From: Meyerozyma guilliermondii
Taxonomy: Eukaryota
Assembly: GCA_051546255.1 (NCBI GenBank)
Contig: CP128815.1
Coordinates: forward strand, 930,001-994,000
DNA length: 64,000 nucleotides
Direction: 5' to 3'
The first letter of the stretch is position 1, and each line of letters starts with the position of its first letter. Positions 1 through 64,000 of the stretch are shown here, piece by piece. The notes under the pieces were generated by a model. It worked only from the letters and a program-made list of their open reading frames with translations. It was not told the origin of the DNA and searched no databases. A program made the translations under genes and the position numbers.

Positions 1-2
1 TC

Positions 3-1853
3 TGTTACCTTGCAGGTAATGCTCTTGAAAAGATTGCATCTATTTGGTTGAGGGAATTACCAGAGTATGAAAAATCGCTTTTGGAGTCTCCTGACGATGA
101 CGTTTCGACTCCCTCTGATGCACACTTCAAGTCACTTAATAATTTCATGGAGAAGCTTCTCGCATACAGGTCTATCACCAAAGCGAATGATACATTGGGA
201 GGACCTTCAATTGAACCAATTTGCAATGCTATTCTTGAGTACGCAAACTTGGTTGCAGGTTACGGCCAATTTGAGTTGGCGGACAGCTTTTTGCAATTGT
301 TACCCTCCGATTTTGCTGGTTTGAAAACAGAGAAAGATAGAATCTCTCGTGCGTCTGGCACTAAAGTTCAAGCTTCCAACACCAGAAGTACTACAAGCAA
401 GGCCACAGCTTCTCGCTCTTATGGAAAATCTCCTGTTCCAGGAGCCTCCGTTCCACCTACACTTCCAGGGAACCAAACATTTGCTCCTGCTGCACTGACC
501 CCTTATGGGGGTCTAGCTGGTCAACCGGCCGCTAGCAGTGTGTTGACTCCGGCTACTCCTTCGTTCCCATCTATGCCTCAACCACCCCAAGCTCCAGTGT
601 CGAATAGACCTCCAATTGCTTCGACTCCTTCAATCTACGGGAAGCCAGCGCCAGTGGGAAACCCATACGCACCCCAGGGAGCCACGGCTTTCAACCCTTA
701 TAAGCCACCAGCTCCAGTTGCTCCTGAACCAGTGTCCGCGCCACCTCCGGCTGTCTCTGGTCCCCCAAAGCCAGCGTACAGGCAAGAGACTGAAGGATGG
801 AATGATTTACCTGATGCATTCAAACAGAAGACGTCAACCCGTAGGGCAGCCCCAGCGGCAGTGGTGTCCCCCTCTTTGAGTCCAGCTCTTCCAGCTAATA
901 ACTTTGCACCTCCCAAGCGCAATTCTGCAGTTGCCGGACCCCCACCAAAGGGCAGTAGAAGTAGCTCAAGGACTGCGGTTCCTACTATTCCTACAGCGGC
1001 ATCACCTAGTGCACTGACAGCTCAATTGCATTCAAGATATGCTCCTCCCCAGAGCTTCAATGCTCCTACCGAGGTAAGCAACGGAAGTGGCTCACCAACC
1101 CCGCTGGTCCATGCTCCTCCAAAAAACCCATATGCTCCAGCTGCAACAAGCTCTACCAATTTGCCAAGAAATCAGTATGCGCCTCTGGTGCCTACTCCTT
1201 CCGTGCAACAACCACAGACGCCTAAGATTGGACATGCCTCAGCTACACCTAGTGGACCATCACCAAATGGACCACCCAAGAACCCATATGCTCCAACTGC
1301 TCAACAAGTCAGTATGTCTCCATCCGGAATGGTTCCACCTCGCACAGGCTCATATGGAGCAGCCCCCAGTGGAGTTACCGCACCACCTCCTCCAAAGGTT
1401 GGTGGTGTCCTCCCTCCTCCTGGTCCAGTTTTGACTCAACCTAGATCCAGAAACGCGAGTGCTGCTGCACCTGTGGAACTTACCCCTCCACCTACTAAGC
1501 CAAAGTACCCAGCTGGAGATCGGTCTCACATACCCGAAAAGTCGATTCAAATCTACACATCATTGGACAGCTTGACGCAGGCAGTGAAACCCAATGTTCC
1601 AGAGCGGTTTATCAAACATGCAGAGGATATGGAGAAACGGTTGAACTTCCTTTACGATCACTTGAATAACGACGACTTGTTGTCAGACGACGCAATTGCT
1701 GAGTTGAAAAAGGTCTGTTCTGCTGTAGAAGCCAAAGACTATGCAACAGCAACTCAATTGAATGTCGATTTCGCTACAAATCACAGCGAGCAGACGGGTA
1801 AATGGTACCCTGGTTTGAAAAGACTCATCAGTATGGCTGAGGCGACATTATAA
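3..1853 (+). CDS. SEC31: COPII coat subunit Sec31, C-terminal part (5'-truncated by window edge)
   Basis: Frame open from nt 3. Helical region, then a long Pro-rich region with GWNDLP and repeated KNPYAP, and a Sec31-type C-terminal domain (GDRSHIP...KRLNFLYDHLNN...WYPGLKRLI). Confidence 0.93.
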   Translation, partial: CYLAGNALEKIASIWLRELPEYEKSLLESPDDDVSTPSDAHFKSLNNFMEKLLAYRSITKANDTLGGPSIEPICNAILEYANLVAGYGQFELADSFLQLLPSDFAGLKTEKDRISRASGTKVQASNTRSTTSKATASRSYGKSPVPGASVPPTLPGNQTFAPAALTPYGGLAGQPAASSVLTPATPSFPSMPQPPQAPVSNRPPIASTPSIYGKPAPVGNPYAPQGATAFNPYKPPAPVAPEPVSAPPPAVSGPPKPAYRQETEGWNDLPDAFKQKTSTRRAAPAAVVSPSLSPALPANNFAPPKRNSAVAGPPPKGSRSSSRTAVPTIPTAASPSALTAQLHSRYAPPQSFNAPTEVSNGSGSPTPLVHAPPKNPYAPAATSSTNLPRNQYAPLVPTPSVQQPQTPKIGHASATPSGPSPNGPPKNPYAPTAQQVSMSPSGMVPPRTGSYGAAPSGVTAPPPPKVGGVLPPPGPVLTQPRSRNASAAAPVELTPPPTKPKYPAGDRSHIPEKSIQIYTSLDSLTQAVKPNVPERFIKHAEDMEKRLNFLYDHLNNDDLLSDDAIAELKKVCSAVEAKDYATATQLNVDFATNHSEQTGKWYPGLKRLISMAEATL

Positions 1854-1917
1854 ACTACGCAATGTGAATACTCATATAGTTGAATATCTTTTCGCTATGT
1901 AACTTTTAAAATGAAAA

Positions 1918-4900
1918 TCATTTGTCATAAAAGACAACTTCGTAGAGTTTTGCTCCACCTATCGATCCATCAGTTGGTTCCGTATCGTGAATTCCAGAAA
2001 CTTCAATTAACAAAAATTGTGCTTGAACAGCTTCTGGGAATCTGAACTGTGTGAGGTTGATTCGATCCGGTACTTCTACTGATGCATATTCCTTGGGATC
2101 AAATGGTGCTGTAACATCCACCTTAGTTTGCAAAACTTGAGTGAATACATCAGACTGGTTAACAATGTCGTGAACTCTTGAATACTTGTATCTCTCATGG
2201 ACATCAGTACCAAAATCCACCAGTCCTAAGATTGATGAAACATTACTCAAGGGAACATTATAGTTGAATGAAGACAAAGAACATGAAGTTGGCGGTTTGT
2301 CTCCCCAGTTTATATATCCACCTGTCAAGTTTCTGGTTTTTTTGAAATCAGCTAAGATCTTGGCAGTGGAATCATTGTAATTTGCCTGCCAATGAGTTGT
2401 ATTGTCTCCATCATTGATTAGCAATGGCACATCTCCAAAGGAGCCTTCTGTGATGTTGTAAAAGGAAGCTGAGCCACATTCTGATATACTGCCAGGTATT
2501 GATACTTGAGTTTCGAATAATGGGAAGGTCAAACTCTTGCCAGACTGAAGTTCATATTTGCCATGTTTAACGTTCCTCTTACCGATCCTCAAGTTGATGG
2601 TTTTCGGAGCACCAGATTCGCTCAAAAGGTCTTTGACTGTAAATGATGTTTCATTTATAGCCAAAGAGAGGGTATGACCCATGTACTTCACTCCTGATAT
2701 TTGAATACCTCCGGGCAAACATGGTAATGCAATAGGATCCAATCTTAAGATCCTCAGTATTTTTTCATCAACCATCTCGAAATCATACCTGAAGCCCATT
2801 AACCCGTGGAGAATAGCTTGAATAAATCCACCATGTGCTGTTAAAAAGGGAAATGCTGGATGCGTTCCACCGTTAGTTAAGAAATTGTCATTATTTTGCT
2901 CCAGGAATTGGGCAAATGGACCACGCAAGAATGGCTGTACAGATTTGCGTAGGTATGCTTGTGAGGCACATCCTCTTTCCGATAAGTCTGAAGCAACGAT
3001 AGAGAAGATGGGGAATGTCATTGCTGGACCATAGCTGACCTGTTTTAAGGAGTATAGTTCCATGTTTGTGTATGCTTGCTCATCGGATATCAATTCATTT
3101 TCGAATGGATAGGTTAACATGATCACATCAGCCTGCTTTATAGCTGCAGAGGAGTTCATTCCAGTGTACTCTAATGTAGCCCTTTGATCGTTATTGGCTT
3201 CAGGAAGATGCATGTTACCGACGATAATATCAAACGAGCTTGGGTATTCCTTGTTCAAATGTTTGGCAACGGCAATAGCCCATTTCATGTTCACGGATAT
3301 ACCTGCATTTGTATAAGCGCCATTGTCCACATGATTAGCATACTCGTCAGGGTCAGTCAAGTTTTTAGTAGTGAACTGCTTGAGAGTATCGTTATACTCA
3401 ACATAGTCGGAGAGAAATTGAGCAGAATCTTGAATTAATGGCAATGCAGTTTCTTCGAGAAACTTGTCATCACCAGCACCACTCAAATAATACTCCCATG
3501 CAGCCCTTGCAACTGCAATATTTATGTGATATTCATAGTCGAAGCAAGGGCCTGTAGCTGTACAGTTTCCATACCTTCCACTTGTCCAGGGATATGCAGC
3601 TCCATTGAAGTCTGGACGATAATCTCTAACATTCTGAAGTGCCTGTTCATGAGTGTGGACTCTGTAATTTATGATACTTTTTGCATGATCCGGAAAGAAT
3701 GGAAGTATTCCATTCATCATCCATAAATCGGTATCCCAAAATACCATACCTCCATAAGAGTCAGACGATAACCCTCCTACACCGAGAGCTGCTGAGACTC
3801 CCTTTGCGTCCAGCCGAGTGTTCGCAGCCATATGGTAGATCGATGCTCTGCTGGCTAAAGTAATCATCCTGTCGTCAGGTACCGTGACTGAAAGGACCGA
3901 ACCATAAAGCTTATCCCAAGCTAATCTATGTGTCGAAAGTGCCTTTGCTCCCGAAGAATATTTGAAGGCTGCCAGTTTGGCAGCTTCTAATGTAGAATTG
4001 GCAGACAGATATTTTGATTCGTCCAAGTCTGAGGAGACGATGCCAGCAAATTTGACAACACTAATATTGTCGTTGGGTTTGATTTGAAACGTTTGGGTAT
4101 TTTCGACGGATGTACCTGATGACTTCATGTCTTCTTGTTCCGGCTTGGTTGATACCTTCAATCTGGAGTAGATCGCAGCATTAACCTGATCAAGCAACAG
4201 TGGCTGAAACTGGATAAAAATACCATCATCGTCGCTACCGACGTCCACAAGCTGGCACCTCAGAGAGGTTTTGAAATCAAGCTCGTCCTTCACATCAATG
4301 CTTATTTCCTCGCTTCCAAGATTTGCAACTTGAAGGTTCACCAAGCCTAATGATGTGTCCTCACGATGTGCTATAATGTCATACCGTACGTAGATGTCAT
4401 CGAGCCAGACAAATTCTGTGGTTACAATACCATCAGAGAAGGACATGGTCTGCAGGTAATTCTTGATGGTGGATTCCAAATGCTCCAGATTTGCAGGGTT
4501 GAGCTCATACTGGCGGCCATCCTTCTCGGTTGAAATAGAAAGAGAAGTCCATTGAGGAACTGCAGCAATGACACTTTCATAGCCATTCTCTAAGAGCTCT
4601 GGAAAATTTGTTCCCGTTGTGTTCTTCTGGATATCATAAAATCCTGCAATGAAGGCACCAGCGAAACGTTTGTTGAACAATGGCCAACCGTTGGAGAGAT
4701 CGTCCTTGGTAGCTTCTGAGGAATCACTCTGCTGATCGAGGGTATAACCTTGACCCAAATTTGGGATACGACTTCCAATGTAACCGTTCGATACGTATGG
4801 CTGGCGCTGGTACTGGTTGAACATAGGGAAGCTAGCTGTACCCACCGTGTTTGAACCGAGGTCAAAGAAGTAATTGTGGTTTAAACCTTCGAGCTGAACA

Positions 4901-5367
4901 AATAAATCCTGGTTTAGCTTGTCATTTATAACGTCAAAGAGTGCCAGTCTTCGTTCAGCCAAACTGTCTCGTGTAATCTTGGAGGTCTGTGACCATGTAA
5001 GGTTGTCATCCTTCAATGGAAACGCATTTGAAAGAGACGTGAACCAAAGATGGAGCACGAAAAGTATAATTATATCGGAAATAATCATGATTTGTATAAT
5101 CTTGCGCCGTCGGTAAATAAACAGGGTTATGTATTGAAGCGCTCTGGAGAATGTAGAAGCCAGATTCTCGGTAGTTTGCTTATGTTGGCCCAATTCAGGG
5201 TTTGGTTTAAGATTGAATTCACGTGGAGTGGAGGAGTTCAATAATTGATCTTCTAATGCAAGTTGAGTATCTTGAATCTGGGGAAATCTTGGGTCACTAT
5301 TGTCGCTGGGCAGGCCAACAGGTATGTAATGCGACCATTTCAGCAGTTGCTTGCTATTTATACTCAT
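1918..5367 (-). CDS. ATH1: Acid trehalase, GH65, with N-terminal TM anchor
   Basis: GH65 motifs RQPYVSNGYIGSR, YGGMVFWDTDLW, TDPDEYANHVDN, IKQADV, GPAMT, HPAFPFLT; hydrophobic segment near residues 90-110. Called ATC1 in Candida. Confidence 0.95.
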   Translation of the reverse strand: MSINSKQLLKWSHYIPVGLPSDNSDPRFPQIQDTQLALEDQLLNSSTPREFNLKPNPELGQHKQTTENLASTFSRALQYITLFIYRRRKIIQIMIISDIIILFVLHLWFTSLSNAFPLKDDNLTWSQTSKITRDSLAERRLALFDVINDKLNQDLFVQLEGLNHNYFFDLGSNTVGTASFPMFNQYQRQPYVSNGYIGSRIPNLGQGYTLDQQSDSSEATKDDLSNGWPLFNKRFAGAFIAGFYDIQKNTTGTNFPELLENGYESVIAAVPQWTSLSISTEKDGRQYELNPANLEHLESTIKNYLQTMSFSDGIVTTEFVWLDDIYVRYDIIAHREDTSLGLVNLQVANLGSEEISIDVKDELDFKTSLRCQLVDVGSDDDGIFIQFQPLLLDQVNAAIYSRLKVSTKPEQEDMKSSGTSVENTQTFQIKPNDNISVVKFAGIVSSDLDESKYLSANSTLEAAKLAAFKYSSGAKALSTHRLAWDKLYGSVLSVTVPDDRMITLASRASIYHMAANTRLDAKGVSAALGVGGLSSDSYGGMVFWDTDLWMMNGILPFFPDHAKSIINYRVHTHEQALQNVRDYRPDFNGAAYPWTSGRYGNCTATGPCFDYEYHINIAVARAAWEYYLSGAGDDKFLEETALPLIQDSAQFLSDYVEYNDTLKQFTTKNLTDPDEYANHVDNGAYTNAGISVNMKWAIAVAKHLNKEYPSSFDIIVGNMHLPEANNDQRATLEYTGMNSSAAIKQADVIMLTYPFENELISDEQAYTNMELYSLKQVSYGPAMTFPIFSIVASDLSERGCASQAYLRKSVQPFLRGPFAQFLEQNNDNFLTNGGTHPAFPFLTAHGGFIQAILHGLMGFRYDFEMVDEKILRILRLDPIALPCLPGGIQISGVKYMGHTLSLAINETSFTVKDLLSESGAPKTINLRIGKRNVKHGKYELQSGKSLTFPLFETQVSIPGSISECGSASFYNITEGSFGDVPLLINDGDNTTHWQANYNDSTAKILADFKKTRNLTGGYINWGDKPPTSCSLSSFNYNVPLSNVSSILGLVDFGTDVHERYKYSRVHDIVNQSDVFTQVLQTKVDVTAPFDPKEYASVEVPDRINLTQFRFPEAVQAQFLLIEVSGIHDTEPTDGSIGGAKLYEVVFYDK

Positions 5368-5651
5368 AGCATATCACGCAAATGTAACGCACAATGTTAA
5401 AGAAAGCCGAAAACGGATCCAAACATCTGCACCATCAAAGGAAACTATGAGGGGATTATGCAGCCAGAAGAGCCGATCAATAATGCAGGTCGAAAAAAAT
5501 CCCGAGAATCGTTACTGAAGTGCCAAGGTTAATGGGGTTGCGGCTCAACTTCGCAACTATAATGTAATGATGCGTGCGGCGATGCGGTTAAAGTTGTGGG
5601 GTTCGGTTATAATATTTCTTACAACTAGTGGTACAGAGTGTAGTATACATA

Positions 5652-7088
5652 TTAGTCTTGTGGGATTCTTGTGAGTCCTCGAAGTAACTGCTTTGTAGTT
5701 GGGGCTGGGTTTGTTGGTTTGCTCATATACTTCTTGAGAAGTTGTGAAAGTTGCGGGTTGAATTGTTGATGTTGAAGTTTCCCCACAAGTTCCAGAGCCC
5801 GGTCTAGTCGATACGAATTATGATATAATTTATCGACGGCCGCTTCCACCTCGTGTGCTACCTGATGTGATGAGATTTCATGAGAGAATTTCTCGAGGTC
5901 GTCAAGTAAAGTGCCTTCGAGTACCGTTGAATCGTAAGTCGATGCCGTAGATGGGTCCAATGCGACATCAGTGTCTTTGATTTTAGATTGTTCAAGAGGC
6001 GCAATGGCCTTTTGGTAGCTGGTGCGCCACTGCTGCTGCTCGTTTATAAGGTCTTGTAGTTTGTTCTTGAACGTGGCTAGGTTCTTTTCGTTTTGGATGT
6101 TGAGTGGATTGGGCAAGGTGATTTCAGGTATATCTTCATTGTCGTCTCCCCGATTATACCAGTTTACGTTTATTTCCCCCAGTACCAACTGCTGTAGTAC
6201 CTCGTCCTTGATGACTTTTGCAATGTTAACCACTGTTTGGTCGTCGTTGGAGGTTCGTTGATCCTCTTCCTGAAGTCGTTTTCGCATGGTCCAAACTAAT
6301 AGTTGGCGCATTCGCTGAGGCTCAGGAAGATCAGAATTTAATAGTTTGTAGTAGTCGCTGGGACTCACATCGTCGTGTGGTAATCCTTCAAATCCATTGC
6401 CAATCGACGATAATCGTTTACCTCGATTATAATAAGACGATCGTCTACGATTGCCCGGCTTCGATCGCTTGGAAGGTCCAGCAAGCTGGATCCGCTCGTG
6501 GGATACCTGCTCCACATATTCGTCCGATGAGAAATCGTCCGGAATTTCAGTCACAAACTTGGGCAGCCGGATGGGCGACGAAAGCTGGGGTTGTTTCTTG
6601 AGATTTTCGGTGCGCAGAAGCTTTTGAGTCGTTGGCTTTCTACCTCTAGTAGCAGCAGTTTTGGGCCTTTGTTGACGTTTCTTTGGAACAACCACCGAAT
6701 TAACACCGTCTAAATCGTCATATTCTTCCTCAAGCTGCCTCACTTCCCGTTCTAAACGTTCCATGGCTCCGTTCCGTCGGTCACTTTGTTGCAGTCCGCG
6801 TTTATATTTGAACCCATCGTCCTTCTCGAAACTCAGTCTTCGTCTGCTAGAGTCTTGCGAGCTGTTATTCCGGATCATCTCCGTCAATCGGTTCGGTTTG
6901 TGAAGAATCAGACTCATTTGTGATCGCAGCTGACTCGATTGATTGTGGTCTAGAACTGCGTGGGCGGCCTCAATCAACTCCAGTTGACTTGCAAGCTGTA
7001 CAGGAGAGCGCACGGGCTCCTTTTTCCTTGCTCGTGGCTTCCGACCGGGTTTTTTTGGGTCCTGTGGTTGTCGTCTCTTGGGCCCCAT
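5652..7088 (-). CDS. DSN1: MIND/Mis12 kinetochore subunit Dsn1/Mis13
   Basis: RRRSSY..RGKRLSSIG basic/Aurora-site segment, PH.DV...DYYK...LPEPQRMRQLLVW, PNPLNIQN. Start set at MGPKRR (ATG 7088); an upstream in-frame ATG also exists. Confidence 0.85.
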   Translation of the reverse strand: MGPKRRQPQDPKKPGRKPRARKKEPVRSPVQLASQLELIEAAHAVLDHNQSSQLRSQMSLILHKPNRLTEMIRNNSSQDSSRRRLSFEKDDGFKYKRGLQQSDRRNGAMERLEREVRQLEEEYDDLDGVNSVVVPKKRQQRPKTAATRGRKPTTQKLLRTENLKKQPQLSSPIRLPKFVTEIPDDFSSDEYVEQVSHERIQLAGPSKRSKPGNRRRSSYYNRGKRLSSIGNGFEGLPHDDVSPSDYYKLLNSDLPEPQRMRQLLVWTMRKRLQEEDQRTSNDDQTVVNIAKVIKDEVLQQLVLGEINVNWYNRGDDNEDIPEITLPNPLNIQNEKNLATFKNKLQDLINEQQQWRTSYQKAIAPLEQSKIKDTDVALDPSTASTYDSTVLEGTLLDDLEKFSHEISSHQVAHEVEAAVDKLYHNSYRLDRALELVGKLQHQQFNPQLSQLLKKYMSKPTNPAPTTKQLLRGLTRIPQD

Positions 7089-7255
7089 CTTGTTTGTTTG
7101 TTGTTCTTCCTGTATGTGATTTGGTGCGAAGTTGGAATCGCGATGATTTTGTGTTGAGAAGATTGGCATAACCACCAAATACCTATTGACCACCAAAAAA
7201 CTTTGGAACAAGGAATTCCATCCATGCTACACCGTCACCTCGAAAACTGTATAAT

Positions 7256-8911
7256 ATGATGTCTTCATATAAGCAAAAAGTGGTTTCTGTACCTTCGCCA
7301 TGTGCTTCCATGATCGCGTTTTGCAACTTGGTGACTCTAACAATCCATATAAGACCCATTGAAGGCCATAATTCTTATAAAGAGCTTACTATTGACATTT
7401 TGGATGATCTTGAGCAACACACAAGCGTTCGTGAAGGAAATACAACAAGTCATTCCTCACCCAAAATCACCCAAGTTGAATGGGAATTCTGCTTACCAGA
7501 TACTAAAGCATCCAAAATTGGCGTTTTGATTGAAACTTACGCAATGTTGTTGGTATACGATATCCGTGAGCAATCACCGCCTCTAATCATTCGCCAAACT
7601 CGCGTAGATGGCTTGTGCAAATTCCAGTGGATTCCTCCTATAATAGATGAAGCGCCAGAAGGTGCCTATATCAATTGCAAGCAATTGTTGTTGTTTACTG
7701 ATAACTACCTACATGCAAAGTTATATTCTTTGGACTGTACCACCATCCTGTGGACAATTGAAACCCCAGTACCAAACTCGGGCATCATTGTAAAGCCTTG
7801 TCTGAAAAACAGAATATGGACATTAGTTGGCGAGCAGATACTGACAACTTCACATCCTCCAGTGGTTTACTTGTTCTTCAATTTTGGTTCCGAAAGCAGT
7901 TTGTTCCATACTTTTGAATTGACTGACGAAGAATCGACTACTCGTCTTTGTGCGCCAGAGCTAAGTTGGTCTCAATCTGGTAATTGGCTCCTTGACTTTT
8001 CCACAAATGAATGTCTTTTTGGATTTTGCATGGATTTATACAATTCTCTTGGTCTTGGTACAACGTCACAAAGTATTGGTTCAGGGTTGGAAATCCGCAA
8101 AGGTACTCCAGTAGCCACTTTAAATTGGCTTACTGACGGTATTCATCAAGGTTCTGCAGGTGCTACCAAAAGTTTGGTGACTTATGGAGCTTTAAACTAT
8201 TTATCACTGTGGGTACAACTTGCAAATTCTGAAGTGGTAGTGATCGCCAGTTTGTTGGATGGACAAGTAGAGCTACTTTGCTACTCAGTCTTGAAACTTC
8301 GGCTAACAAAAGTTGCATTCCTGAACGCTAATATTCGTTACGTTTGGCAACAGCATGGTTCCACGGTGCGCAAAGTTATCACCAAGGGCGTTCAACTAGA
8401 AGATTTGAATGCCATTAACTCGCTGAATCATTGTTTGTCGATAACTTGCCATGATACTATTCTCGTATACGTTTTGAGTGAAACGGAAACAGTACAATTC
8501 GATCACAAGAGCACTTTGAAATTTACAGAGCCAATTGATGCCGTGATCCATTTAAAAGATTCTGCGCAGAATGCTATGATAGTTGTTGCTGGTCAATACA
8601 TCATAGCGTACCTGGTCGAGAGAGATAGTGTACAAGTTTTGTTCGAAAGCTCAATTATTCACGATACACTTGTGTATGAGCAAGACAACAAGTGCACCAT
8701 TTTGATAAAAGTTGCTAACGAGGGTCTCAAGAGCGATTGGTATTCGATGAATGTTGCTTATGAGGAGCTTCTACGTGACGAGCCAACCATTACAAGTGTC
8801 AAGCACCGTCCACCAACCCAAGATTCGAGAAGTCGCTGGCAGCGATTACACTTGCCTAGTATAACGAACGACGATATCACCGACACATTTGGATTAAAGA
8901 GTCGCTCCTAG
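7256..8911 (+). CDS. Divergent beta-propeller protein, WDR8/WRAP73-like
   Basis: 551-aa ORF. N-terminal segments (PSP...IAF; ITQVEW; LLVYDI; GL..FQW; QLLLFTDNYLHAKLYSL...IETP; LSWSQSGNWL) follow the order of WRAP73 N-terminal repeats as I recall them. Confidence 0.5.
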   Translation: MMSSYKQKVVSVPSPCASMIAFCNLVTLTIHIRPIEGHNSYKELTIDILDDLEQHTSVREGNTTSHSSPKITQVEWEFCLPDTKASKIGVLIETYAMLLVYDIREQSPPLIIRQTRVDGLCKFQWIPPIIDEAPEGAYINCKQLLLFTDNYLHAKLYSLDCTTILWTIETPVPNSGIIVKPCLKNRIWTLVGEQILTTSHPPVVYLFFNFGSESSLFHTFELTDEESTTRLCAPELSWSQSGNWLLDFSTNECLFGFCMDLYNSLGLGTTSQSIGSGLEIRKGTPVATLNWLTDGIHQGSAGATKSLVTYGALNYLSLWVQLANSEVVVIASLLDGQVELLCYSVLKLRLTKVAFLNANIRYVWQQHGSTVRKVITKGVQLEDLNAINSLNHCLSITCHDTILVYVLSETETVQFDHKSTLKFTEPIDAVIHLKDSAQNAMIVVAGQYIIAYLVERDSVQVLFESSIIHDTLVYEQDNKCTILIKVANEGLKSDWYSMNVAYEELLRDEPTITSVKHRPPTQDSRSRWQRLHLPSITNDDITDTFGLKSRS

Positions 8912-8973
8912 CCATATTTACTTGAGCATAAGCTCGGCCCGGTAAATTATGTATTTATTCGTCACTATGTACA

Positions 8974-9282
8974 TTAGCTTGTCTTCTTCTTTGGAGCACC
9001 CTTATTTCTCTTCTTTCTATCTCTCACCATCTTGAGTCTGTATTCCTCCTTTGGATCCGTCAACTGAAGCTCGGGAAACCACTCTTTGAAGTCTTTGAAC
9101 GTTGGCATGTCGTCGTTATTACCGTAATAGGATGCTACTTGTGGACCTTTCAAAGGTGCCCGTAACACCTTGGCACCATTTCTGACTCTATTGGGGTTCC
9201 ATTGGTTCTGGAATATGTCCGCAGCCAACTTTTTGACCTCCATCAATCGGGTCTTTGACGGTAACCCTTTCAATATCGACAT
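8974..9282 (-). CDS. RSM27: Mitochondrial ribosomal small-subunit protein mS33
   Basis: IF.Q.WNP...RNGAKVLRAPLKGP.VASYY and C-terminal RKKRNKGAPKK; adjacent to CCH1 as in S. cerevisiae. Confidence 0.92.
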   Translation of the reverse strand: MSILKGLPSKTRLMEVKKLAADIFQNQWNPNRVRNGAKVLRAPLKGPQVASYYGNNDDMPTFKDFKEWFPELQLTDPKEEYRLKMVRDRKKRNKGAPKKKTS

Positions 9283-9629
9283 GGTGAGTTCGCAGTGGTG
9301 GAAATTTTCCCAATATGCTTTGATGCGGCACGATGTGTTTTCCTGCAGACAGTGTGCATCATGCTAAGGCATAGCCCTAGTTCCCTAGACTTTTCAATCT
9401 AAATTTAGCAAAGCTCAAGCTAATCTTTATACCTGTTGCTTACAGACTTTGAGGGCTACTATCTAATACGCCACTGTTCCTTCTTCCGTTTCTGGCTATT
9501 GCTCCACTTGAATCCTTAATTAGACACGCGGAGCGTAAATCCTGAGAAGGTGTCTGCCGCGGAATCTATAACTTATAGTTTCTGAAGACAAGTTGCTGGC
9601 GATTTTCATAGCAGAGTTCTTCTTCATAC

Positions 9630-12600
9630 ATGAGCTCTCCCTCAGATTCAAGAGGCTTGTGGCAAAACCAAGGTTCTAGCAGCCGGGATCCAAGTCCGTT
9701 GTCAGCAAGATTCGCTAGTCGACATCTGCTGCGCAGAGTAAGCAGAAACCCATTCGATGACAACTACGTTGATCCTGACGAACATGCTCATCTCACTGCA
9801 AATGTTTCTGGAGATAATTCTTTTCATCAGTCCCCAGATCATTCACACCGCCTATCTATTCTTTCGACCAACCATGCTGATCGTTCTCACACTGCTGCCC
9901 GCCAGTCGTCATCGTTCAATCCGTTTCGTGACCAAGAGCCCAACTCCAACCCTCCTATACCCGAACCCAAATCATTCATAGACGAGGCTACTAAAGCAAG
10001 TGACTTTGAAGCTTTACAAGAAGGCTTGAACTTTGCTCTTGGGTCTCACGATAAGCACGCAAACTGGTTTCCAGTGAATGAAAACAAGAGCTCCGAAGAT
10101 ATACGCCGACATGTCTCCAACACAAGTGCTGAGGCGGATTTGGCACATGCATATCTGAATGATGATGTCTACACTGAAACAATTCCGTTGGAAAATTTAC
10201 CGTCAAACAGCCCACTTCACCAACACCCATCTTTGATTGATTCTTCTTCTACTCCATTTCCATTCCATAAGGTAGATAAGAAAGGTCCCTCCCGTCGTGC
10301 TCCTCCAAACTTGACAGTCATACCTCCCCAAGATTTGGAAAGTGGCCGTCTATCGCCTATGACTCCTCAACTTGCCGTTGGAACCCCAACCTCCAAATTT
10401 GCTGATGTGTTGGTTCGTGTATCAGACCGTATAGCAGGGTCTGGAAACGTAGCCAAATCTCCCACAATTGAAACTCCTCATCTACCACTATCAAGGGAAA
10501 ATTCTAGTCTCATGAAACCCGATGACAATCATTCGTTGCAGCCTCACTATCTGGGTAGAAACGACCTGTTCTCTGAGTATTTGCGTGGGGAAAACAATAG
10601 TGTTCCCGACGTTACGATCACCGATGAAAATAACAAAACGAATCGTGCGGACGATGAGAGTGATTTGGGTGGTCTTGGACTTTATTTGAGCAACGACACA
10701 TTCGCAAACAAACCGAAGCATTCATCACCGAAAAAAGATCACACGGATCAATTGTCTGATCCAGGTACTATTGCCCCGCCCATCGCTAGGTACCCAAAGC
10801 AAGGTGAGTTCCCCATACAAGATTCCCTTTACCTTTACGGAAAATCTTTGAAGATATTTCCTCCTTCATCACCCATAAGACGTTTTGCTTACGGAGTTTC
10901 CTGTAATCTGTTCACGAATCTCTTTCTTTTGGCCTTACTTCTGTTTCAGGTCGTCCTTCTAACTTACAGACAGTGGAATCCTCCAGCTCTTGACGGGTAC
11001 TTCTACTCTGGTTATAACTGGGCAGATTACACTTTGATTGGTGTCAATTTGATCTACACGATAGAGATTATTCTCAAATGTATTGCATTTGGGTTGATAG
11101 ACGATAGCCAGATGTACGCCGAACTAGGAATAGCAAGGGAGATCGATAGAAGGCTGCTTTTCAGACCTTATTACATTATCAAATTTCTCGAGTATCTTCG
11201 ATTGAAAAATCCTCGAAAGCGAAAGTACATTGTGCCTGGTAAAGGTAAGTTTCACGATAGTGCTTATGATTCTAGCGATGAAGGAGATCACGGAATTGAT
11301 AATCTGGGGAATAATGGTAAGGAATCAACCGACCAGGCAAATCGGGGAATCCACACCATTCAGGACAAATATTCTCGGCTGTCCATAGACGAACGAGCAG
11401 GCTTGCTGGAAGGGAATCCGCCTGTAAAGACACAACTATTACCTTCCAATACGTTGATGCTACCAAAGAAAGAGATCGACATTGATGCCTTGCACTTGAA
11501 AAGGGCATACTTGAAGAACAGTTGGCAGCAAGTCGATTTTATTTCCATGGTAACTTTTTGGATATCTTTAGCGTTGTCCATCGATCATTATGATGCCAAA
11601 CACCATATAATGTTGTTTCGTGCTTTGAGCTGCTTGAGAATAGTCAGATTGTGCAATATGACGACTGGTACGACAACAATTTTAACTGCCTGTAGGGCAG
11701 CCTTACCACAGTTGATCGATGTTTCGATCTTCATTGCATGTTTTTGGTTACTTTTTGGCATTATAGGTGTACAGTCTTTCAAGTCGTCACTTACCCGTCA
11801 TTGTGTGTGGACAAATCCACAGAATTCAACTGACACCTTCATTAATAGTGAACAATATTGCGGATCATACACTGATCTTGATGGCACTGCAAGACCCTAT
11901 CTATTTCGAGATGGGACAGAATCAAGTTATGTTAAAGGTTACCGCTGCCCTAAGAACTCAAAATGTATCAGTGGTGACAATCCATATAATGGTACGGTCA
12001 ACTTTGATAATATTTTGCAAAGTATGGAGCTTGTATTCGTTGTCATGAGTGCAAACACTTTTACCGATATCATGTATTACACCATGGATTCTGACAATTT
12101 GGGTGCATGTTTGTTCTTCATATTTTGTATCTTCATCATGACTGTTTGGTTGATTAACATTTTCATTGCGGTTATTGTCACATCCTTTAACATAACAAGA
12201 ATGGAACAACAAGATCAAGAAAAACTGTCAAGAACAAGTACACTTCTATTCTTGAAATTTTTTGATCGTACAGGCAGAAAGAATCTCGCGAGACTTGATG
12301 AATTAAAACGCCTGCATCGACCCTTACGAATCTACTACAAGTTTGAATTTGTTTTCGTAATTGTGATCATTGCGGCCATGTTTACTCAATGTTTTCGAAA
12401 ACATGGCATGGACGATTACAGAAGGCATTTACTTTACCGGTTCGAATGTGTCTATACGGTCATACTTCTTGCTGAGATAGTGATCCGTTTTGCCATGCAT
12501 TTACCTCATTGGAGACTCTTTTTTGTCTCAAATAGAAACTGCTTTGACCTATTTCTAGCGGTCTTTACATTTATTATTATTATTGAACCCGTTAAGGATA

Positions 12601-15600
12601 AATTGGGGCAAGGGTACTATTGGCTCACTGTGTTCCAGCTAATGAGATTCTATCGAGTGGTTTTGGCTACAAGCTTTACACGAGATTTGTGGATGAAAAT
12701 AATGGTCAATTTCCGTGCTCTTTTTGATTTGACATTGTTCTTTTTCATTTTGACTTTTGTGGTCAGTATTATTGTTTCAAGATACTACGAAGGAGCAATT
12801 CCTGTGGATGACATCTCCGATTTGGACTTCCCCTTGCACACCTTGCCCAATACTTTCGTAGGGCTCTACACCATCACTTCAACAGAGAACTGGACAGATG
12901 TACTTTATGGGGTACAAGAGTATGCAACAACGACCTCTTACAGATCTTTTGGATCGGTTCTTTTGATCTGTTGGTTTATCGTGTCGAATATGATCATCTT
13001 GAATATTTTTATTGCCATCATTGCTAAAACCTTGGAAGTTTCTGAAGAAGATAAGCGGAAGGAGCAATTACATCAATTTATGGACAATATGACCACTCGA
13101 CTTCAGACTCTCGAAACTGAAGTGGACTTTTTGTCTAGGTTCAAAAGCAAGTTTTTCAAAAGGAATGCAATTCGTGATGAGCTCGAGAAGGCAGTTGTTA
13201 ATTTGCTTTTGAGTGGAACTGCAGTCAACGACTTTCTTGACACTAACGAAGAGAGCGATTCTGATGACGCTTTAGAAAGAGATAACGGGCTGGTGTCTAC
13301 CCTTTCAACGGTCAAATGGAAACGCTGGATACAAGTACGCATGGCAAGACTAACGAGCCACTTGAGAAATCCTTTCTTTGCAAAACAAACTCATACTCAT
13401 AATGTGACAGATTTTGATCCCGCTGCATTTGCAAAGAACATCATTTCAGATAGAAATGTCTTGATAAGCAAACAAAACAAATTTTTACAAGAGAATCCTA
13501 ATTTCAACAAGGTATTCTATATTTTAGAACCAAGACATCCTGTTAGGCGGTGTTGCCAACGTCTAGTGAAATCCAGTCATGGCGAGAGGATTGATGGAGT
13601 TGAACCAAACAAGAAGGTTTCAGAAGCCATAGTGTTTTTTATGTTTTTGGTTACGCTTGCCTTGGTGATTGCTGCGTGTTACTTAACACCCTTATACCGG
13701 AAGAGTGTTGACCAGGTACATGGAAAGTATAACTGGACTTTTTACTTGGACAACGGATTCTTGGCTATATTCACAATTGAGTTTTTGATCAAGATCTTGG
13801 CTGATGGGCTTATATTCACACCCAATGCCTATGTCATGTCTTCATGGAATATCATCGATCTTTGGGTCCTCTTGGCTTTGTGGATAGAGTTTATTGCCTT
13901 CATGCAAAATGATGGTAACTTATCTCGATTTATTCGAGGTTTTAAGGCTTTGCGAGCATTGCGGTTGTTAACGATAAGTGAAGTTGCAAAAAACAACTTT
14001 CAGCACACCATGATTACTGGTTTCTGGAAGATTATCAATGCTGCTCTTATCTCGCTTTGTTTGCTCTTTCCGTTTTCAATCTGGGGATTGAATGTTTTCA
14101 ATGGGCGATTGGGATACTGTCTCGATGGGTCCTCAGATCAAGATCACTGTCTTAACGAGTACGATAATGAGGTTTTCAACTGGAATATCTACAGTCCTAA
14201 CGTATACACGAATCCACAGTTGGAGTTTAATCGATGGGCCACATCTTTTGCAACTTTCTTTGAAATTGTTTCGCTAGAAGGCTGGACAGACCTTTTGATA
14301 AACGTCATGAAAAGCACCGGTGTTGGCACCCCACAGGAAGACTTTGCTTCACCAATGAATGGATTCATGATAATTCTTTTCAATTTTGTCAGTATGGTTT
14401 TCATTTTGACATTGTTCGTGTCTGTCATTATTAGCAATTATTCCAGAACAACTGGAAGAGCATACATGACCAAAAACCAAATCTCGTGGTATCAAATCAA
14501 GAGGTTTTTGGTACAAGTGAGACCATCAAAGAGAATGAGCCTTGCAGAAATGAGCACCTTTCGCAGATTCTGCTATAGAATGACCGTTGAAAAAAACGTG
14601 AACTGGAGTCGAATTTTGACTTGCGTTTTGACTGCCCAGGTGGCTGCATTGTTAATGGAATGTTTTCCGTCAAGCACTGGATTGGATAAAGCCAGAACGG
14701 CAGTGTACATTTTCGCTTCCACTTTTCTTCTTTTGCAAGCGATTATGAAAATGATTGGGCAAGGCTGGAGAACTTTTGTTAGATACAAGTGGAACACGTT
14801 CAGTTTCTTTGTATCCTTAGGTGCCTTCGTCACCTCTTTGATTGGTCTTTTCATAAGCGCAGAGAGTGCTTTTATCAACATTAACAAGTTATTTTTGGTT
14901 GCAACCTTGACTTTCATCATACCTAGAAGTGACAGGTTGAGTCAACTTTTGCGATTTGCTTCCGCAAGTTTACCGCTGCTTTTGTCGTTGTCTTTCACTT
15001 GGATTGTTGTCTTTTTGGTTTTTGCAATTGCCTTGAACCAAATCTTTGGATTGACCAGAATTGGTCCCAACGGAACTGGCAATCTCAATCTCCGCTCTGT
15101 GCCGAAAGCATTGATTGTTTTGTTCCGGTGCAGTTTCGGGGAAGGTTGGAATTATATTATGGAAGATTACACCATTGAAGCACCATTCTGTTATTCAGCA
15201 CATAGTTTGGACGACAGTGACTGTGGTAACAAACAATATGCATACATCCTATTTATTGCGTGGAACTTAATTTCCATGTACATATTCTTGAATATGTTCG
15301 TTTCTTTGATTTTGGACAGTTTCAGTTACATCAACAGTGCAACTGCTTATAGTCATTTAATTGACCGAGAAGAAGTCAGAGAATTCAAACGTACATGGCA
15401 AAAGTTTGATCCAGAAGGTACTGGATATATACGCCCATATTATTTGCCAAAGCTTTTGCATTCTTTAAATGGTGCTATATCATTCCACTTCTATTCTGGG
15501 TCCCTCACTATTCCTGAGTTGTGTAAGAAATGGATTACCAGAAATGACATTAACAATCCCTATGATATCACTATCAACTATAGTGCCGTTGAAGGAACCA

Positions 15601-16304
15601 TGCAGTCAATGGATATTGAGAAAATTAGAGAAAGGCGAAAGTTGTACGAAATGTTCATTGAAGAAGCACTTTTAACTATGGAACTCAATCAAGATCCTGG
15701 GATTTCTTTCACAAGAATATTGCTTCAGTTGCCGTTATACACCTATTTCGAAGCTGGAAGTTGTCTTGACTTGATTGATTTCTTAGAGAGAAGACTCCTT
15801 TTACAGAAGGTCAAGAAAAGGCTTCACACGAAGCGAGTCTACGAGACAATTGCAGCTTATTCTTGTCGTTGGAAGTATGCAAAGGATAGGCGATTAGGCA
15901 TCCGTGATACCAACATTGATTTCACAGAAAACTTGCGGAGATCAAGTTACTTGAGTACCGAGTATCCTGAGTCGCGGTCGTCTGGCTCTGACAGAAGCAG
16001 TCGAGTAGTTGATGACTTCACCACCATCCCACGAAAACCTGATTTGTTCAATGATGATGAGGCTGCTTCACCACTTCTTGAGGAAGACAAGATGTACATC
16101 CCCAACTCTCCGTTGCATACCTATAATGGAAAGGGTTCCAGAGAGGGCGGAAGTGTTTCGAATGTTCCGAAATTTGAAGTACATGACATGGGGCTGATTG
16201 ACACTTTTGAACTGCCGTTTGCAGATCCACAAAGAGGAAAGAGAAAAAGAGATAAGAATCTCTCGCTAATAGATTTGACGTTAGACGAAGAGGGTCAGAA
16301 GTAA
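9630..16304 (+). CDS. CCH1: High-affinity Ca2+ channel pore subunit Cch1
   Basis: 2224 aa, four channel domains; pore loops SANTF / STENW / SLEGW / FGEGW (N-E-E-E filter); S4-like FRALSCLRIVRL and KALRALRLL; EF-hand-like WQKFDPEGTGYI. Confidence 0.97.
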   Translation: MSSPSDSRGLWQNQGSSSRDPSPLSARFASRHLLRRVSRNPFDDNYVDPDEHAHLTANVSGDNSFHQSPDHSHRLSILSTNHADRSHTAARQSSSFNPFRDQEPNSNPPIPEPKSFIDEATKASDFEALQEGLNFALGSHDKHANWFPVNENKSSEDIRRHVSNTSAEADLAHAYLNDDVYTETIPLENLPSNSPLHQHPSLIDSSSTPFPFHKVDKKGPSRRAPPNLTVIPPQDLESGRLSPMTPQLAVGTPTSKFADVLVRVSDRIAGSGNVAKSPTIETPHLPLSRENSSLMKPDDNHSLQPHYLGRNDLFSEYLRGENNSVPDVTITDENNKTNRADDESDLGGLGLYLSNDTFANKPKHSSPKKDHTDQLSDPGTIAPPIARYPKQGEFPIQDSLYLYGKSLKIFPPSSPIRRFAYGVSCNLFTNLFLLALLLFQVVLLTYRQWNPPALDGYFYSGYNWADYTLIGVNLIYTIEIILKCIAFGLIDDSQMYAELGIAREIDRRLLFRPYYIIKFLEYLRLKNPRKRKYIVPGKGKFHDSAYDSSDEGDHGIDNLGNNGKESTDQANRGIHTIQDKYSRLSIDERAGLLEGNPPVKTQLLPSNTLMLPKKEIDIDALHLKRAYLKNSWQQVDFISMVTFWISLALSIDHYDAKHHIMLFRALSCLRIVRLCNMTTGTTTILTACRAALPQLIDVSIFIACFWLLFGIIGVQSFKSSLTRHCVWTNPQNSTDTFINSEQYCGSYTDLDGTARPYLFRDGTESSYVKGYRCPKNSKCISGDNPYNGTVNFDNILQSMELVFVVMSANTFTDIMYYTMDSDNLGACLFFIFCIFIMTVWLINIFIAVIVTSFNITRMEQQDQEKLSRTSTLLFLKFFDRTGRKNLARLDELKRLHRPLRIYYKFEFVFVIVIIAAMFTQCFRKHGMDDYRRHLLYRFECVYTVILLAEIVIRFAMHLPHWRLFFVSNRNCFDLFLAVFTFIIIIEPVKDKLGQGYYWLTVFQLMRFYRVVLATSFTRDLWMKIMVNFRALFDLTLFFFILTFVVSIIVSRYYEGAIPVDDISDLDFPLHTLPNTFVGLYTITSTENWTDVLYGVQEYATTTSYRSFGSVLLICWFIVSNMIILNIFIAIIAKTLEVSEEDKRKEQLHQFMDNMTTRLQTLETEVDFLSRFKSKFFKRNAIRDELEKAVVNLLLSGTAVNDFLDTNEESDSDDALERDNGLVSTLSTVKWKRWIQVRMARLTSHLRNPFFAKQTHTHNVTDFDPAAFAKNIISDRNVLISKQNKFLQENPNFNKVFYILEPRHPVRRCCQRLVKSSHGERIDGVEPNKKVSEAIVFFMFLVTLALVIAACYLTPLYRKSVDQVHGKYNWTFYLDNGFLAIFTIEFLIKILADGLIFTPNAYVMSSWNIIDLWVLLALWIEFIAFMQNDGNLSRFIRGFKALRALRLLTISEVAKNNFQHTMITGFWKIINAALISLCLLFPFSIWGLNVFNGRLGYCLDGSSDQDHCLNEYDNEVFNWNIYSPNVYTNPQLEFNRWATSFATFFEIVSLEGWTDLLINVMKSTGVGTPQEDFASPMNGFMIILFNFVSMVFILTLFVSVIISNYSRTTGRAYMTKNQISWYQIKRFLVQVRPSKRMSLAEMSTFRRFCYRMTVEKNVNWSRILTCVLTAQVAALLMECFPSSTGLDKARTAVYIFASTFLLLQAIMKMIGQGWRTFVRYKWNTFSFFVSLGAFVTSLIGLFISAESAFININKLFLVATLTFIIPRSDRLSQLLRFASASLPLLLSLSFTWIVVFLVFAIALNQIFGLTRIGPNGTGNLNLRSVPKALIVLFRCSFGEGWNYIMEDYTIEAPFCYSAHSLDDSDCGNKQYAYILFIAWNLISMYIFLNMFVSLILDSFSYINSATAYSHLIDREEVREFKRTWQKFDPEGTGYIRPYYLPKLLHSLNGAISFHFYSGSLTIPELCKKWITRNDINNPYDITINYSAVEGTMQSMDIEKIRERRKLYEMFIEEALLTMELNQDPGISFTRILLQLPLYTYFEAGSCLDLIDFLERRLLLQKVKKRLHTKRVYETIAAYSCRWKYAKDRRLGIRDTNIDFTENLRRSSYLSTEYPESRSSGSDRSSRVVDDFTTIPRKPDLFNDDEAASPLLEEDKMYIPNSPLHTYNGKGSREGGSVSNVPKFEVHDMGLIDTFELPFADPQRGKRKRDKNLSLIDLTLDEEGQK

Positions 16305-16361
16305 CCCTAAACACTAGTAAAACCAGAATACATGCATTTATTACAAGCAATCTATAATGAG

Positions 16362-17828
16362 TTAATCAGTTTTGATATCGTTCAACCCCAAATCCTCGTT
16401 TTGCTCATGAGTTCTCTCAAACTCCTCAATGGTCATATTTGGGTCATTATCAGGCGCATACACGTTTTGAATGTAAGAAGCTGCCAAGGGGTCTACCATA
16501 ACAATTGTAAATCCTATCTTTCCGTCAATCGCATCCTGCAATCTTGCGAAAAAAGTTGTCCATCTTGTTTTGGTGGCATCGTCCATTGAATCAGAAGTTT
16601 GCGTGAAAACACGGCCATGTAATTCCTCGTAGACCTGAGTCAATAAACCCTCGATAGTGGTAAAACGCCCACCTAAGGTTCCTGGGGTCAAATCCAAGTT
16701 TAACTCGGGGATAACCAAGCCACAGGTTTCGCTCTTAAGGATGTCTCTAGCCAAATCCTCGGGGTCTGTAACCTTCAATGTGACCTTACGTCCATGAGAA
16801 GGAATTTCACCTCCAGTTTTGACTTCGTTGGACCTGAATCCACAGTTATCACACACTGTCGACATGATAATAACGTCCTTAAAATGAGGAATATTCACCG
16901 TCTTCATATGAGTCTCACAGGGCTTGAAACAAGATGAACATGTAGCATGGAAAGTTTGAACCTCATTGGCGAGGTTCTCAATGTCACTAGCATCTCCTGG
17001 GCGAGTTTCATCCTCCTTAAGATTCGAGGAAACGTTCGACTTGGTAGCTTCCTTCTTAGCAGAAGCCTCTTTGAGACGATGTTGAGCCACCTCATCGGCT
17101 GATATTAAGCCAAGGAACACATTTTGTTCTGCAGTTCTATTGTACTCGTACATGGACCATTTATGACTTGGTTCATCGGGAACATATTCGATCCAAGAGT
17201 TTCCTGATGGGTCGTCGACAGTAAATGTCAAGGGTAAAGTTCCGGGTTCACCATTAATGTAAGCTCTTACCTTGGCAATAATCTCTGCAATTTTCTCGTA
17301 AACTTCAGGTTGAGCTTCCTTTCTGGCAGGCTGATCAGACTCCAAATCATCAATCATCTCTGTTAACAATCCCTCAACATTAGTCAACTGGCCTCTCTTG
17401 GGTGGAATTTCTATGTCAAGTTCGGCGAATTTACATGTTGCTGTTTCAGATTTAACAACTTGACGACTAAAATCTTCCTTATTTTCGATTTTCAAGAGGT
17501 ATCTGGAACCCTTTTCTGCGATTTGAGCAGCTGGTTGAATTTCGGAGTTTTTAAATCCGCAGTGAGGACATTCGAAAGACATCACTATAATCTCTCTGAA
17601 ATACGGAATCTTGGTCAAAAGCATTCTTGTCGTACCATTTTCATGACAGTTCATACACATACTTTCAATCTCTTGAACCGGATGTCCCTGAGCGTCCTCC
17701 GCACCAGTCTGCATCAACCCTTCATTTTGCTGAAACTCGTCGACCTGCTCTCCGACATTCTGAAAATTGTCGCCCATAATCTTCGTTCTCTTGTCTTTTT
17801 CACGGGGATCGATGTCGGATCTCTTCAT
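16362..17828 (-). CDS. ZPR1: Zinc-finger protein Zpr1 (eEF1A chaperone)
   Basis: Two ZPR1 repeats: SMCMNC...IPYFREII.MSFECPHCG and CSSC...IPHFKDVIIMSTVCDNCG; DPSGNSWI; GGRFTTIEGLL. Confidence 0.97.
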   Translation of the reverse strand: MKRSDIDPREKDKRTKIMGDNFQNVGEQVDEFQQNEGLMQTGAEDAQGHPVQEIESMCMNCHENGTTRMLLTKIPYFREIIVMSFECPHCGFKNSEIQPAAQIAEKGSRYLLKIENKEDFSRQVVKSETATCKFAELDIEIPPKRGQLTNVEGLLTEMIDDLESDQPARKEAQPEVYEKIAEIIAKVRAYINGEPGTLPLTFTVDDPSGNSWIEYVPDEPSHKWSMYEYNRTAEQNVFLGLISADEVAQHRLKEASAKKEATKSNVSSNLKEDETRPGDASDIENLANEVQTFHATCSSCFKPCETHMKTVNIPHFKDVIIMSTVCDNCGFRSNEVKTGGEIPSHGRKVTLKVTDPEDLARDILKSETCGLVIPELNLDLTPGTLGGRFTTIEGLLTQVYEELHGRVFTQTSDSMDDATKTRWTTFFARLQDAIDGKIGFTIVMVDPLAASYIQNVYAPDNDPNMTIEEFERTHEQNEDLGLNDIKTD

Positions 17829-17837
17829 GAATTCGAT

Positions 17838-17845
17838 GCGATGAG
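17838..17845 (+). promoter_or_regulatory. PAC element (GCGATGAG) just upstream of ZPR1
   Basis: Exact PAC consensus ~10 nt from the ZPR1 ATG; RRPE-like TGAAAATTT near 17989. Confidence 0.6.
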
Positions 17846-18168
17846 CTGATTAATTAACTATGTGTTACGTAATTCACCACCATCGATTACGTACGCGATG
17901 GAAGCTTCGCGGAGACAATAGACTTTTCTTTTTCCTTGGACTCATTTCCTGCACGCGGCTGACGGCACAACACGAGATTTTGCAAGCATGAAAATTTGAT
18001 GTCCAATAGATTAGCACTGAGAGCGTGAAACTGCCTGATAAACCACAAACTTCTCCTGGATTAGTTCGGGTAAAATTGTAAAAATTCAAATTAAGTCGGT
18101 CTTTCTGCAATAAATACTTCGATTGGGAGCCTCCAAGGTTGCAGCCTCGTTACGTAATCGATCTGAAG

Positions 18169-18204
18169 AAACTGTGGTTACAAAAAAGTGCGGAGGACTG
18201 TGGC
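18169..18204 (+). promoter_or_regulatory. Met31/Met32-type sites upstream of MET30
   Basis: AAACTGTGG at 18169-18177 and ACTGTGGC at 18197-18204. Confidence 0.6.
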
Positions 18205-18406
18205 TACTAATTGATAGATAACCTTCAAACAATAGCAACTGTTTTGACCAGCTTTGGTATTTTTGTGGCGTTGTTTATACGCGTTTCTTGCTCCGTCAAG
18301 TGAAATATTTATACAGCTCGTCTATTTGAAATTAAATACTGTTTCTTTACTACAGTGAACACCTCAAGGTTTACACATCTATAATATCTAAGCAACTCCT
18401 GAGATA

Positions 18407-20422
18407 ATGAATTTTTCGGAGCCTTGTGACGATACCAAGTCTAACACTACGGAAAATTTTCACCAAATATTGCATAACGGCGTCGCTAGTCAAGACTTCA
18501 TTCACAGCTCACCATCAGCGGGTACCACTAAATCGAACCTCATCGAACGGAACTCCACAATCTCTGAGTCTGCCTCTGCTAGTGAGTCTGCCACCGAGAG
18601 CACAGGAAGTGGTTTACACCGCAATCGAAACGTGTCGGTTGTTACTCCATTTCTTGCCAAGCATCTCAGCGACCAGAACCAAATTCCACGAGATAACTAT
18701 TACAGATACTGTTATCGCCACAATCCAGAAGTCACTTGCAACAAAGAAGCCGACGACAGCAAGATGACATATATTCAGAAGAGTCTCGAAAAACTTCCAT
18801 CCAGAGACCAGGAAGCCATCAACCATGTATGGTCCATCTTCAATGCAGCTCCAGATACTCATCGAAGGCTTATTCTTCGTGGGATGCTCTCACAGTGTTG
18901 CTTTCCTCAGCTTTCCTTTGTTTCCCAGGAGGTCAGCTCTCTCATTCGCATAGATTTCCTTTCGGCATTGCCATCTGAAATCTCACTAAAGATTCTCTGT
19001 TACTTGGACTGTGCTTCTCTTTGCAACGCAGCGCAAGTTTCAAGAAAATGGAAGTCTTTGGCAGATGATGATAGAGTATGGCACCATATGTGTGAGCAAC
19101 ACATTGATAGAAAGTGCCCCAATTGTGGATGGGGTCTTCCCTTGATGCATATGAAGCGTGCACGAGAAATGAACGACGAAGATTCAAAGCTGAGCGCATC
19201 TCCTGTGACTTCTCCAACTTCTACCATGTCTTCCGTTGGTGAAAAACGTGAGCATGAAAGTGATGAAGTTGAAAATGAATTAAAGAGAATAAAAATGTCA
19301 CAAAATGAGCACGCTCGTCAGAAGAAGGTTTTGAAGAAGCGTCCTTGGAAGTCAGTTTATAGTGAGCGATACAAGCTCGAGAAAAACTGGCGGAAAGGTT
19401 TATGTACCATCAAAACTTTCCAGGGACACACCGATGGTGTCACATGCTTGCAGTTCAATCAAAAGTATTTGATGACTGGATCTTACGATGCCACTGTGAA
19501 GATCTGGAGAGTTGACACAGGTGAATGCATAAGGACTTTAACTGGTCACAAGAAGGGAATCCGCTCGTTGGCATTTGATGGCCAGAAGTTGATTACCAGT
19601 GGACTTGATTCGACGATTAAGGTCTGGAACTATCATACTGGTAACTGCATTTCAACTTATAGAGGGCATACGGATGCTGTGGTTAGTGTTGATTTCCTGA
19701 ACAAGACAATAGTGTCTGGATCTGCTGACCATACAGTGAAGGTGTGGCATGTTGATTCTCGAACATGCTACACCTTGAGGGGCCACACGGATTGGGTGAA
19801 CTCAGTAAAGATTCATGCATTGTCCAACACTGTTTTCAGTGCATCTGATGATACAACAGTGCGTATGTGGGACCTTGAAAACAACAATTGTCTTCGAGTC
19901 TTTGGAGGAGTCAATAATAATGGTCATATTGGACAAGTTCAATGCGTGATTCCGTTTATTTACAATAACGAATTGGTCGAAGACGTTTATGAGAGCGATA
20001 CAGGATTGAACCAACCCAGCAGAAGTAACGAAAGTGTCAATCTTTCTGGAGATTCCGATCCATCAGAGCAGTTTGCAAGTGATAGCGAGATCAATAACAC
20101 CCCACTTCCCGAAAAGCTGGGTTATCCAACGCACTTGTTAACTTGTTCTCTCGATAACACTATCAAGCTTTGGGAAGTTAAATCTGGAAAATGTATCAGA
20201 ACTCAATTTGGCCATATCGACGTTGTGTGGTCTTTAAGTGCTGATACATTTAGGATTATAAGTGGCGCTCACGATCGCTTAGTAAAGGTTTGGGATTTGC
20301 AAAATGGTCGTTGCTTACACACTTTCAGCAACAATTCTAGCGTGAGTTGCGTCGGATTGAGCGATTCCCGCTTTGCAGCTGGATTGGAGAATGGTACTGT
20401 GAAAATGTGGTCGTTTGATTGA
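18407..20422 (+). CDS. MET30: F-box/WD40 protein Met30 (SCF substrate adaptor, sulfur regulation)
   Basis: YCYRHNP, LSQCCFPQLS, F-box IDFLSALPSEISLKILCYLD, LADDDRVWHHMCEQHIDRKCPNCGWGLPLM, WD40 repeats. Confidence 0.96.
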   Translation: MNFSEPCDDTKSNTTENFHQILHNGVASQDFIHSSPSAGTTKSNLIERNSTISESASASESATESTGSGLHRNRNVSVVTPFLAKHLSDQNQIPRDNYYRYCYRHNPEVTCNKEADDSKMTYIQKSLEKLPSRDQEAINHVWSIFNAAPDTHRRLILRGMLSQCCFPQLSFVSQEVSSLIRIDFLSALPSEISLKILCYLDCASLCNAAQVSRKWKSLADDDRVWHHMCEQHIDRKCPNCGWGLPLMHMKRAREMNDEDSKLSASPVTSPTSTMSSVGEKREHESDEVENELKRIKMSQNEHARQKKVLKKRPWKSVYSERYKLEKNWRKGLCTIKTFQGHTDGVTCLQFNQKYLMTGSYDATVKIWRVDTGECIRTLTGHKKGIRSLAFDGQKLITSGLDSTIKVWNYHTGNCISTYRGHTDAVVSVDFLNKTIVSGSADHTVKVWHVDSRTCYTLRGHTDWVNSVKIHALSNTVFSASDDTTVRMWDLENNNCLRVFGGVNNNGHIGQVQCVIPFIYNNELVEDVYESDTGLNQPSRSNESVNLSGDSDPSEQFASDSEINNTPLPEKLGYPTHLLTCSLDNTIKLWEVKSGKCIRTQFGHIDVVWSLSADTFRIISGAHDRLVKVWDLQNGRCLHTFSNNSSVSCVGLSDSRFAAGLENGTVKMWSFD

Positions 20423-20535
20423 CCTTGTATTATTATTTTGTGTATATTATCTATCACCGGAAAACATAATGCTTAAAACTAAGGGTGAGGCCATCATCGT
20501 CCAACTTTTATCTATAACCTGTGAACGATGTATCA

Positions 20536-22320
20536 TCAAGTACCCAAGAGAGATGAGACTGTGAACGTTGGGCTTCCACTTCCTTTTTCAGTATTTGACT
20601 CACTAGTGCCATCTTGCTCTTTTGAGCTGAAAAAGCAATAATTTTCCAAGAAATCTCTGTAAGACTTGGAATCCAACAGGGAAGATCCAGCTTGTCCTGT
20701 GAACCTTTCATGCGAGTCAGAATTACTTTTCAAAAACATAGGGGCAGGCTGAGGCAGTGGACTTTGTGAAGTATGCGTATTGATTGGTGGAGAAAAAAGG
20801 CTGTCAGGGGAATGCTTGAATTTATTTTCTGAGTGGCTCGATAGTGAGGTGAACATTGGAGAAGACATGTAAAAGTCATTCTTCACAAAGTCATTCACAT
20901 CTGAAGACGAGTTGTCGTTCTGATAAAAGGAGTTGGTACTACTTTCCAATTGCGGTGACGTTACTTCGAGTTTAGAATCTGACAGTCTTCTTTTGAGGTA
21001 AGAGGACGAGTATCTTGGCCTCTTTGAATGCTCTTGAATTTTAGAATTAGATTGATTTTTCAATTTTTTGGTTAGTTTGAGGTCATAATTCATAGTGTTG
21101 TTGTTATCCCAAAACTCTTTATCATCAGTAGTATATCTCACGCATAGCGAATACTTGTTCTCTTGCTCTTTCAGCGAGGAATCATTGTTATCCCGAATCC
21201 TAAAGCTGTTGAATAGGTTCTCGAGAGATACTTTAAAAGTAAATCTGTCGTAGTCATTTTGTTTAAGCACGTTGGGGCGGTCTGGGGAGTAGGTTGTGGG
21301 AATTTCAATAATGGTGCACCAATCATCGAGAGTATATCTGATAGTGACATGCTTTTCGAAGCTGATGTTTTTGACAGCAATATGACCAAGCAAGTATTTT
21401 CTGTCAACGCTTATGAAAACCCTTTCTAGAAATACGGGAGATGCTTGTTGGTGTATCTTTGTATCGTATGATATGTTGCCGAAATTCAAGAGCTTAAGCT
21501 CCCATTCAATTAGAGGCTGGTGGTGAGGGTTAGGGTACTTGGTTATGGCAGCAGGGTTGAGGTTGAATTGAGGAGCCGGCCCCAATCGAAATTCTTCATC
21601 TTCATTGTCGTCATCATCGTCATCCAATTGCACCTCCTGAAGCAGAGCGTCGATGCCGTCTAGCGCTGGAGAGTTAGAAGCGGATATTGCAGACGGGACA
21701 TCGCGTTTTTTGAAATAGCGGACGTGGTTATCACCGCCAAAATGCACCAGTTTGTAGGTTGGGGTTGTGGGCAAGGATTTTGATCTCTTGACATTTGAGT
21801 CAAAGTACCCTGGTTCTTTCAAGGAAGGTTTAACTAGTTCACCAGACTTCTTACGCACTAGCTTATACCCTATTGTTTGCGGGGTGGGCACTTCTTCGTC
21901 CACAATTTCGTCAAGTGTGTCGGTATGAATTGGAGAATTTGCAGGTTCAGGAGATTGCGATGTCGCATCGCTGCTTTCTTCACGATCGCCAGGTTCGTGG
22001 GATTTCGAGTTCCAAATGCTATTAGCTCTAGTAGGATCGACAGACTTTTCAAGCAAAGTATTGGAACGTTTTGGTTTATGCATAAACTGCATGGACATTA
22101 GTTGATCGGATGACCCGCTCGCAGGGTGATAGGTATGAGTGTTATGAAAAACATGACGATAAGAGTGAAGATGGCTCTTGTTGTCGGTGGTGGATCCCAA
22201 ATCATGGTGTTCGTGGGTATCATGTATCTTGTTATCAATAGGGTTGGCATCAATTTCCGTCGCAGCCTTAGGAGGGATTTCCTCCTTATCGCGGTGCAGT
22301 AATAATGTGGGTTCAGCCAT
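20536..22320 (-). CDS. PIG2: Glycogen-targeting PP1 (Glc7) regulatory subunit with CBM21, Pig2/Gip2-like
   Basis: LVRKKSGELVKPSLK, RVxF motif K(CTG=S)VHF, CBM21 GHIAVKNISFEKHV.IRYTLDDW...WDNNN..NY; adjacent to MET30 as PIG2 is in S. cerevisiae. Confidence 0.8.
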   Translation of the reverse strand: MAEPTLLLHRDKEEIPPKAATEIDANPIDNKIHDTHEHHDLGSTTDNKSHLHSYRHVFHNTHTYHPASGSSDQLMSMQFMHKPKRSNTLLEKSVDPTRANSIWNSKSHEPGDREESSDATSQSPEPANSPIHTDTLDEIVDEEVPTPQTIGYKLVRKKSGELVKPSLKEPGYFDSNVKRSKSLPTTPTYKLVHFGGDNHVRYFKKRDVPSAISASNSPALDGIDALLQEVQLDDDDDDNEDEEFRLGPAPQFNLNPAAITKYPNPHHQPLIEWELKLLNFGNISYDTKIHQQASPVFLERVFISVDRKYLLGHIAVKNISFEKHVTIRYTLDDWCTIIEIPTTYSPDRPNVLKQNDYDRFTFKVSLENLFNSFRIRDNNDSSLKEQENKYSLCVRYTTDDKEFWDNNNTMNYDLKLTKKLKNQSNSKIQEHSKRPRYSSSYLKRRLSDSKLEVTSPQLESSTNSFYQNDNSSSDVNDFVKNDFYMSSPMFTSLSSHSENKFKHSPDSLFSPPINTHTSQSPLPQPAPMFLKSNSDSHERFTGQAGSSLLDSKSYRDFLENYCFFSSKEQDGTSESNTEKGSGSPTFTVSSLLGT

Positions 22321-23016
22321 CAAGATTCGGGTTTATAAACGGAGGTATAAGCAGAAGTCACGTAGTAGCAAATGACAGCTGTTTCTTATTTGCTGTTTCT
22401 GCTACACGTTCCGAAGAGGGAAAACCTTCGCAATATCCAAGCTCTTGAATTTGTTGGCTCCGCTTGGTTCGTGGAGTGGACCCTTATGCACGGTGTATTG
22501 ATGTAGTGTTCAGGCGACCGAATCGGGATAATATCGCGACTGTGCCCAGTGGTTACGATGGACCGTTGGGTGATTTAAAATGTGAGAAAAATCGTGTTAA
22601 TGTGGCAATAATATATGACGATGCGAACGTTTGCAGAATCTGGTGGTTTTTTCTCGAGATTGCTGCGTTTCTGCATGCCAATGCATACATGATCCCATGC
22701 ATACATAATCCTCCACATATAAAAATGAGGGTATTATTGGGGAAATTATATCCGCGCAATCCGACAACCCTACACCACGGGCTGTACCTCGTGTTATCCT
22801 TGGGTATGTTGGTAACCCTCAATTGAATAGTTATGACTGATTGATGTATATTCACCGTGTTTTTGTGTATTTTTTACGAGTAATTACACACCATAACCCA
22901 TATTGTTGCTTGTTTAACATTAGGGCCTGCGGCTCAGGTAATCTTGCAGGGTGCTGCATGTACCCTGGGGCTCGCACGCAGCTCGCAGCCTATTGTATGG
23001 CTGCAAATTTTTGCAC

Positions 23017-24984
23017 CTAAAACGTTATATCCGTAATAAGGTTGTAACAACTTCCAAATGAATAACAAACAGCTCCCCCTCCAACTATGGTGAGCTTGTC
23101 CTTGCTGGGCACCAAACTGAATCCTATAAGCATTGGAGCGTAATCTTTCCAAAATTGCTCTTCTATAGGCACTTCATAAATTTCCTTGGAAGTGAGGTCT
23201 ACCTTGATGATACTGTCTTTTTCGCCAAGACACTTGACAGTACTGGCACCGCCGATAATGTATAGTGTTTTCAGTGTGAGGTGGAGCTGGCATCCTATTC
23301 TTTTAAAGGCATCATTATGGGTAACTTTCTTGATACGGACTGTATCGTTCTCAAGCTCAAATTGGTAGATGAAATCCCTCACGTTTGGAATATCATGATC
23401 AGAAACTCCGCCAACAATATATCCAACATTTTCTGATTCATCGTAAGCAATTCCACTGCTCGAAAAATTAATATGCTCTCCAACGATACTTAACTTTTGC
23501 ACCTTTCCAGTACAAGTGTCAAGAATCTCAAATGCATTTTCAATCTTATCTGCTCCACCAAAAACAAGAACTTGTGTCAGGTTTATTCTGACGGAAGAAT
23601 GTCGTGCTCTGGGACTCTGCAAGTTGTCTAATTTTCTCCATTCATCATTTGAGAAAGCATAGCAGTCCGAGTATAAGTCTCCAGGCCGTCCTCTTCCACC
23701 TATCAAAATGGCCATGTCCTTCACTTGCGTGAGTGTATGGCACATTCTTGCCTCTGGAATATTTCCTTTGACATCAAGTTCGTCAATTCCGGTTTCGGAA
23801 ACGGCCAAAAATCTGTTGGTTCTGGTCTGTTCTGAACCACCAAATACCACAATGTTTTTGTCATATCTGCAAGATGCTGAGAATTTTAGCTGCATTTGTT
23901 CAATATCTTTTCTAACAGACATTTTTGCCTTGATACTGTCTTCCTTCAAAGTCTGAAGTGGTGGGTTTTGTGGATATATCATTTGGTCCATATTAGATGA
24001 GTGGACAACGACATAATGCTGGCAGAAAACGATAAACTCTTCCCATTCATCAAAGGGTTCAATGGTGGAAACCTTGCGTTTCATCTCGTCGTCGACTAGA
24101 TACAGCCAATTTTCAAAGAGATCCTGGATTTCTGCGTAGGGAAAGTACTGTTTGAATCTGCTGAGCTGATGTTCTTTGGTAGGGTACGTCTGGACACACT
24201 GTAATGGTGATCTTAAATGACTAAAATGATACAACATCTTCTTCGCGAACAGGTGGTATTCACCACAGGGAAGGATCTGTTCCAATATCAAAAAGTGGGA
24301 ATTTGGTACTTTGCTCGAAAGCTCTATTACAGGATTGGCATGTTCTGGTTTCATATATGCCAATGAAACCTCAGCAACAAAGATGGCGACTTTGCTGTCG
24401 TCTAGAAGCAGGGAAAGCTGCTTGGCATACAATTTATGGTCTTTCAAGTCACAGGCAACTATCTTGTACTTGTCACTAGAAAAGAGAACTCCAAGAGATT
24501 TGTCGGTTTCAATTTCATCGCCCAATAATGAGAGAATCTCTGGCGAATTTTTGACCATGCTAACTTTTCTCTCGAGGAGATCAGGATAGTCGAAGTCAAG
24601 AAACGAGACGTTGTTATGTTTCTTTTCGGCGAGTAATTGGAACGGTAATGGATCATAGCCACATCCAAGATTCACAATGCATATTTCTTTCGTAGGATTC
24701 ATTTTGATGATTCTCGTAATCATAGACTTTATCGACTCCATACGTATCCAGTACCCTCTATTAATAGCCGGTGATCTCCTTTTTGCATTTTTCACAAAGA
24801 ATTTGAACCATTCGCCGGCTTGTGGATCCAACTTGGAAGTGTAAAGCATCTCCACAGATCTCTTGGACACTATCGATGAATTGTTTGTTCCCTGGACCTG
24901 GATATCATCATACTGCTTTCTTCGCCTATCCTTTTCTATCTTTTTTCTTTGTCTCGCCTGCTGGTTTGCTAGTTTGGGGTCCAT
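23017..24984 (-). CDS. PPM2: tRNA wybutosine-synthesis methyltransferase Tyw4 (LCM domain + kelch repeats)
   Basis: VQGTNNSSIVSKRSVE, RRSPAINRGYWIR, VNLGCGYD, FDEWEEF..FCQHY, C-terminal GGGAVCYSFG. Confidence 0.95.
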   Translation of the reverse strand: MDPKLANQQARQRKKIEKDRRRKQYDDIQVQGTNNSSIVSKRSVEMLYTSKLDPQAGEWFKFFVKNAKRRSPAINRGYWIRMESIKSMITRIIKMNPTKEICIVNLGCGYDPLPFQLLAEKKHNNVSFLDFDYPDLLERKVSMVKNSPEILSLLGDEIETDKSLGVLFSSDKYKIVACDLKDHKLYAKQLSLLLDDSKVAIFVAEVSLAYMKPEHANPVIELSSKVPNSHFLILEQILPCGEYHLFAKKMLYHFSHLRSPLQCVQTYPTKEHQLSRFKQYFPYAEIQDLFENWLYLVDDEMKRKVSTIEPFDEWEEFIVFCQHYVVVHSSNMDQMIYPQNPPLQTLKEDSIKAKMSVRKDIEQMQLKFSASCRYDKNIVVFGGSEQTRTNRFLAVSETGIDELDVKGNIPEARMCHTLTQVKDMAILIGGRGRPGDLYSDCYAFSNDEWRKLDNLQSPRARHSSVRINLTQVLVFGGADKIENAFEILDTCTGKVQKLSIVGEHINFSSSGIAYDESENVGYIVGGVSDHDIPNVRDFIYQFELENDTVRIKKVTHNDAFKRIGCQLHLTLKTLYIIGGASTVKCLGEKDSIIKVDLTSKEIYEVPIEEQFWKDYAPMLIGFSLVPSKDKLTIVGGGAVCYSFGSCYNLITDITF

Positions 24985-25077
24985 TGTATATTCAGGTGAT
25001 TTCGTTGAGATGAGATGCGGTGCGACATCAACGGGTGCGGCTTACAGTGCTAGTGTACATTGATATTTATATGCGGG

Positions 25078-25827
25078 CTACAAGCCCTTGAATGCTTCTT
25101 TGAGCTGGCGATCGAAATCCTCGGGGGCAGACTTGGCACAGTTTTTGATATACCTCGATGCGGCCAATGTAGTCTTCATATCGTGGATCATGGTGGCCTC
25201 GTCTTGGTCTTCATTGACCACATCGACGAGACCCTCACCACATTTGATCCATATCTTGCCATTTATACCTATAGCAATCTCAAATTTACATTTGGAAGAG
25301 AGTTTCTCCAAAATGGGTGAGTTGTGGCTGAACAATAAGTCTCGAGCATAATGCAAGTTCACCTCGAAAATGAGGCCACTTTCACTTAATACACCAAAAC
25401 CACCCTCCTTACCAGATGAGTCCATACATTCTATTTCACTCTCTATCTCAGACATGGCTTTGGTTACCCTGGCATAAACAGCCTGACCATTTTTGAGATT
25501 GGGACGGTTCTTTTTATTGGCATTGGGAAAGGCCATCATCGATAACAGCACACTAGACGAGAAACCCTGTAACGAAACTTTGTACGCTTCACCTATAACC
25601 CCGGTGACTATTCCTATGACAAAATCATTCACTTGTGGGATGTAACGTTTGGAATTCGAGTCGACATAAAGAAGACGATTGGTACCTTGTTTATTAATTT
25701 TGTCATGTACGATACCAGCAGACACTGGAACCACATTATCGGTGATGGGTTGTCTATAAAAACCAGGTCCGATTGTTGTTTTGACCTCGTTGGGCGGAAT
25801 ATGATCTCCTGGTATTATAACTGACAT
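25078..25827 (-). CDS. RRP40: Exosome cap subunit Rrp40
   Basis: RYIPQVNDFVIG, AFPNANKKNRPNL, FEIAIGINGKIW; start at MSVIIPGD (ATG 25827). Confidence 0.95.
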   Translation of the reverse strand: MSVIIPGDHIPPNEVKTTIGPGFYRQPITDNVVPVSAGIVHDKINKQGTNRLLYVDSNSKRYIPQVNDFVIGIVTGVIGEAYKVSLQGFSSSVLLSMMAFPNANKKNRPNLKNGQAVYARVTKAMSEIESEIECMDSSGKEGGFGVLSESGLIFEVNLHYARDLLFSHNSPILEKLSSKCKFEIAIGINGKIWIKCGEGLVDVVNEDQDEATMIHDMKTTLAASRYIKNCAKSAPEDFDRQLKEAFKGL

Positions 25828-25842
25828 GAAGAGTGAAGAGGT

Positions 25843-25850
25843 CTCATCGC
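25843..25850 (-). promoter_or_regulatory. PAC element upstream of RRP40
   Basis: CTCATCGC (GCGATGAG on minus strand) ~15 nt before the ATG of a ribosome-biogenesis gene. Confidence 0.6.
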
Positions 25851-25953
25851 GCGCGCTATCAAATATCAACGCCCAGACATCATCATGTTTGGCAAGTTAT
25901 ATATATAGTACACGGTATTTAAATTACTTAATGCTTTTGGTAGTCGCTGGTTG

Positions 25954-28068
25954 CTAGCCGGAAAAGATGAATCTCTTGTCAGTGCAATACTCTTTCACGT
26001 CGGTGATTTCAAGGAAAGTTCGATCGGTTGATGGCCGGTATGGAGGAGGACGATAATCTGGAAGTAGCAACATGGTTTCGTAATCGTATTGAATTACTGA
26101 TTTCTTGTTGAAGAAGTCAACGGTCTCGATGTTACGTGAGTATATTTCAGGGGTAGTGACATGTTCGTCATCATGACAGAATGAAGCAACATTTTGTCGA
26201 ACACCAATCTTTGCTTTTGGAGGGTAATGGCTGGGTCTTATCAATGTGGTGTTGAAGTTGGTAATAGGCACCTCCATCGTGTGTTCGAATCGTCTCGATC
26301 TCAAGCGATTCTTCTTGTTTTCTTCCGTAATCAGCACCTTGATAGATGCTGGTAATGCTTCATAGAATCCATAGCGCCGTCTGAAAAATGCAAAGAGACG
26401 CATAGAGTAATAGTTGTGTTTCTGGATGAGATTTCCATTGATGTCTGGTGGGTAGCATGAGTTTTGAGGTCGGGGGGTCATAATATGCTTAACAGCATAA
26501 AATTGTCTTCTGGGCGCCGAAAATGAAAAATTGAACAAATACTTGCATGCTGGAAACACAGAATCAAGTGCAACCGATATTGAAATGTAGTACATGTAAA
26601 GGGTGGTGGAAATGTCTTTCAAATATGCAGTTTCATCATCGGCATCTGGTTGATATCGAGGGTAGTGGGTCATGCTCTCTGGTGGGACGATTCTTGACCA
26701 GTTACTAGCAAGTTGGAATATAAGTTCTGGAGGATATGTCAGAACGTAGTCCTCGTTTCGTGACGAAATAATGATAGGTAATAATTGGTGTTCCAAGAAC
26801 TTTGTCAAACTGTTATATTGTCCCTTGTACCGTTGAAACCTATTCTTGTTGATCTCTGTTGAAAATTTGAACGAGTGATTATTGTAGAGTGAGTGGAGTT
26901 CCACCAAGTTTGAATACACCTCGTAAAGAAACGTGGGCCAATATGAAGGGATTTTGATTGACAGCATAGCGTTTGTGAGGGTTTCTGATTGTTGGTGGAC
27001 AAATTCGATTTCCTTTAGTGAATGACTCTGTAAATAGTTCGTGGCCACCTCGAGAATGTTCACGATAAAGGCTTGTGATTCAAGGAAAGATTCCAAGGAA
27101 TAATTGAGCATTACGCCCGAAAGCATGTGGCTCACGGCAGTTGAGTAGATAGCACTACTTATGAACTCCATTCTGGACTTTGGTGCATCCCGAAGCTTTT
27201 CCCAACTATTATATTTCATCGCCTTTTCCATTTGAGAAAGCAAATTTACCCATCGTTCATGGCAATTTCGTTCGAATGCCGATTTGGATGCTGCTGCCTG
27301 GCTGGTCAAGCTCTTGTGTTCTCGTTTCTGGTTGAATGCATTGAGAGCAATTGATTGGCCCATGCAAATTTGAGATTCAACTATAATGTCAATCATGCCG
27401 TCTTTTGATTTGAGGTCTTTAAAGAATGGATTGAGGTGGTCCAATAATCCGGAGTCGTAGCCTACAAGCAGAGACTCCAAATTTGTGCTTGATTTGGGAT
27501 TTTGAGCAATCGAATCCGCTAAGCCAGACCGGTGGAGTGTGAATGATTTTTTGAATGTGATCCCATTGGGTAATGCTGACGACGTAGTTTCGGTTCGTGG
27601 TGAATCTTCATTAACAAAATCGCTCTCGTAAACCACCTTGAACTCGTGGGCAAAATCGTTCATGGACACATTGCTAAAATGTATCGGCGGATACATCACT
27701 GGAGGAATACGTAAAGGAAGGTCCAACAATTCAAATTTAAACTCGAGTGATGAATCCTCAACATTTGTCGAAAGAGGAGCCGCTTTTGTCTCCGGCTTAG
27801 CTCTGGTGGTGGAAGCTGGAAGTCTATAATCTTGAGTGAGTAGCTTGTTATGACTGTTACGAAGGGAATGAGTGAGCTTTATCTTGTTGATTTCACCCTT
27901 TGATAAGCTAAGATAGGAACAAGTTTCCCGTCGACTCTTTACACAGTTGTCACATTGAGGGAGATTTTCGTCACAACGGATCTTTTTTCTTTTGCAGTTC
28001 AGACACCCGAGTTTGGAGTTGGTATGCCGCCTTCTAACCCCGGTCATTTGACGTTGTCGATTGGGCAT
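25954..28068 (-). CDS. Zn(II)2Cys6 transcription factor, specificity unknown
   Basis: N-terminal RRRHTNSKLG-CLNCKRKKIRCDENLPQCDNCVKSRRETC six-Cys cluster; 704 aa. Confidence 0.9.
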   Translation of the reverse strand: MPNRQRQMTGVRRRHTNSKLGCLNCKRKKIRCDENLPQCDNCVKSRRETCSYLSLSKGEINKIKLTHSLRNSHNKLLTQDYRLPASTTRAKPETKAAPLSTNVEDSSLEFKFELLDLPLRIPPVMYPPIHFSNVSMNDFAHEFKVVYESDFVNEDSPRTETTSSALPNGITFKKSFTLHRSGLADSIAQNPKSSTNLESLLVGYDSGLLDHLNPFFKDLKSKDGMIDIIVESQICMGQSIALNAFNQKREHKSLTSQAAASKSAFERNCHERWVNLLSQMEKAMKYNSWEKLRDAPKSRMEFISSAIYSTAVSHMLSGVMLNYSLESFLESQAFIVNILEVATNYLQSHSLKEIEFVHQQSETLTNAMLSIKIPSYWPTFLYEVYSNLVELHSLYNNHSFKFSTEINKNRFQRYKGQYNSLTKFLEHQLLPIIISSRNEDYVLTYPPELIFQLASNWSRIVPPESMTHYPRYQPDADDETAYLKDISTTLYMYYISISVALDSVFPACKYLFNFSFSAPRRQFYAVKHIMTPRPQNSCYPPDINGNLIQKHNYYSMRLFAFFRRRYGFYEALPASIKVLITEENKKNRLRSRRFEHTMEVPITNFNTTLIRPSHYPPKAKIGVRQNVASFCHDDEHVTTPEIYSRNIETVDFFNKKSVIQYDYETMLLLPDYRPPPYRPSTDRTFLEITDVKEYCTDKRFIFSG

Positions 28069-29782
28069 GATTCTTTAACAAACAAAAATTACGATGGTTG
28101 AAGAAAAAAAAGATTTGATACCTCAAACACACAACTTTGGAACATTAAAGATCGGAGGTTTGTTTTCGCGGGTGAATTACTAAGTAAAATCTCTTGTACC
28201 AACGAGGACGAGGTCCAGAACCGTGGTTGATTGTTTCTCATCGGTGCGAATATGCTTGTACTATTATAACCACCGGCGGTTGTCTGCAGGATATTATGCA
28301 GCATGATGCGGCACCTATCCGCGGAAAACCTAATATGCATATTGGCGCAAAACCCTAGAAAATATCCGCGCAGCATAGTAAGGACTTGGAAGTGGTCGTT
28401 GTGGTCATAATCGGGAATAATACCTTGAGAGATAAACCTATTTGGGCTTTTTTGGAAATTCAACGGCCGGTCTATCGCCAAAATTACCTCGGTTGCACCG
28501 ATTTGCTGCAAAAATCGGCCCATCAACAATTTGATTGAAAACGTTGTGGTGGCTTCTTTCGGGTGGCGATCTATCGCCCGGTGTCGCAGTTACGGACACA
28601 AATACGGGACACAAATACGTCATAGTGTTGAGACACGGTTGCCATTGCTAAAAATAGTTGTGCTCGATTATTGTTGAACGGTTCGATCGAAACGCTATTG
28701 ATGCACTAGGGTTAAAATTTAGGCCGGGATTTTGGCTTGTGCAAATCGTGGTGCATTACACAAGGAGTAAAACCATTTTTCTTGCGTTGGTTGCATTGCG
28801 AGACACGAAATGCGGGTCAAGATAATACCTTGAAAAATTATTGAAATCCGAGGTATTATTAACGTCTCCTCTAACAACAAGTGAGGCTCACCGTAGTTGT
28901 TCCGGATACAGATTTTTGCTCGGATATGACCATGCAATGGCGCTTAAGTTGAGAAAAAAATGGAATTTCCCCGAGGTATTCGATACAAAATAGCAGCCAC
29001 CAAGTTGGTTATCAAAGTCGCGAATATAACAGCTTGGGCCTGAGCCATTTGCGCTCAATTACATTGTTTTGTAATTGGGAAATTTGATCAAACTTAACGC
29101 GGGGAACAAATGGTCACTCAGTCACCCTGCAAGACACTAGATCTTTGTACATTGTTGATGAGATTGGCTCATAAAGTTGCCCATATAGGGCTATTCAGAT
29201 CACAGTTTAAAATAGCAAGTATACTCAGCCACAGCTAAATAATTTTTGATGTTTGTAAGGGTCCTTATTTAGCCGCTGCGCATAAACTGTCTCCCATTTA
29301 AGATATAATTCGTAGGCATAATTGACAGACAATGAAGGACATCTTATTAATCATTGCATATTTGGATTTCAGAAGTAGATCCGGCCGTTGTTTTACGGTT
29401 CAGTCGAACGCAAATGGATGAACCGATTTCGTCAAAAAGAGTTAACGATGAAGATGCGTTCCTCGTAATTTTGCAGGAGGAAGTGCATAATTATTCATCA
29501 CAAGCCACTGTAAGGCTTCATTATCGGCAAGAGTCGCGTATTTGGTTCCACGTTTTAATTCGTAATCCAGGTTACAGATGATTTGTGATGTTCTTACAAC
29601 TGGCTCGCTGGTGTTGGGTTGTGGCTGGTGCACCAGGTGTCTCCGCTTGCGATCACGAGTTTACAAGTTACAACATAACCACCCCACCAATTTAACTTTC
29701 ATATTTAACTTTGGTCCCTATTCACGTCCCAAACCCTTTGTACTTGTCCTGCTCTTACACATAGTTGCTTGAGGTGGTCAAT

Positions 29783-30559
29783 ATGTCTCATCCAGCAGCA
29801 AGTGTGAAATCGATTTACAGTGGTAAGGTCAACCTTGATCGTGAAGGTATGGACCCTTATGGATATGATGAAGATATGGATGATATACACGATAAGATAG
29901 AATCCCCCAGCAGCCATGTTTCAAATCTCAGCGTGAGTTCTCGTAATCTTCGCACTTTGAATGACACCATGGTGCAACCTCCCAATAACAAACTAATGTA
30001 TAAACAAGATTCGTCGACTAATATTTCGATAGCGTCGTCCTCTAGTGACTACCAAAACAACGTTAACGATTTAAACGATGTCACCAACTTAAGTGTTGAT
30101 ATTACCAGTGATACTAGCAGTCCCGCCGGTATGGACCGCAATCAAGAAACAGTTCAGTTTGAAGGATCTCGACCAATGTCGAGAAATTCGACTACATCAT
30201 GCTTATCCACCACTGCCACCAAAGATGGCGTTGAAGGAAAACGATTCCACCGGTATGGACCCTCGCCGTATTCAGCAGCCATTATACAGAACATGATTCA
30301 AACTCATAATCTTCAGGAGGATTATTCGCCCAGTTATGCGGCAAAACCCCAGCTTTCCGGTACACCGGGGTATGGAATACCTTTCTCTCCTAGTGTTGCT
30401 GACCTGAACAACATGAGCCTGGTTTCTTTACAAACCACCAATGCAGAATTTGATGGAGAACCTGGGGAAAGAAGAATGATTCAAATCGAGGAATACTCGA
30501 ATTCCGTCCCTCCTGTATCCCTTAAAGAGAAGATAAACCTACTCGATAATGACCGATAA
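29783..30559 (+). CDS. Uncharacterised, largely disordered Ser-rich protein (258 aa)
   Basis: Long ORF with ATG at 29783; low-complexity S/N/D composition; no recognised domain. Confidence 0.75.
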   Translation: MSHPAASVKSIYSGKVNLDREGMDPYGYDEDMDDIHDKIESPSSHVSNLSVSSRNLRTLNDTMVQPPNNKLMYKQDSSTNISIASSSSDYQNNVNDLNDVTNLSVDITSDTSSPAGMDRNQETVQFEGSRPMSRNSTTSCLSTTATKDGVEGKRFHRYGPSPYSAAIIQNMIQTHNLQEDYSPSYAAKPQLSGTPGYGIPFSPSVADLNNMSLVSLQTTNAEFDGEPGERRMIQIEEYSNSVPPVSLKEKINLLDNDR

Positions 30560-30686
30560 TGACCTGTGACTTAGTAATTGATGTGCTTTTAGCCAGTATC
30601 TTGTAAGAATCTCTTGATAGTGGGTGCACTGGGTGATTTGTACCTATATTCAATTTTTCACCACCAGTGAGCTTTACAATAACACC

Positions 30687-32516
30687 ATGTCAATAATTCA
30701 GGCCAGGTGTATTGGCAATTTGACCCGAAGGTCAATCGTCAATGTCATGTCTCGGAGATTTCAGTCTCTTGGGCCCAACCCTCAAGAGGTATATACCAAA
30801 ATTTCCGATACCAAAGATCCCAAAAGAGACAAGTTTTTCCAATATTCATGGGGTTCCTGGCTCAAGGATAACGAAAAGCAACGTGCAAAGAGAACCACAA
30901 GGTTTTCCATCGAGGGAGCTACTAAATTGATAGCAAACTTGATCAAGGAAAAAAGTGATGGAACAGTAAAAAGCCCTATATCGAAAAACGGTTCGTCGAT
31001 TTTATCTCACAATATTTTGCTGAAAACTATAGGAAACGATACCAATGTCACTATAAAGTCCATTTCGAGTATCCACGAAGGAAAGCACCATCGTGTGTAC
31101 AAAATTCTGTTATCTTCAGACAAGCAACTTGTATTAAGATTGCCTTATAGGCTTGAATCCGATGTGGCTATCCTGCAAAAAATCAAGAGCGAGGTTGCTA
31201 CAATGGATTTTCTTGATTTGAAACTTAAGCTTAATGTTCCCAAAGTTCTCGCATATGGTCCTGATCGTTCTAATGATCTCGAACATCCATTCATCTTGAT
31301 GGAATATATCGAGGGAGACTTGTTAATGAAGCAATGGGAGCCCATGTCAAAAGACGAGGAAACGGTGAAAAGTGTTATAACCCCAATTGCTGATTTCCAT
31401 CTGAAGGTGATTTCTGTCGAGTTTAACAAGTTTGGTTCTCTTTACTTTGATAAGGATGTGGCATCGGAACACAGACTTGATGCTGCATACGAGGGAGAAG
31501 AAAATGAATCTTTGTCTGGTAGATGGAGAATTGGTCCCAGCGTAGAGAAGCCATTTTCCAAAAGAAAGAACAAACTTTCTGCAAAAACTGTGGCACAACA
31601 TAATGGACCATGGAAGGCAGATGAACCATTGCAATTGATCACTTCGGTTACAGAGATTGAGCTTGAAAACTTGAAAAATAGACTTGCGCTTTCCCAGGCA
31701 GATGCTGGAAGCGACTTGGAAAACCAGGAAAACCTTAAGAAACAAATCACCACTTTCGAGCATCTCAAAGTGATGGGCCCCAAATTATTGAATCCTAAAT
31801 CCAAGTCTATCATGAACGCAGAGGAATTGTTCAAGCCTAGATTGTATGTTCCTGATCTTGATCCAATGAATGCAATTATCAATGTCAACAGAGACAACGA
31901 GCCTTATTTCTTGGACTTTGAATATTCCACGATCAAGCCATTTATTCTTTCCAACTACCCACCATTTGTGGCATATCATGGAGCCAAGGTATACGACTTG
32001 GAAAATGATATTCCTGGTTATGCTGACATGGATGAGGTTGAAAAGCAGCAATATGAATTCATGTTTTACAAGACTAGAAACGAGCGTATTTGGGAGAACG
32101 ATTTGAACTCTAGAAGACACGACTTGATAGCCGTGGCCTCTCCCCACATCAAGGTACTTCGGTCTCCATATACTCAAGTTTTGGAGTACAGAAACGACCA
32201 GGATTATCTTTATGTTGAGGCCTGTATTGTGCAATTACAGGCCATGTGGGAGGCATATGTTGCAAATGAGTTATGCAACAGTTCCGACGCAAAATTCCCC
32301 ATTGAGTATTCCAAAGAGTACTTGGATAAGCACACGCAAGCTCTCAACCAGTATCAGGCCGATATCGTTTCGACTCCATTTGCAGCCACTGATGGTTGGG
32401 TTCCACAAGACATGTTTGATCAGCTTCTCGAGCAAGGAATTTTAGTGGAGGAAAATGGAGAATACAAGGTGGCCACGGAAAAGGTATTGAAGCCAGAAGA
32501 AGGTGAAACCCAATAG
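30687..32516 (+). CDS. AIM9: Mitochondrial APH/kinase-like protein Aim9
   Basis: Arg-rich presequence, FFQYSWGSWL, SIHEGKHHRVY, SEVATMDF, FILMEYIEG, F.ATDGWVPQDMF. Confidence 0.92.
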   Translation: MSIIQARCIGNLTRRSIVNVMSRRFQSLGPNPQEVYTKISDTKDPKRDKFFQYSWGSWLKDNEKQRAKRTTRFSIEGATKLIANLIKEKSDGTVKSPISKNGSSILSHNILLKTIGNDTNVTIKSISSIHEGKHHRVYKILLSSDKQLVLRLPYRLESDVAILQKIKSEVATMDFLDLKLKLNVPKVLAYGPDRSNDLEHPFILMEYIEGDLLMKQWEPMSKDEETVKSVITPIADFHLKVISVEFNKFGSLYFDKDVASEHRLDAAYEGEENESLSGRWRIGPSVEKPFSKRKNKLSAKTVAQHNGPWKADEPLQLITSVTEIELENLKNRLALSQADAGSDLENQENLKKQITTFEHLKVMGPKLLNPKSKSIMNAEELFKPRLYVPDLDPMNAIINVNRDNEPYFLDFEYSTIKPFILSNYPPFVAYHGAKVYDLENDIPGYADMDEVEKQQYEFMFYKTRNERIWENDLNSRRHDLIAVASPHIKVLRSPYTQVLEYRNDQDYLYVEACIVQLQAMWEAYVANELCNSSDAKFPIEYSKEYLDKHTQALNQYQADIVSTPFAATDGWVPQDMFDQLLEQGILVEENGEYKVATEKVLKPEEGETQ

Positions 32517-32532
32517 AGTTCATGTATATAGT

Positions 32533-33009
32533 CTATAAATACTTTCGTGCGAGCGACTTCAACCTCATATCAAAGTCTGGTGAAGTTATGGCATCGTTGA
32601 CGGAATAGAACGGATTTAGAAGGCACTTTGTATATAAATCGTAAGCCTCGGAGAAAAATTGTTTCATCGAATTGTCGTCGTTTTTACTACTTGGGAACGG
32701 CCCAGTATTTCCATTGGCATCGAAACAGAGAACAAATTTAATGTTTCCTTGAGTGATGAATGCATTGACCAATAGGCCATAAAACAGGTCGATTTTCCCC
32801 AAATAAAACTGGTTCAGAGTCCATTGAGAATCTTCAATGAGATCAAGTGACGAATGAGAAATGAACGGAAGAATTTCTTTTACACTTGCAGAAAACTGTG
32901 ACACTCCAGGTACCACCTGTGAGCTGGGCGCACCCTTGAAAGACGAAAACTCGAGCTCATACACCGGGTTATCTCGCGTACCAATAATGGCAAAGTAGTA
33001 CGATGACAT
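32533..33009 (-). CDS. TRS20: TRAPP subunit Trs20 (sedlin family)
   Basis: YYFAIIGTRDNPVYELEF, PFI.HSSLD, YTKCLLNPFY, ITSPDFD...LARKYL; start MSSYYF (ATG 33009). Confidence 0.93.
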   Translation of the reverse strand: MSSYYFAIIGTRDNPVYELEFSSFKGAPSSQVVPGVSQFSASVKEILPFISHSSLDLIEDSQWTLNQFYLGKIDLFYGLLVNAFITQGNIKFVLCFDANGNTGPFPSSKNDDNSMKQFFSEAYDLYTKCLLNPFYSVNDAITSPDFDMRLKSLARKYL

Positions 33010-33165
33010 CGAAGTCTCAACAAAGACAGCCCCACAAACTTTCGATTGTGATCTCACATCCAACCACCAGATTCCGCGACTCAGCGGCTGATTGTTTTGT
33101 TTATCGTTCGGAGAAACCTAACGGCAACAAAGCCCTACCGATAATAATATTATCCGGACGTCCTC

Positions 33166-34443
33166 ATGTCGCTCCGGCCCAGCCATTCGTTTTATCTACC
33201 GAGGGCGCGTCCAAGGTCGCAACCAATAGATTTTGACAAACCAAATTTCATTTACTCCTCGGATATCGGTGAAATCGTTCAGCTGTTGTCATCCCGCTAT
33301 GCATTAATAGGCGGCTATAAAAAGGACGTGGTAGACCTTACGGACTATGTCGATGAGCTCACCGAGATACACATAAATATTGAACTTAATCTGCTTTTGG
33401 TGCGCAACAAACGTCTTCGAGCATCTGATCTTTTAAAGGAGAATCTCATCTATTTGGCAAGAACCGGCAAGAAGAACCGCAATTACACCAAGGTACCACT
33501 CGACCGCTTGTATATCCAGCCCCAAATGTTGGACGAAAATGATATATTCGTTGTTTCCATGTCTCTCAAGATCCTCGACTTCATAGTACGACGTCACAAC
33601 GACGGAGTGCTGATAACACTTGACTTTTTCAAAGACGAAAACTACGGTATTCTTGTCTTTTGCGACCACACGTTGATTTCCCAACTCGAAAATTATATTT
33701 CTATCGTGTTTAACAGATGCCTAACGTCAAACAAGCCATTGGAGCCTGACGACACCCCCATTCGCCATATGGTGGTAATCGACCAGTTGGAAGACGAATC
33801 GTCAATCCTCCATGACCACTCCCTTACTGACTCAACCCTTCAAACTAATGATTCCATAGACCTCGATAAATCGTTCCAATACGATACCGAACATGTTGTC
33901 GACGATGACTTCGAAACATCATCGTTCGACGATATCGACGACGCCATCATGATGGATGGTGCCACCCGATCCAATAGTCGAGACGACCAGCATACCCATA
34001 ATCTCCATACGCGACTATCACCACGTTTGAATACCATCGAAGAATGCGACAAAAGTGATAGTTTTGTTAGCGATGTGAACAACTTGAGACATAACGAAAG
34101 TGACGAGAAATCCCAGATACCACCCTCTTCCCCAAAATCCCCGGAAGCTGAAGGTCCGTTGACCAGAAAACTGTCAGTGACGTCTTATGCTTCTCCAAAG
34201 AAGAATGATAATCTCTCACGCAAAACGTCCACTGCATCATTCTCGATGATTGACTATCAGGATCAGGATTTAGACTTTGCATTCAAGGACAAATCCAACT
34301 CTGTACCCATGTACATCAAGGACAATAAGAAGTTCAAATTCATCAAGATTGGCAAGGTGCAAAAGTTTGTCAATTTGTTTGAGGAAAAAGCCAGTGTGGA
34401 TAGCCAACCATCCTCGCGATGTTCGAGCCCACTTCGACGTTAA
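33166..34443 (+). CDS. Uncharacterised protein (425 aa)
   Basis: Long ORF: globular-looking N-half, acidic/Ser-rich linker, short C-terminal motif KFKFIKIGKVQKFVNLFEEK. Family not recognised. Confidence 0.8.
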   Translation: MSLRPSHSFYLPRARPRSQPIDFDKPNFIYSSDIGEIVQLLSSRYALIGGYKKDVVDLTDYVDELTEIHINIELNLLLVRNKRLRASDLLKENLIYLARTGKKNRNYTKVPLDRLYIQPQMLDENDIFVVSMSLKILDFIVRRHNDGVLITLDFFKDENYGILVFCDHTLISQLENYISIVFNRCLTSNKPLEPDDTPIRHMVVIDQLEDESSILHDHSLTDSTLQTNDSIDLDKSFQYDTEHVVDDDFETSSFDDIDDAIMMDGATRSNSRDDQHTHNLHTRLSPRLNTIEECDKSDSFVSDVNNLRHNESDEKSQIPPSSPKSPEAEGPLTRKLSVTSYASPKKNDNLSRKTSTASFSMIDYQDQDLDFAFKDKSNSVPMYIKDNKKFKFIKIGKVQKFVNLFEEKASVDSQPSSRCSSPLRR

Positions 34444-34463
34444 TAGCATACACGAATACATGA

Positions 34464-34842
34464 TCATACTTCGATATCTTTCTGGTTAATGGTGTCGATC
34501 AATTGGTTGAATCTTTCATATACTTTAGCGACATCTATAGTCTCACTGACATCTCCTTCTTCGACACGCATGGTTCCCAAACACCACACTTCTTTTAACC
34601 CTCGAGTCATTGTGAGCATATCTTCACATAATCGAATGATCATGAATGCATCTGACTCGATTGTAAGTGATTCTACCGCTAATAGCTCTTTGGACTTATC
34701 CTCGACATTGGCAACATCAAATATATCTTGAAACTTTTGTAGTATTTGTTCAATTGTCGAGTCTATCTTCTCTTCGTTAGTAATTGAGTAGCGTGAAAAA
34801 ACCAAGGTACCTACGTAATAAGGCTATAGATCGTGGTTGCAT
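34464..34842 (-). CDS. SRB6: Mediator subunit Med22, two exons (34842-34815, 34771-34464)
   Basis: Spliced product MQPRSIALLQKIDSTIEQILQKFQDIF...IIRLCEDML.MTR.LKE.WCLG; intron 34814-34772 GTAGGT...TACTAAC-GAAG; neighbour of TRS20/MTC4/DUT1. Confidence 0.88.
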
Positions 34843-34913
34843 TGCCGAAACAATTCAAGTTGTGAAGAAATGCGCACTTCTGTGTCACCTGATAGAACTC
34901 CAGGTTTTCTTAC

Positions 34914-34920
34914 TGACTCA
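34914..34920 (+). promoter_or_regulatory. Gcn4 response element TGACTCA
   Basis: Perfect 7-mer 35 nt upstream of the DAHP-synthase-like ORF. Confidence 0.65.
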
Positions 34921-34955
34921 TCGTTTACAAAAAGAATTATACACCAGGGAACTCT

Positions 34956-36107
34956 ATGAGTGAGATATCCATTATAGACCTCGCTTCTAGGCACGCTATC
35001 AAGCTGCTTAGTTTAGATGACGAAAAGCGAAAACCTTCGGAAAATCAAAACGAACATGTCAACTCGTCCGCTTGGAAGTTTGATTCAGCCGGCGAATCTA
35101 CCATTGGTTCGGGTCTCAATTTGAAGGAACGGGGATACTTTGCCATTCCCCAGCCTGAAATTATTCAAAACTATTTGGTTCCTCTTCTGCCGTCACTTCA
35201 AGCAAGAATTCTCAAAAATCGTCAAGATATTACCGATATTTTGCAGTCAAAACCAGGAAAAAGGTCCGGTTTTTTGGTGGTTGTGGGTCCTTCTCATCTT
35301 CAAGGTATAGAGCAAGCCGAAAGCTTGCGAGATTGGGTGTCCTCCATCCAAGATTTCCCTAATTTACTTGTGAGCGTAAGAACGAACTTGAGTAAACCTC
35401 GACTTGTTCTGTTGACAGACGACAAACAGTCACTCATGCCTTACGAGATTGAATTTGGCTTACCCAGGCTTCGTTCTCTCTTGCTTTCCATTGCCAAAGA
35501 TTGCCCTTTGGTGGGAGATATTACCAACACGATCACACCTCAATACGTTTCCGATTTGTACTCGATGGGAATTGTTGGTTCTGACGTTGTTGAGTCTCAG
35601 CTCCATCGTGAGCTTGCCTCAGGAGTTTCATATCCAGTTGGTTTCAGTACAACAACCGAAGAGCCAGTTTTGAACCCAGTAATGTTCAATCACCGCTTGT
35701 CTTCGGCATTGGATGCCATGTTTGCATCTGCTCAACCTCATAGATTTCTCTCTGTGACGAAGCTTGGCACCGTGGCAGTTGTGGGAACAGAAGGAAACTC
35801 CGACTCGTTTGTGGTGCTTCCACTCTCTTCCATGCCCTCAGAGGACGAAGTTGGCTCGAAAATAAAAGCCATCTACGATTATCCAAAAATTGGCACCGAT
35901 TCCCCTCGTGTGATGTTGGATGTTGGCAAGCTTGGTGACTCCAATTATGAGGAAGTTCTCAGTTTGGTCAAACGTACCATCAACGGCCCAGCTGGACACA
36001 AAGTCATGGGTGTTACAATTGATAGTGGAGACAGCTATGGTCAGGGAAACAAGCAAGTATTGTATGCTGAAAAAATGTTGCACGAAATCAACTCGATTCT
36101 TTCATGA
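34956..36107 (+). CDS. Class I DAHP synthase (Aro3/Aro4)-like protein with degenerate active site
   Basis: Family motifs LVVVGP, KPR, TITPQY.SDL, ESQLHRELASG.SYPVGF, PH.FLSVTK.G...T.GN, MGV.I.S retained; catalytic motifs altered (see findings). Confidence 0.85.
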   Translation: MSEISIIDLASRHAIKLLSLDDEKRKPSENQNEHVNSSAWKFDSAGESTIGSGLNLKERGYFAIPQPEIIQNYLVPLLPSLQARILKNRQDITDILQSKPGKRSGFLVVVGPSHLQGIEQAESLRDWVSSIQDFPNLLVSVRTNLSKPRLVLLTDDKQSLMPYEIEFGLPRLRSLLLSIAKDCPLVGDITNTITPQYVSDLYSMGIVGSDVVESQLHRELASGVSYPVGFSTTTEEPVLNPVMFNHRLSSALDAMFASAQPHRFLSVTKLGTVAVVGTEGNSDSFVVLPLSSMPSEDEVGSKIKAIYDYPKIGTDSPRVMLDVGKLGDSNYEEVLSLVKRTINGPAGHKVMGVTIDSGDSYGQGNKQVLYAEKMLHEINSILS

Positions 36108-36113
36108 CTATTC

Positions 36114-38048
36114 CTATATAAATATCCTAATGATTCTCCATATCACCCTAATAATATATAGAAGGCATCGGAAAACATTGGCAATCACCCATATTATCCG
36201 CAAGGAAATGACAATGCAGTTCTCCAAAATAAGGTACAATATCTGCTTATTCCCACTATCACTCATGTTCATATACTCGTTATCCTTCAAAGCTCCGGCT
36301 ATCATACCTCCAAAAAAAGAGTTATTTAACCGGTCGAGCTTCTCATTGACTTTCCGAAGCTCGTGAGAAATTGAAGTGTTCACCTCACCAATCAGACGAT
36401 CACTGCTACTTAAAAGATTGTCAATTCGAACCGAATAATTTTCATTGATTTGGTGAATAACAGACTTGATTTCGTCGTTAAATCCGTTGTACAACATCTC
36501 ATACGCGGGTAATATGTTTTCATGTATCTCGAAGGTAGACTCGTTAAGCCTTACGAGGTCCACTTCCACAATCTCTTGGATTATACTTGTGAGTTTGTTC
36601 ACTAGATCAGGGTACAGATTGGTCATGTAGTATAGTTTGAGTTCAATAACAGCCTGGAGGTATGAAAATTGTGAGCGAGTAATGCAAATATCCTTGTCGC
36701 ATGCTTGCAATTGCTCGACTGAAAGCTGAGTAGTTTCTTGGTCGTTATCCGAATCCTGGGGCAGTTCATCGGTATTAACTTGTACCCTCAGCATCGATTT
36801 GAATGGTACTTTTTTGACTTCATTTTCCAGTTCGATGTATATCTCTGGTGGAATCATTTTGTAGTTTGGGCTTGAATCCAAGGGATCCACATTATCTTGT
36901 TCATTTGACGGCGGGGACACAGGTTTGAAAAACTGCTTACTCAAATCTTCATGAGTCCCCGTTGGTTCCTCTTCCAAGTCTTCCACGTCAGATTCCAGCT
37001 CTGAAGTTGAAGGTGATGATCCCAAGTATAATTTTCTTGCTCCACGTTTTACTCTTTTTTTGACATGATGTCGGCGACGATTAGGAGATCTAGCTCTCGA
37101 GATCTTTATGAGGAACTTGCCGTCATCTTCGTCAGTGATAGAGGTATTCAAAGACAGACTTTTGAGGTCTTTCGACGAGTCTGAGATGTCATCAGCAAAT
37201 AGCTTTTCGTGCATTCGCTTTCGAATATTATGACCATGCATATGGATTTCTAGGGACGACTCGTTCGATGTGGGTCTCTTGGGAAACCATAATTGGCCCT
37301 TTGGGTTCTTAATTTCATGCCAGTGGTCTTGTCGCCAGGGAGTATCATCAAGAAGTTCGTTGAGGTCAATGCCCCAAAGCATTCTCCAGTTCTTTCGTGA
37401 GTCGTTGTGGGAGCTAAATGCATTACATGGTAAAGGAAGAAGCCTTATGGTTAATTGGCGAGGGTACTCTTTGTACTTGGCCCTGATCTTTCTGTTCCTT
37501 ATGATCTGAAGAGGATTGTATAGCCCTTCCACTCCCGGGTGTGATATTGATTCAGGAGACTGAGACCACTCGTACACACGGTGGATATACAAATACTTGA
37601 GTCCCAACATGGTTCTTACCTTGTCTGCTCTAGCCAATGTACTGCTCGAAGCAGCTATAGAAGTATTCTTGCGGTCTTCATTTGGAGGTTGTACCAAATC
37701 GTTAGCCTGTACCACTTTCTTCGTGTCCAATAGAATAGAAGCAAGTTGGGATGCTTGTTTTACTTCTACTTCTTGTGGTGCTTTGTCGTCGCTTCTTGCC
37801 TTTCTACTGGGCTTGGGGACATCAAAGTTAAGCCAGTCATTACTCACAGCGAACTTCTTTGTTGCTGAATCTGACAGAATCGGTCGCTTGGAGCTCTTCT
37901 TTCCTTTGTGGCCGTCTTTTGGCTTATTTCGCTTGGTTTCAGCTTCTCCGTGATCATTCTTGACTTCTCCACTTGATAACCGAAGCGGGATTAAAGGCGA
38001 TTTAGGAGATACTGGAGTATTCTCCTGAGCAGCCTGCGACGGTGACAT
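36114..38048 (-). CDS. MTC4: Maintenance of telomere capping protein Mtc4
   Basis: HPGVEGLYNPLQIIRNRKIR motif, C-terminal coiled coil and hydrophobic tail; synteny with TRS20/SRB6/DUT1. Start set at MSPSQ (ATG 38048). Confidence 0.8.
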   Translation of the reverse strand: MSPSQAAQENTPVSPKSPLIPLRLSSGEVKNDHGEAETKRNKPKDGHKGKKSSKRPILSDSATKKFAVSNDWLNFDVPKPSRKARSDDKAPQEVEVKQASQLASILLDTKKVVQANDLVQPPNEDRKNTSIAASSSTLARADKVRTMLGLKYLYIHRVYEWSQSPESISHPGVEGLYNPLQIIRNRKIRAKYKEYPRQLTIRLLPLPCNAFSSHNDSRKNWRMLWGIDLNELLDDTPWRQDHWHEIKNPKGQLWFPKRPTSNESSLEIHMHGHNIRKRMHEKLFADDISDSSKDLKSLSLNTSITDEDDGKFLIKISRARSPNRRRHHVKKRVKRGARKLYLGSSPSTSELESDVEDLEEEPTGTHEDLSKQFFKPVSPPSNEQDNVDPLDSSPNYKMIPPEIYIELENEVKKVPFKSMLRVQVNTDELPQDSDNDQETTQLSVEQLQACDKDICITRSQFSYLQAVIELKLYYMTNLYPDLVNKLTSIIQEIVEVDLVRLNESTFEIHENILPAYEMLYNGFNDEIKSVIHQINENYSVRIDNLLSSSDRLIGEVNTSISHELRKVNEKLDRLNNSFFGGMIAGALKDNEYMNMSDSGNKQILYLILENCIVISLRIIWVIANVFRCLLYIIRVIWRIIRIFI

Positions 38049-38236
38049 GTATAGCGCCGTGTTGTGGGCTCTTTTCGAGGGACGAACGAGCTTTTTTTGT
38101 GGAATACGTATAAGTCTGAAACTATAAAGGGTACTGCGGATCGTGTAAAATGTATAGGTGCAGTGGGCGCGGGTGGGGAAATCATGAACCAAAAATAGTG
38201 GCACCTTGAGAAGCACCACCATAGTTTTTCACCATA

Positions 38237-39199
38237 ATGCCAATTCCCTACATCAAGTCCAAGGATGATTTGGACTTGTACATATCCCAGAATGATTATG
38301 TGATGATCAATTTCACCGCGTCATGGTGTGGTCCGTGCAAAGCAGTGGCACCTATTTTGGAACAATTATACAGCGATCCAGAACAACGGTATAATATGAT
38401 AGAGGTGGTTAAGGTTGATTTGGATTCTCAGCAGGAGGTGTGTCGTCGGTATGAAGTCACCAGCGTGCCTACGTTTGTTTTTATTGAAAAGGGTAAGGAA
38501 ACGAGTCGAACAGTGGGAGGAAATATTCCTGAAATCAAACAGAAACTCGATGCCTTGCGGGAGAAAGCTCCTGAGGGATTAAAGAGGAAGGAGAGAGGAA
38601 CTCCCGTAAAGATTGCAGACGAATTGAAGAAATATATCAGCGGCAATTACGAGATTCTAAATTCTACGGTTCATACTGGAGGCTTTGAAGCACTCAATGC
38701 CATCAGCTTATACGCCAACGGAGACTTGAGAGTTACCATCAAGCAGAGTACCAAGAAAATGGGAATTATATCCGATGCCGATGCTCAATTGTTACTCCAT
38801 GTGCCCTTGATGAACATTTCAAAAGTATATTCGATATTGTTGAAACTCAAAAAGCCCGAATACAAGCAGGAATACGTTCTTGATGAAGAAGATTACTCCC
38901 AGGAGACCCAGTTCCCCTCGGTGGTGAAAGTATGGGCAAATCACACCAGTCTCATATCCTTTGACGACGCCGCAAGCGACAATAATCCAGGACACATTGA
39001 GAAAATCGGCGAACCGGACGAAAATGGCTGGTACGAGTGTCGCTTGAAGTTTGTCCGGTTTCAAAAGACCCAGTCTCTTACGATCTTTGTCGATGGAGAT
39101 GACGAAGACTTGCATACATTGATAGATGAAATTGTCATTGTGGGATTGTCGGGAGAAGCTAAGGAGCAGCCAACGCTTCTGGCTCTAGAAGAGGATTAG
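38237..39199 (+). CDS. Thioredoxin-like protein with C-terminal PITH domain (TXNL1/Txl1-like)
   Basis: FTASWCGPCK active site; PITH-like SDADAQLLLHVP, LKFVRFQ..QSLTIFV. Confidence 0.9.
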   Translation: MPIPYIKSKDDLDLYISQNDYVMINFTASWCGPCKAVAPILEQLYSDPEQRYNMIEVVKVDLDSQQEVCRRYEVTSVPTFVFIEKGKETSRTVGGNIPEIKQKLDALREKAPEGLKRKERGTPVKIADELKKYISGNYEILNSTVHTGGFEALNAISLYANGDLRVTIKQSTKKMGIISDADAQLLLHVPLMNISKVYSILLKLKKPEYKQEYVLDEEDYSQETQFPSVVKVWANHTSLISFDDAASDNNPGHIEKIGEPDENGWYECRLKFVRFQKTQSLTIFVDGDDEDLHTLIDEIVIVGLSGEAKEQPTLLALEED

Positions 39200-39343
39200 T
39201 CCATATCTACAACCAGTACATAGATCTGAATACATAGCCATGCGGTCCGTGGCTGCCGATGTCTTCCTGCACACGCGCCGTGTCCAGCACCGAAATTTGA
39301 ACTTGATAAATTTGTGTTGCAACTTTGAACGAGGCGACGAATT

Positions 39344-40837
39344 ATGACCATCATGGGAAGGCAGTTGTCGCTAGGTGTTCGTCGTATTGGAACCCTCTAC
39401 TCCGCGTCATATCGTCTGCTATCAACAAATCATGGGTTTGCTGTTTCGAAACCTGGTTACCGGAGATTAGGCTTTTCCCCGGTGGCGACGTCTCGGTATA
39501 ATTTACGTCCTGTGACACTCTTGAGGTTTCACAGGAGTAAATCTGACAAGGCTGAGAGCACTGAAAAGACTGAAAGGGCAGAAACAATCTTGCAAAAAGC
39601 AGAAACTCAGGAGTTGTTGCCTATCAAAGATGGCCCAAGTACTCTGCTTGCTAAGCCTGAAGACAGCGAAGTTCCCAAGCCTACTCTTTGGGAGAAAGTC
39701 AAGCATGAGGTTCAGCATTACTGGGATGGTACCAAGTTACTCGGTTACGAAATGAAAGTGTCTACAAAATTGCTTTTCAAATTAGCCGCAGGATACGAAT
39801 TGTCCAGAAGAGAGAAAAACCAGTTGCAACGTACTATGGTCGATGTGATCAGATTGGTTCCCTTTTCCATGTTTGTGCTTATTCCGTTCGCTGAATTGCT
39901 CTTACCTGTAGCTTTGAAATTGTTTCCCAACTTGTTACCATCGACGTATGAATCGAAGAAGGACCGTAAGGCAAAGAAGGCAAAGTTGTCACAGACCAGA
40001 ACTTCTACTTCTGAGTACATTAAGAAAACTATGGAAGAATCCGGATTGAAATTGTCCAAAAAGATTAGTGACAAAGAAAGAGAAGCATTTGTTTCATTTT
40101 TCCATATAATCTCCAACGGTCAGAACCCATCTCGTGAGCACTTGATTCAAGTTGCTAGATTGTTCAAAAATGACCAAGTGTTGGATAACTTGTCACGGAA
40201 CCAGTTGGTAGCAATGGCAAAGTACATGTCTTTGAGACCATTCGGTAACGATTCAATTTTGAGATACCAAATCAGACATCGTTTATTAACCATCATCAAG
40301 GATGACAAGGCTATTGACTATGAGGGTGTGGAATCGTTGACTATCCCTGAATTGTACACTGCATGCCAACAGAGAGGTATTAAAACCACGGATGTTTCTC
40401 CTGGACATTTGCGAGAGGAGTTGGCTACCTGGTTAGACTTGAGATTGAGACAAAAAATCCCATCGACATTACTCATTTTGTCATCGGTATACACTTATGG
40501 AGATAAATCTCGAAGCACTGATACTTACTATGATGCATTGTTGGCGGTTTTGTCGTCTATTCCAGATGAGGTTTACAACGTTGCCAAGTTGGAATTATCG
40601 GATGACTCCAAATTGAAGTTGAATATTTTGAAGGAGCAAGACGAGATGATTAACGAGGAGAATTACCGTGAAAAGGACACCGTCAACAAGGTTAAGGATG
40701 ATATCAACTTGGACGAGTACGAAGATACCGCCAGTGAGGGTATGAAGATAGAACCAGAAGAGGAGGACAAAGTAGCAGAAAAGGAGGCCGTGAAGAAAGC
40801 CGAGGAGTCTAACGAAAAGCAAACAACTCAAAAATAA
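39344..40837 (+). CDS. MDM38: LETM1-family mitochondrial inner-membrane protein (Mdm38/Ylh47)
   Basis: Presequence; [54 protein letters not shown]38 versus YLH47 paralogue not resolved. Confidence 0.85.
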
Positions 40838-40913
40838 AACCATTCAGGATTGCACATAGATATTAGAGATATTTACGAATGATCGTTATGATTATCAATA
40901 AACCCTATTTATT

Positions 40914-41375
40914 TTAGTTTGTTCCGGTGGATCCAAATCCACCTTCACCTCGTACTGTTTGGTCCAACTCCTCATGTGTAATGGAAACAATTTCAGCATT
41001 GATAATCTGTTCCAAAACCAATTGGGCAATTCTGTCACCTTTAACGATTTTAAAGTCTTTATCGGAATGGTTGAAAAGGACAATTTTCACCTCACCTCTG
41101 TAATCGGCATCAATGACTCCAGCGCCTGTAGAGATTCCATGCTTGACCGCCAATCCAGATCTGGGGGCGACTCGGCCATAAGTACCAACTGGAACTATAA
41201 CGCTAATGTCAGTGCTTACCATACCTTGGCCCTTGGCAGGAATCACTGCATCCTCAGAGGAGTATAAATCGTAGCCTGCGGCCAATTCTGAACCTTTAGT
41301 GGGTAAGGTGGCTTTGTCAGACCTCAAGAAGACTTTGAGTTCTGGTCCTGTTCTTTGTTTTTTGGGGGTAGTCAT
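40914..41375 (-). CDS. DUT1: dUTPase
   Basis: All five motifs: [45 protein letters not shown]-terminal PKKQR NLS; ATG 41375. Confidence 0.97.
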
Positions 41376-41418
41376 ATCTAGGAAGAAGTGAAAAATTCGA
41401 GAGTCGCGTCGCGTCAAA

Positions 41419-41452
41419 TATGAAAGTGTCTATGAAAGTGTCTATGAAAGTC
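41419..41452. repeat. 12-bp tandem repeat (TATGAAAGTGTC x2 + partial)
   Basis: Directly visible; spans the stop codon of the upstream HMG-like ORF. Confidence 0.85.
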
Positions 41453-42530
41453 TGTCTATGTGCAAGTTGCCATTCTCTATATATATAAGACGGTCGGTGT
41501 AGGCTCTTTCAAGGTAATGCCAGTCACCAAATTTTCCTTTGATATCATTACGCCAATTGTACGATAATGAGGCATGACGTACTCTTCCCACTGAGTAAAT
41601 GTAGTCCATCACCATTGATGTTTTCCAATCGAGGATTTCATGCTTGTATTTGTGAGAGTAAATTCTCTTATCTTGCGGGCTGTACTGGACTTTTTCATGG
41701 TCAGAGAGTCCTTTCCAATGATTAGCAGCAGCAATTGAAACTGCTGCATTCTTTCGTTGGTGGACACTCAATTTTCCATCGGGAACTTGCCTGATTTCTT
41801 CTGGTGAAGGAAGGTAGTCGCTATAGTTCTGCTTATAAAAATTCAGGTACCCGCTAGAATATTTAGGAAGTCTTGAAGTGCTCATGATGAACTTGTTTCG
41901 TCTATCAGCAAGGCTCACAAACTGCTCTTTTTCTTCGACCAGTAGCTCCCTAAACAGACCGTGTCCATCTTGAGCACGAAAAAGTGTTTCTGGCCTCATG
42001 AACCGACGATTGAACGACTCTGGTATCAAGTTATCGTAGTAGTCTCTTTCAAATTCATGCGGTGATTTTTTGGCTCGAAGTTTGTCTTTTATGATTTCCC
42101 AAGGATATAGACCCAGTAATGGATACGGATTGAATCTGTGCTTATTCTCGTACCGTTTTATATACTCCACCACTTCGTATCCTCTCCATATTCTCAACAG
42201 ATGCAAATAAATATCATTTTTCATGGTATCAAAACTTTGTTTTGTGTCGTCAGAAAGGTTCTTCCATAGCCTCTTGTGTTTCTGTTTAGCTAGCAATTGA
42301 GCTTGTTGACTAAACAAGTCAAAACCACTTAGTTTGGTTGGTTGATGATGGACAAACTCTCGATAAATGGAGCTGTTTGTGTCTACATACTCTAGGTCTT
42401 GAGAGCCGAAAAGTAGTTTGTGGATGCGATGCTTCTCTTCCTGAAGCTCGGAAGATAAAATGGGATAGCCCAAGTCAAATGGTGTTTTATTCCAAAGTTT
42501 GCATTTTTGCAGAGAAATGCGTTTCAACAT
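41442..42530 (-). CDS. Uncharacterised protein with three degenerate HMG-box-like repeats, probably mitochondrial
   Basis: WKNLSDDTKQSF, FREL(CTG=S)VEEKEQF, WKGLSDHEKVQY; P...SGF/Y..F helix-1-like motifs; basic N-terminus MLKRIS. Start uncertain (another ATG ~24 nt upstream). Confidence 0.6.
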   Translation of the reverse strand: MLKRISLQKCKLWNKTPFDLGYPILSSELQEEKHRIHKLLFGSQDLEYVDTNSSIYREFVHHQPTKLSGFDLFSQQAQLLAKQKHKRLWKNLSDDTKQSFDTMKNDIYLHLLRIWRGYEVVEYIKRYENKHRFNPYPLLGLYPWEIIKDKLRAKKSPHEFERDYYDNLIPESFNRRFMRPETLFRAQDGHGLFRELLVEEKEQFVSLADRRNKFIMSTSRLPKYSSGYLNFYKQNYSDYLPSPEEIRQVPDGKLSVHQRKNAAVSIAAANHWKGLSDHEKVQYSPQDKRIYSHKYKHEILDWKTSMVMDYIYSVGRVRHASLSYNWRNDIKGKFGDWHYLERAYTDRLIYIENGNLHIDRLS

Positions 42531-42632
42531 AATGCGACAGACTACAGAGTCCATATATAGAGGACACAAAATAAATTATACCCATTTTTTTCATTATACC
42601 CAATTTCCGATGCCGTTTAGCAGCCTCCAATT

Positions 42633-43481
42633 CTAATCACCTAGAATTGCATCTTTATTCAAGGTCTCGTACAATTTCACCTTGAGCACCAATGGTGCGT
42701 TCTTGATGGTTCGAATAGCACCAGTAGGTTCGGTCGTCGAGGTACGTATGACGGTCAGCTCGTCGGTATTGAGCCGGTGGCCCAAGTATGTCAATGTGGA
42801 CTGACGAAATATACACTGGAAGAGAGTAAGTTGTAGTACCATGATCACCACATCACTTAGAATCAATTGAGGAAGTCCCAAAGGTATGATTTTCTTGAAC
42901 CACACAGTTTTCGAGGGAACATTGGGTGTGGACTCACCTATGAATGAAACAAACCACCAGGTACCATGCTCGATAACTGACAATTTATCTTCATCGGCAA
43001 TCAGTATAAGCCATGCCACCACAAGTCCATGGTATATACATACGAAAAACGTCTTTGCGTACATAAACCAGCATACGCGTCTGAAGATTATGTCTTGTCG
43101 TTCCTCCTTTTCCCATGCTTGAAGCCCATCTGCTTGATTTATGGTTCGAATCATTGTCGGCAACCAGGTTTGTTCGGCTCGGGATCGAGCCAAAGTGATG
43201 GAACCACAACTTAGGATCAGTTGAGCAGTCCCATGAAGTAGTATGGGCACTATACATGCCGAATGGCAATATTTGACAAACTGAAATGCCATCAATATAT
43301 ATACTAGTGCTTCTAATTGCTTGATGACATGGATCTGATGTCGGGTTTTATTGTGGCCGTCTTGTCTGATGGAGAAAGTATGGAGTTCCTCCTGTTCCAC
43401 TATCTTGGACGCCGACTCGGTGACGTAGCCTGGGATCTCCAGTGGTTCATCCTGTGGAAAACTGCCTGGAATAAGGGTCAT
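42633..43481 (-). CDS. Multi-pass membrane protein, DUF1746 (Dsc-complex Gld1/Vld1/Dsc4-like)
   Basis: Four hydrophobic segments; QLEALVY..., HG.WWFVSFIGE and SDVVIMVLQL resemble the DUF1746 pattern. Confidence 0.55.
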   Translation of the reverse strand: MTLIPGSFPQDEPLEIPGYVTESASKIVEQEELHTFSIRQDGHNKTRHQIHVIKQLEALVYILMAFQFVKYCHSACIVPILLHGTAQLILSCGSITLARSRAEQTWLPTMIRTINQADGLQAWEKEERQDIIFRRVCWFMYAKTFFVCIYHGLVVAWLILIADEDKLSVIEHGTWWFVSFIGESTPNVPSKTVWFKKIIPLGLPQLILSDVVIMVLQLTLFQCIFRQSTLTYLGHRLNTDELTVIRTSTTEPTGAIRTIKNAPLVLKVKLYETLNKDAILGD

Positions 43482-43597
43482 GGCTAAGTTAAACAAGTCA
43501 GTGCGATTCCAATCGATCGCTGCGGCGCGCGCTACAAAAGTGTCCTAAGAATCATGTAATTTGCTAAAAAAATACATACCCCGAGCTAAGGGTGGAA

Positions 43598-44788
43598 TTA
43601 GTTAAACAACTCACCAATGTTGGCAGGCATCTCCTCGATTTGAGTCGAGTAGAATTTTTCAATCTCTCTCATCATACCAACATCCTCATCGGTGACAAAG
43701 TTGATGGCAACACCCTTTCTACCGAAACGACCACCTCTACCGATTCTATGAATGTAGTTTTCCTTGTTGGCAGGCAAGTCGTAGTTGATAACCAAGGACA
43801 CTTGTTGCACATCGATACCTCTGGCCAACAAGTCAGTGGCAATCAATATACGAGAGGAACCCGATCTGAATTCGTTCATGATAGTGTCTCTGTCAGATTG
43901 AGGAAGGTCGGCGTGAATGGCAGAAACGGTAAAGTTCTCAGCCTTCAACTTGGTGGTCAAGAATTCAACCTTGGATCTGGTGTTACAGAAAATAACAGCT
44001 TGGGTAACGGAGATGGAGTCGTACAAGTCACACAAACAGTCAAACTTGAAGTCTTCTTGTTCAACGTTAATGTAGAATTGCTTGATACCTTCCAAAGTCA
44101 ATTCATCCTTCTTGACCAAGATTCTAACAGGGTTGTTCATAAACTTGGTAGTAACTTCCAACACATCTTGAGGCATGGTGGCAGACAACAACACAACTTG
44201 AGTGGTTTCTGGCAACAAACGGAAGATATTGTAGATCTGCTCCTTGAAACCGGACGACAACATCTCATCGGCTTCATCCATGATGAACATCTTAACCTTG
44301 TCAGTTCTGAAGAAACGACGTTCAATCATGTCGAAAACTCTACCAGGAGTACCAACAACAATTTGAACACCGGACTTGAAGGCCTCGATATCATCCTTCA
44401 TGGAGGTACCACCAATGGAAGCATGAACGGTAACGTTCAAGTATAAACCAATGTGGGTGATAACGTTTTGAATTTGCAAAGCCAATTCTCTGGTTGGAGC
44501 CAAGATCAAAGCTTGGGTAGCCTTCAAGTTCTCGTCAATTCTTTGCAAAGCAGAGATGGTGAAGGTGGCGGTCTTACCGGTACCGGATTGAGCTTGAGCC
44601 AACACATCACGTCCCTCGGTGATGGGCAAAATAGCTCTTTGTTGAATAGCGGATGGCGATTCGTAACCGTAACCGAAAATACCTCTAACGATATTTGGCT
44701 TCAAGTTCAAGTCATCGAACGAGTAGACAACATTGTCATAGTTGGTCTCGATGGTGTTAGCGTCGATTTCGTTGAATTCCTGCGACAT
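43598..44788 (-). CDS. TIF1: Translation initiation factor eIF4A
   Basis: [42 protein letters not shown]; strong high-expression codon bias. Confidence 0.98.
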
Positions 44789-45069
44789 TCTGGTTTTTCA
44801 ATAAGAAATTTCCCTGGCAATGATTTTGGGATCACAGAGAAAAAAATGATGAAAATTTGGCGCCCGTGCACCAGGCCGGGTAACACGATGCCGTCTTATC
44901 TGGCTGCAAGAAAGTTGGCTAGTGAGATGATGATTAGATGATATCGGAGTATAGTTCTTTGATCTTTCATTGATTTGAAAAGTTCTACGCTCTCGTTACT
45001 ACTCGACCAATTTTTCAATCACATACTTTTATTATATATTGTTGCAAAAATTCTAACATTTGCAAAATG

Positions 45070-46710
45070 CTACCAATCAAACACCCGTTCCGGACGACGT
45101 TGATTGCGCTCCCAAGGAAACAATTGTGGAGCTCCATGATTAAACTCGTCTTCTTCGTTAATCTCGGGATCCATTTCAACTTCATTTTCAACCAAACCAA
45201 TCTCTTGGAACCTTTCTTCGACCTGTGCTACTGTCACTTCTCCGTCTTGTTCCTTATCAACTTGAATGTCTTCCACCAACTGCTTATTATAAAGAGGGTG
45301 GCTTAAAACAAAGTCTTGAGAAGATTCGAACACACGTTCTGGTTGTTGGGAAGGATGATACCCATACCCAGGCTCAATGGTAGGTTCACCCTTTTGAGTG
45401 TCTGCAACAGCTTCTTGAGTCTCTTGTTGAGCTTGACGAGGTTCCTCATCCCATGAGCTCTTGAACTCGCCAATATCAAATGTGCTTTTATAATCGGGTT
45501 CTGGCGCCGGTGGAGGTGCATTTGCTGGGTTCCAAAGAGCGTCGGCACTTGGACGAACAGTGTCAGGAATGTGCTTGTAATTGACTGGATCACAGAGAGT
45601 GGAAGGATCAAAAGTGGATTCCTTTTCTATATGTGACTCTTTATGGGGTTGAGGGTGTTTTTCAATTGTCTTGGAAGGTTCCTCCGAAGTCCATCCTAGA
45701 ACACTTTCAATGGTATCGTGAAATTGGCCAAACCAGAGACTCCACCACTCGCCATAGGAAGGGTCATTCCAGTTCGAATTCCATGGCTTGAAAGGTCCAA
45801 TGTAATGAACGAGCTTGGTTTTGGCATTGGCACCAAAGGCAGACAGCGAACCGGAGTTGAAATAAGATGCAGCAGTTGAGTGATATCTACTAAGAGTTTC
45901 CGAAACACCAGCATACTTGGTTTCTTCAGGACCTGGAGCATAAGACAGACCACGACTTTGATTCACAGGGCTATTGTCGTCAGTAAAATGCTTAAACGCT
46001 GGTAGATACTCATATTGAGCCGACGGAGTGACATTGTATAAAAATGGCAATTTGACCCATGAAGACGTTGTAAAGCCCTGCGCTTCGTTGACGTTAGTAC
46101 GATTGGAGCACAAAAGGTCTGAAACCCAATCTGGGTTTGGATTAAAATACTGGTTTAAAAGACCCTGGTCCGCACCATCGAAGGAAACCGAGCCTTCAGA
46201 AGAAGACGCAAGTTGGCTCAAACGACCAAAGTCAGTGACATTTGGTCGCAAGAGAAACATGCCAGAGTTGAAGATGTCAGGAAACCCGCTGTCTGGTGCC
46301 GCTAAAATTTTGTTTTGTGGGAAGTCGAGGTCCAAAAGATCAACCACCGTAAGCGAACCGTTAATGTTCGGAAGTGTATCGGCGTCCAAGTAAAGAATCT
46401 TGTCATACTGAGTCAAGGACCAGAGAAGAATTTTGCTGTATGTTTTGTTAAGGTCCGGTCTGCCCAAGTCGTTATTCAATGTATCAATATCCTTGGTACT
46501 TATAGGGTCGATATCAACCAAGTCGTCATAAAACTGACTCAAAAGCAGCAAATGGTTTTGGGTGAAAGCCTGCTTATCGATAAGAACACATAACTTTGGA
46601 CTTGTTACGGTCTGGGATTTGGCAAGGAGCTTTTTCAATGCAATTGCTAATACTAATGCTCCTGGCAAGTAATCATCACTGTAAAGTAAGGTGAAGATTG
46701 CGGAGGTCAT
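45070..46710 (-). CDS. GLG1: Glycogenin (GT8)
   Basis: YLPGALVL, LGRPDL..TYSK, YLDAD, PDSGFPDIFNSG, SFDGADQGLLN, YEYLPAF, HYIG..KPW, C-terminal FPWE; lies between TIF1 and RPS21 as GLG1/GLG2 do. Confidence 0.92.
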   Translation of the reverse strand: MTSAIFTLLYSDDYLPGALVLAIALKKLLAKSQTVTSPKLCVLIDKQAFTQNHLLLLSQFYDDLVDIDPISTKDIDTLNNDLGRPDLNKTYSKILLWSLTQYDKILYLDADTLPNINGSLTVVDLLDLDFPQNKILAAPDSGFPDIFNSGMFLLRPNVTDFGRLSQLASSSEGSVSFDGADQGLLNQYFNPNPDWVSDLLCSNRTNVNEAQGFTTSSWVKLPFLYNVTPSAQYEYLPAFKHFTDDNSPVNQSRGLSYAPGPEETKYAGVSETLSRYHSTAASYFNSGSLSAFGANAKTKLVHYIGPFKPWNSNWNDPSYGEWWSLWFGQFHDTIESVLGWTSEEPSKTIEKHPQPHKESHIEKESTFDPSTLCDPVNYKHIPDTVRPSADALWNPANAPPPAPEPDYKSTFDIGEFKSSWDEEPRQAQQETQEAVADTQKGEPTIEPGYGYHPSQQPERVFESSQDFVLSHPLYNKQLVEDIQVDKEQDGEVTVAQVEERFQEIGLVENEVEMDPEINEEDEFNHGAPQLFPWERNQRRPERVFDW

Positions 46711-47310
46711 GGCAGCAATTTCTGGGGCCACACTTCCAAAACGGCTGCTTTGCTATGACACAAGTGAATGGGGTGAACGTATAATGAGAATGCTCGAGTG
46801 ACTGTCTTTTCAGGCTATTCAAGGATGCTCAATGCCTCTTTTAAATATTTGCCTATGCTTCTGGAGAGATGAGAACCCAAATGGAAACTTAAAGATGAAG
46901 GTTTTTTATAATAGTTCAAGCCAACTTTTATGTGAATTAGGGTTTTCAGAATCCTTCGAATTGCTTTAATGTTGCCAAAGTCTCAATGCCCACAAATAAC
47001 AAGGATAATGTTTCCGGAGTTTCGGAGATCCCCACGCCATTCCGTGCAGGAGATGCGGAGCTGGATGAGGTGCTATCGTTGCCTAATTCGTCTAATTAGA
47101 GACACATATCCATATGAGGTAGAACCCACCAAGCTTCAAATACACCAACTAGGCACCATTTGATGTAGTGAAGTCAATATATAGATTAATCTCGTACTTC
47201 ATCACCTTCACATCTATCATCATTTCAAATCCTTTTTCTTCATTTTCTCTACATTCACTACATTTGTTCACAATTATGACATTAGATATACAACGGACAC
47301 ACCCAATACC

Positions 47311-47815
47311 TTAACGGGAGTAAGACCAGACGTTCTTCAACAAACCATCTTGTTGAGCCAATCTGTTCAATGAGTCGTCAGCTTCACCTCTACCTCTAAT
47401 GTATCCGGACAAAGCGTATGTGATGTTGTCACCGGCAATGGCTCTTCCCTCCTCATCGACCTTGGCGATGTTGATTTGGACAGAGGCATGGTCCTTAGCC
47501 TTGATGATTCTGTTGGTGGCAGAACACTTTCTTGGAACGTACAATTCCACCTGATGGTTAGTATGGAGCAAAATATTGGGGCCCTGAAGCTACACGGTCA
47601 CCAAATGGGTCACCATAAGGCGATGACTATGTGAACAGCACAAGATTATTGCTGAATATACCTTGGAATCATCATGAATTCGATGTCTTTAACGCTTCAA
47701 GAATTCCCCCTTTCAAGTCTTTCTCGACAGTTTGGACCATATAAGACTTATAACAGTGTGTATAAGTCACACTTGGCTAGATTTTACTTACTAATTGACC
47801 CTTGTCGTTTTCCAT
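47311..47815 (-). CDS. RPS21: 40S ribosomal protein eS21, two exons (47815-47792, 47550-47311)
   Basis: [24 protein letters not shown]...NVWSYSR; 241-nt intron 47791-47551 GTAAGT...TACTAAC-CATCAG. Confidence 0.97.
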
Positions 47816-47850
47816 CTTGTTGTATGACTATAGTTGACTTCGTAGTTGAT

Positions 47851-47929
47851 CGAAAATTTTCACACCTCGAAATGGTGTGCACACATTGCTAGGGTAGAGC
47901 CCTACACGAGAGAAAGACCAACACGTGAC
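47851..47929. promoter_or_regulatory. RPS21 promoter: RRPE, Tbf1-like palindrome and Cbf1 site
   Basis: TGAAAATTTT (minus strand, ~47853-47862), TAGGG-N5-CCCTA (47890-47904), CACGTGAC (47922-47929). Confidence 0.7.
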
Positions 47930-48084
47930 CAAACAAATTGCCAGTTATAAACCATCAATCCCGTGGCCACTGGTCGTTTGTTATCATCAAACTAGTTGTT
48001 TATACCACCTTCTGTCTACTTTGCACTTTTGCACCTCCTTTATTATCTCTACCTATTTTTGGTATCTGCAGGAATGGGTGCAAA

Positions 48085-49683
48085 TTATACCCGAATCAAG
48101 ACCGCTACCGATTCCACATGATGGGTTTGTGGAAAAAAATCGAAACCCTTTATACTTTCAACCTTGTAATTTGCACCGTTCACGGTGTTGTTGAGGAACC
48201 ATTCCACATCTCTTGCTTGTGAATGAACATTGCAACTAATGTAGACAATTTTGACTGGATTGTATTCTGATAACTGATTCAAAAAGACATCATCACATCC
48301 TTTACGAGGAGGGTCAAGGATCACAGATGTTTGCAGAGCAGGCGTATCTATGTCCTTGAATATTTCCTCAGCTTTACCAACAATGAATTTGACATTGGCA
48401 ATATTATTATTGGCGGCATTCCTCTCGGCAAACTTGACGGAATCTGCACTTACTTCGACACCTATCACCTTTTTGACATTATCGGAGCACGAGATGGAAA
48501 ATAGTCCAGATCCACAATACGCATCTACCAAGTAATTATCTTGTTTGTCTGAAATTGCAAGATTGGAGCGAACGTATTGTAATACCGCTGGAAGAATAGA
48601 ATTGTTATTTTGAAAGAACTCACCAGCGGAAAACTCAAACTCACGCCCATCAACAACTTCTCGCACGATCTGTCGGCTGTTGGTCACACAAGTCTTGATA
48701 CTATCATTGTCCTTGATTGTGGAAACTTCACCACTCTCATTTGTAGACCCTACAAGATCGGTGTCGTTAATGCTAGTGTTTTCACGGAGAAGAATAGTAG
48801 CACCTTTCTTGTACTTTTCAAACTCTTTTTTGAATCGCAAACGCTCATTTTTCATTCCAACATTCACAATTGGAGTTCCAATGCTACATTCTTCAATGTC
48901 CAATATTGAACCCGAACCTCCATCTGTATTTCTCCATTCAGGTCTTCCTTTGGATCCGAATCCTAGCGGTGGAAGCGGCATGTTCTCCGGCTTCTTGTAG
49001 GGAAGGTTGAAATGTGGGGTTAATTTGGTCCTGTAATTATATTGTAAAGGTGATGGTTCAGTGGAGTCCACTTTCGGTAACAAGTTAGCTGCCATGAGTT
49101 TTGGTGCAAAATGGGTGTATGCGTTCTCTATTGTCTGTTTTTTGAACACAAGTTGCTGGTCGTAGGCTACATTCTGAAATTGACATCCAGAGCATTTACC
49201 GAAATAACGACAATTGATGAGCAGATCATCTCTCAAGGCGGATGGCTCCTCGATAGACAAAAGATCAGCCTCAGCGTACAAGGGATGTGTCTTGAATACC
49301 CTCACCGTAACGATGTCTCCTGGAAGTCCAAAAGGTACCAATATAATCTGTTTTCCAGCTTCATTAGTAGGATGTTGAATCACAGACAACCCGTCTCCAT
49401 TCGAACTCAATTGTCGTATCTTGACATTTTGTACTTCTCGGTGATATTTGGATGCAATTTCAGGCTCGTTGAGGATCCCAGGCATGTCATTAGCAATATC
49501 AGATTCGTGGAGAGAAACAGACTTCATCAATAAATCAATCTCATGCTTTAATACACCCAATGGCGAGGTTTCTTCTACAGCTTTTGCCTTATATTTACGT
49601 CGAACAACCTTCTTCTGCTTCTTGTGGCCCGTTCCCGGGTCATTTCCCGCACGTTTGCGATCGTTCGTAACAGCTGGAGTCAT
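48085..49683 (-). CDS. TRM2: tRNA (uracil-5)-methyltransferase Trm2
   Basis: TRAM domain, CRYFGKCSGCQFQ, YRTKLTPHF, FFQNN, DAYCGSGLF, DPPRKGC, YISCN, FDFFPQTHHVE. Confidence 0.96.
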   Translation of the reverse strand: MTPAVTNDRKRAGNDPGTGHKKQKKVVRRKYKAKAVEETSPLGVLKHEIDLLMKSVSLHESDIANDMPGILNEPEIASKYHREVQNVKIRQLSSNGDGLSVIQHPTNEAGKQIILVPFGLPGDIVTVRVFKTHPLYAEADLLSIEEPSALRDDLLINCRYFGKCSGCQFQNVAYDQQLVFKKQTIENAYTHFAPKLMAANLLPKVDSTEPSPLQYNYRTKLTPHFNLPYKKPENMPLPPLGFGSKGRPEWRNTDGGSGSILDIEECSIGTPIVNVGMKNERLRFKKEFEKYKKGATILLRENTSINDTDLVGSTNESGEVSTIKDNDSIKTCVTNSRQIVREVVDGREFEFSAGEFFQNNNSILPAVLQYVRSNLAISDKQDNYLVDAYCGSGLFSISCSDNVKKVIGVEVSADSVKFAERNAANNNIANVKFIVGKAEEIFKDIDTPALQTSVILDPPRKGCDDVFLNQLSEYNPVKIVYISCNVHSQARDVEWFLNNTVNGANYKVESIKGFDFFPQTHHVESVAVLIRV

Positions 49684-49769
49684 TATAAAAATAACCGATG
49701 CGATGACTTGTATGTGCTATCGGACCGACTGCATACAATCGATCCAATGGGCAAGCAGCCCAAGGTAAG

Positions 49770-51206
49770 CTACTTTGCTAAACCCAAATACTCGGTGGCC
49801 AAGGCGAACCCCCAAACTGATACTGGTCCCATTCCTCCGTATATAATAAGTCTTCCGATAATTTCAACATCGAATCTGGGCTTGAAAACACCAGCACGTT
49901 TTGGTGGTTCTGGTAAATTTGCACCCGAGTTTTTGTTCTTGTAATCTAACATTTCGTAGTAATCGATATCGGTTGCGGGTCCAACCATGTCTGTCTTTGA
50001 GTGGTCAGCAATTCCTCGTATGAGTTTGTTGAAATCACCAATGTTATCAGCACTGTTATTCAAGTTGGAAATGGACTGAGACCGAATTTGACGAGTGGTC
50101 AGCTTGGTGAAAGCAGTAGCCTGGAAGTTCTTTCTGGGTATGTAGACACCTACGCGCTTGTAGATTGGCGGGAGGATTGTGAACACCACAGGTTTGGATA
50201 CCGACTTCCATACTGCAACTAAAAAGACTCCTAGTACCACTCTTGCAATCACTTTAACTAGACCAAGTGTGTTATAATCATAGAAGATCACGAGCGGATC
50301 GCCAGAGCTGGTAGCCAAGTACCCGGTGTTGAAACAGAGCCAGTGAGCCAAATCGACACCGATGAGAACACCAATGAATGCCACTGTATCGTCGAAACAT
50401 GGACAATCGTCAACGGGCTCCGAATGGGTATTGATTAACAAAAGATACATCACAACCACGAGGACCGGAGCAAGAGCTCTACCCCATTTTGTACTAGCGT
50501 TGAAAAGCAACATATCCCAAGCATTTCCCCAAACGTAGCGGAAGATAAATAATCCAGTACCAATAATGGATCCCACCAACAAGTCGAGGAATCCGTGCAT
50601 TCCACAGTAAAGTCTTCCAAATATCAAGGAAAAGTAATAAATAAAGAGAATGCTTGCCAAAACGACAAACTTGATTGGGGTGAACTGGTCTCTAGAATCG
50701 TAGAGTCTCAGAAACAAGACCAACGAAACTGCGGTCGCATTGGCACTGTGACTGGATGGAAACCCATATTCCTGAGCAGTGTATGAGCTCATGGTTATGC
50801 GATGAAGTGGTGGTGACCGAGGACGAGGCAAACACATATAATCCTTGAGGTTTCCTGATATATAAATTCCAAGACCCAAAACATAGATCAAGTCACGGCT
50901 CAAAGTGGAGCCAAACCATAATGGAACCGGCAACATAAGCACGTAGAACGTATGCGACGCCAAGTTTGCTGTCCAAGCAAAGTAGAAATCAAGCATTGGT
51001 GTTCGAATGGCTGCTTGAAGCGACGCCAAGATATCAGTTTCCATTCGAATATATGGAAGAAGTTTACTCCGCAACCAAAATCGAGTGGGAGAAAGATGTG
51101 ATTTATAGTGGTCATTGGGGAGGGTTCCAGCATCTGTATCGATTGGTTTCTTGTCATCGGTGGTGGACGGTGTAGGAGCAGTGCTCCTCAGCCGTAGTTC
51201 TGACAT
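49770..51206 (-). CDS. LCB3: Long-chain base 1-phosphate phosphatase (PAP2)
   Basis: KDYMCLPRP, EYGFPSSHSANA, GRLYCGMHG, DDCPCFDD. LCB3/YSR3 pro-orthologue. Confidence 0.94.
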   Translation of the reverse strand: MSELRLRSTAPTPSTTDDKKPIDTDAGTLPNDHYKSHLSPTRFWLRSKLLPYIRMETDILASLQAAIRTPMLDFYFAWTANLASHTFYVLMLPVPLWFGSTLSRDLIYVLGLGIYISGNLKDYMCLPRPRSPPLHRITMSSYTAQEYGFPSSHSANATAVSLVLFLRLYDSRDQFTPIKFVVLASILFIYYFSLIFGRLYCGMHGFLDLLVGSIIGTGLFIFRYVWGNAWDMLLFNASTKWGRALAPVLVVVMYLLLINTHSEPVDDCPCFDDTVAFIGVLIGVDLAHWLCFNTGYLATSSGDPLVIFYDYNTLGLVKVIARVVLGVFLVAVWKSVSKPVVFTILPPIYKRVGVYIPRKNFQATAFTKLTTRQIRSQSISNLNNSADNIGDFNKLIRGIADHSKTDMVGPATDIDYYEMLDYKNKNSGANLPEPPKRAGVFKPRFDVEIIGRLIIYGGMGPVSVWGFALATEYLGLAK

Positions 51207-51377
51207 TAAAGAAGAAATTCGCGAAATGAGATTTAGATACGGAACAGTAGATACGGAGATATGGAGATTACGGAAAAAGAGACCAAAAAAGTACAGAGAC
51301 CGTGGTAAATAGAGTGCTCCGGACAGGTTGACAGATTACACTGTCATTGTCTAATCCTCTAGTCATCTTATATTAGC

Positions 51378-52286
51378 TCATAGTATTATACAGCGTCTTC
51401 GCTTCTTGGCCTTTTCTCGGGTAAATGCAAATTCGTCGTCGTTGTATTTATTATCGGAAGCCACATATGGGTTGTAATCACCGTCTCCATCGGTCAATGG
51501 TTGTTCCAAGAGGAGGGCTGACTCAATGGACGAATTTTTATTATGTCCTCTCTTAGTAGAGATTGAAGACTGGTTTCGGGTGTGGCCAAATGCCCGAGAA
51601 AGACGGTGTTGTCGGGTTCTTTCCATCTGTTCCTTGACATTGATCTGGCGCTGGAAATGATGGAGGGCGAAATTGAACACCGTTTTGATGTTGAACATGG
51701 ACTTGGCTGAGCATTTGACGTAACCAACAGCATTGATATCGGTGGCCACCTCGATGGGTAATTGGTCATCAATGGATGAATGCAAGTCAGCTTTGGTCCC
51801 TACGAGAATAATGGGGACTCCAGGACAGAAATGGTTCACTTCAGGGTACCACGTATCGGTTACGTTTTGAAGTGATGTCAAATTGTCAAGTGAAAAACAG
51901 ATGAGTAATATGTCTACGTCAGGGTACGATAACGGACGAAGACGGTCGTATTCCTCTTGACCTGCGGTATCCCAGAGGGCAAGCTCAATTAGTTTTTGTT
52001 CGGGGGTTCTGACGTTGGCAACGTAGTTTTCAAACACAGTAGGAACATAAATTTCTGGAAATTTTTGTTGGGTATAAGACACCAAAAGACAAGTCTTTCC
52101 ACATCCACCATCTCCAACAACCACAAGTTTCATTTGGTAGTCCGATTTCTTGCTAAATGTGGGGAGAATTTGATACTGGGGTACTGCTGGATCTTCTCGA
52201 ACAATTACTTTTAATCCATTATACCCCAGTTTTCTTTCTTGATTAAGCACACTTTTGCGCTTGGCTGCCTCATAAGGATTGGACAT
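51378..52286 (-). CDS. RHO4: Rho-family GTPase Rho4
   Basis: [40 protein letters not shown]; long N/C extensions; polybasic region + CAAX (CIIL); syntenic with TRM2. Confidence 0.9.
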
Positions 52287-52480
52287 AACAAGCAGACCAC
52301 AAAATTGTTATCGACAAGTATACTAAATTTAGCAAAATCAGATGTGTTTAGTTCAGGCACCGCCTGCAGGCGGGCAGTGCTCCGAAACAGGTTGATGGCG
52401 TGCATATGGACTGGGACAGGAACACTGCGGCGGCCGCAGCCTACAAGATAAACTTATGCTATATGGATTCATGAAATGTC

Positions 52481-52955
52481 CTATAAAGCTGGCTGTGTGC
52501 TATTAGGTGTTTCAAGTGTAAGTGTCTTTGGTTGAGTAATCGAGAAGTGATCAATTTTTAGGTTATCTTGATTCAATTTTATAGCGGCTGCAAATCCAGT
52601 TTGATTCCCTCGAATACGAAATGTAAATAACGACTAATCAATTTGTTGCTTCTTGAACCTGGATGTTAGTATCTAGCAATTGATCTCCTTCAACTTTATC
52701 ATATGCCAAATTCAGAATTAACTCAATAAGCGAAAATACCTACCATAGCTTTGACTATCCAGTTGTTACTTGTGAATGTTCGTATTGTCCATAAAGAGTA
52801 TGCGACAAGGGTACTTTTCAAGAACATCCATGACGTCAAGTGTAATTAGGTTGAAATGCGCCTCACTCTGCCGCGTATAACTTTCTTATATTCAGCTTTA
52901 CAACTTATTACATCACCCAAGAGACAAGTTCGAATCTGAACTATATGCTTTTCAT
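52481..52955 (-). pseudogene. Probable heavily decayed inverted paralogue of the 53418-53879 gene
   Basis: Stop/frameshift-ridden translation gives colinear patches (GAFQPNYT, VEGD, TLTLETPNSTQ) matching GAFTSQYT, LEGD, SLRLETSTSPQ; similar length. Confidence 0.4.
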
Positions 52956-53417
52956 ATTAAGGAATCACACTAAGGAGTATCCTGCAGCAACTACAGGAAA
53001 AGCCAATAGACCGTGTTCTAGCGGGAAAACCACCATTAACGTATATGACGGTCATTCTCTCGGGACTTTTGCCGAATGGAGTGACACGGGCAAAAAATAT
53101 CCTCCGATTATGTTTCCGCGTTCCCTAGAGCTGAAATCTTTTGAGTGGTTTCTTTGGTTTGTTTGCATTGAAATTGACGGTAGAGTATACGTTGGGCTGA
53201 AATGTTGTCCTTTTTAGTCTCTCCCTTCGATCGGCGCATGATTTTTTGGCAATTGGCCATAAAATGGCGATCGAAGATTTGGGGTCCGCTTGATTTCTGT
53301 ACTTCCCTTCAATTGTGGGGCTTAGCTGAGCCACTCTTCAGCAATCGAATTGAATGAAGTGAGAAAAAGCCTATAAAAGGCACAAGAGTGACCTTACTCG
53401 GGACTAAGATATCTAAA

Positions 53418-53879
53418 ATGTACTCAACACCAGTACGCCTTGTGCTTTCCTATCTGTTGACATTTTTAGCATTTTCAATTGGTATTAGCACCGCTATAGT
53501 AGTCGACAAAGAATTATTGGGAGCTTTCACCCTGCAATATACTACACCCTTGGGACTTGGCGACGATGCTGCAGGATTTGCAATCTTGAACGGCCGTATT
53601 GTCGATGAAAGCAATATTTCGTACCTTCAGGTGGACGACACAAGATTACCTTTGGAGGGTGATATTGGAACTAGAAATAGAGAGGAATTTGCAAGTTGGT
53701 TTGCATTGCAGAATAACTATAACCATACAATACCCTATTATGGTATTACTTTTCTGTACATCAATAATGATGGAGACACCGGAAATTATGATATTGAAGC
53801 TTTAAGAGATTCATTGAGATTGGAAACATCTACTTCTCCCCAATTGGCCAACATACAATTCGATAAAAAGCCTGAATGA
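53418..53879 (+). CDS. Small orphan protein with predicted signal peptide (153 aa)
   Basis: ATG in AAA-ATG context, TATAAAA at 53372, hydrophobic N-terminus, acidic mature part with N-glycosylation sequons (NIS, NHT). Confidence 0.7.
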   Translation: MYSTPVRLVLSYLLTFLAFSIGISTAIVVDKELLGAFTLQYTTPLGLGDDAAGFAILNGRIVDESNISYLQVDDTRLPLEGDIGTRNREEFASWFALQNNYNHTIPYYGITFLYINNDGDTGNYDIEALRDSLRLETSTSPQLANIQFDKKPE

Positions 53880-54689
53880 GAGAAGACTATATTGGAACCT
53901 AGGTGCTGCTGCTCTTTTTTATTTGGTTCCGTTTATAAAATTGATGAGCTTGACTTGCTACAAGTGAGTCACACGATCACGAAAGAATCTTGTCTTTTCG
54001 CAGCCTTAGAACTTCCCCATCTTTTTAATAGCTTGACATAATGTATACCATGAGACATTAAAGATACTGCATTGAAACCTCTTGTAAACGGCGTGCACAT
54101 AGCTGACAGCCGCAGCCCATATCCCTGCATACATCAAATGTGTCTACCGCAATGGCTGGCACCGCAGCTGCGCGAAACCGGTGGTTTTCTGCCTAAATCG
54201 GAACACTGCGGCGACCAGCCGCAGCACACACCCCCAGCACAATCCATCTCATGCGCACTCGAGACAACTTACCCGCTCATAACCCGGGTGCCAAGCATAA
54301 CATATGGGCTTGAAAACACGATTACCTCTGTAATTTTGAAGCCCAAAATGATCATACAAGCTCTATAACTACCCCCGTATCCCATTGCTCCATTCCGCCA
54401 CTTTTCCAAGTTTTTGCTGGCTAAACAAACCAGCACTGCCATCGCTTACATAATCGACACCAAACCGCGATTTTTTTCTGTCGTCGTCAAGCCATTCATA
54501 AACAACAGGGATATTCGTGCGCAGAAAAAGTATTGTCGTCTACTACAGCAACGAAATTAGGAGAAATTAGTTTTTAGTGTTCTGAATCACTTCGAAAAAA
54601 TCTGCCATTCATTTAGTAAAAGTACCCGGTGAGCTATATCCTCCCTATTCCCTCCTTTCAAGTTTATTTTGCTAGCCTAGCCATCAGCA

Positions 54690-56012
54690 ATGAAGTTTTC
54701 TTTGCCCATTTTATCTGCTATTTTGGCTTCCCTTTCCACCGTCCATGCCGCGTGCCAACAAGTCGACGGTAACTACTACTGTTCAAAAACATCTAAGGTG
54801 TACTTTGAAGGTGTTGGTTTCTCTGGTTCGTACCAAGATGTCACCAACATGGATGAATCCACCGGTAAATGTACTCAGGAGACTTACGACTTTTCTGGAA
54901 ACCTTTCTCCTTTGGACGAAGAATTATCGGTTCATTTCAGAGGTCCTTTGAAATTGTTGCAATTTGGTGTCTACTACCCAGCTTCTGGTTCCAACAACAA
55001 GAGAGAGGACGACGAGGAGTGTGTCACCCAGCATGTGCACCACAAGCACAAGAGAGCAACCCAGGTTGTTGAGGTGACCCAAACCGTGTTTGTTGATGGA
55101 AATGGTAACACTCAAACCTCCCAAGTTGCTGCCGTTCCCACCTCTGCTGCCACTGGTTCTGGTTCTGGTTCTGGTTCCGGCTCTGGCTCTGGCTCTGGCT
55201 CTTCTGGATCTGGCTCGTCCCCAGCCAGCTCGAATGCTGCTCCTTCGGCTTCTGCCTCGTCTGATAGCTCGAGCTCCGCTGCCGCTGGTGACTGGGAGAG
55301 AGTGTCTTACTACACTCCTGGTAACGCCGACAACGTCACCTTCCTCAACTACTTTGGTGGTTCGGGTTCTGGTGTGTGGTCGTCTTCCTTTGGTAACTCG
55401 CTTTCTTATGCCAACTCTGACAACAGTGGAGGTTCTTCCTCTCCCGTTGCCTTGAAGGAAACCACTCTTTCTTCCAACAGTGAATTCACCATCATGTCTT
55501 CCTCCAAGTGCAGTGGCAACTCTTGTGGATACTACAGAGAGGGTATCCCTGCCTACCACGGATTCGGTGGTGCCGACAAGCTTTTCATCTTTGAGTTTGA
55601 AATGCCATCTGATAACAGCGGTGGCTCTTCGTTCAACTACGACATGCCAGCTATCTGGATGTTGAACGCCAAGATCCCAAGAACTTTGCAATACGGTGAT
55701 GCCTCTTGTTCGTGCTGGAAGACTGGATGTGGTGAATTGGATTTGTTTGAAATTTTGTCCGCCGGTTCTGATAAATTGATCTGCCACTTGCACGATGGTC
55801 AAGGTTCTAGCAACGGATACGGTGGAGGTGGTTCCCAGGACTATTTCCAAAGACCAACCAGTGGATCCATGAAGGCTGCGGTTGTGTTCTCTGGAAGCTC
55901 CATTCAAGTCGTTCAAGTTGACGATAGCACCAACTTTGGCTCCGTCTTGTCATCGTCCACCGTCAGCGGATGGACCAGCCAATCTGGCTCCAAGGCGTCC
56001 ATTGGATACTAA
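54690..56012 (+). CDS. TOS1: Secreted cell-wall protein Tos1 (DUF2403/DUF2401)
   Basis: Signal peptide; LSPLDEELSVHFRGPLKLLQFGVY, HVHHKHKR, DMPAIWMLNAKIPRTLQYG, CSCWKTGCGELDLFE; no GPI tail, so Tos1- rather than Toh1/Pga52-type. Confidence 0.93.
   Translation: MKFSLPILSAILASLSTVHAACQQVDGNYYCSKTSKVYFEGVGFSGSYQDVTNMDESTGKCTQETYDFSGNLSPLDEELSVHFRGPLKLLQFGVYYPASGSNNKREDDEECVTQHVHHKHKRATQVVEVTQTVFVDGNGNTQTSQVAAVPTSAATGSGSGSGSGSGSGSGSSGSGSSPASSNAAPSASASSDSSSSAAAGDWERVSYYTPGNADNVTFLNYFGGSGSGVWSSSFGNSLSYANSDNSGGSSSPVALKETTLSSNSEFTIMSSSKCSGNSCGYYREGIPAYHGFGGADKLFIFEFEMPSDNSGGSSFNYDMPAIWMLNAKIPRTLQYGDASCSCWKTGCGELDLFEILSAGSDKLICHLHDGQGSSNGYGGGGSQDYFQRPTSGSMKAAVVFSGSSIQVVQVDDSTNFGSVLSSSTVSGWTSQSGSKASIGY
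55155..55202 (+). repeat. Coding hexanucleotide repeat (GGYTCY)8 encoding a (GS)8 linker in Tos1
   Basis: Directly visible. Confidence 0.9.
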
Positions 56013-56102
56013 TGTATTCATGACAATTGTTTAGATGTTTTAAATGTACAATATATTTAAAGTGAAAAAGGTTGCGATCGCGAACAGTTGCGCATCTCAT
56101 CA

Positions 56103-57773
56103 ATGTCGTACTTGGGGGTCGATGTAGGATCTGGATCTGTAAGATGCATGCTTATGGCAGAAAACTATAGGGCTACGCAGTCACGAGAGATAAGCATCAA
56201 CTACAACCATGAAAATAGAGCAATAGTGACTCAATCGTCTCGAGAAATTTATAAAGCAATAGAAGAGTCTTTCCGGCATTTGTTGAAACTGTCACCAGTT
56301 AAAGCTATAGATGGCATAAGCGTTACAGCTACGTGCTCAATGGTGGTCCGAGAGGTTATAGACGAAGAAGGAACCAAAATGGTTCTTGGTCCATACAATG
56401 GTGATCAGGACATTATCATGTGGATGGATTCAAGAAGTAGTGGTGAATGTGAAAAATTGAATGGACTTGTTCCAAAAGACAAATTGCTGTTTGTGGGTGG
56501 AAGTTATATCCCCGAGATGGGATTGCCGAAGCTCAAGTGGTTAAGTGATCATACAGACAAGCAATTGATGTGCTTTGAATTGTACGACTGGATATCTCAT
56601 CTCCTCATTGTTGGCAATGGTGAAACTGTACCATATAATCATTCGTATGGAACTGATGATGTGGCAATGGACGGCTCGATCAAGGGTTGGTCTGAGGACT
56701 TTTTGAGCCTGGTGAAAATCAGAAATGGAATTAGAGTTGGAGGATATGGTTTGGACAGACCAAGAGTTATGCCTCTAGGAAGTGCAATTGGCACGATGAC
56801 ATCCAAACTCTCGGCTAAATTGGGGATTTCAGGACAGCCTGCCATTTACCATGGCTGTATAGACTGCTATGCTGGCTGGGTGTCTACAAATCCTGAAATT
56901 CTCGAGCGAGAGGTTGATGGCACGCTCTCGATGATAGCAGGAACCTCGACTTGTTTTGTGTTGCCCACAAGTTCTTCCCAGGCTAAACCAATAGACGGAA
57001 TATGGGGACCATTCTGGCAACTTTTGCCCAACAAAAGGGTATATTCATTTGGTCAACCGGCCACTGGAAAGCTTTTTGAGGACTTGTTTCGCGAGTTTAA
57101 CGATCTTATCGGAGACCACAATAATTTCGAATTTGTTGAAAGGGAAACCCGGAAAATAGAGCTAGAGCACAACCAAACCATCAACAGCCTTATCCGTTGC
57201 TATTTCTACTATGGAGACGTTTATGGCAATAGGAGTCCATACAATGATTTTTCCATGAGCGAGGCATTCATAGACGGTGCCAATTCTTCCATTCTTCAAG
57301 CTTCTCTTTTGCGGGATCACACTATAACCAGTCTTGTGGTTCGCTACAACTTGATCTTAGAGTTTCTTGCCTTTCAAACCGAGCAAATTATCAGAAACAT
57401 TCAAAATGAGTCCATTGACCAAGTCGAAGTTAGTGGTTCTCAGGCTGCAAATGCCCGGTTTATGCAATTGTTATCTACGGTACTACAAGTTCCAGTAATT
57501 TCCACCCCAGCATCCAGCCACTACCAGGTAGTGGAGGGTTCATGTCTCATAGCCATGTGGGGACACCGATTGCAAAAAGATCTTGGGTACCGAAAAGAAA
57601 TTCGCGAGCCGCGACTAAAAAAAATATACGACCCAGCACAAGGTGCTAATTCGGAGTTGTTGCGAACCAAATCTAAACTTGTTGAGCAGTTTAGTAAGCT
57701 CCAAATAATATTTCGCCATCAAATGGAGTCGTTTCCAAAAGCTGTCGAGTCTTCAAATGAGGTATCCCACTAG
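56103..57773 (+). CDS. MPA43: FGGY-family carbohydrate kinase, Mpa43-like
   Basis: GVDVGSGSVR, ATCSMV, EMGLPKLKWL, IDCYAGW, AGTSTC, GIWGPF, GNRSP, SGSQA.N. The IDCY/SGSQ variants fit Mpa43 better than Ydr109c as I recall them. Confidence 0.75.
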   Translation: MSYLGVDVGSGSVRCMLMAENYRATQSREISINYNHENRAIVTQSSREIYKAIEESFRHLLKLSPVKAIDGISVTATCSMVVREVIDEEGTKMVLGPYNGDQDIIMWMDSRSSGECEKLNGLVPKDKLLFVGGSYIPEMGLPKLKWLSDHTDKQLMCFELYDWISHLLIVGNGETVPYNHSYGTDDVAMDGSIKGWSEDFLSLVKIRNGIRVGGYGLDRPRVMPLGSAIGTMTSKLSAKLGISGQPAIYHGCIDCYAGWVSTNPEILEREVDGTLSMIAGTSTCFVLPTSSSQAKPIDGIWGPFWQLLPNKRVYSFGQPATGKLFEDLFREFNDLIGDHNNFEFVERETRKIELEHNQTINSLIRCYFYYGDVYGNRSPYNDFSMSEAFIDGANSSILQASLLRDHTITSLVVRYNLILEFLAFQTEQIIRNIQNESIDQVEVSGSQAANARFMQLLSTVLQVPVISTPASSHYQVVEGSCLIAMWGHRLQKDLGYRKEIREPRLKKIYDPAQGANSELLRTKSKLVEQFSKLQIIFRHQMESFPKAVESSNEVSH

Positions 57774-57792
57774 ATTCTACTTCCCATTATTA

Positions 57793-57844
57793 CCCCACGC
57801 ATCCAAACACTCCGCACCAACCCCAGGCGGCCCCGCTGATTAAT
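57793..57844 (-). promoter_or_regulatory. Cluster of Mig1/CreA-type SYGGGG boxes
   Basis: CCCCAC (57793), CCCCAG (57821), CCCCGC-TGATTAAT (57831) within ~120 nt of the Zn-cluster ATG. Confidence 0.5.
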
Positions 57845-57914
57845 GTGGTATGCAGGTAATTTTAGTGTTCGCATCGAAGTTAAAAAGGACTGTCATCTAT
57901 TACAATAGTATGCT

Positions 57915-60278
57915 ATGATATCCCCCACGCGTATGCTGTCTCACGATCTGGGGTCCAAGATGTCCACCAACAGCGTGAGTCCAGATTCAAAAGCAAGCTT
58001 CGATGAAGAAATGGCACCTCATCCTGCTTCTTCGTCGTCGTCCACCGTCGGCTCGGCTCCACCTCTACTAGCACAAATTGGTCGAAGTAGCAGTAGTCTG
58101 GCTACTATCAAACTGACGAACACCCAGAATGGCTCAGGAGCACAGCTGCAAACCAAGAAAAGAAAAACATCTCATGTTCGTGCGTGTGATGCTTGTGCCA
58201 TTCGTAAAGTTAAATGTGACCTGAATCGACCTTGTAACCACTGTGTCAGTAACAAGATAACATGTACTCTGGTGAGACAACGCAAGAAGTGTGGACCGAA
58301 AAATTTGCACAAAAAGACCTTAGACTCCATCAGTAGTGTCAGTGTTCCCGACAGCCCAATCCGCGCTCCAGTACTGACAAAATATCTACTTTCCGATATA
58401 TCCAGCGCTGAGGTGGTGGAGCTTTTGCAAATGCTCAATCAGCCAACGGTGTTTTCGTTTCTCGCGCCGCTCACAGTTCCCTCAACGATCAAATCTTTTG
58501 CAAAGCATATCGAGTTCATCAACGATAATTCTGTCAATGAAGGTAGAATTCTTGTCGATCCTACAGATCCCATTTTCATCTCCAAATTATCGGTCATATT
58601 CACCCTTATACTAATCTTGATAGAGAATTTGATCAAACTTTTGTCTTTGAATCACGAGTTTAATTTTGAAGTACGCAACTTGACGTACTACAAGAACTTC
58701 AAACATCACCTACAAACAAAGTTGTCAGAAACATTGTCGACTTTGGACAAACTCCTCATCTTCCCCTCGTTTTCACTCCAATTCAAACAGCAGATAACCT
58801 ACTACAACCAAGCACTTACTTCATTGCATCTATTTCGCTACTACCAAATTGCAAGTCTCAATGAACAGCAAAAACTCATTTACCTTCGGAAAGCCATCAC
58901 GTTCTTCCAGCTCGTTAGTATCCCAGTGGGAAACAAGAGCGACTTGAGTACCGTGCAACTCTATGAATTATACGAAACCGTTTTTGAGCTGGAACGATTC
59001 AATCTTCTCTTTCAATTCAATCTTGTCTTGAAAGACTCCAACTTGCTCTTGCGAGAATGGGTATTTTCTGCCTCACTGCAAGTAAGCACCGACTATGACA
59101 ACTTCATGTTTCAAATGCTCAAAGTGTTAAACAAGTATGATCTTTTCAATGACAAGATTCTCGGAGCACTTTCATCGTACGCACTAGTTCCTTCGACGAG
59201 TTTCCGAGGAGAAAATGCCCTTGAGTCTGACGACCGTTACGTACCGCGCGTCAATTTCGAGGTGTTCAAGAAAGAGTTAGATATGGTTCAGGCCAAATAC
59301 AGCCCATCCGACTCCATCATCAAGAATGTCATCTTGTTCAAAATATTGGTGTTTTACTCCAAAAATCTCTACTTCAAAGTAACTGATCCTTTGTTCGAAA
59401 TCATCAACGGTATAAATGATGCGTTGGATCCTTCAGACAATATGCTTTCGTTAAGTTTATCCAACCAACAAGTGATACCACATCTCTTACAATTGTTACG
59501 CTTCTATGTGGATATTGAACAGCGGAGCAATGGTGCACCTGAATTTGTCAATAACAAAAGAAGCGTAATTGAATTGAGCCATAAGATTGTGGCTGTTTCG
59601 CCATTAGGCTACTGCAATGTCGATAATTTGATCCAATCCAATCGTCTGCTCAAATTTTGGTACGAAAGTCTTCCGCAACCTTATAACCGCAGCGATTCAG
59701 AAATGGAATGGAGACATAGTGCTGCTAATGACGCCAAAGAGCCCAACCTATATGAGCTTTTAGATGAGCTAGAGATATCGAATCTCATTTCCAATTCACA
59801 GACCCCTACCACAGTCATATCCAGCTCGGCACCACAAGCGCACACTATGGCTTTGCTACCACCACGACCCCATAGCACCCAATTGGAGCAGGCCATTTCC
59901 AACGGGCCATCTTCTCATGTTGAGGATACAATGGTCCCGTCAAAGGTTAATATCGAAAACGAAGTTGATTCAAATGTTACAAGCTTGAGTCCCAGTATCA
60001 ACTTGGCCGATTTCAACCCGGTGCCAATAACCGCACCTGCACCGCCGGTGATCACACCGGCCAATATTAAGCGAGAAGAGGTGCCGGAAATGAATCCGTT
60101 GGTTGTTTCAGAAAGCACTAAAAGTCTTTACAACCTCTTTAACCAGGTTCATGATGACTTGACTACGACTGCCAGCAGCAATAGTTTGAGTAATCTTTTC
60201 CATTTTGGAATGAACCGAGACTGGAAGCCACCTACGCAGGAAGAGATCAAGAATAGTACATCGGATTTTATGCTTTGA
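57915..60278 (+). CDS. Zn(II)2Cys6 transcription factor, Mal-activator/Suc1-like DNA-binding domain
   Basis: RACDACAIRKVKCDLNRPCNHCVSNKITCT followed by RKKCGPK; start may be one of three nearby ATGs. Confidence 0.88.
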   Translation: MISPTRMLSHDLGSKMSTNSVSPDSKASFDEEMAPHPASSSSSTVGSAPPLLAQIGRSSSSLATIKLTNTQNGSGAQLQTKKRKTSHVRACDACAIRKVKCDLNRPCNHCVSNKITCTLVRQRKKCGPKNLHKKTLDSISSVSVPDSPIRAPVLTKYLLSDISSAEVVELLQMLNQPTVFSFLAPLTVPSTIKSFAKHIEFINDNSVNEGRILVDPTDPIFISKLSVIFTLILILIENLIKLLSLNHEFNFEVRNLTYYKNFKHHLQTKLSETLSTLDKLLIFPSFSLQFKQQITYYNQALTSLHLFRYYQIASLNEQQKLIYLRKAITFFQLVSIPVGNKSDLSTVQLYELYETVFELERFNLLFQFNLVLKDSNLLLREWVFSASLQVSTDYDNFMFQMLKVLNKYDLFNDKILGALSSYALVPSTSFRGENALESDDRYVPRVNFEVFKKELDMVQAKYSPSDSIIKNVILFKILVFYSKNLYFKVTDPLFEIINGINDALDPSDNMLSLSLSNQQVIPHLLQLLRFYVDIEQRSNGAPEFVNNKRSVIELSHKIVAVSPLGYCNVDNLIQSNRLLKFWYESLPQPYNRSDSEMEWRHSAANDAKEPNLYELLDELEISNLISNSQTPTTVISSSAPQAHTMALLPPRPHSTQLEQAISNGPSSHVEDTMVPSKVNIENEVDSNVTSLSPSINLADFNPVPITAPAPPVITPANIKREEVPEMNPLVVSESTKSLYNLFNQVHDDLTTTASSNSLSNLFHFGMNRDWKPPTQEEIKNSTSDFML

Positions 60279-60719
60279 ATAGAATAATAGAAGTAGACAT
60301 TTGTGTGTTCCTGTGTAGGAGTGGAGTAGTCTTACCATCGTCGGACGGTAGTGCGCGGCTCGCATTTCTCCGTTGCTCAATCAAGGAACTGGACAGTAGG
60401 GCAGCACAAGCACCAACTGACTTTTGCGGTTATAATTGTCATTTGAAGGGACCCTGGACATCATAGCTTTTCAATAGAGACAAGAGAATACCATTTCTCA
60501 AGTTTTAAACCCCACCTCGAAATTCTGTGTTTTTTTTAGTATCGACCACTGACGATCTTGTTGATCAAGACAAGATACACAACCGAGGAACTCCCCATCC
60601 AATTCGTGCTCCCCTATCCCAATCATCTCATTGCCATTCTAGAGCGTGTTTTACAACATTTTCCCTGTACTTTTACTTTGTATTATTGTCGTGGACCCGA
60701 TTATACTGTGTAGATCGAG

Positions 60720-61772
60720 ATGGATTTAGACACCGACGTTCCAATGGAAGACGTAAGTGAGAGCCAACAATTGAGTCACACATTTGGAAATGACGAGTCT
60801 ACAAATAGTGCAAATCAGGGGTCATCCTCTTCAATAAGACAGGAAACTCCTGCTGCTTCCATTGACAAACTAGACCAATGGATTGAAAAACTTGCTAAAT
60901 GTGAACCATTATCAGAGGGAGATGTGAAACAATTATGTGACATGGCAATTGAAGTGTTGCAGTTTGAAGAAAATGTACAACCCGTCCATGTACCGGTGAC
61001 CATATGTGGAGATGTTCATGGTCAATTTCATGATTTGATGGAATTGTTTCAAATTGGAGGTCCATGTCCCGACACAAACTACCTTTTCATGGGCGATTAT
61101 GTTGATAGAGGTTATTACTCGGTCGAAACCGTATCATACTTGGTTTGTATGAAGGTACGTTTCCCCAATCGAATCACGATTTTAAGAGGAAATCACGAAT
61201 CCAGACAAATCACTCAAGTTTATGGATTCTATGACGAATGTTTGCGTAAGTACGGCTCGGCTACGGTATGGAAGTTGTTTACAGATCTCTTTGACTACTT
61301 CCCGATAACAGCATTGGTGGACAACAAAATTTTCTGCTTGCATGGTGGTTTATCGCCAATGATTGAAACCATCGATCAGGTAAGAGAGCTAAACAGGATC
61401 CAAGAAGTCCCCCACGAAGGACCCATGTGTGACTTACTATGGTCTGACCCTGATGATCGTGGTGGATGGGGTATATCTCCAAGAGGGGCCGGTTTCACTT
61501 TTGGTCAAGATATATCCGAACAGTTCAACCACACCAATGACCTCAGCTTGATTGCTCGTGCCCATCAGCTTGTGATGGAGGGTTACTCGTGGTCACATCA
61601 AGAGTCGGTAGTAACCATCTTTTCGGCTCCAAACTACTGTTACCGATGTGGAAACCAAGCTGCAATTATGGAAGTTGATGAACAGCATAATAGGCAGTTC
61701 TTACAATATGATCCTTCTATCCGTCCAGGAGAACCCACGGTTACGAGAAAAACACCCGACTACTTTTTATAA
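60720..61772 (+). CDS. PPH21: PP2A catalytic subunit
   Basis: [30 protein letters not shown]-terminal TPDYFL; acidic N-terminal extension. Confidence 0.96.
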
Positions 61773-61957
61773 TCAATACATGTTAAGCACCACTACTTGC
61801 AACCTGTGTGCCCGCACCACATTTCTAGCCAACCAGAAGTCGCGCATCGAAATTACCCAAGACTGTTTAACGGAACCAACCTCAAACTAGACGATTAACT
61901 AGACCTTTGTACCTCGTCTTTACGTCTTGCATACACTAGGTATATTCGTTAGCAAAC

Positions 61958-63106
61958 ATGTTGAGAGCTGCGAGACCACTCAACGTGGCTCAACGGTTCG
62001 GAACCAGAAATATCACCGTTCCCGTTTTGAAGGAAGATATCAATATTACCGCCAATGGTAAGGTAAATGTTGTTAGTGGACGTGGAGGACGTTCCTCCAG
62101 AACCGGATACACCGCCACTGTCTTTGGTGCTTCTGGATTTCTTGGTCGTTACTTGACATCTAAAATCGCCAAACATGGTACCTACACCATAGTGCCATTC
62201 AGAGACGAAATGAAGTCTAGATTCCTCAAGGTGTCAGGAGACTTGGGAGTGGTCAATTTCGTTGAGTTTGATGCCAGAAACTTGAAATCAATCGAGGATT
62301 CTGTGGCTCATTCCGATATCGTATACAACTGTATTGGTGCTGATTACAACACCAAAAACTTTTCTATGGCCGATGTCAACATTGGATTGACAGAAAGAAT
62401 CACTCAGGCCGTTAAAGACGCCGGCGTCCCCCGGTTTGTTCACGTGTCCTCGTACAATGCAAACCCACAATCCGACTCGGTTTTCTATGCCACCAAGGGA
62501 ATCGGTGAGCAGGTTGTTCGTGAGATTCTTCCTCAATCGACGATTGTGAGACCCGCTCCAATGTACGGACGTGAAGATACCTTGCTCAACTACTTGGGAC
62601 CCAAATTGAAGATGTGGACTCCCAACAAAAATGCTAAAGAGATATACCCAGTACATGTCCTCGACGTTGCCGAGGCCTTAGAAAAGATTGGATTCGACGA
62701 TAGCACCATTGGGCAAACTTACGAATTATACGGACCTGAAAAAATGAGTTTCTACGAAATTAGACAAATGATTCATGGTATCACCCAGGACTTTTCGCAA
62801 GCTGGTCCATTTTCTTACAACCATGGTGACTACCAAATTCCATTGCCTTTGGCCAAGTTGGCTGCACAGCTCAAGCAGTTTGCTTACTGGAAGTTGACCA
62901 ACCCTGACCAGATTCAAAGACACTTGATCGATCAAAAAATCGATGCTAGCGCCAAGACGTTCCAGGATTTGGGTCTCGAGACCACCCAGTTGGCCGATGT
63001 ATTGTTCACCTACGTCAAACAATGGAGACACCCATTGATCGCTCAAGAGGGAGCTTCGTCCACCAAAGAAAGCAAGAGATTACGCCAACTCGAGCACTTT
63101 ACATAG
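61958..63106 (+). CDS. Complex I 39/40-kDa accessory subunit (NDUFA9 orthologue, SDR fold)
   Basis: Presequence; GRGGRSSRTGYTATVFGASGFLGRY, LKVSGDLG, SDIVYNCIG, TIVRPAPMYGRED. Confidence 0.94.
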   Translation: MLRAARPLNVAQRFGTRNITVPVLKEDINITANGKVNVVSGRGGRSSRTGYTATVFGASGFLGRYLTSKIAKHGTYTIVPFRDEMKSRFLKVSGDLGVVNFVEFDARNLKSIEDSVAHSDIVYNCIGADYNTKNFSMADVNIGLTERITQAVKDAGVPRFVHVSSYNANPQSDSVFYATKGIGEQVVREILPQSTIVRPAPMYGREDTLLNYLGPKLKMWTPNKNAKEIYPVHVLDVAEALEKIGFDDSTIGQTYELYGPEKMSFYEIRQMIHGITQDFSQAGPFSYNHGDYQIPLPLAKLAAQLKQFAYWKLTNPDQIQRHLIDQKIDASAKTFQDLGLETTQLADVLFTYVKQWRHPLIAQEGASSTKESKRLRQLEHFT

Positions 63107-63212
63107 AGTCTACGTCTTTCGTAAGCAAATGCATTAATTATCGATCGCTCGGGAATCGCCGAAAAGATAAGCGAGACCTTCTCCCTCAAAATAATTTCAC
63201 AATAAACTAGTC

Positions 63213-63767
63213 ATGAGCCTAATTCCTGCTCTGGAGCTCTCGTCGCTGCCTGAGAAGGGTAGAGTTCTCGATATGTTGTTTGAACCGTGTGATGTGCTTC
63301 GAGAATTCCTTATCTCTGCGCTCTTAAGCCATAATGAAAAATACGATTCTTATGACCAATTTATAGAAACAGCCAGGAAACTGTTACTAGATTTTCTTTT
63401 AAGCGCTGAACTCGAAGCGTCATCAGGAAAGCCATTGGACCCTCGGATTTCCAAGATTATTGCTGCACACCCTCGTCTTGGAGCTCCCAAACCATCGCAA
63501 CCAGGAGAGAAACTTTCCGAGCATTCAGCAGCAGAACAAAAGTCTCTAGCAGATGCAGCCGAACAGTTGGGATACTGGAACGAAAAGTACGAAGAAACGT
63601 TTCCTGGTCTTCGCTACGTGGTGTTTGTCAATGGAAGATCTCGCGATGTGATAATGAAAAATATGAAAGTAAGAATAGAAAGAGGAGACATTAAGAAAGA
63701 GAGAGTGGAGGCATTCAATGCTATGTGTGATATTGCCCATGACAGGGCACTGAAGGCCAAGTTGTGA
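63213..63767 (+). CDS. OHCU decarboxylase (urate catabolism) with PTS1
   Basis: LFEP, AAHPRLG, LS..S..EQ, N..YE..FPGLRYVVFVNGRSR, AMCDIA.DR; ends in -AKL. Confidence 0.9.
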   Translation: MSLIPALELSSLPEKGRVLDMLFEPCDVLREFLISALLSHNEKYDSYDQFIETARKLLLDFLLSAELEASSGKPLDPRISKIIAAHPRLGAPKPSQPGEKLSEHSAAEQKSLADAAEQLGYWNEKYEETFPGLRYVVFVNGRSRDVIMKNMKVRIERGDIKKERVEAFNAMCDIAHDRALKAKL

Positions 63768-64000
63768 TAAAATTGGGAAGCATTCTACGCACGAGAAATC
63801 TTATCGCAATTAATGAACAAATTGAATTTATGAACAAAACTAATTGATTGTAGGAAGACAGGATCTGTTTAGGTCTGTTTGAAGAATTCATCGACAAATT
63901 GCCAGTGCCGAGAGCGAAGAACATTTTGATAGGAATAATTTATGGCCTAGTAGTCACCGATACAGCTAACTATTTTTTATAGCTGAATGGTAGTAGTCAG

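Follow-up and report, generated by a model that had tools for sequence, protein, structure and literature searches.

We identified in Meyerozyma guilliermondii an intact gene for a catalytically degenerate class I-alpha DAHP synthase paralogue (34956..36107, + strand). Residue patterns across the family to which it belongs indicate that the paralogue is, very probably, conserved under selection and devoid of DAHP synthase activity. The catalytic residues have been lost and a Phe-type inhibitor pocket has been kept, and thus its role is probably to bind a ligand rather than to form a product. For the explanation as a whole, an old and conserved family of pseudo-DAHP-synthases that would be ligand-binding rather than biosynthetic, we judge the balance to be slightly favorable. 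Aromatic amino acid synthesis is controlled at DAHP synthase, which is also a standard target when yeast metabolism is engineered; if the paralogue is inactive, DAHP synthase annotations, and the models built on them, overcount isoenzymes. Positions refer to the window, the whole 64-kb stretch of DNA analyzed, and all features described lie on its + strand.

The Gene, Its Domain and Its Predicted Fold

The reading frame is uninterrupted for 383 aa under codon table 12, with the stop codon included in the coordinates and three CTG codons read as Ser. The protein matches PF00793 (DAHP_synth_1) with 53.6 bits, the cut-off being 25.5, and E 2e-14, and the Pfam search returned no second family. Among solved structures it matched 21 distinct DAHP synthase sequences, the best being 6u8j_A (1.5e-38) and 7ykc_A, which is Saccharomyces cerevisiae Aro3 (6.3e-38). 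The preliminary description of the gene as an open, 383-aa DAHP synthase homologue therefore stands. The AlphaFold model (pLDDT 75, pTM 0.74) contains all eight barrel strands and the b6a/b6b hairpin, and its order of strands and helices is that of a (beta/alpha)8 barrel with an N-terminal extension. The top Foldseek matches of the model are, without exception, class I-alpha DAHP synthases, with E-values from 1.7e-21 to 2e-18 and TM values, on the query, of 0.59-0.64, and a search of the ESM Atlas recovered DAHP synthase clusters only. By tblastn, this is the only DAHP synthase homologue in the window.

The N-terminal residues 1-63 (34956..35144) are predicted to be disordered (pLDDT <50), and within them W40 shows at least 90% conservation across the family, being nearly invariant among 34 relatives. 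Alignment and the predicted interface delimit an N-terminal arm at residues 52-67 (SGLNLKERGYFAIPQP; 35109..35156), in which S52, G53, G60 and P67 are at least 90% conserved and residues 60-67 fall within the predicted dimer interface. In canonical enzymes, according to PMC4735112 and PMC10349828, the N-terminal arm covers the inhibitor site of the neighboring subunit; on the alignment, residues 52-67 are the counterpart of that arm. Upstream of the gene, 36 bp from the ATG, lies a TGACTCA sequence (34914..34920), by its consensus a candidate Gcn4-type element. The window contains 13 matches to this motif against 13.7 expected, and since there is no enrichment we regard the element as a lead only.

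Loss of Catalytic Residues

We mapped AroG numbering through an alignment to E. coli aroG and counted residues in 61 family members and in 80 bacterial and fungal canonical enzymes; membership is doubtful for four low-scoring sequences among the 61 (P0141, P0178, P0197, and P0209). The metal ligands are AroG C61, H268, E302 and D326, and the PEP/E4P contacts are R92, K97, P98, R99, T100, A164, R165, K186 and R234; these roles, and the list of pocket residues, derive from the AroG and Aro4 structures. Every motif replacement listed in the preliminary description was recovered in the alignment.

All four metal ligands are affected. GPSH (G111, P112, S113, H114; 35286..35297) replaces GPCS, with loss of the ligand Cys, which is present in 80/80 canonical enzymes and in none of the 61 family members. 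In DVGK (D322, V323, G324, K325; 35919..35930), which replaces DCSH, the ligand His has become Lys; no member has His at this position, where K (31 of 61) and R (9) are found, and the preceding residue is G324 in 55/61 compared with Ser in 80/80 canonical sequences. IDSGDSY (residues 355-361, beginning I355, D356, S357; 36018..36038) carries Asp for the ligand Glu and is a conserved motif specific to the family (D356 in 47, S357 in 57, G358 in 59 and Y361 in 53 of 61). Downstream of it the SITD loop with its Asp ligand is absent. The ligand positions in this copy are thus S113, K325, D356 and, where Asp is expected, K366, and the canonical residue is kept across the family in 0/61 (C61), 0/61 (H268), 4/61 (E302) and 3/61 (D326), compared with 75-80 of the 80 canonical enzymes.

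The substrate contacts follow a similar pattern. RTNLSKPRLV (142-151; 35379..35408) retains R142, the equivalent of R92, and the KPR of K147, P148, R149, L150 and V151, but the TTVGWKG loop that continues it in canonical enzymes is gone, and the GWKG columns are mainly gaps or other residues throughout the family. R142 is kept in 52/61 members, and N144 is specific to the family (55/61, vs. Tyr in 79/80 canonical sequences). GSDV (G208, S209, D210, V211; 35577..35588) replaces GART, and its PEP-binding Arg remains in 4/61 members vs. 80/80. VLPLS (V287, L288, P289, L290, S291; 35814..35828) replaces ILRGG, again at the cost of a PEP-binding Arg found in 80/80 canonical enzymes; the commonest residues at this R234 position are Q (23), P (14), E (7) and S (3). 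At the K186 position, GFSTT (G229, F230, S231, T232, T233) stands for GFKNG, and Lys, found here in 80/80 canonical enzymes, does not rank among the family's four commonest residues. In this copy T100, A164, R165, K186 and R234 have accordingly become L150, S209, D210, S231 and P289, and only R92, K97, P98 and R99 keep their identity (R142, K147, P148, R149).

The motifs KPR[TS], GWKG, [FY]KNG, LRGG, D[CA]SH and S[IV]TD are absent from 34/34 of the closest relatives, and so their loss is not a matter of chance. Of 99 columns conserved in the canonical enzymes the family keeps 33, clustered in residues 188-288 of this protein. Identity to canonical fungal DAHP synthases is 32% (P0035, P0036) and 28% (P0041). 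The paralogue shares the fold and domain layout of Aro3 (PDB 7YKC, EC 2.5.1.54), but it lacks the metal-site Cys/His/Glu/Asp, R165, K186, R234 and the GWKG loop, and has N144, G324, IDSGD.Y and, in longer members, W.YGTT as features of its own family. Homology to an enzyme is combined here with loss of essential catalytic residues, one of the marks of a pseudoenzyme, and we infer that the paralogue would be unable to make DAHP. Family members are named DAHP synthase or hypothetical in databases, and the first of these names, together with the four contacts kept in this copy, could be taken to mean that the protein still functions as a DAHP synthase by means of other residues. We rejected this very improbable reading on the family-wide pattern of loss, because the replaced features are 94-100% invariant in the 80 canonical enzymes and class I-alpha enzymes require metal.

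Distribution and Origin of the Family

More than 30 named yeast species, from five orders and two yeast classes, have an intact orthologue, with the reading frame open in each, and the preliminary description's alternative of a gene without orthologues did not materialize. Named members belong to the Serinales, Pichiales, Alaninales, Phaffomycetales and Ascoidea, and this third gene is present in several production and model yeasts, among them Komagataella phaffii, Ogataea polymorpha, Scheffersomyces stipitis and Debaryomyces hansenii. The Candida albicans/Lodderomyces clade, the Metschnikowiaceae and the Saccharomycetaceae yielded no named member, in a word-indexed search that missed known members of its own query alignment. 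A protein search at E <= 2.5e-44 found 33 relatives. Among 1.84 billion representatives, a profile search found 1,611 matches, and in those with the highest scores the catalytic motifs are missing, apart from P0128, which has the full set, and P0131, which has two; in a second profile search, 45 proteins scored at least 344 bits, followed by a gap down to 210 bits. The one locus returned by a metagenome scan was rejected as a relative, its match covering 52 residues at 42% identity.

This copy has 13 close variants, among which the start and the length of the protein are conserved. Most orthologues have variable, disordered N- and C-terminal extensions, with a W.YGTT motif in the longer members, and in most the b8-a8 loop carries large, variable acidic inserts. 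In 10 species a canonical Aro3 (73-82% identity to the query Aro3) is encoded alongside the family member, which shows that the family is not the sole Phe-type DAHP synthase (ARO3 orthologue) there; relative to Aro3, the paralogue is an extra gene in the species checked. K. phaffii and O. parapolymorpha have both ARO3 and ARO4, which PMC10349828 reports to have shown the expected behavior when assayed on plates in yeast. In agreement with the preliminary description, our literature search, which covered identifiers and accessions as well as text, led to engineering papers and unrelated ones, and within its range no account of a catalytically dead paralogue of DAHP synthase, or of any named orthologue, came up.

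In the best tree, of 63 rows, the family is monophyletic (SH-aLRT 100) and lies within the yeast Aro3 clade (99), as a distinct group whose stem measures 3.62 changes per column. Monophyly on so long a stem implies that the catalytic losses are ancient. The AU test leaves a sister relation to Aro4 standing (p 0.207, lnL difference 10.6), and an origin from ARO3 is thus favored rather than established. The sequence evidence suggests that a feedback-regulated class I-alpha DAHP synthase, most likely of the Phe-inhibited ARO3 lineage, was duplicated in budding yeasts and gave rise to the family.

Family members evolve at a median of 6.7 times the rate of Aro3 (45 same-species pairs), and every copy seen is open. 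This fast rate and the lost catalytic residues are what one might expect of a decaying duplicate, a young pseudogene whose open frame is accidental. However, the same losses and the same pocket recur, in frames that are open, across two yeast classes and more than 30 named species, the losses are ancient, constraint is specific to certain sites, and start and length are maintained among the close variants. A decaying duplicate is therefore scarcely credible, and we rejected it on the family-wide pattern. The open frames and the site-specific conservation also suggest that purifying selection may maintain the family.

Retention of the Feedback-Inhibitor Pocket

The canonical inhibitor pocket is built from two subunits, as stated in PMC4735112 and PMC10349828, and the latter names alpha-3, alpha-4 and b6a/b6b as its elements in Aro3, with Q159, K222, S219 and D154 among its residues. 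At the sequence level, this pocket is retained in the paralogue. The alpha-3 wall, DITNTITPQYVSD (188-200; 35517..35555), supplies T192, P195, Q196 and S199. The alpha-4 wall, within ESQLHRELASGVSYPVGFSTT (213-233; 35592..35654), supplies L220, G223, V224 and S225 and is followed by the GFSTT segment from which the catalytic Lys has been lost; E213, Q215, H217, R218, S222, G223 and S225 are at least 90% conserved in the family. The b6a/b6b hairpin, HRFLSVTKLGTVAVVGTEGN (262-281; 35739..35798), supplies F264, S266, K269 and V276. The TPQY (194-197), RELASGVS (218-225) and HRFLSVTK (262-269) blocks singled out in the preliminary description lie in these three elements.

Nine AroG pocket positions are identical in the paralogue and widely kept in the family: P150 in 58, Q151 in 59, L175 in 53, G178 in 58, S180 in 55, F209 in 60, S211 in 56, K214 in 59 and V221 in 48 of the 61 members, the last four being the hairpin residues. 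Q159, S219 and K222 of Aro3 are likewise the same (Q196, S266, K269). S266 of FLSVTK aligns with AroG S211 and Aro3 S219, a Phe-type marker, as had been claimed for this Ser.

Across the family, the 12 pocket positions have a mean entropy of 0.79 bits, compared with 2.07 for 13 active-site positions and 1.94 for the rest (n = 61), which makes the pocket the best-conserved part of the protein (permutation p < 5e-5). The canonical enzymes show the opposite order, with 0.02 bits for the active site, 1.10 for the pocket and 1.61 for the rest (n = 80). The selective loss of catalysis proposed in the preliminary description, with the pocket spared, thus extends to the 61-member family, the loss being centered on metal, PEP and E4P residues; a pocket no better conserved than the barrel, the outcome set against this proposal, was not what we found. 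Residues of the predicted dimer interface that lie outside the pocket are less conserved than the pocket (1.61 bits, p 0.002), although pocket and interface overlap, and part of the pocket conservation may for this reason serve dimerization.

Two differences from AroG concern ligand binding. At the position of AroG D146 and Aro3 D154 this copy has N191, where the family has D in 51 and N in 7 of 61 members, Asn being found in Meyerozyma-type copies, Ogataea and C. arabinofermentans; the AroG D6/D7 N-terminal cap residues are also lost, in a region where the alignment is uncertain. In Aro3, changing D154 from Asp to Asn raises the Kd for Phe tenfold, according to PMC10349828. A simple Phe-pocket account is thus weakened for this copy by N191 and the loss of the acidic N-terminal cap. 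We give even chances to a pocket that still binds an aromatic amino acid or a close analogue.

Polar residues kept on the old active-site face, together with R142, K147, P148 and R149 in this copy, leave room for a different chemistry. The paralogue might be a neofunctionalized enzyme with a metal-independent site of N144, K/R325, D356, S357, D359 and Y361 plus R142 and D322, and through the old pocket an aromatic amino acid would then still control it allosterically. Changes of chemistry are frequent among TIM barrels, and the old active-site face is indeed constrained, as seen from the counts above for N144, R142, G324, D356, S357, G358 and Y361 and from D322, kept in 51 of 61. However, the 13 former catalytic positions are on average as variable as the rest of the protein, K/R325 is found in only 40/61 members, and the former substrate-contact loops vary in length and sequence, as do the acidic inserts of the b8-a8 loop. 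The conserved residues could equally be packing substitutes for the lost metal site, and PF00793 is the only Pfam family matched. We consider a new enzymatic activity unlikely.

Predicted Dimer and Possible Function

A homodimer model of the paralogue scored 0.77, compared with 0.00 for the best of 3 controls, with contact agreement of at least 61% between runs and partner pLDDT of at least 83. Of microbial proteins, this mark was reached by 21/30 that had been solved as two copies of one chain and by 0/23 solved as single chains; in eukaryotes, the same mark was reached by 17/29 pairs and 0/30 single chains, but by only 1/7 without an older solved relative. DAHP synthase dimers have already been solved, and the model may thus pass through its likeness to them. 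The predicted interface includes residues 190-196, 210-218 and 260-277 (hairpin contacts 260-268 and 271-277), with the b6a/b6b hairpin at its core. The interface is of the tight-dimer type of AroG, and from the model we infer that the paralogue may still form a DAHP-synthase-type tight dimer.

In the mechanism that we propose, a feedback-regulated DAHP synthase gene, most likely of the ARO3 lineage, would have been duplicated in budding yeasts. The sequences show that the four metal ligands and most PEP/E4P contacts have since been replaced in essentially all members, and that the eight-strand barrel is retained together with the b6a/b6b hairpin and the N-terminal arm. DAHP formation would have been lost and the tight dimer kept, so that phenylalanine or a similar small ligand could bind in the pocket at the dimer interface. 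The product would be a ligand-binding regulator or sensor, whose output might pass through the remodeled barrel face or the disordered N- and C-terminal extensions. A regulatory or sensor role of some kind is a tentative reading, to which we give somewhat less than an even chance; the aromatic amino acid sensor, or partner of Aro3, Aro4 or Aro7, put forward in the preliminary description would be such a role. Its narrower form, a dedicated receptor for phenylalanine or an aromatic metabolite, derived in budding yeasts outside the Saccharomycetaceae from a gutted ARO3 copy in which the old feedback site would be the sole working part conserved, is possible but rather unlikely. Such a receptor would link aromatic amino acid levels to regulation via mixed dimers with Aro3 or Aro4 or via disordered tails.

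The paralogue could alternatively serve as a regulatory subunit that heterodimerizes with Aro3 or Aro4, the resulting hybrid inhibitor sites tuning feedback or stability. The predicted interface blocks are those of the canonical tight dimer and are nearly identical to Aro3, the canonical pocket spans two subunits (PMC4735112; PMC10349828), and the species concerned keep Aro3, two of them also Aro4. Prozyme-type dead paralogues elsewhere offer a precedent. Nevertheless, beyond the pocket the conservation of the interface is only moderate, sequence change in the family is 6.7 times faster than in Aro3, and the literature searched did not contain a third yeast DAHP synthase subunit. This arrangement seems to us distinctly improbable.

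If the paralogue binds phenylalanine, it would be an unrecognized sensor or regulator of the pathway, and a clean natural case of an allosteric site that has outlived the active site it once controlled. If the receptor reading were true, the family would include the first pseudoenzyme of the shikimate pathway and would be a eukaryotic counterpart of HisZ-type dead-paralogue regulators.

Comparison With Dead Paralogues of Other Enzymes

Enzyme paralogues that have turned into regulators are known from HisZ, a HisRS paralogue involved in the histidine control of ATP-PRT, from the AdoMetDC and DHS prozymes of trypanosomatids and from plant PDX1.2. The concept is the same in all of them, a duplicated enzyme in which catalysis is lost, a ligand or subunit interface is kept and selection continues; none is homologous to the yeast paralogue. 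The element retained here differs in that it is the enzyme's own allosteric site and not its active site, a site that corresponds to the one in AroG, the Phe-sensitive DAHP synthase of E. coli (Phe complex 1KFL).

Catalytic Motifs and Family Membership

The DAHP-synthase-like gene at 34956..36107 (+) is an uninterrupted open reading frame of 383 aa under the CUG-Ser code (translation table 12), in which three CTG codons are translated as Ser, and is the sole DAHP synthase homolog within the window. Its product matches PF00793 (DAHP_synth_1; E = 2e-14, 53.6 bits against a cut-off of 25.5) and 21 distinct DAHP synthase sequences of solved structure (top match 6u8j_A, 1.5e-38; S. cerevisiae Aro3, 7ykc_A, 6.3e-38). 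For numbering, the aroG gene of the E. coli K-12 record was fetched, translated and added to a 141-sequence alignment. Aligned in this way, every catalytic substitution first noted from the sequence is present: canonical GPCS is GPSH (residues 111-114), KPRTTVGWKG is KPRLV (147-151) with GWKG missing, GART is GSDV (208-211), GFKNG is GFSTT (229-233), ILRGG is VLPLS (287-291), D.SH is DVGK (322-325), IES is IDS (355-357), and SITD is absent. The blocks TPQY, RELASGVS, and HRFLSVTK, described as preserved, are intact, and the original observation on this gene is confirmed.

A search of 5.8 billion proteins with the window protein returned 106 matches at E <= 1e-5, the first 33 of which (E <= 2.5e-44) form a distinct group, canonical (catalytically complete) DAHP synthases beginning only at about 1e-33. 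This group includes a Meyerozyma sp. JA9 protein 93% identical to the window protein, together with proteins of Scheffersomyces, Yamadazyma, Candida jaroonii, C. anglica, Komagataella phaffii, and Pachysolen. None of the 34 proteins (33 closest relatives plus the window protein) carries KPR[TS], GWKG, [FY]KNG, LRGG, D[CA]SH, or S[IV]TD. A profile built from these 34 proteins (alignment A2) gave 1611 matches among 1.84 billion representatives, and the top-scoring ones lack the catalytic motifs, except for two database proteins, P0128 (full motif set) and P0131 (two motifs). In P0128 (799 aa) the DAHP synthase part occupies residues 508-745, and with its complete motifs the protein looks like a fused canonical enzyme; P0131 (730 aa) keeps KPR and GWKG, the other motifs being missing. 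In a second profile search, 45 proteins scored at least 344 bits and the next score dropped to 210 bits. The only locus from a metagenome scan was rejected as spurious because its match was short (52 residues, 42% identity) and other queries gave no DAHP synthase signal there.

Cluster look-ups added further members under the source names Babjeviella inositovora, Candida arabinofermentans, C. boidinii, four Ogataea species (including O. parapolymorpha W1QEA4), Wickerhamomyces ciferrii, W. anomalus, Cyberlindnera fabianii, Ascoidea rubescens, Suhomyces, two Spathaspora species, Diutina catenulata, Debaryomyces hansenii (DEHA2D14894p), D. tyrocola, C. zeylanoides, Millerozyma farinosa, C. subhashii, two more Scheffersomyces species, and three Komagataella species (GS115: C4R0S9). 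By NCBI taxonomy these belong to Serinales, Pichiales, and Alaninales (Pichiomycetes) and to Phaffomycetales (Saccharomycetes), with A. rubescens as an additional lineage (the order Ascoideales exists there; the lineage of the genus itself was not returned). No named member was seen in Saccharomycetaceae, the C. albicans/Lodderomyces clade, or Metschnikowiaceae by an indexed search that also missed known members, and absence is not implied. In databases the family's proteins are entered as DAHP synthase, aldolase, or hypothetical protein. Judged from these matches, the window protein is a member of a family and not an accident.

With a canonical yeast enzyme as query, the best 120 matches listed were all Aro3-type (Phe-inhibited), and among them were the Aro3 proteins of ten species in which a family member is present as well (S. 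coipomensis, Y. tenuis, Suhomyces, O. parapolymorpha, C. arabinofermentans, Ascoidea, Diutina, Pachysolen, C. boidinii, and W. ciferrii). When KpARO3, KpARO4, OpARO3, and OpARO4 were assayed on yeast plates, they proved sensitive to Phe or Tyr as expected, and the available part of that article held no mention that we found of the third gene of K. phaffii or O. parapolymorpha, the family member (PMC10349828). In the species checked, the family gene is, by these comparisons, an extra gene alongside real DAHP synthases.

Conservation of the Former Active Site and the Allosteric Pocket

We sorted 247 proteins into 61 family members (at most one of seven catalytic motifs, at least 330 aa, PQ[YF] or HRE motif present) and 80 canonical enzymes (at least six of seven motifs, 330-420 aa), the other 106 being excluded as fragments or intermediates. 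Four low-scoring proteins among the 61 (P0141, P0178, P0197, and P0209) may not be true members, and their inclusion could do no more than dilute the signal. The canonical set has 99 columns with at least 90% conservation, and at 33 of these at least 70% of the family retains the canonical residue; the kept columns group in residues 188-288 of the window protein, and the lost ones are catalytic-face loops. With residue roles as known from the AroG and Aro4 structures, the metal ligands C61, H268, E302, and D326 of AroG are kept in 0, 0, 4, and 3 of the 61 family members, respectively (Lys in 31 and Arg in 9 at H268; Asp in 47 at E302). Among the PEP contacts, R165 is kept in 4/61, K186 and R234 are replaced, and R92 is kept in 52/61; set beside these losses, it is highly improbable that the family protein is still a DAHP synthase. 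The feedback-inhibitor pocket retains P150 (58/61), Q151 (59/61), L175 (53/61), G178 (58/61), S180 (55/61), F209 (60/61), S211 (56/61), K214 (59/61), and V221 (48/61). For Aro3, the available part of PMC10349828 gives Q159 and K222 as the residues that bind Phe and S219 as the mark of a Phe-type enzyme, in a pocket bounded by alpha-3, alpha-4, b6a/b6b, and the partner's N-terminus; the three residues are Q196, K269, and S266 in the window protein.

Mean column entropy in the family is 2.07 bits at the former active site (13 positions), 0.79 at the pocket (12), and 1.94 over the rest (275), versus 0.02, 1.10, and 1.61 bits in the canonical set, and none of 20,000 randomly drawn 12-position sets matched the family pocket in conservation. 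This per-site comparison, likewise proposed beforehand, indicates that constraint in the family has left the active site and now lies on the regulatory site.

Residues 50-383, modeled as a homodimer, scored 0.77 versus 0.00 for the best control out of 3, with at least 61% of contacts agreeing between runs and a partner pLDDT of at least 83. This mark was reached by 21/30 microbial proteins solved as same-chain pairs and 0/23 solved as single chains, and on eukaryotes by 17/29 pairs and 0/30 single chains, but by only 1/7 with no older solved relative; because DAHP synthase dimers are already solved, the pass may reflect likeness. The predicted interface (residues 60-67, 146-165, 190-196, 210-218, 240-268, and 271-277) overlaps the conserved blocks, as expected since the tight dimer of DAHP synthase carries the allosteric machinery (PMC4735112, available part). 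The 51 interface residues outside the pocket average 1.61 bits and the remaining 246 average 2.04; the pocket is exceptional even within the interface-plus-pocket pool (p = 0.002), and its seven residues outside the interface average 0.92 bits, so dimerization alone does not account for pocket conservation. A role as regulatory subunit in a heterodimer with Aro3 or Aro4 seems unlikely for the family protein.

Origin, Tempo, and Putative Function

In a 63-row tree (IQ-TREE quick search, LG+C20) of hand-chosen sequences (23 family, 18 yeast Aro3, 7 Gly-type, 9 other fungal, 6 bacterial or metagenomic), the family was recovered as monophyletic (SH-aLRT 100), its stem measuring 3.62 changes per column. 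It fell within the clade containing yeast Aro3 (99), separate from the ascomycete Gly-type (Aro4-like) clade and in agreement with its Ser marker; placement inside Aro3 was a polytomy with long branches flagged. An AU test did not reject the alternative in which the family groups with the Aro4-like clade (lnL difference 10.6, p = 0.207), so derivation from ARO3 is favored, not proven. The ratio of patristic distances in the family to those of Aro3 has a median of 6.7 (range 3.8 to 11.5, 45 same-species pairs), pointing to evolution that is fast yet site-selective. All copies seen, from two yeast classes, have an open frame, a pattern that speaks for purifying selection over a long time; a decaying duplicate, whatever the rate of change, is hardly credible beside these frames. 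We consider it very probable that the family is a conserved, selected paralog without DAHP synthase activity.

On the old active-site face, N144 and G324 (each in 55/61) stand in place of an invariant Tyr and an invariant Ser, and D356 (47/61), S357 (57), G358 (59), Y361 (53), R142 (52), and D322 (51) are also conserved; this face is not neutral everywhere. The conservation could reflect repacking of the emptied metal site, of which Lys or Arg at the His position next to Asp at the Glu position is suggestive, or a new binding or catalytic site; a new enzyme activity in the remodeled barrel seems rather improbable.

The best reading of the family, which we put slightly above an even chance, is a ligand-binding regulatory pseudoenzyme. 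A duplicated ARO3-type protein, non-catalytic and dimeric, would bind phenylalanine or a related ligand in its retained allosteric pocket and would act as a regulator or sensor. Continued binding of an aromatic amino acid or analog in the pocket is about as likely as not, and the regulatory or sensor role is somewhat less likely than not. Dead paralogs that keep a regulatory function are already known (HisZ, prozymes, PDX1.2), and the yeast family may be a likewise case. In the openly accessible articles searched, supplementary tables aside, we found no published description of such a protein or of the named orthologs, in line with the preliminary description. What appears new is an unrecognized family of pseudoenzymes related to the enzyme at the entry to the shikimate pathway; several industrial yeasts have it, and it is directly testable.

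Features of the Meyerozyma-Type Copy and Its Neighborhood

Most orthologs are 450-625 aa long and carry two inserts, one following beta-1 and a long acidic one ahead of the last helix (b8-a8 loop); Meyerozyma-type proteins are a minimal form, with a short N-terminus and neither insert. A W.YGTT motif preceding the N-terminal arm is also conserved in most orthologs, and of this motif the window protein (residues 36-60) keeps only the Trp (W40). The AlphaFold model of the window protein (pLDDT 75) has a disordered first 63 residues and all eight strands plus the hairpin, and Foldseek matches it only to DAHP synthases. S78, encoded by CTG, is Ser or Thr in most relatives, consistent with the Ser reading. 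The window copy, unlike most of the family, keeps the equivalents of AroG R92, K97, P98, and R99. At the position of Aro3 D154 (AroG D146) it carries Asn, as do 7/61 members overall (four Meyerozyma-type proteins including the window copy, Ogataea, C. arabinofermentans, and one further protein). In Aro3, changing D154 to Asn gives a tenfold higher Kd for Phe and relieves inhibition (PMC10349828, available part); by analogy, ligand affinity or coupling may differ in the window copy.

A TGACTCA at 34914..34920 (+) lies 36 bp upstream of the ATG. This matches the consensus of a Gcn4-type element and would be in keeping with general amino acid control, under which ARO3 and ARO4 also fall; the window shows no enrichment of the motif (13 found versus 13.7 expected). 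A 702-aa frame (36114..38222, -; table 12) is convergent with the gene, 6 bp separating both stop codons, and a 425-aa frame (33166..34443, +; table 12) lies on the other flank; neither has a Pfam match at E <= 0.001. Beyond them are ordinary neighbors, a thioredoxin and PITH domain protein (38237..39199, +; PF00085, PF06201) and a Sedlin-family TRAPP subunit (32533..33009, -; PF04628).
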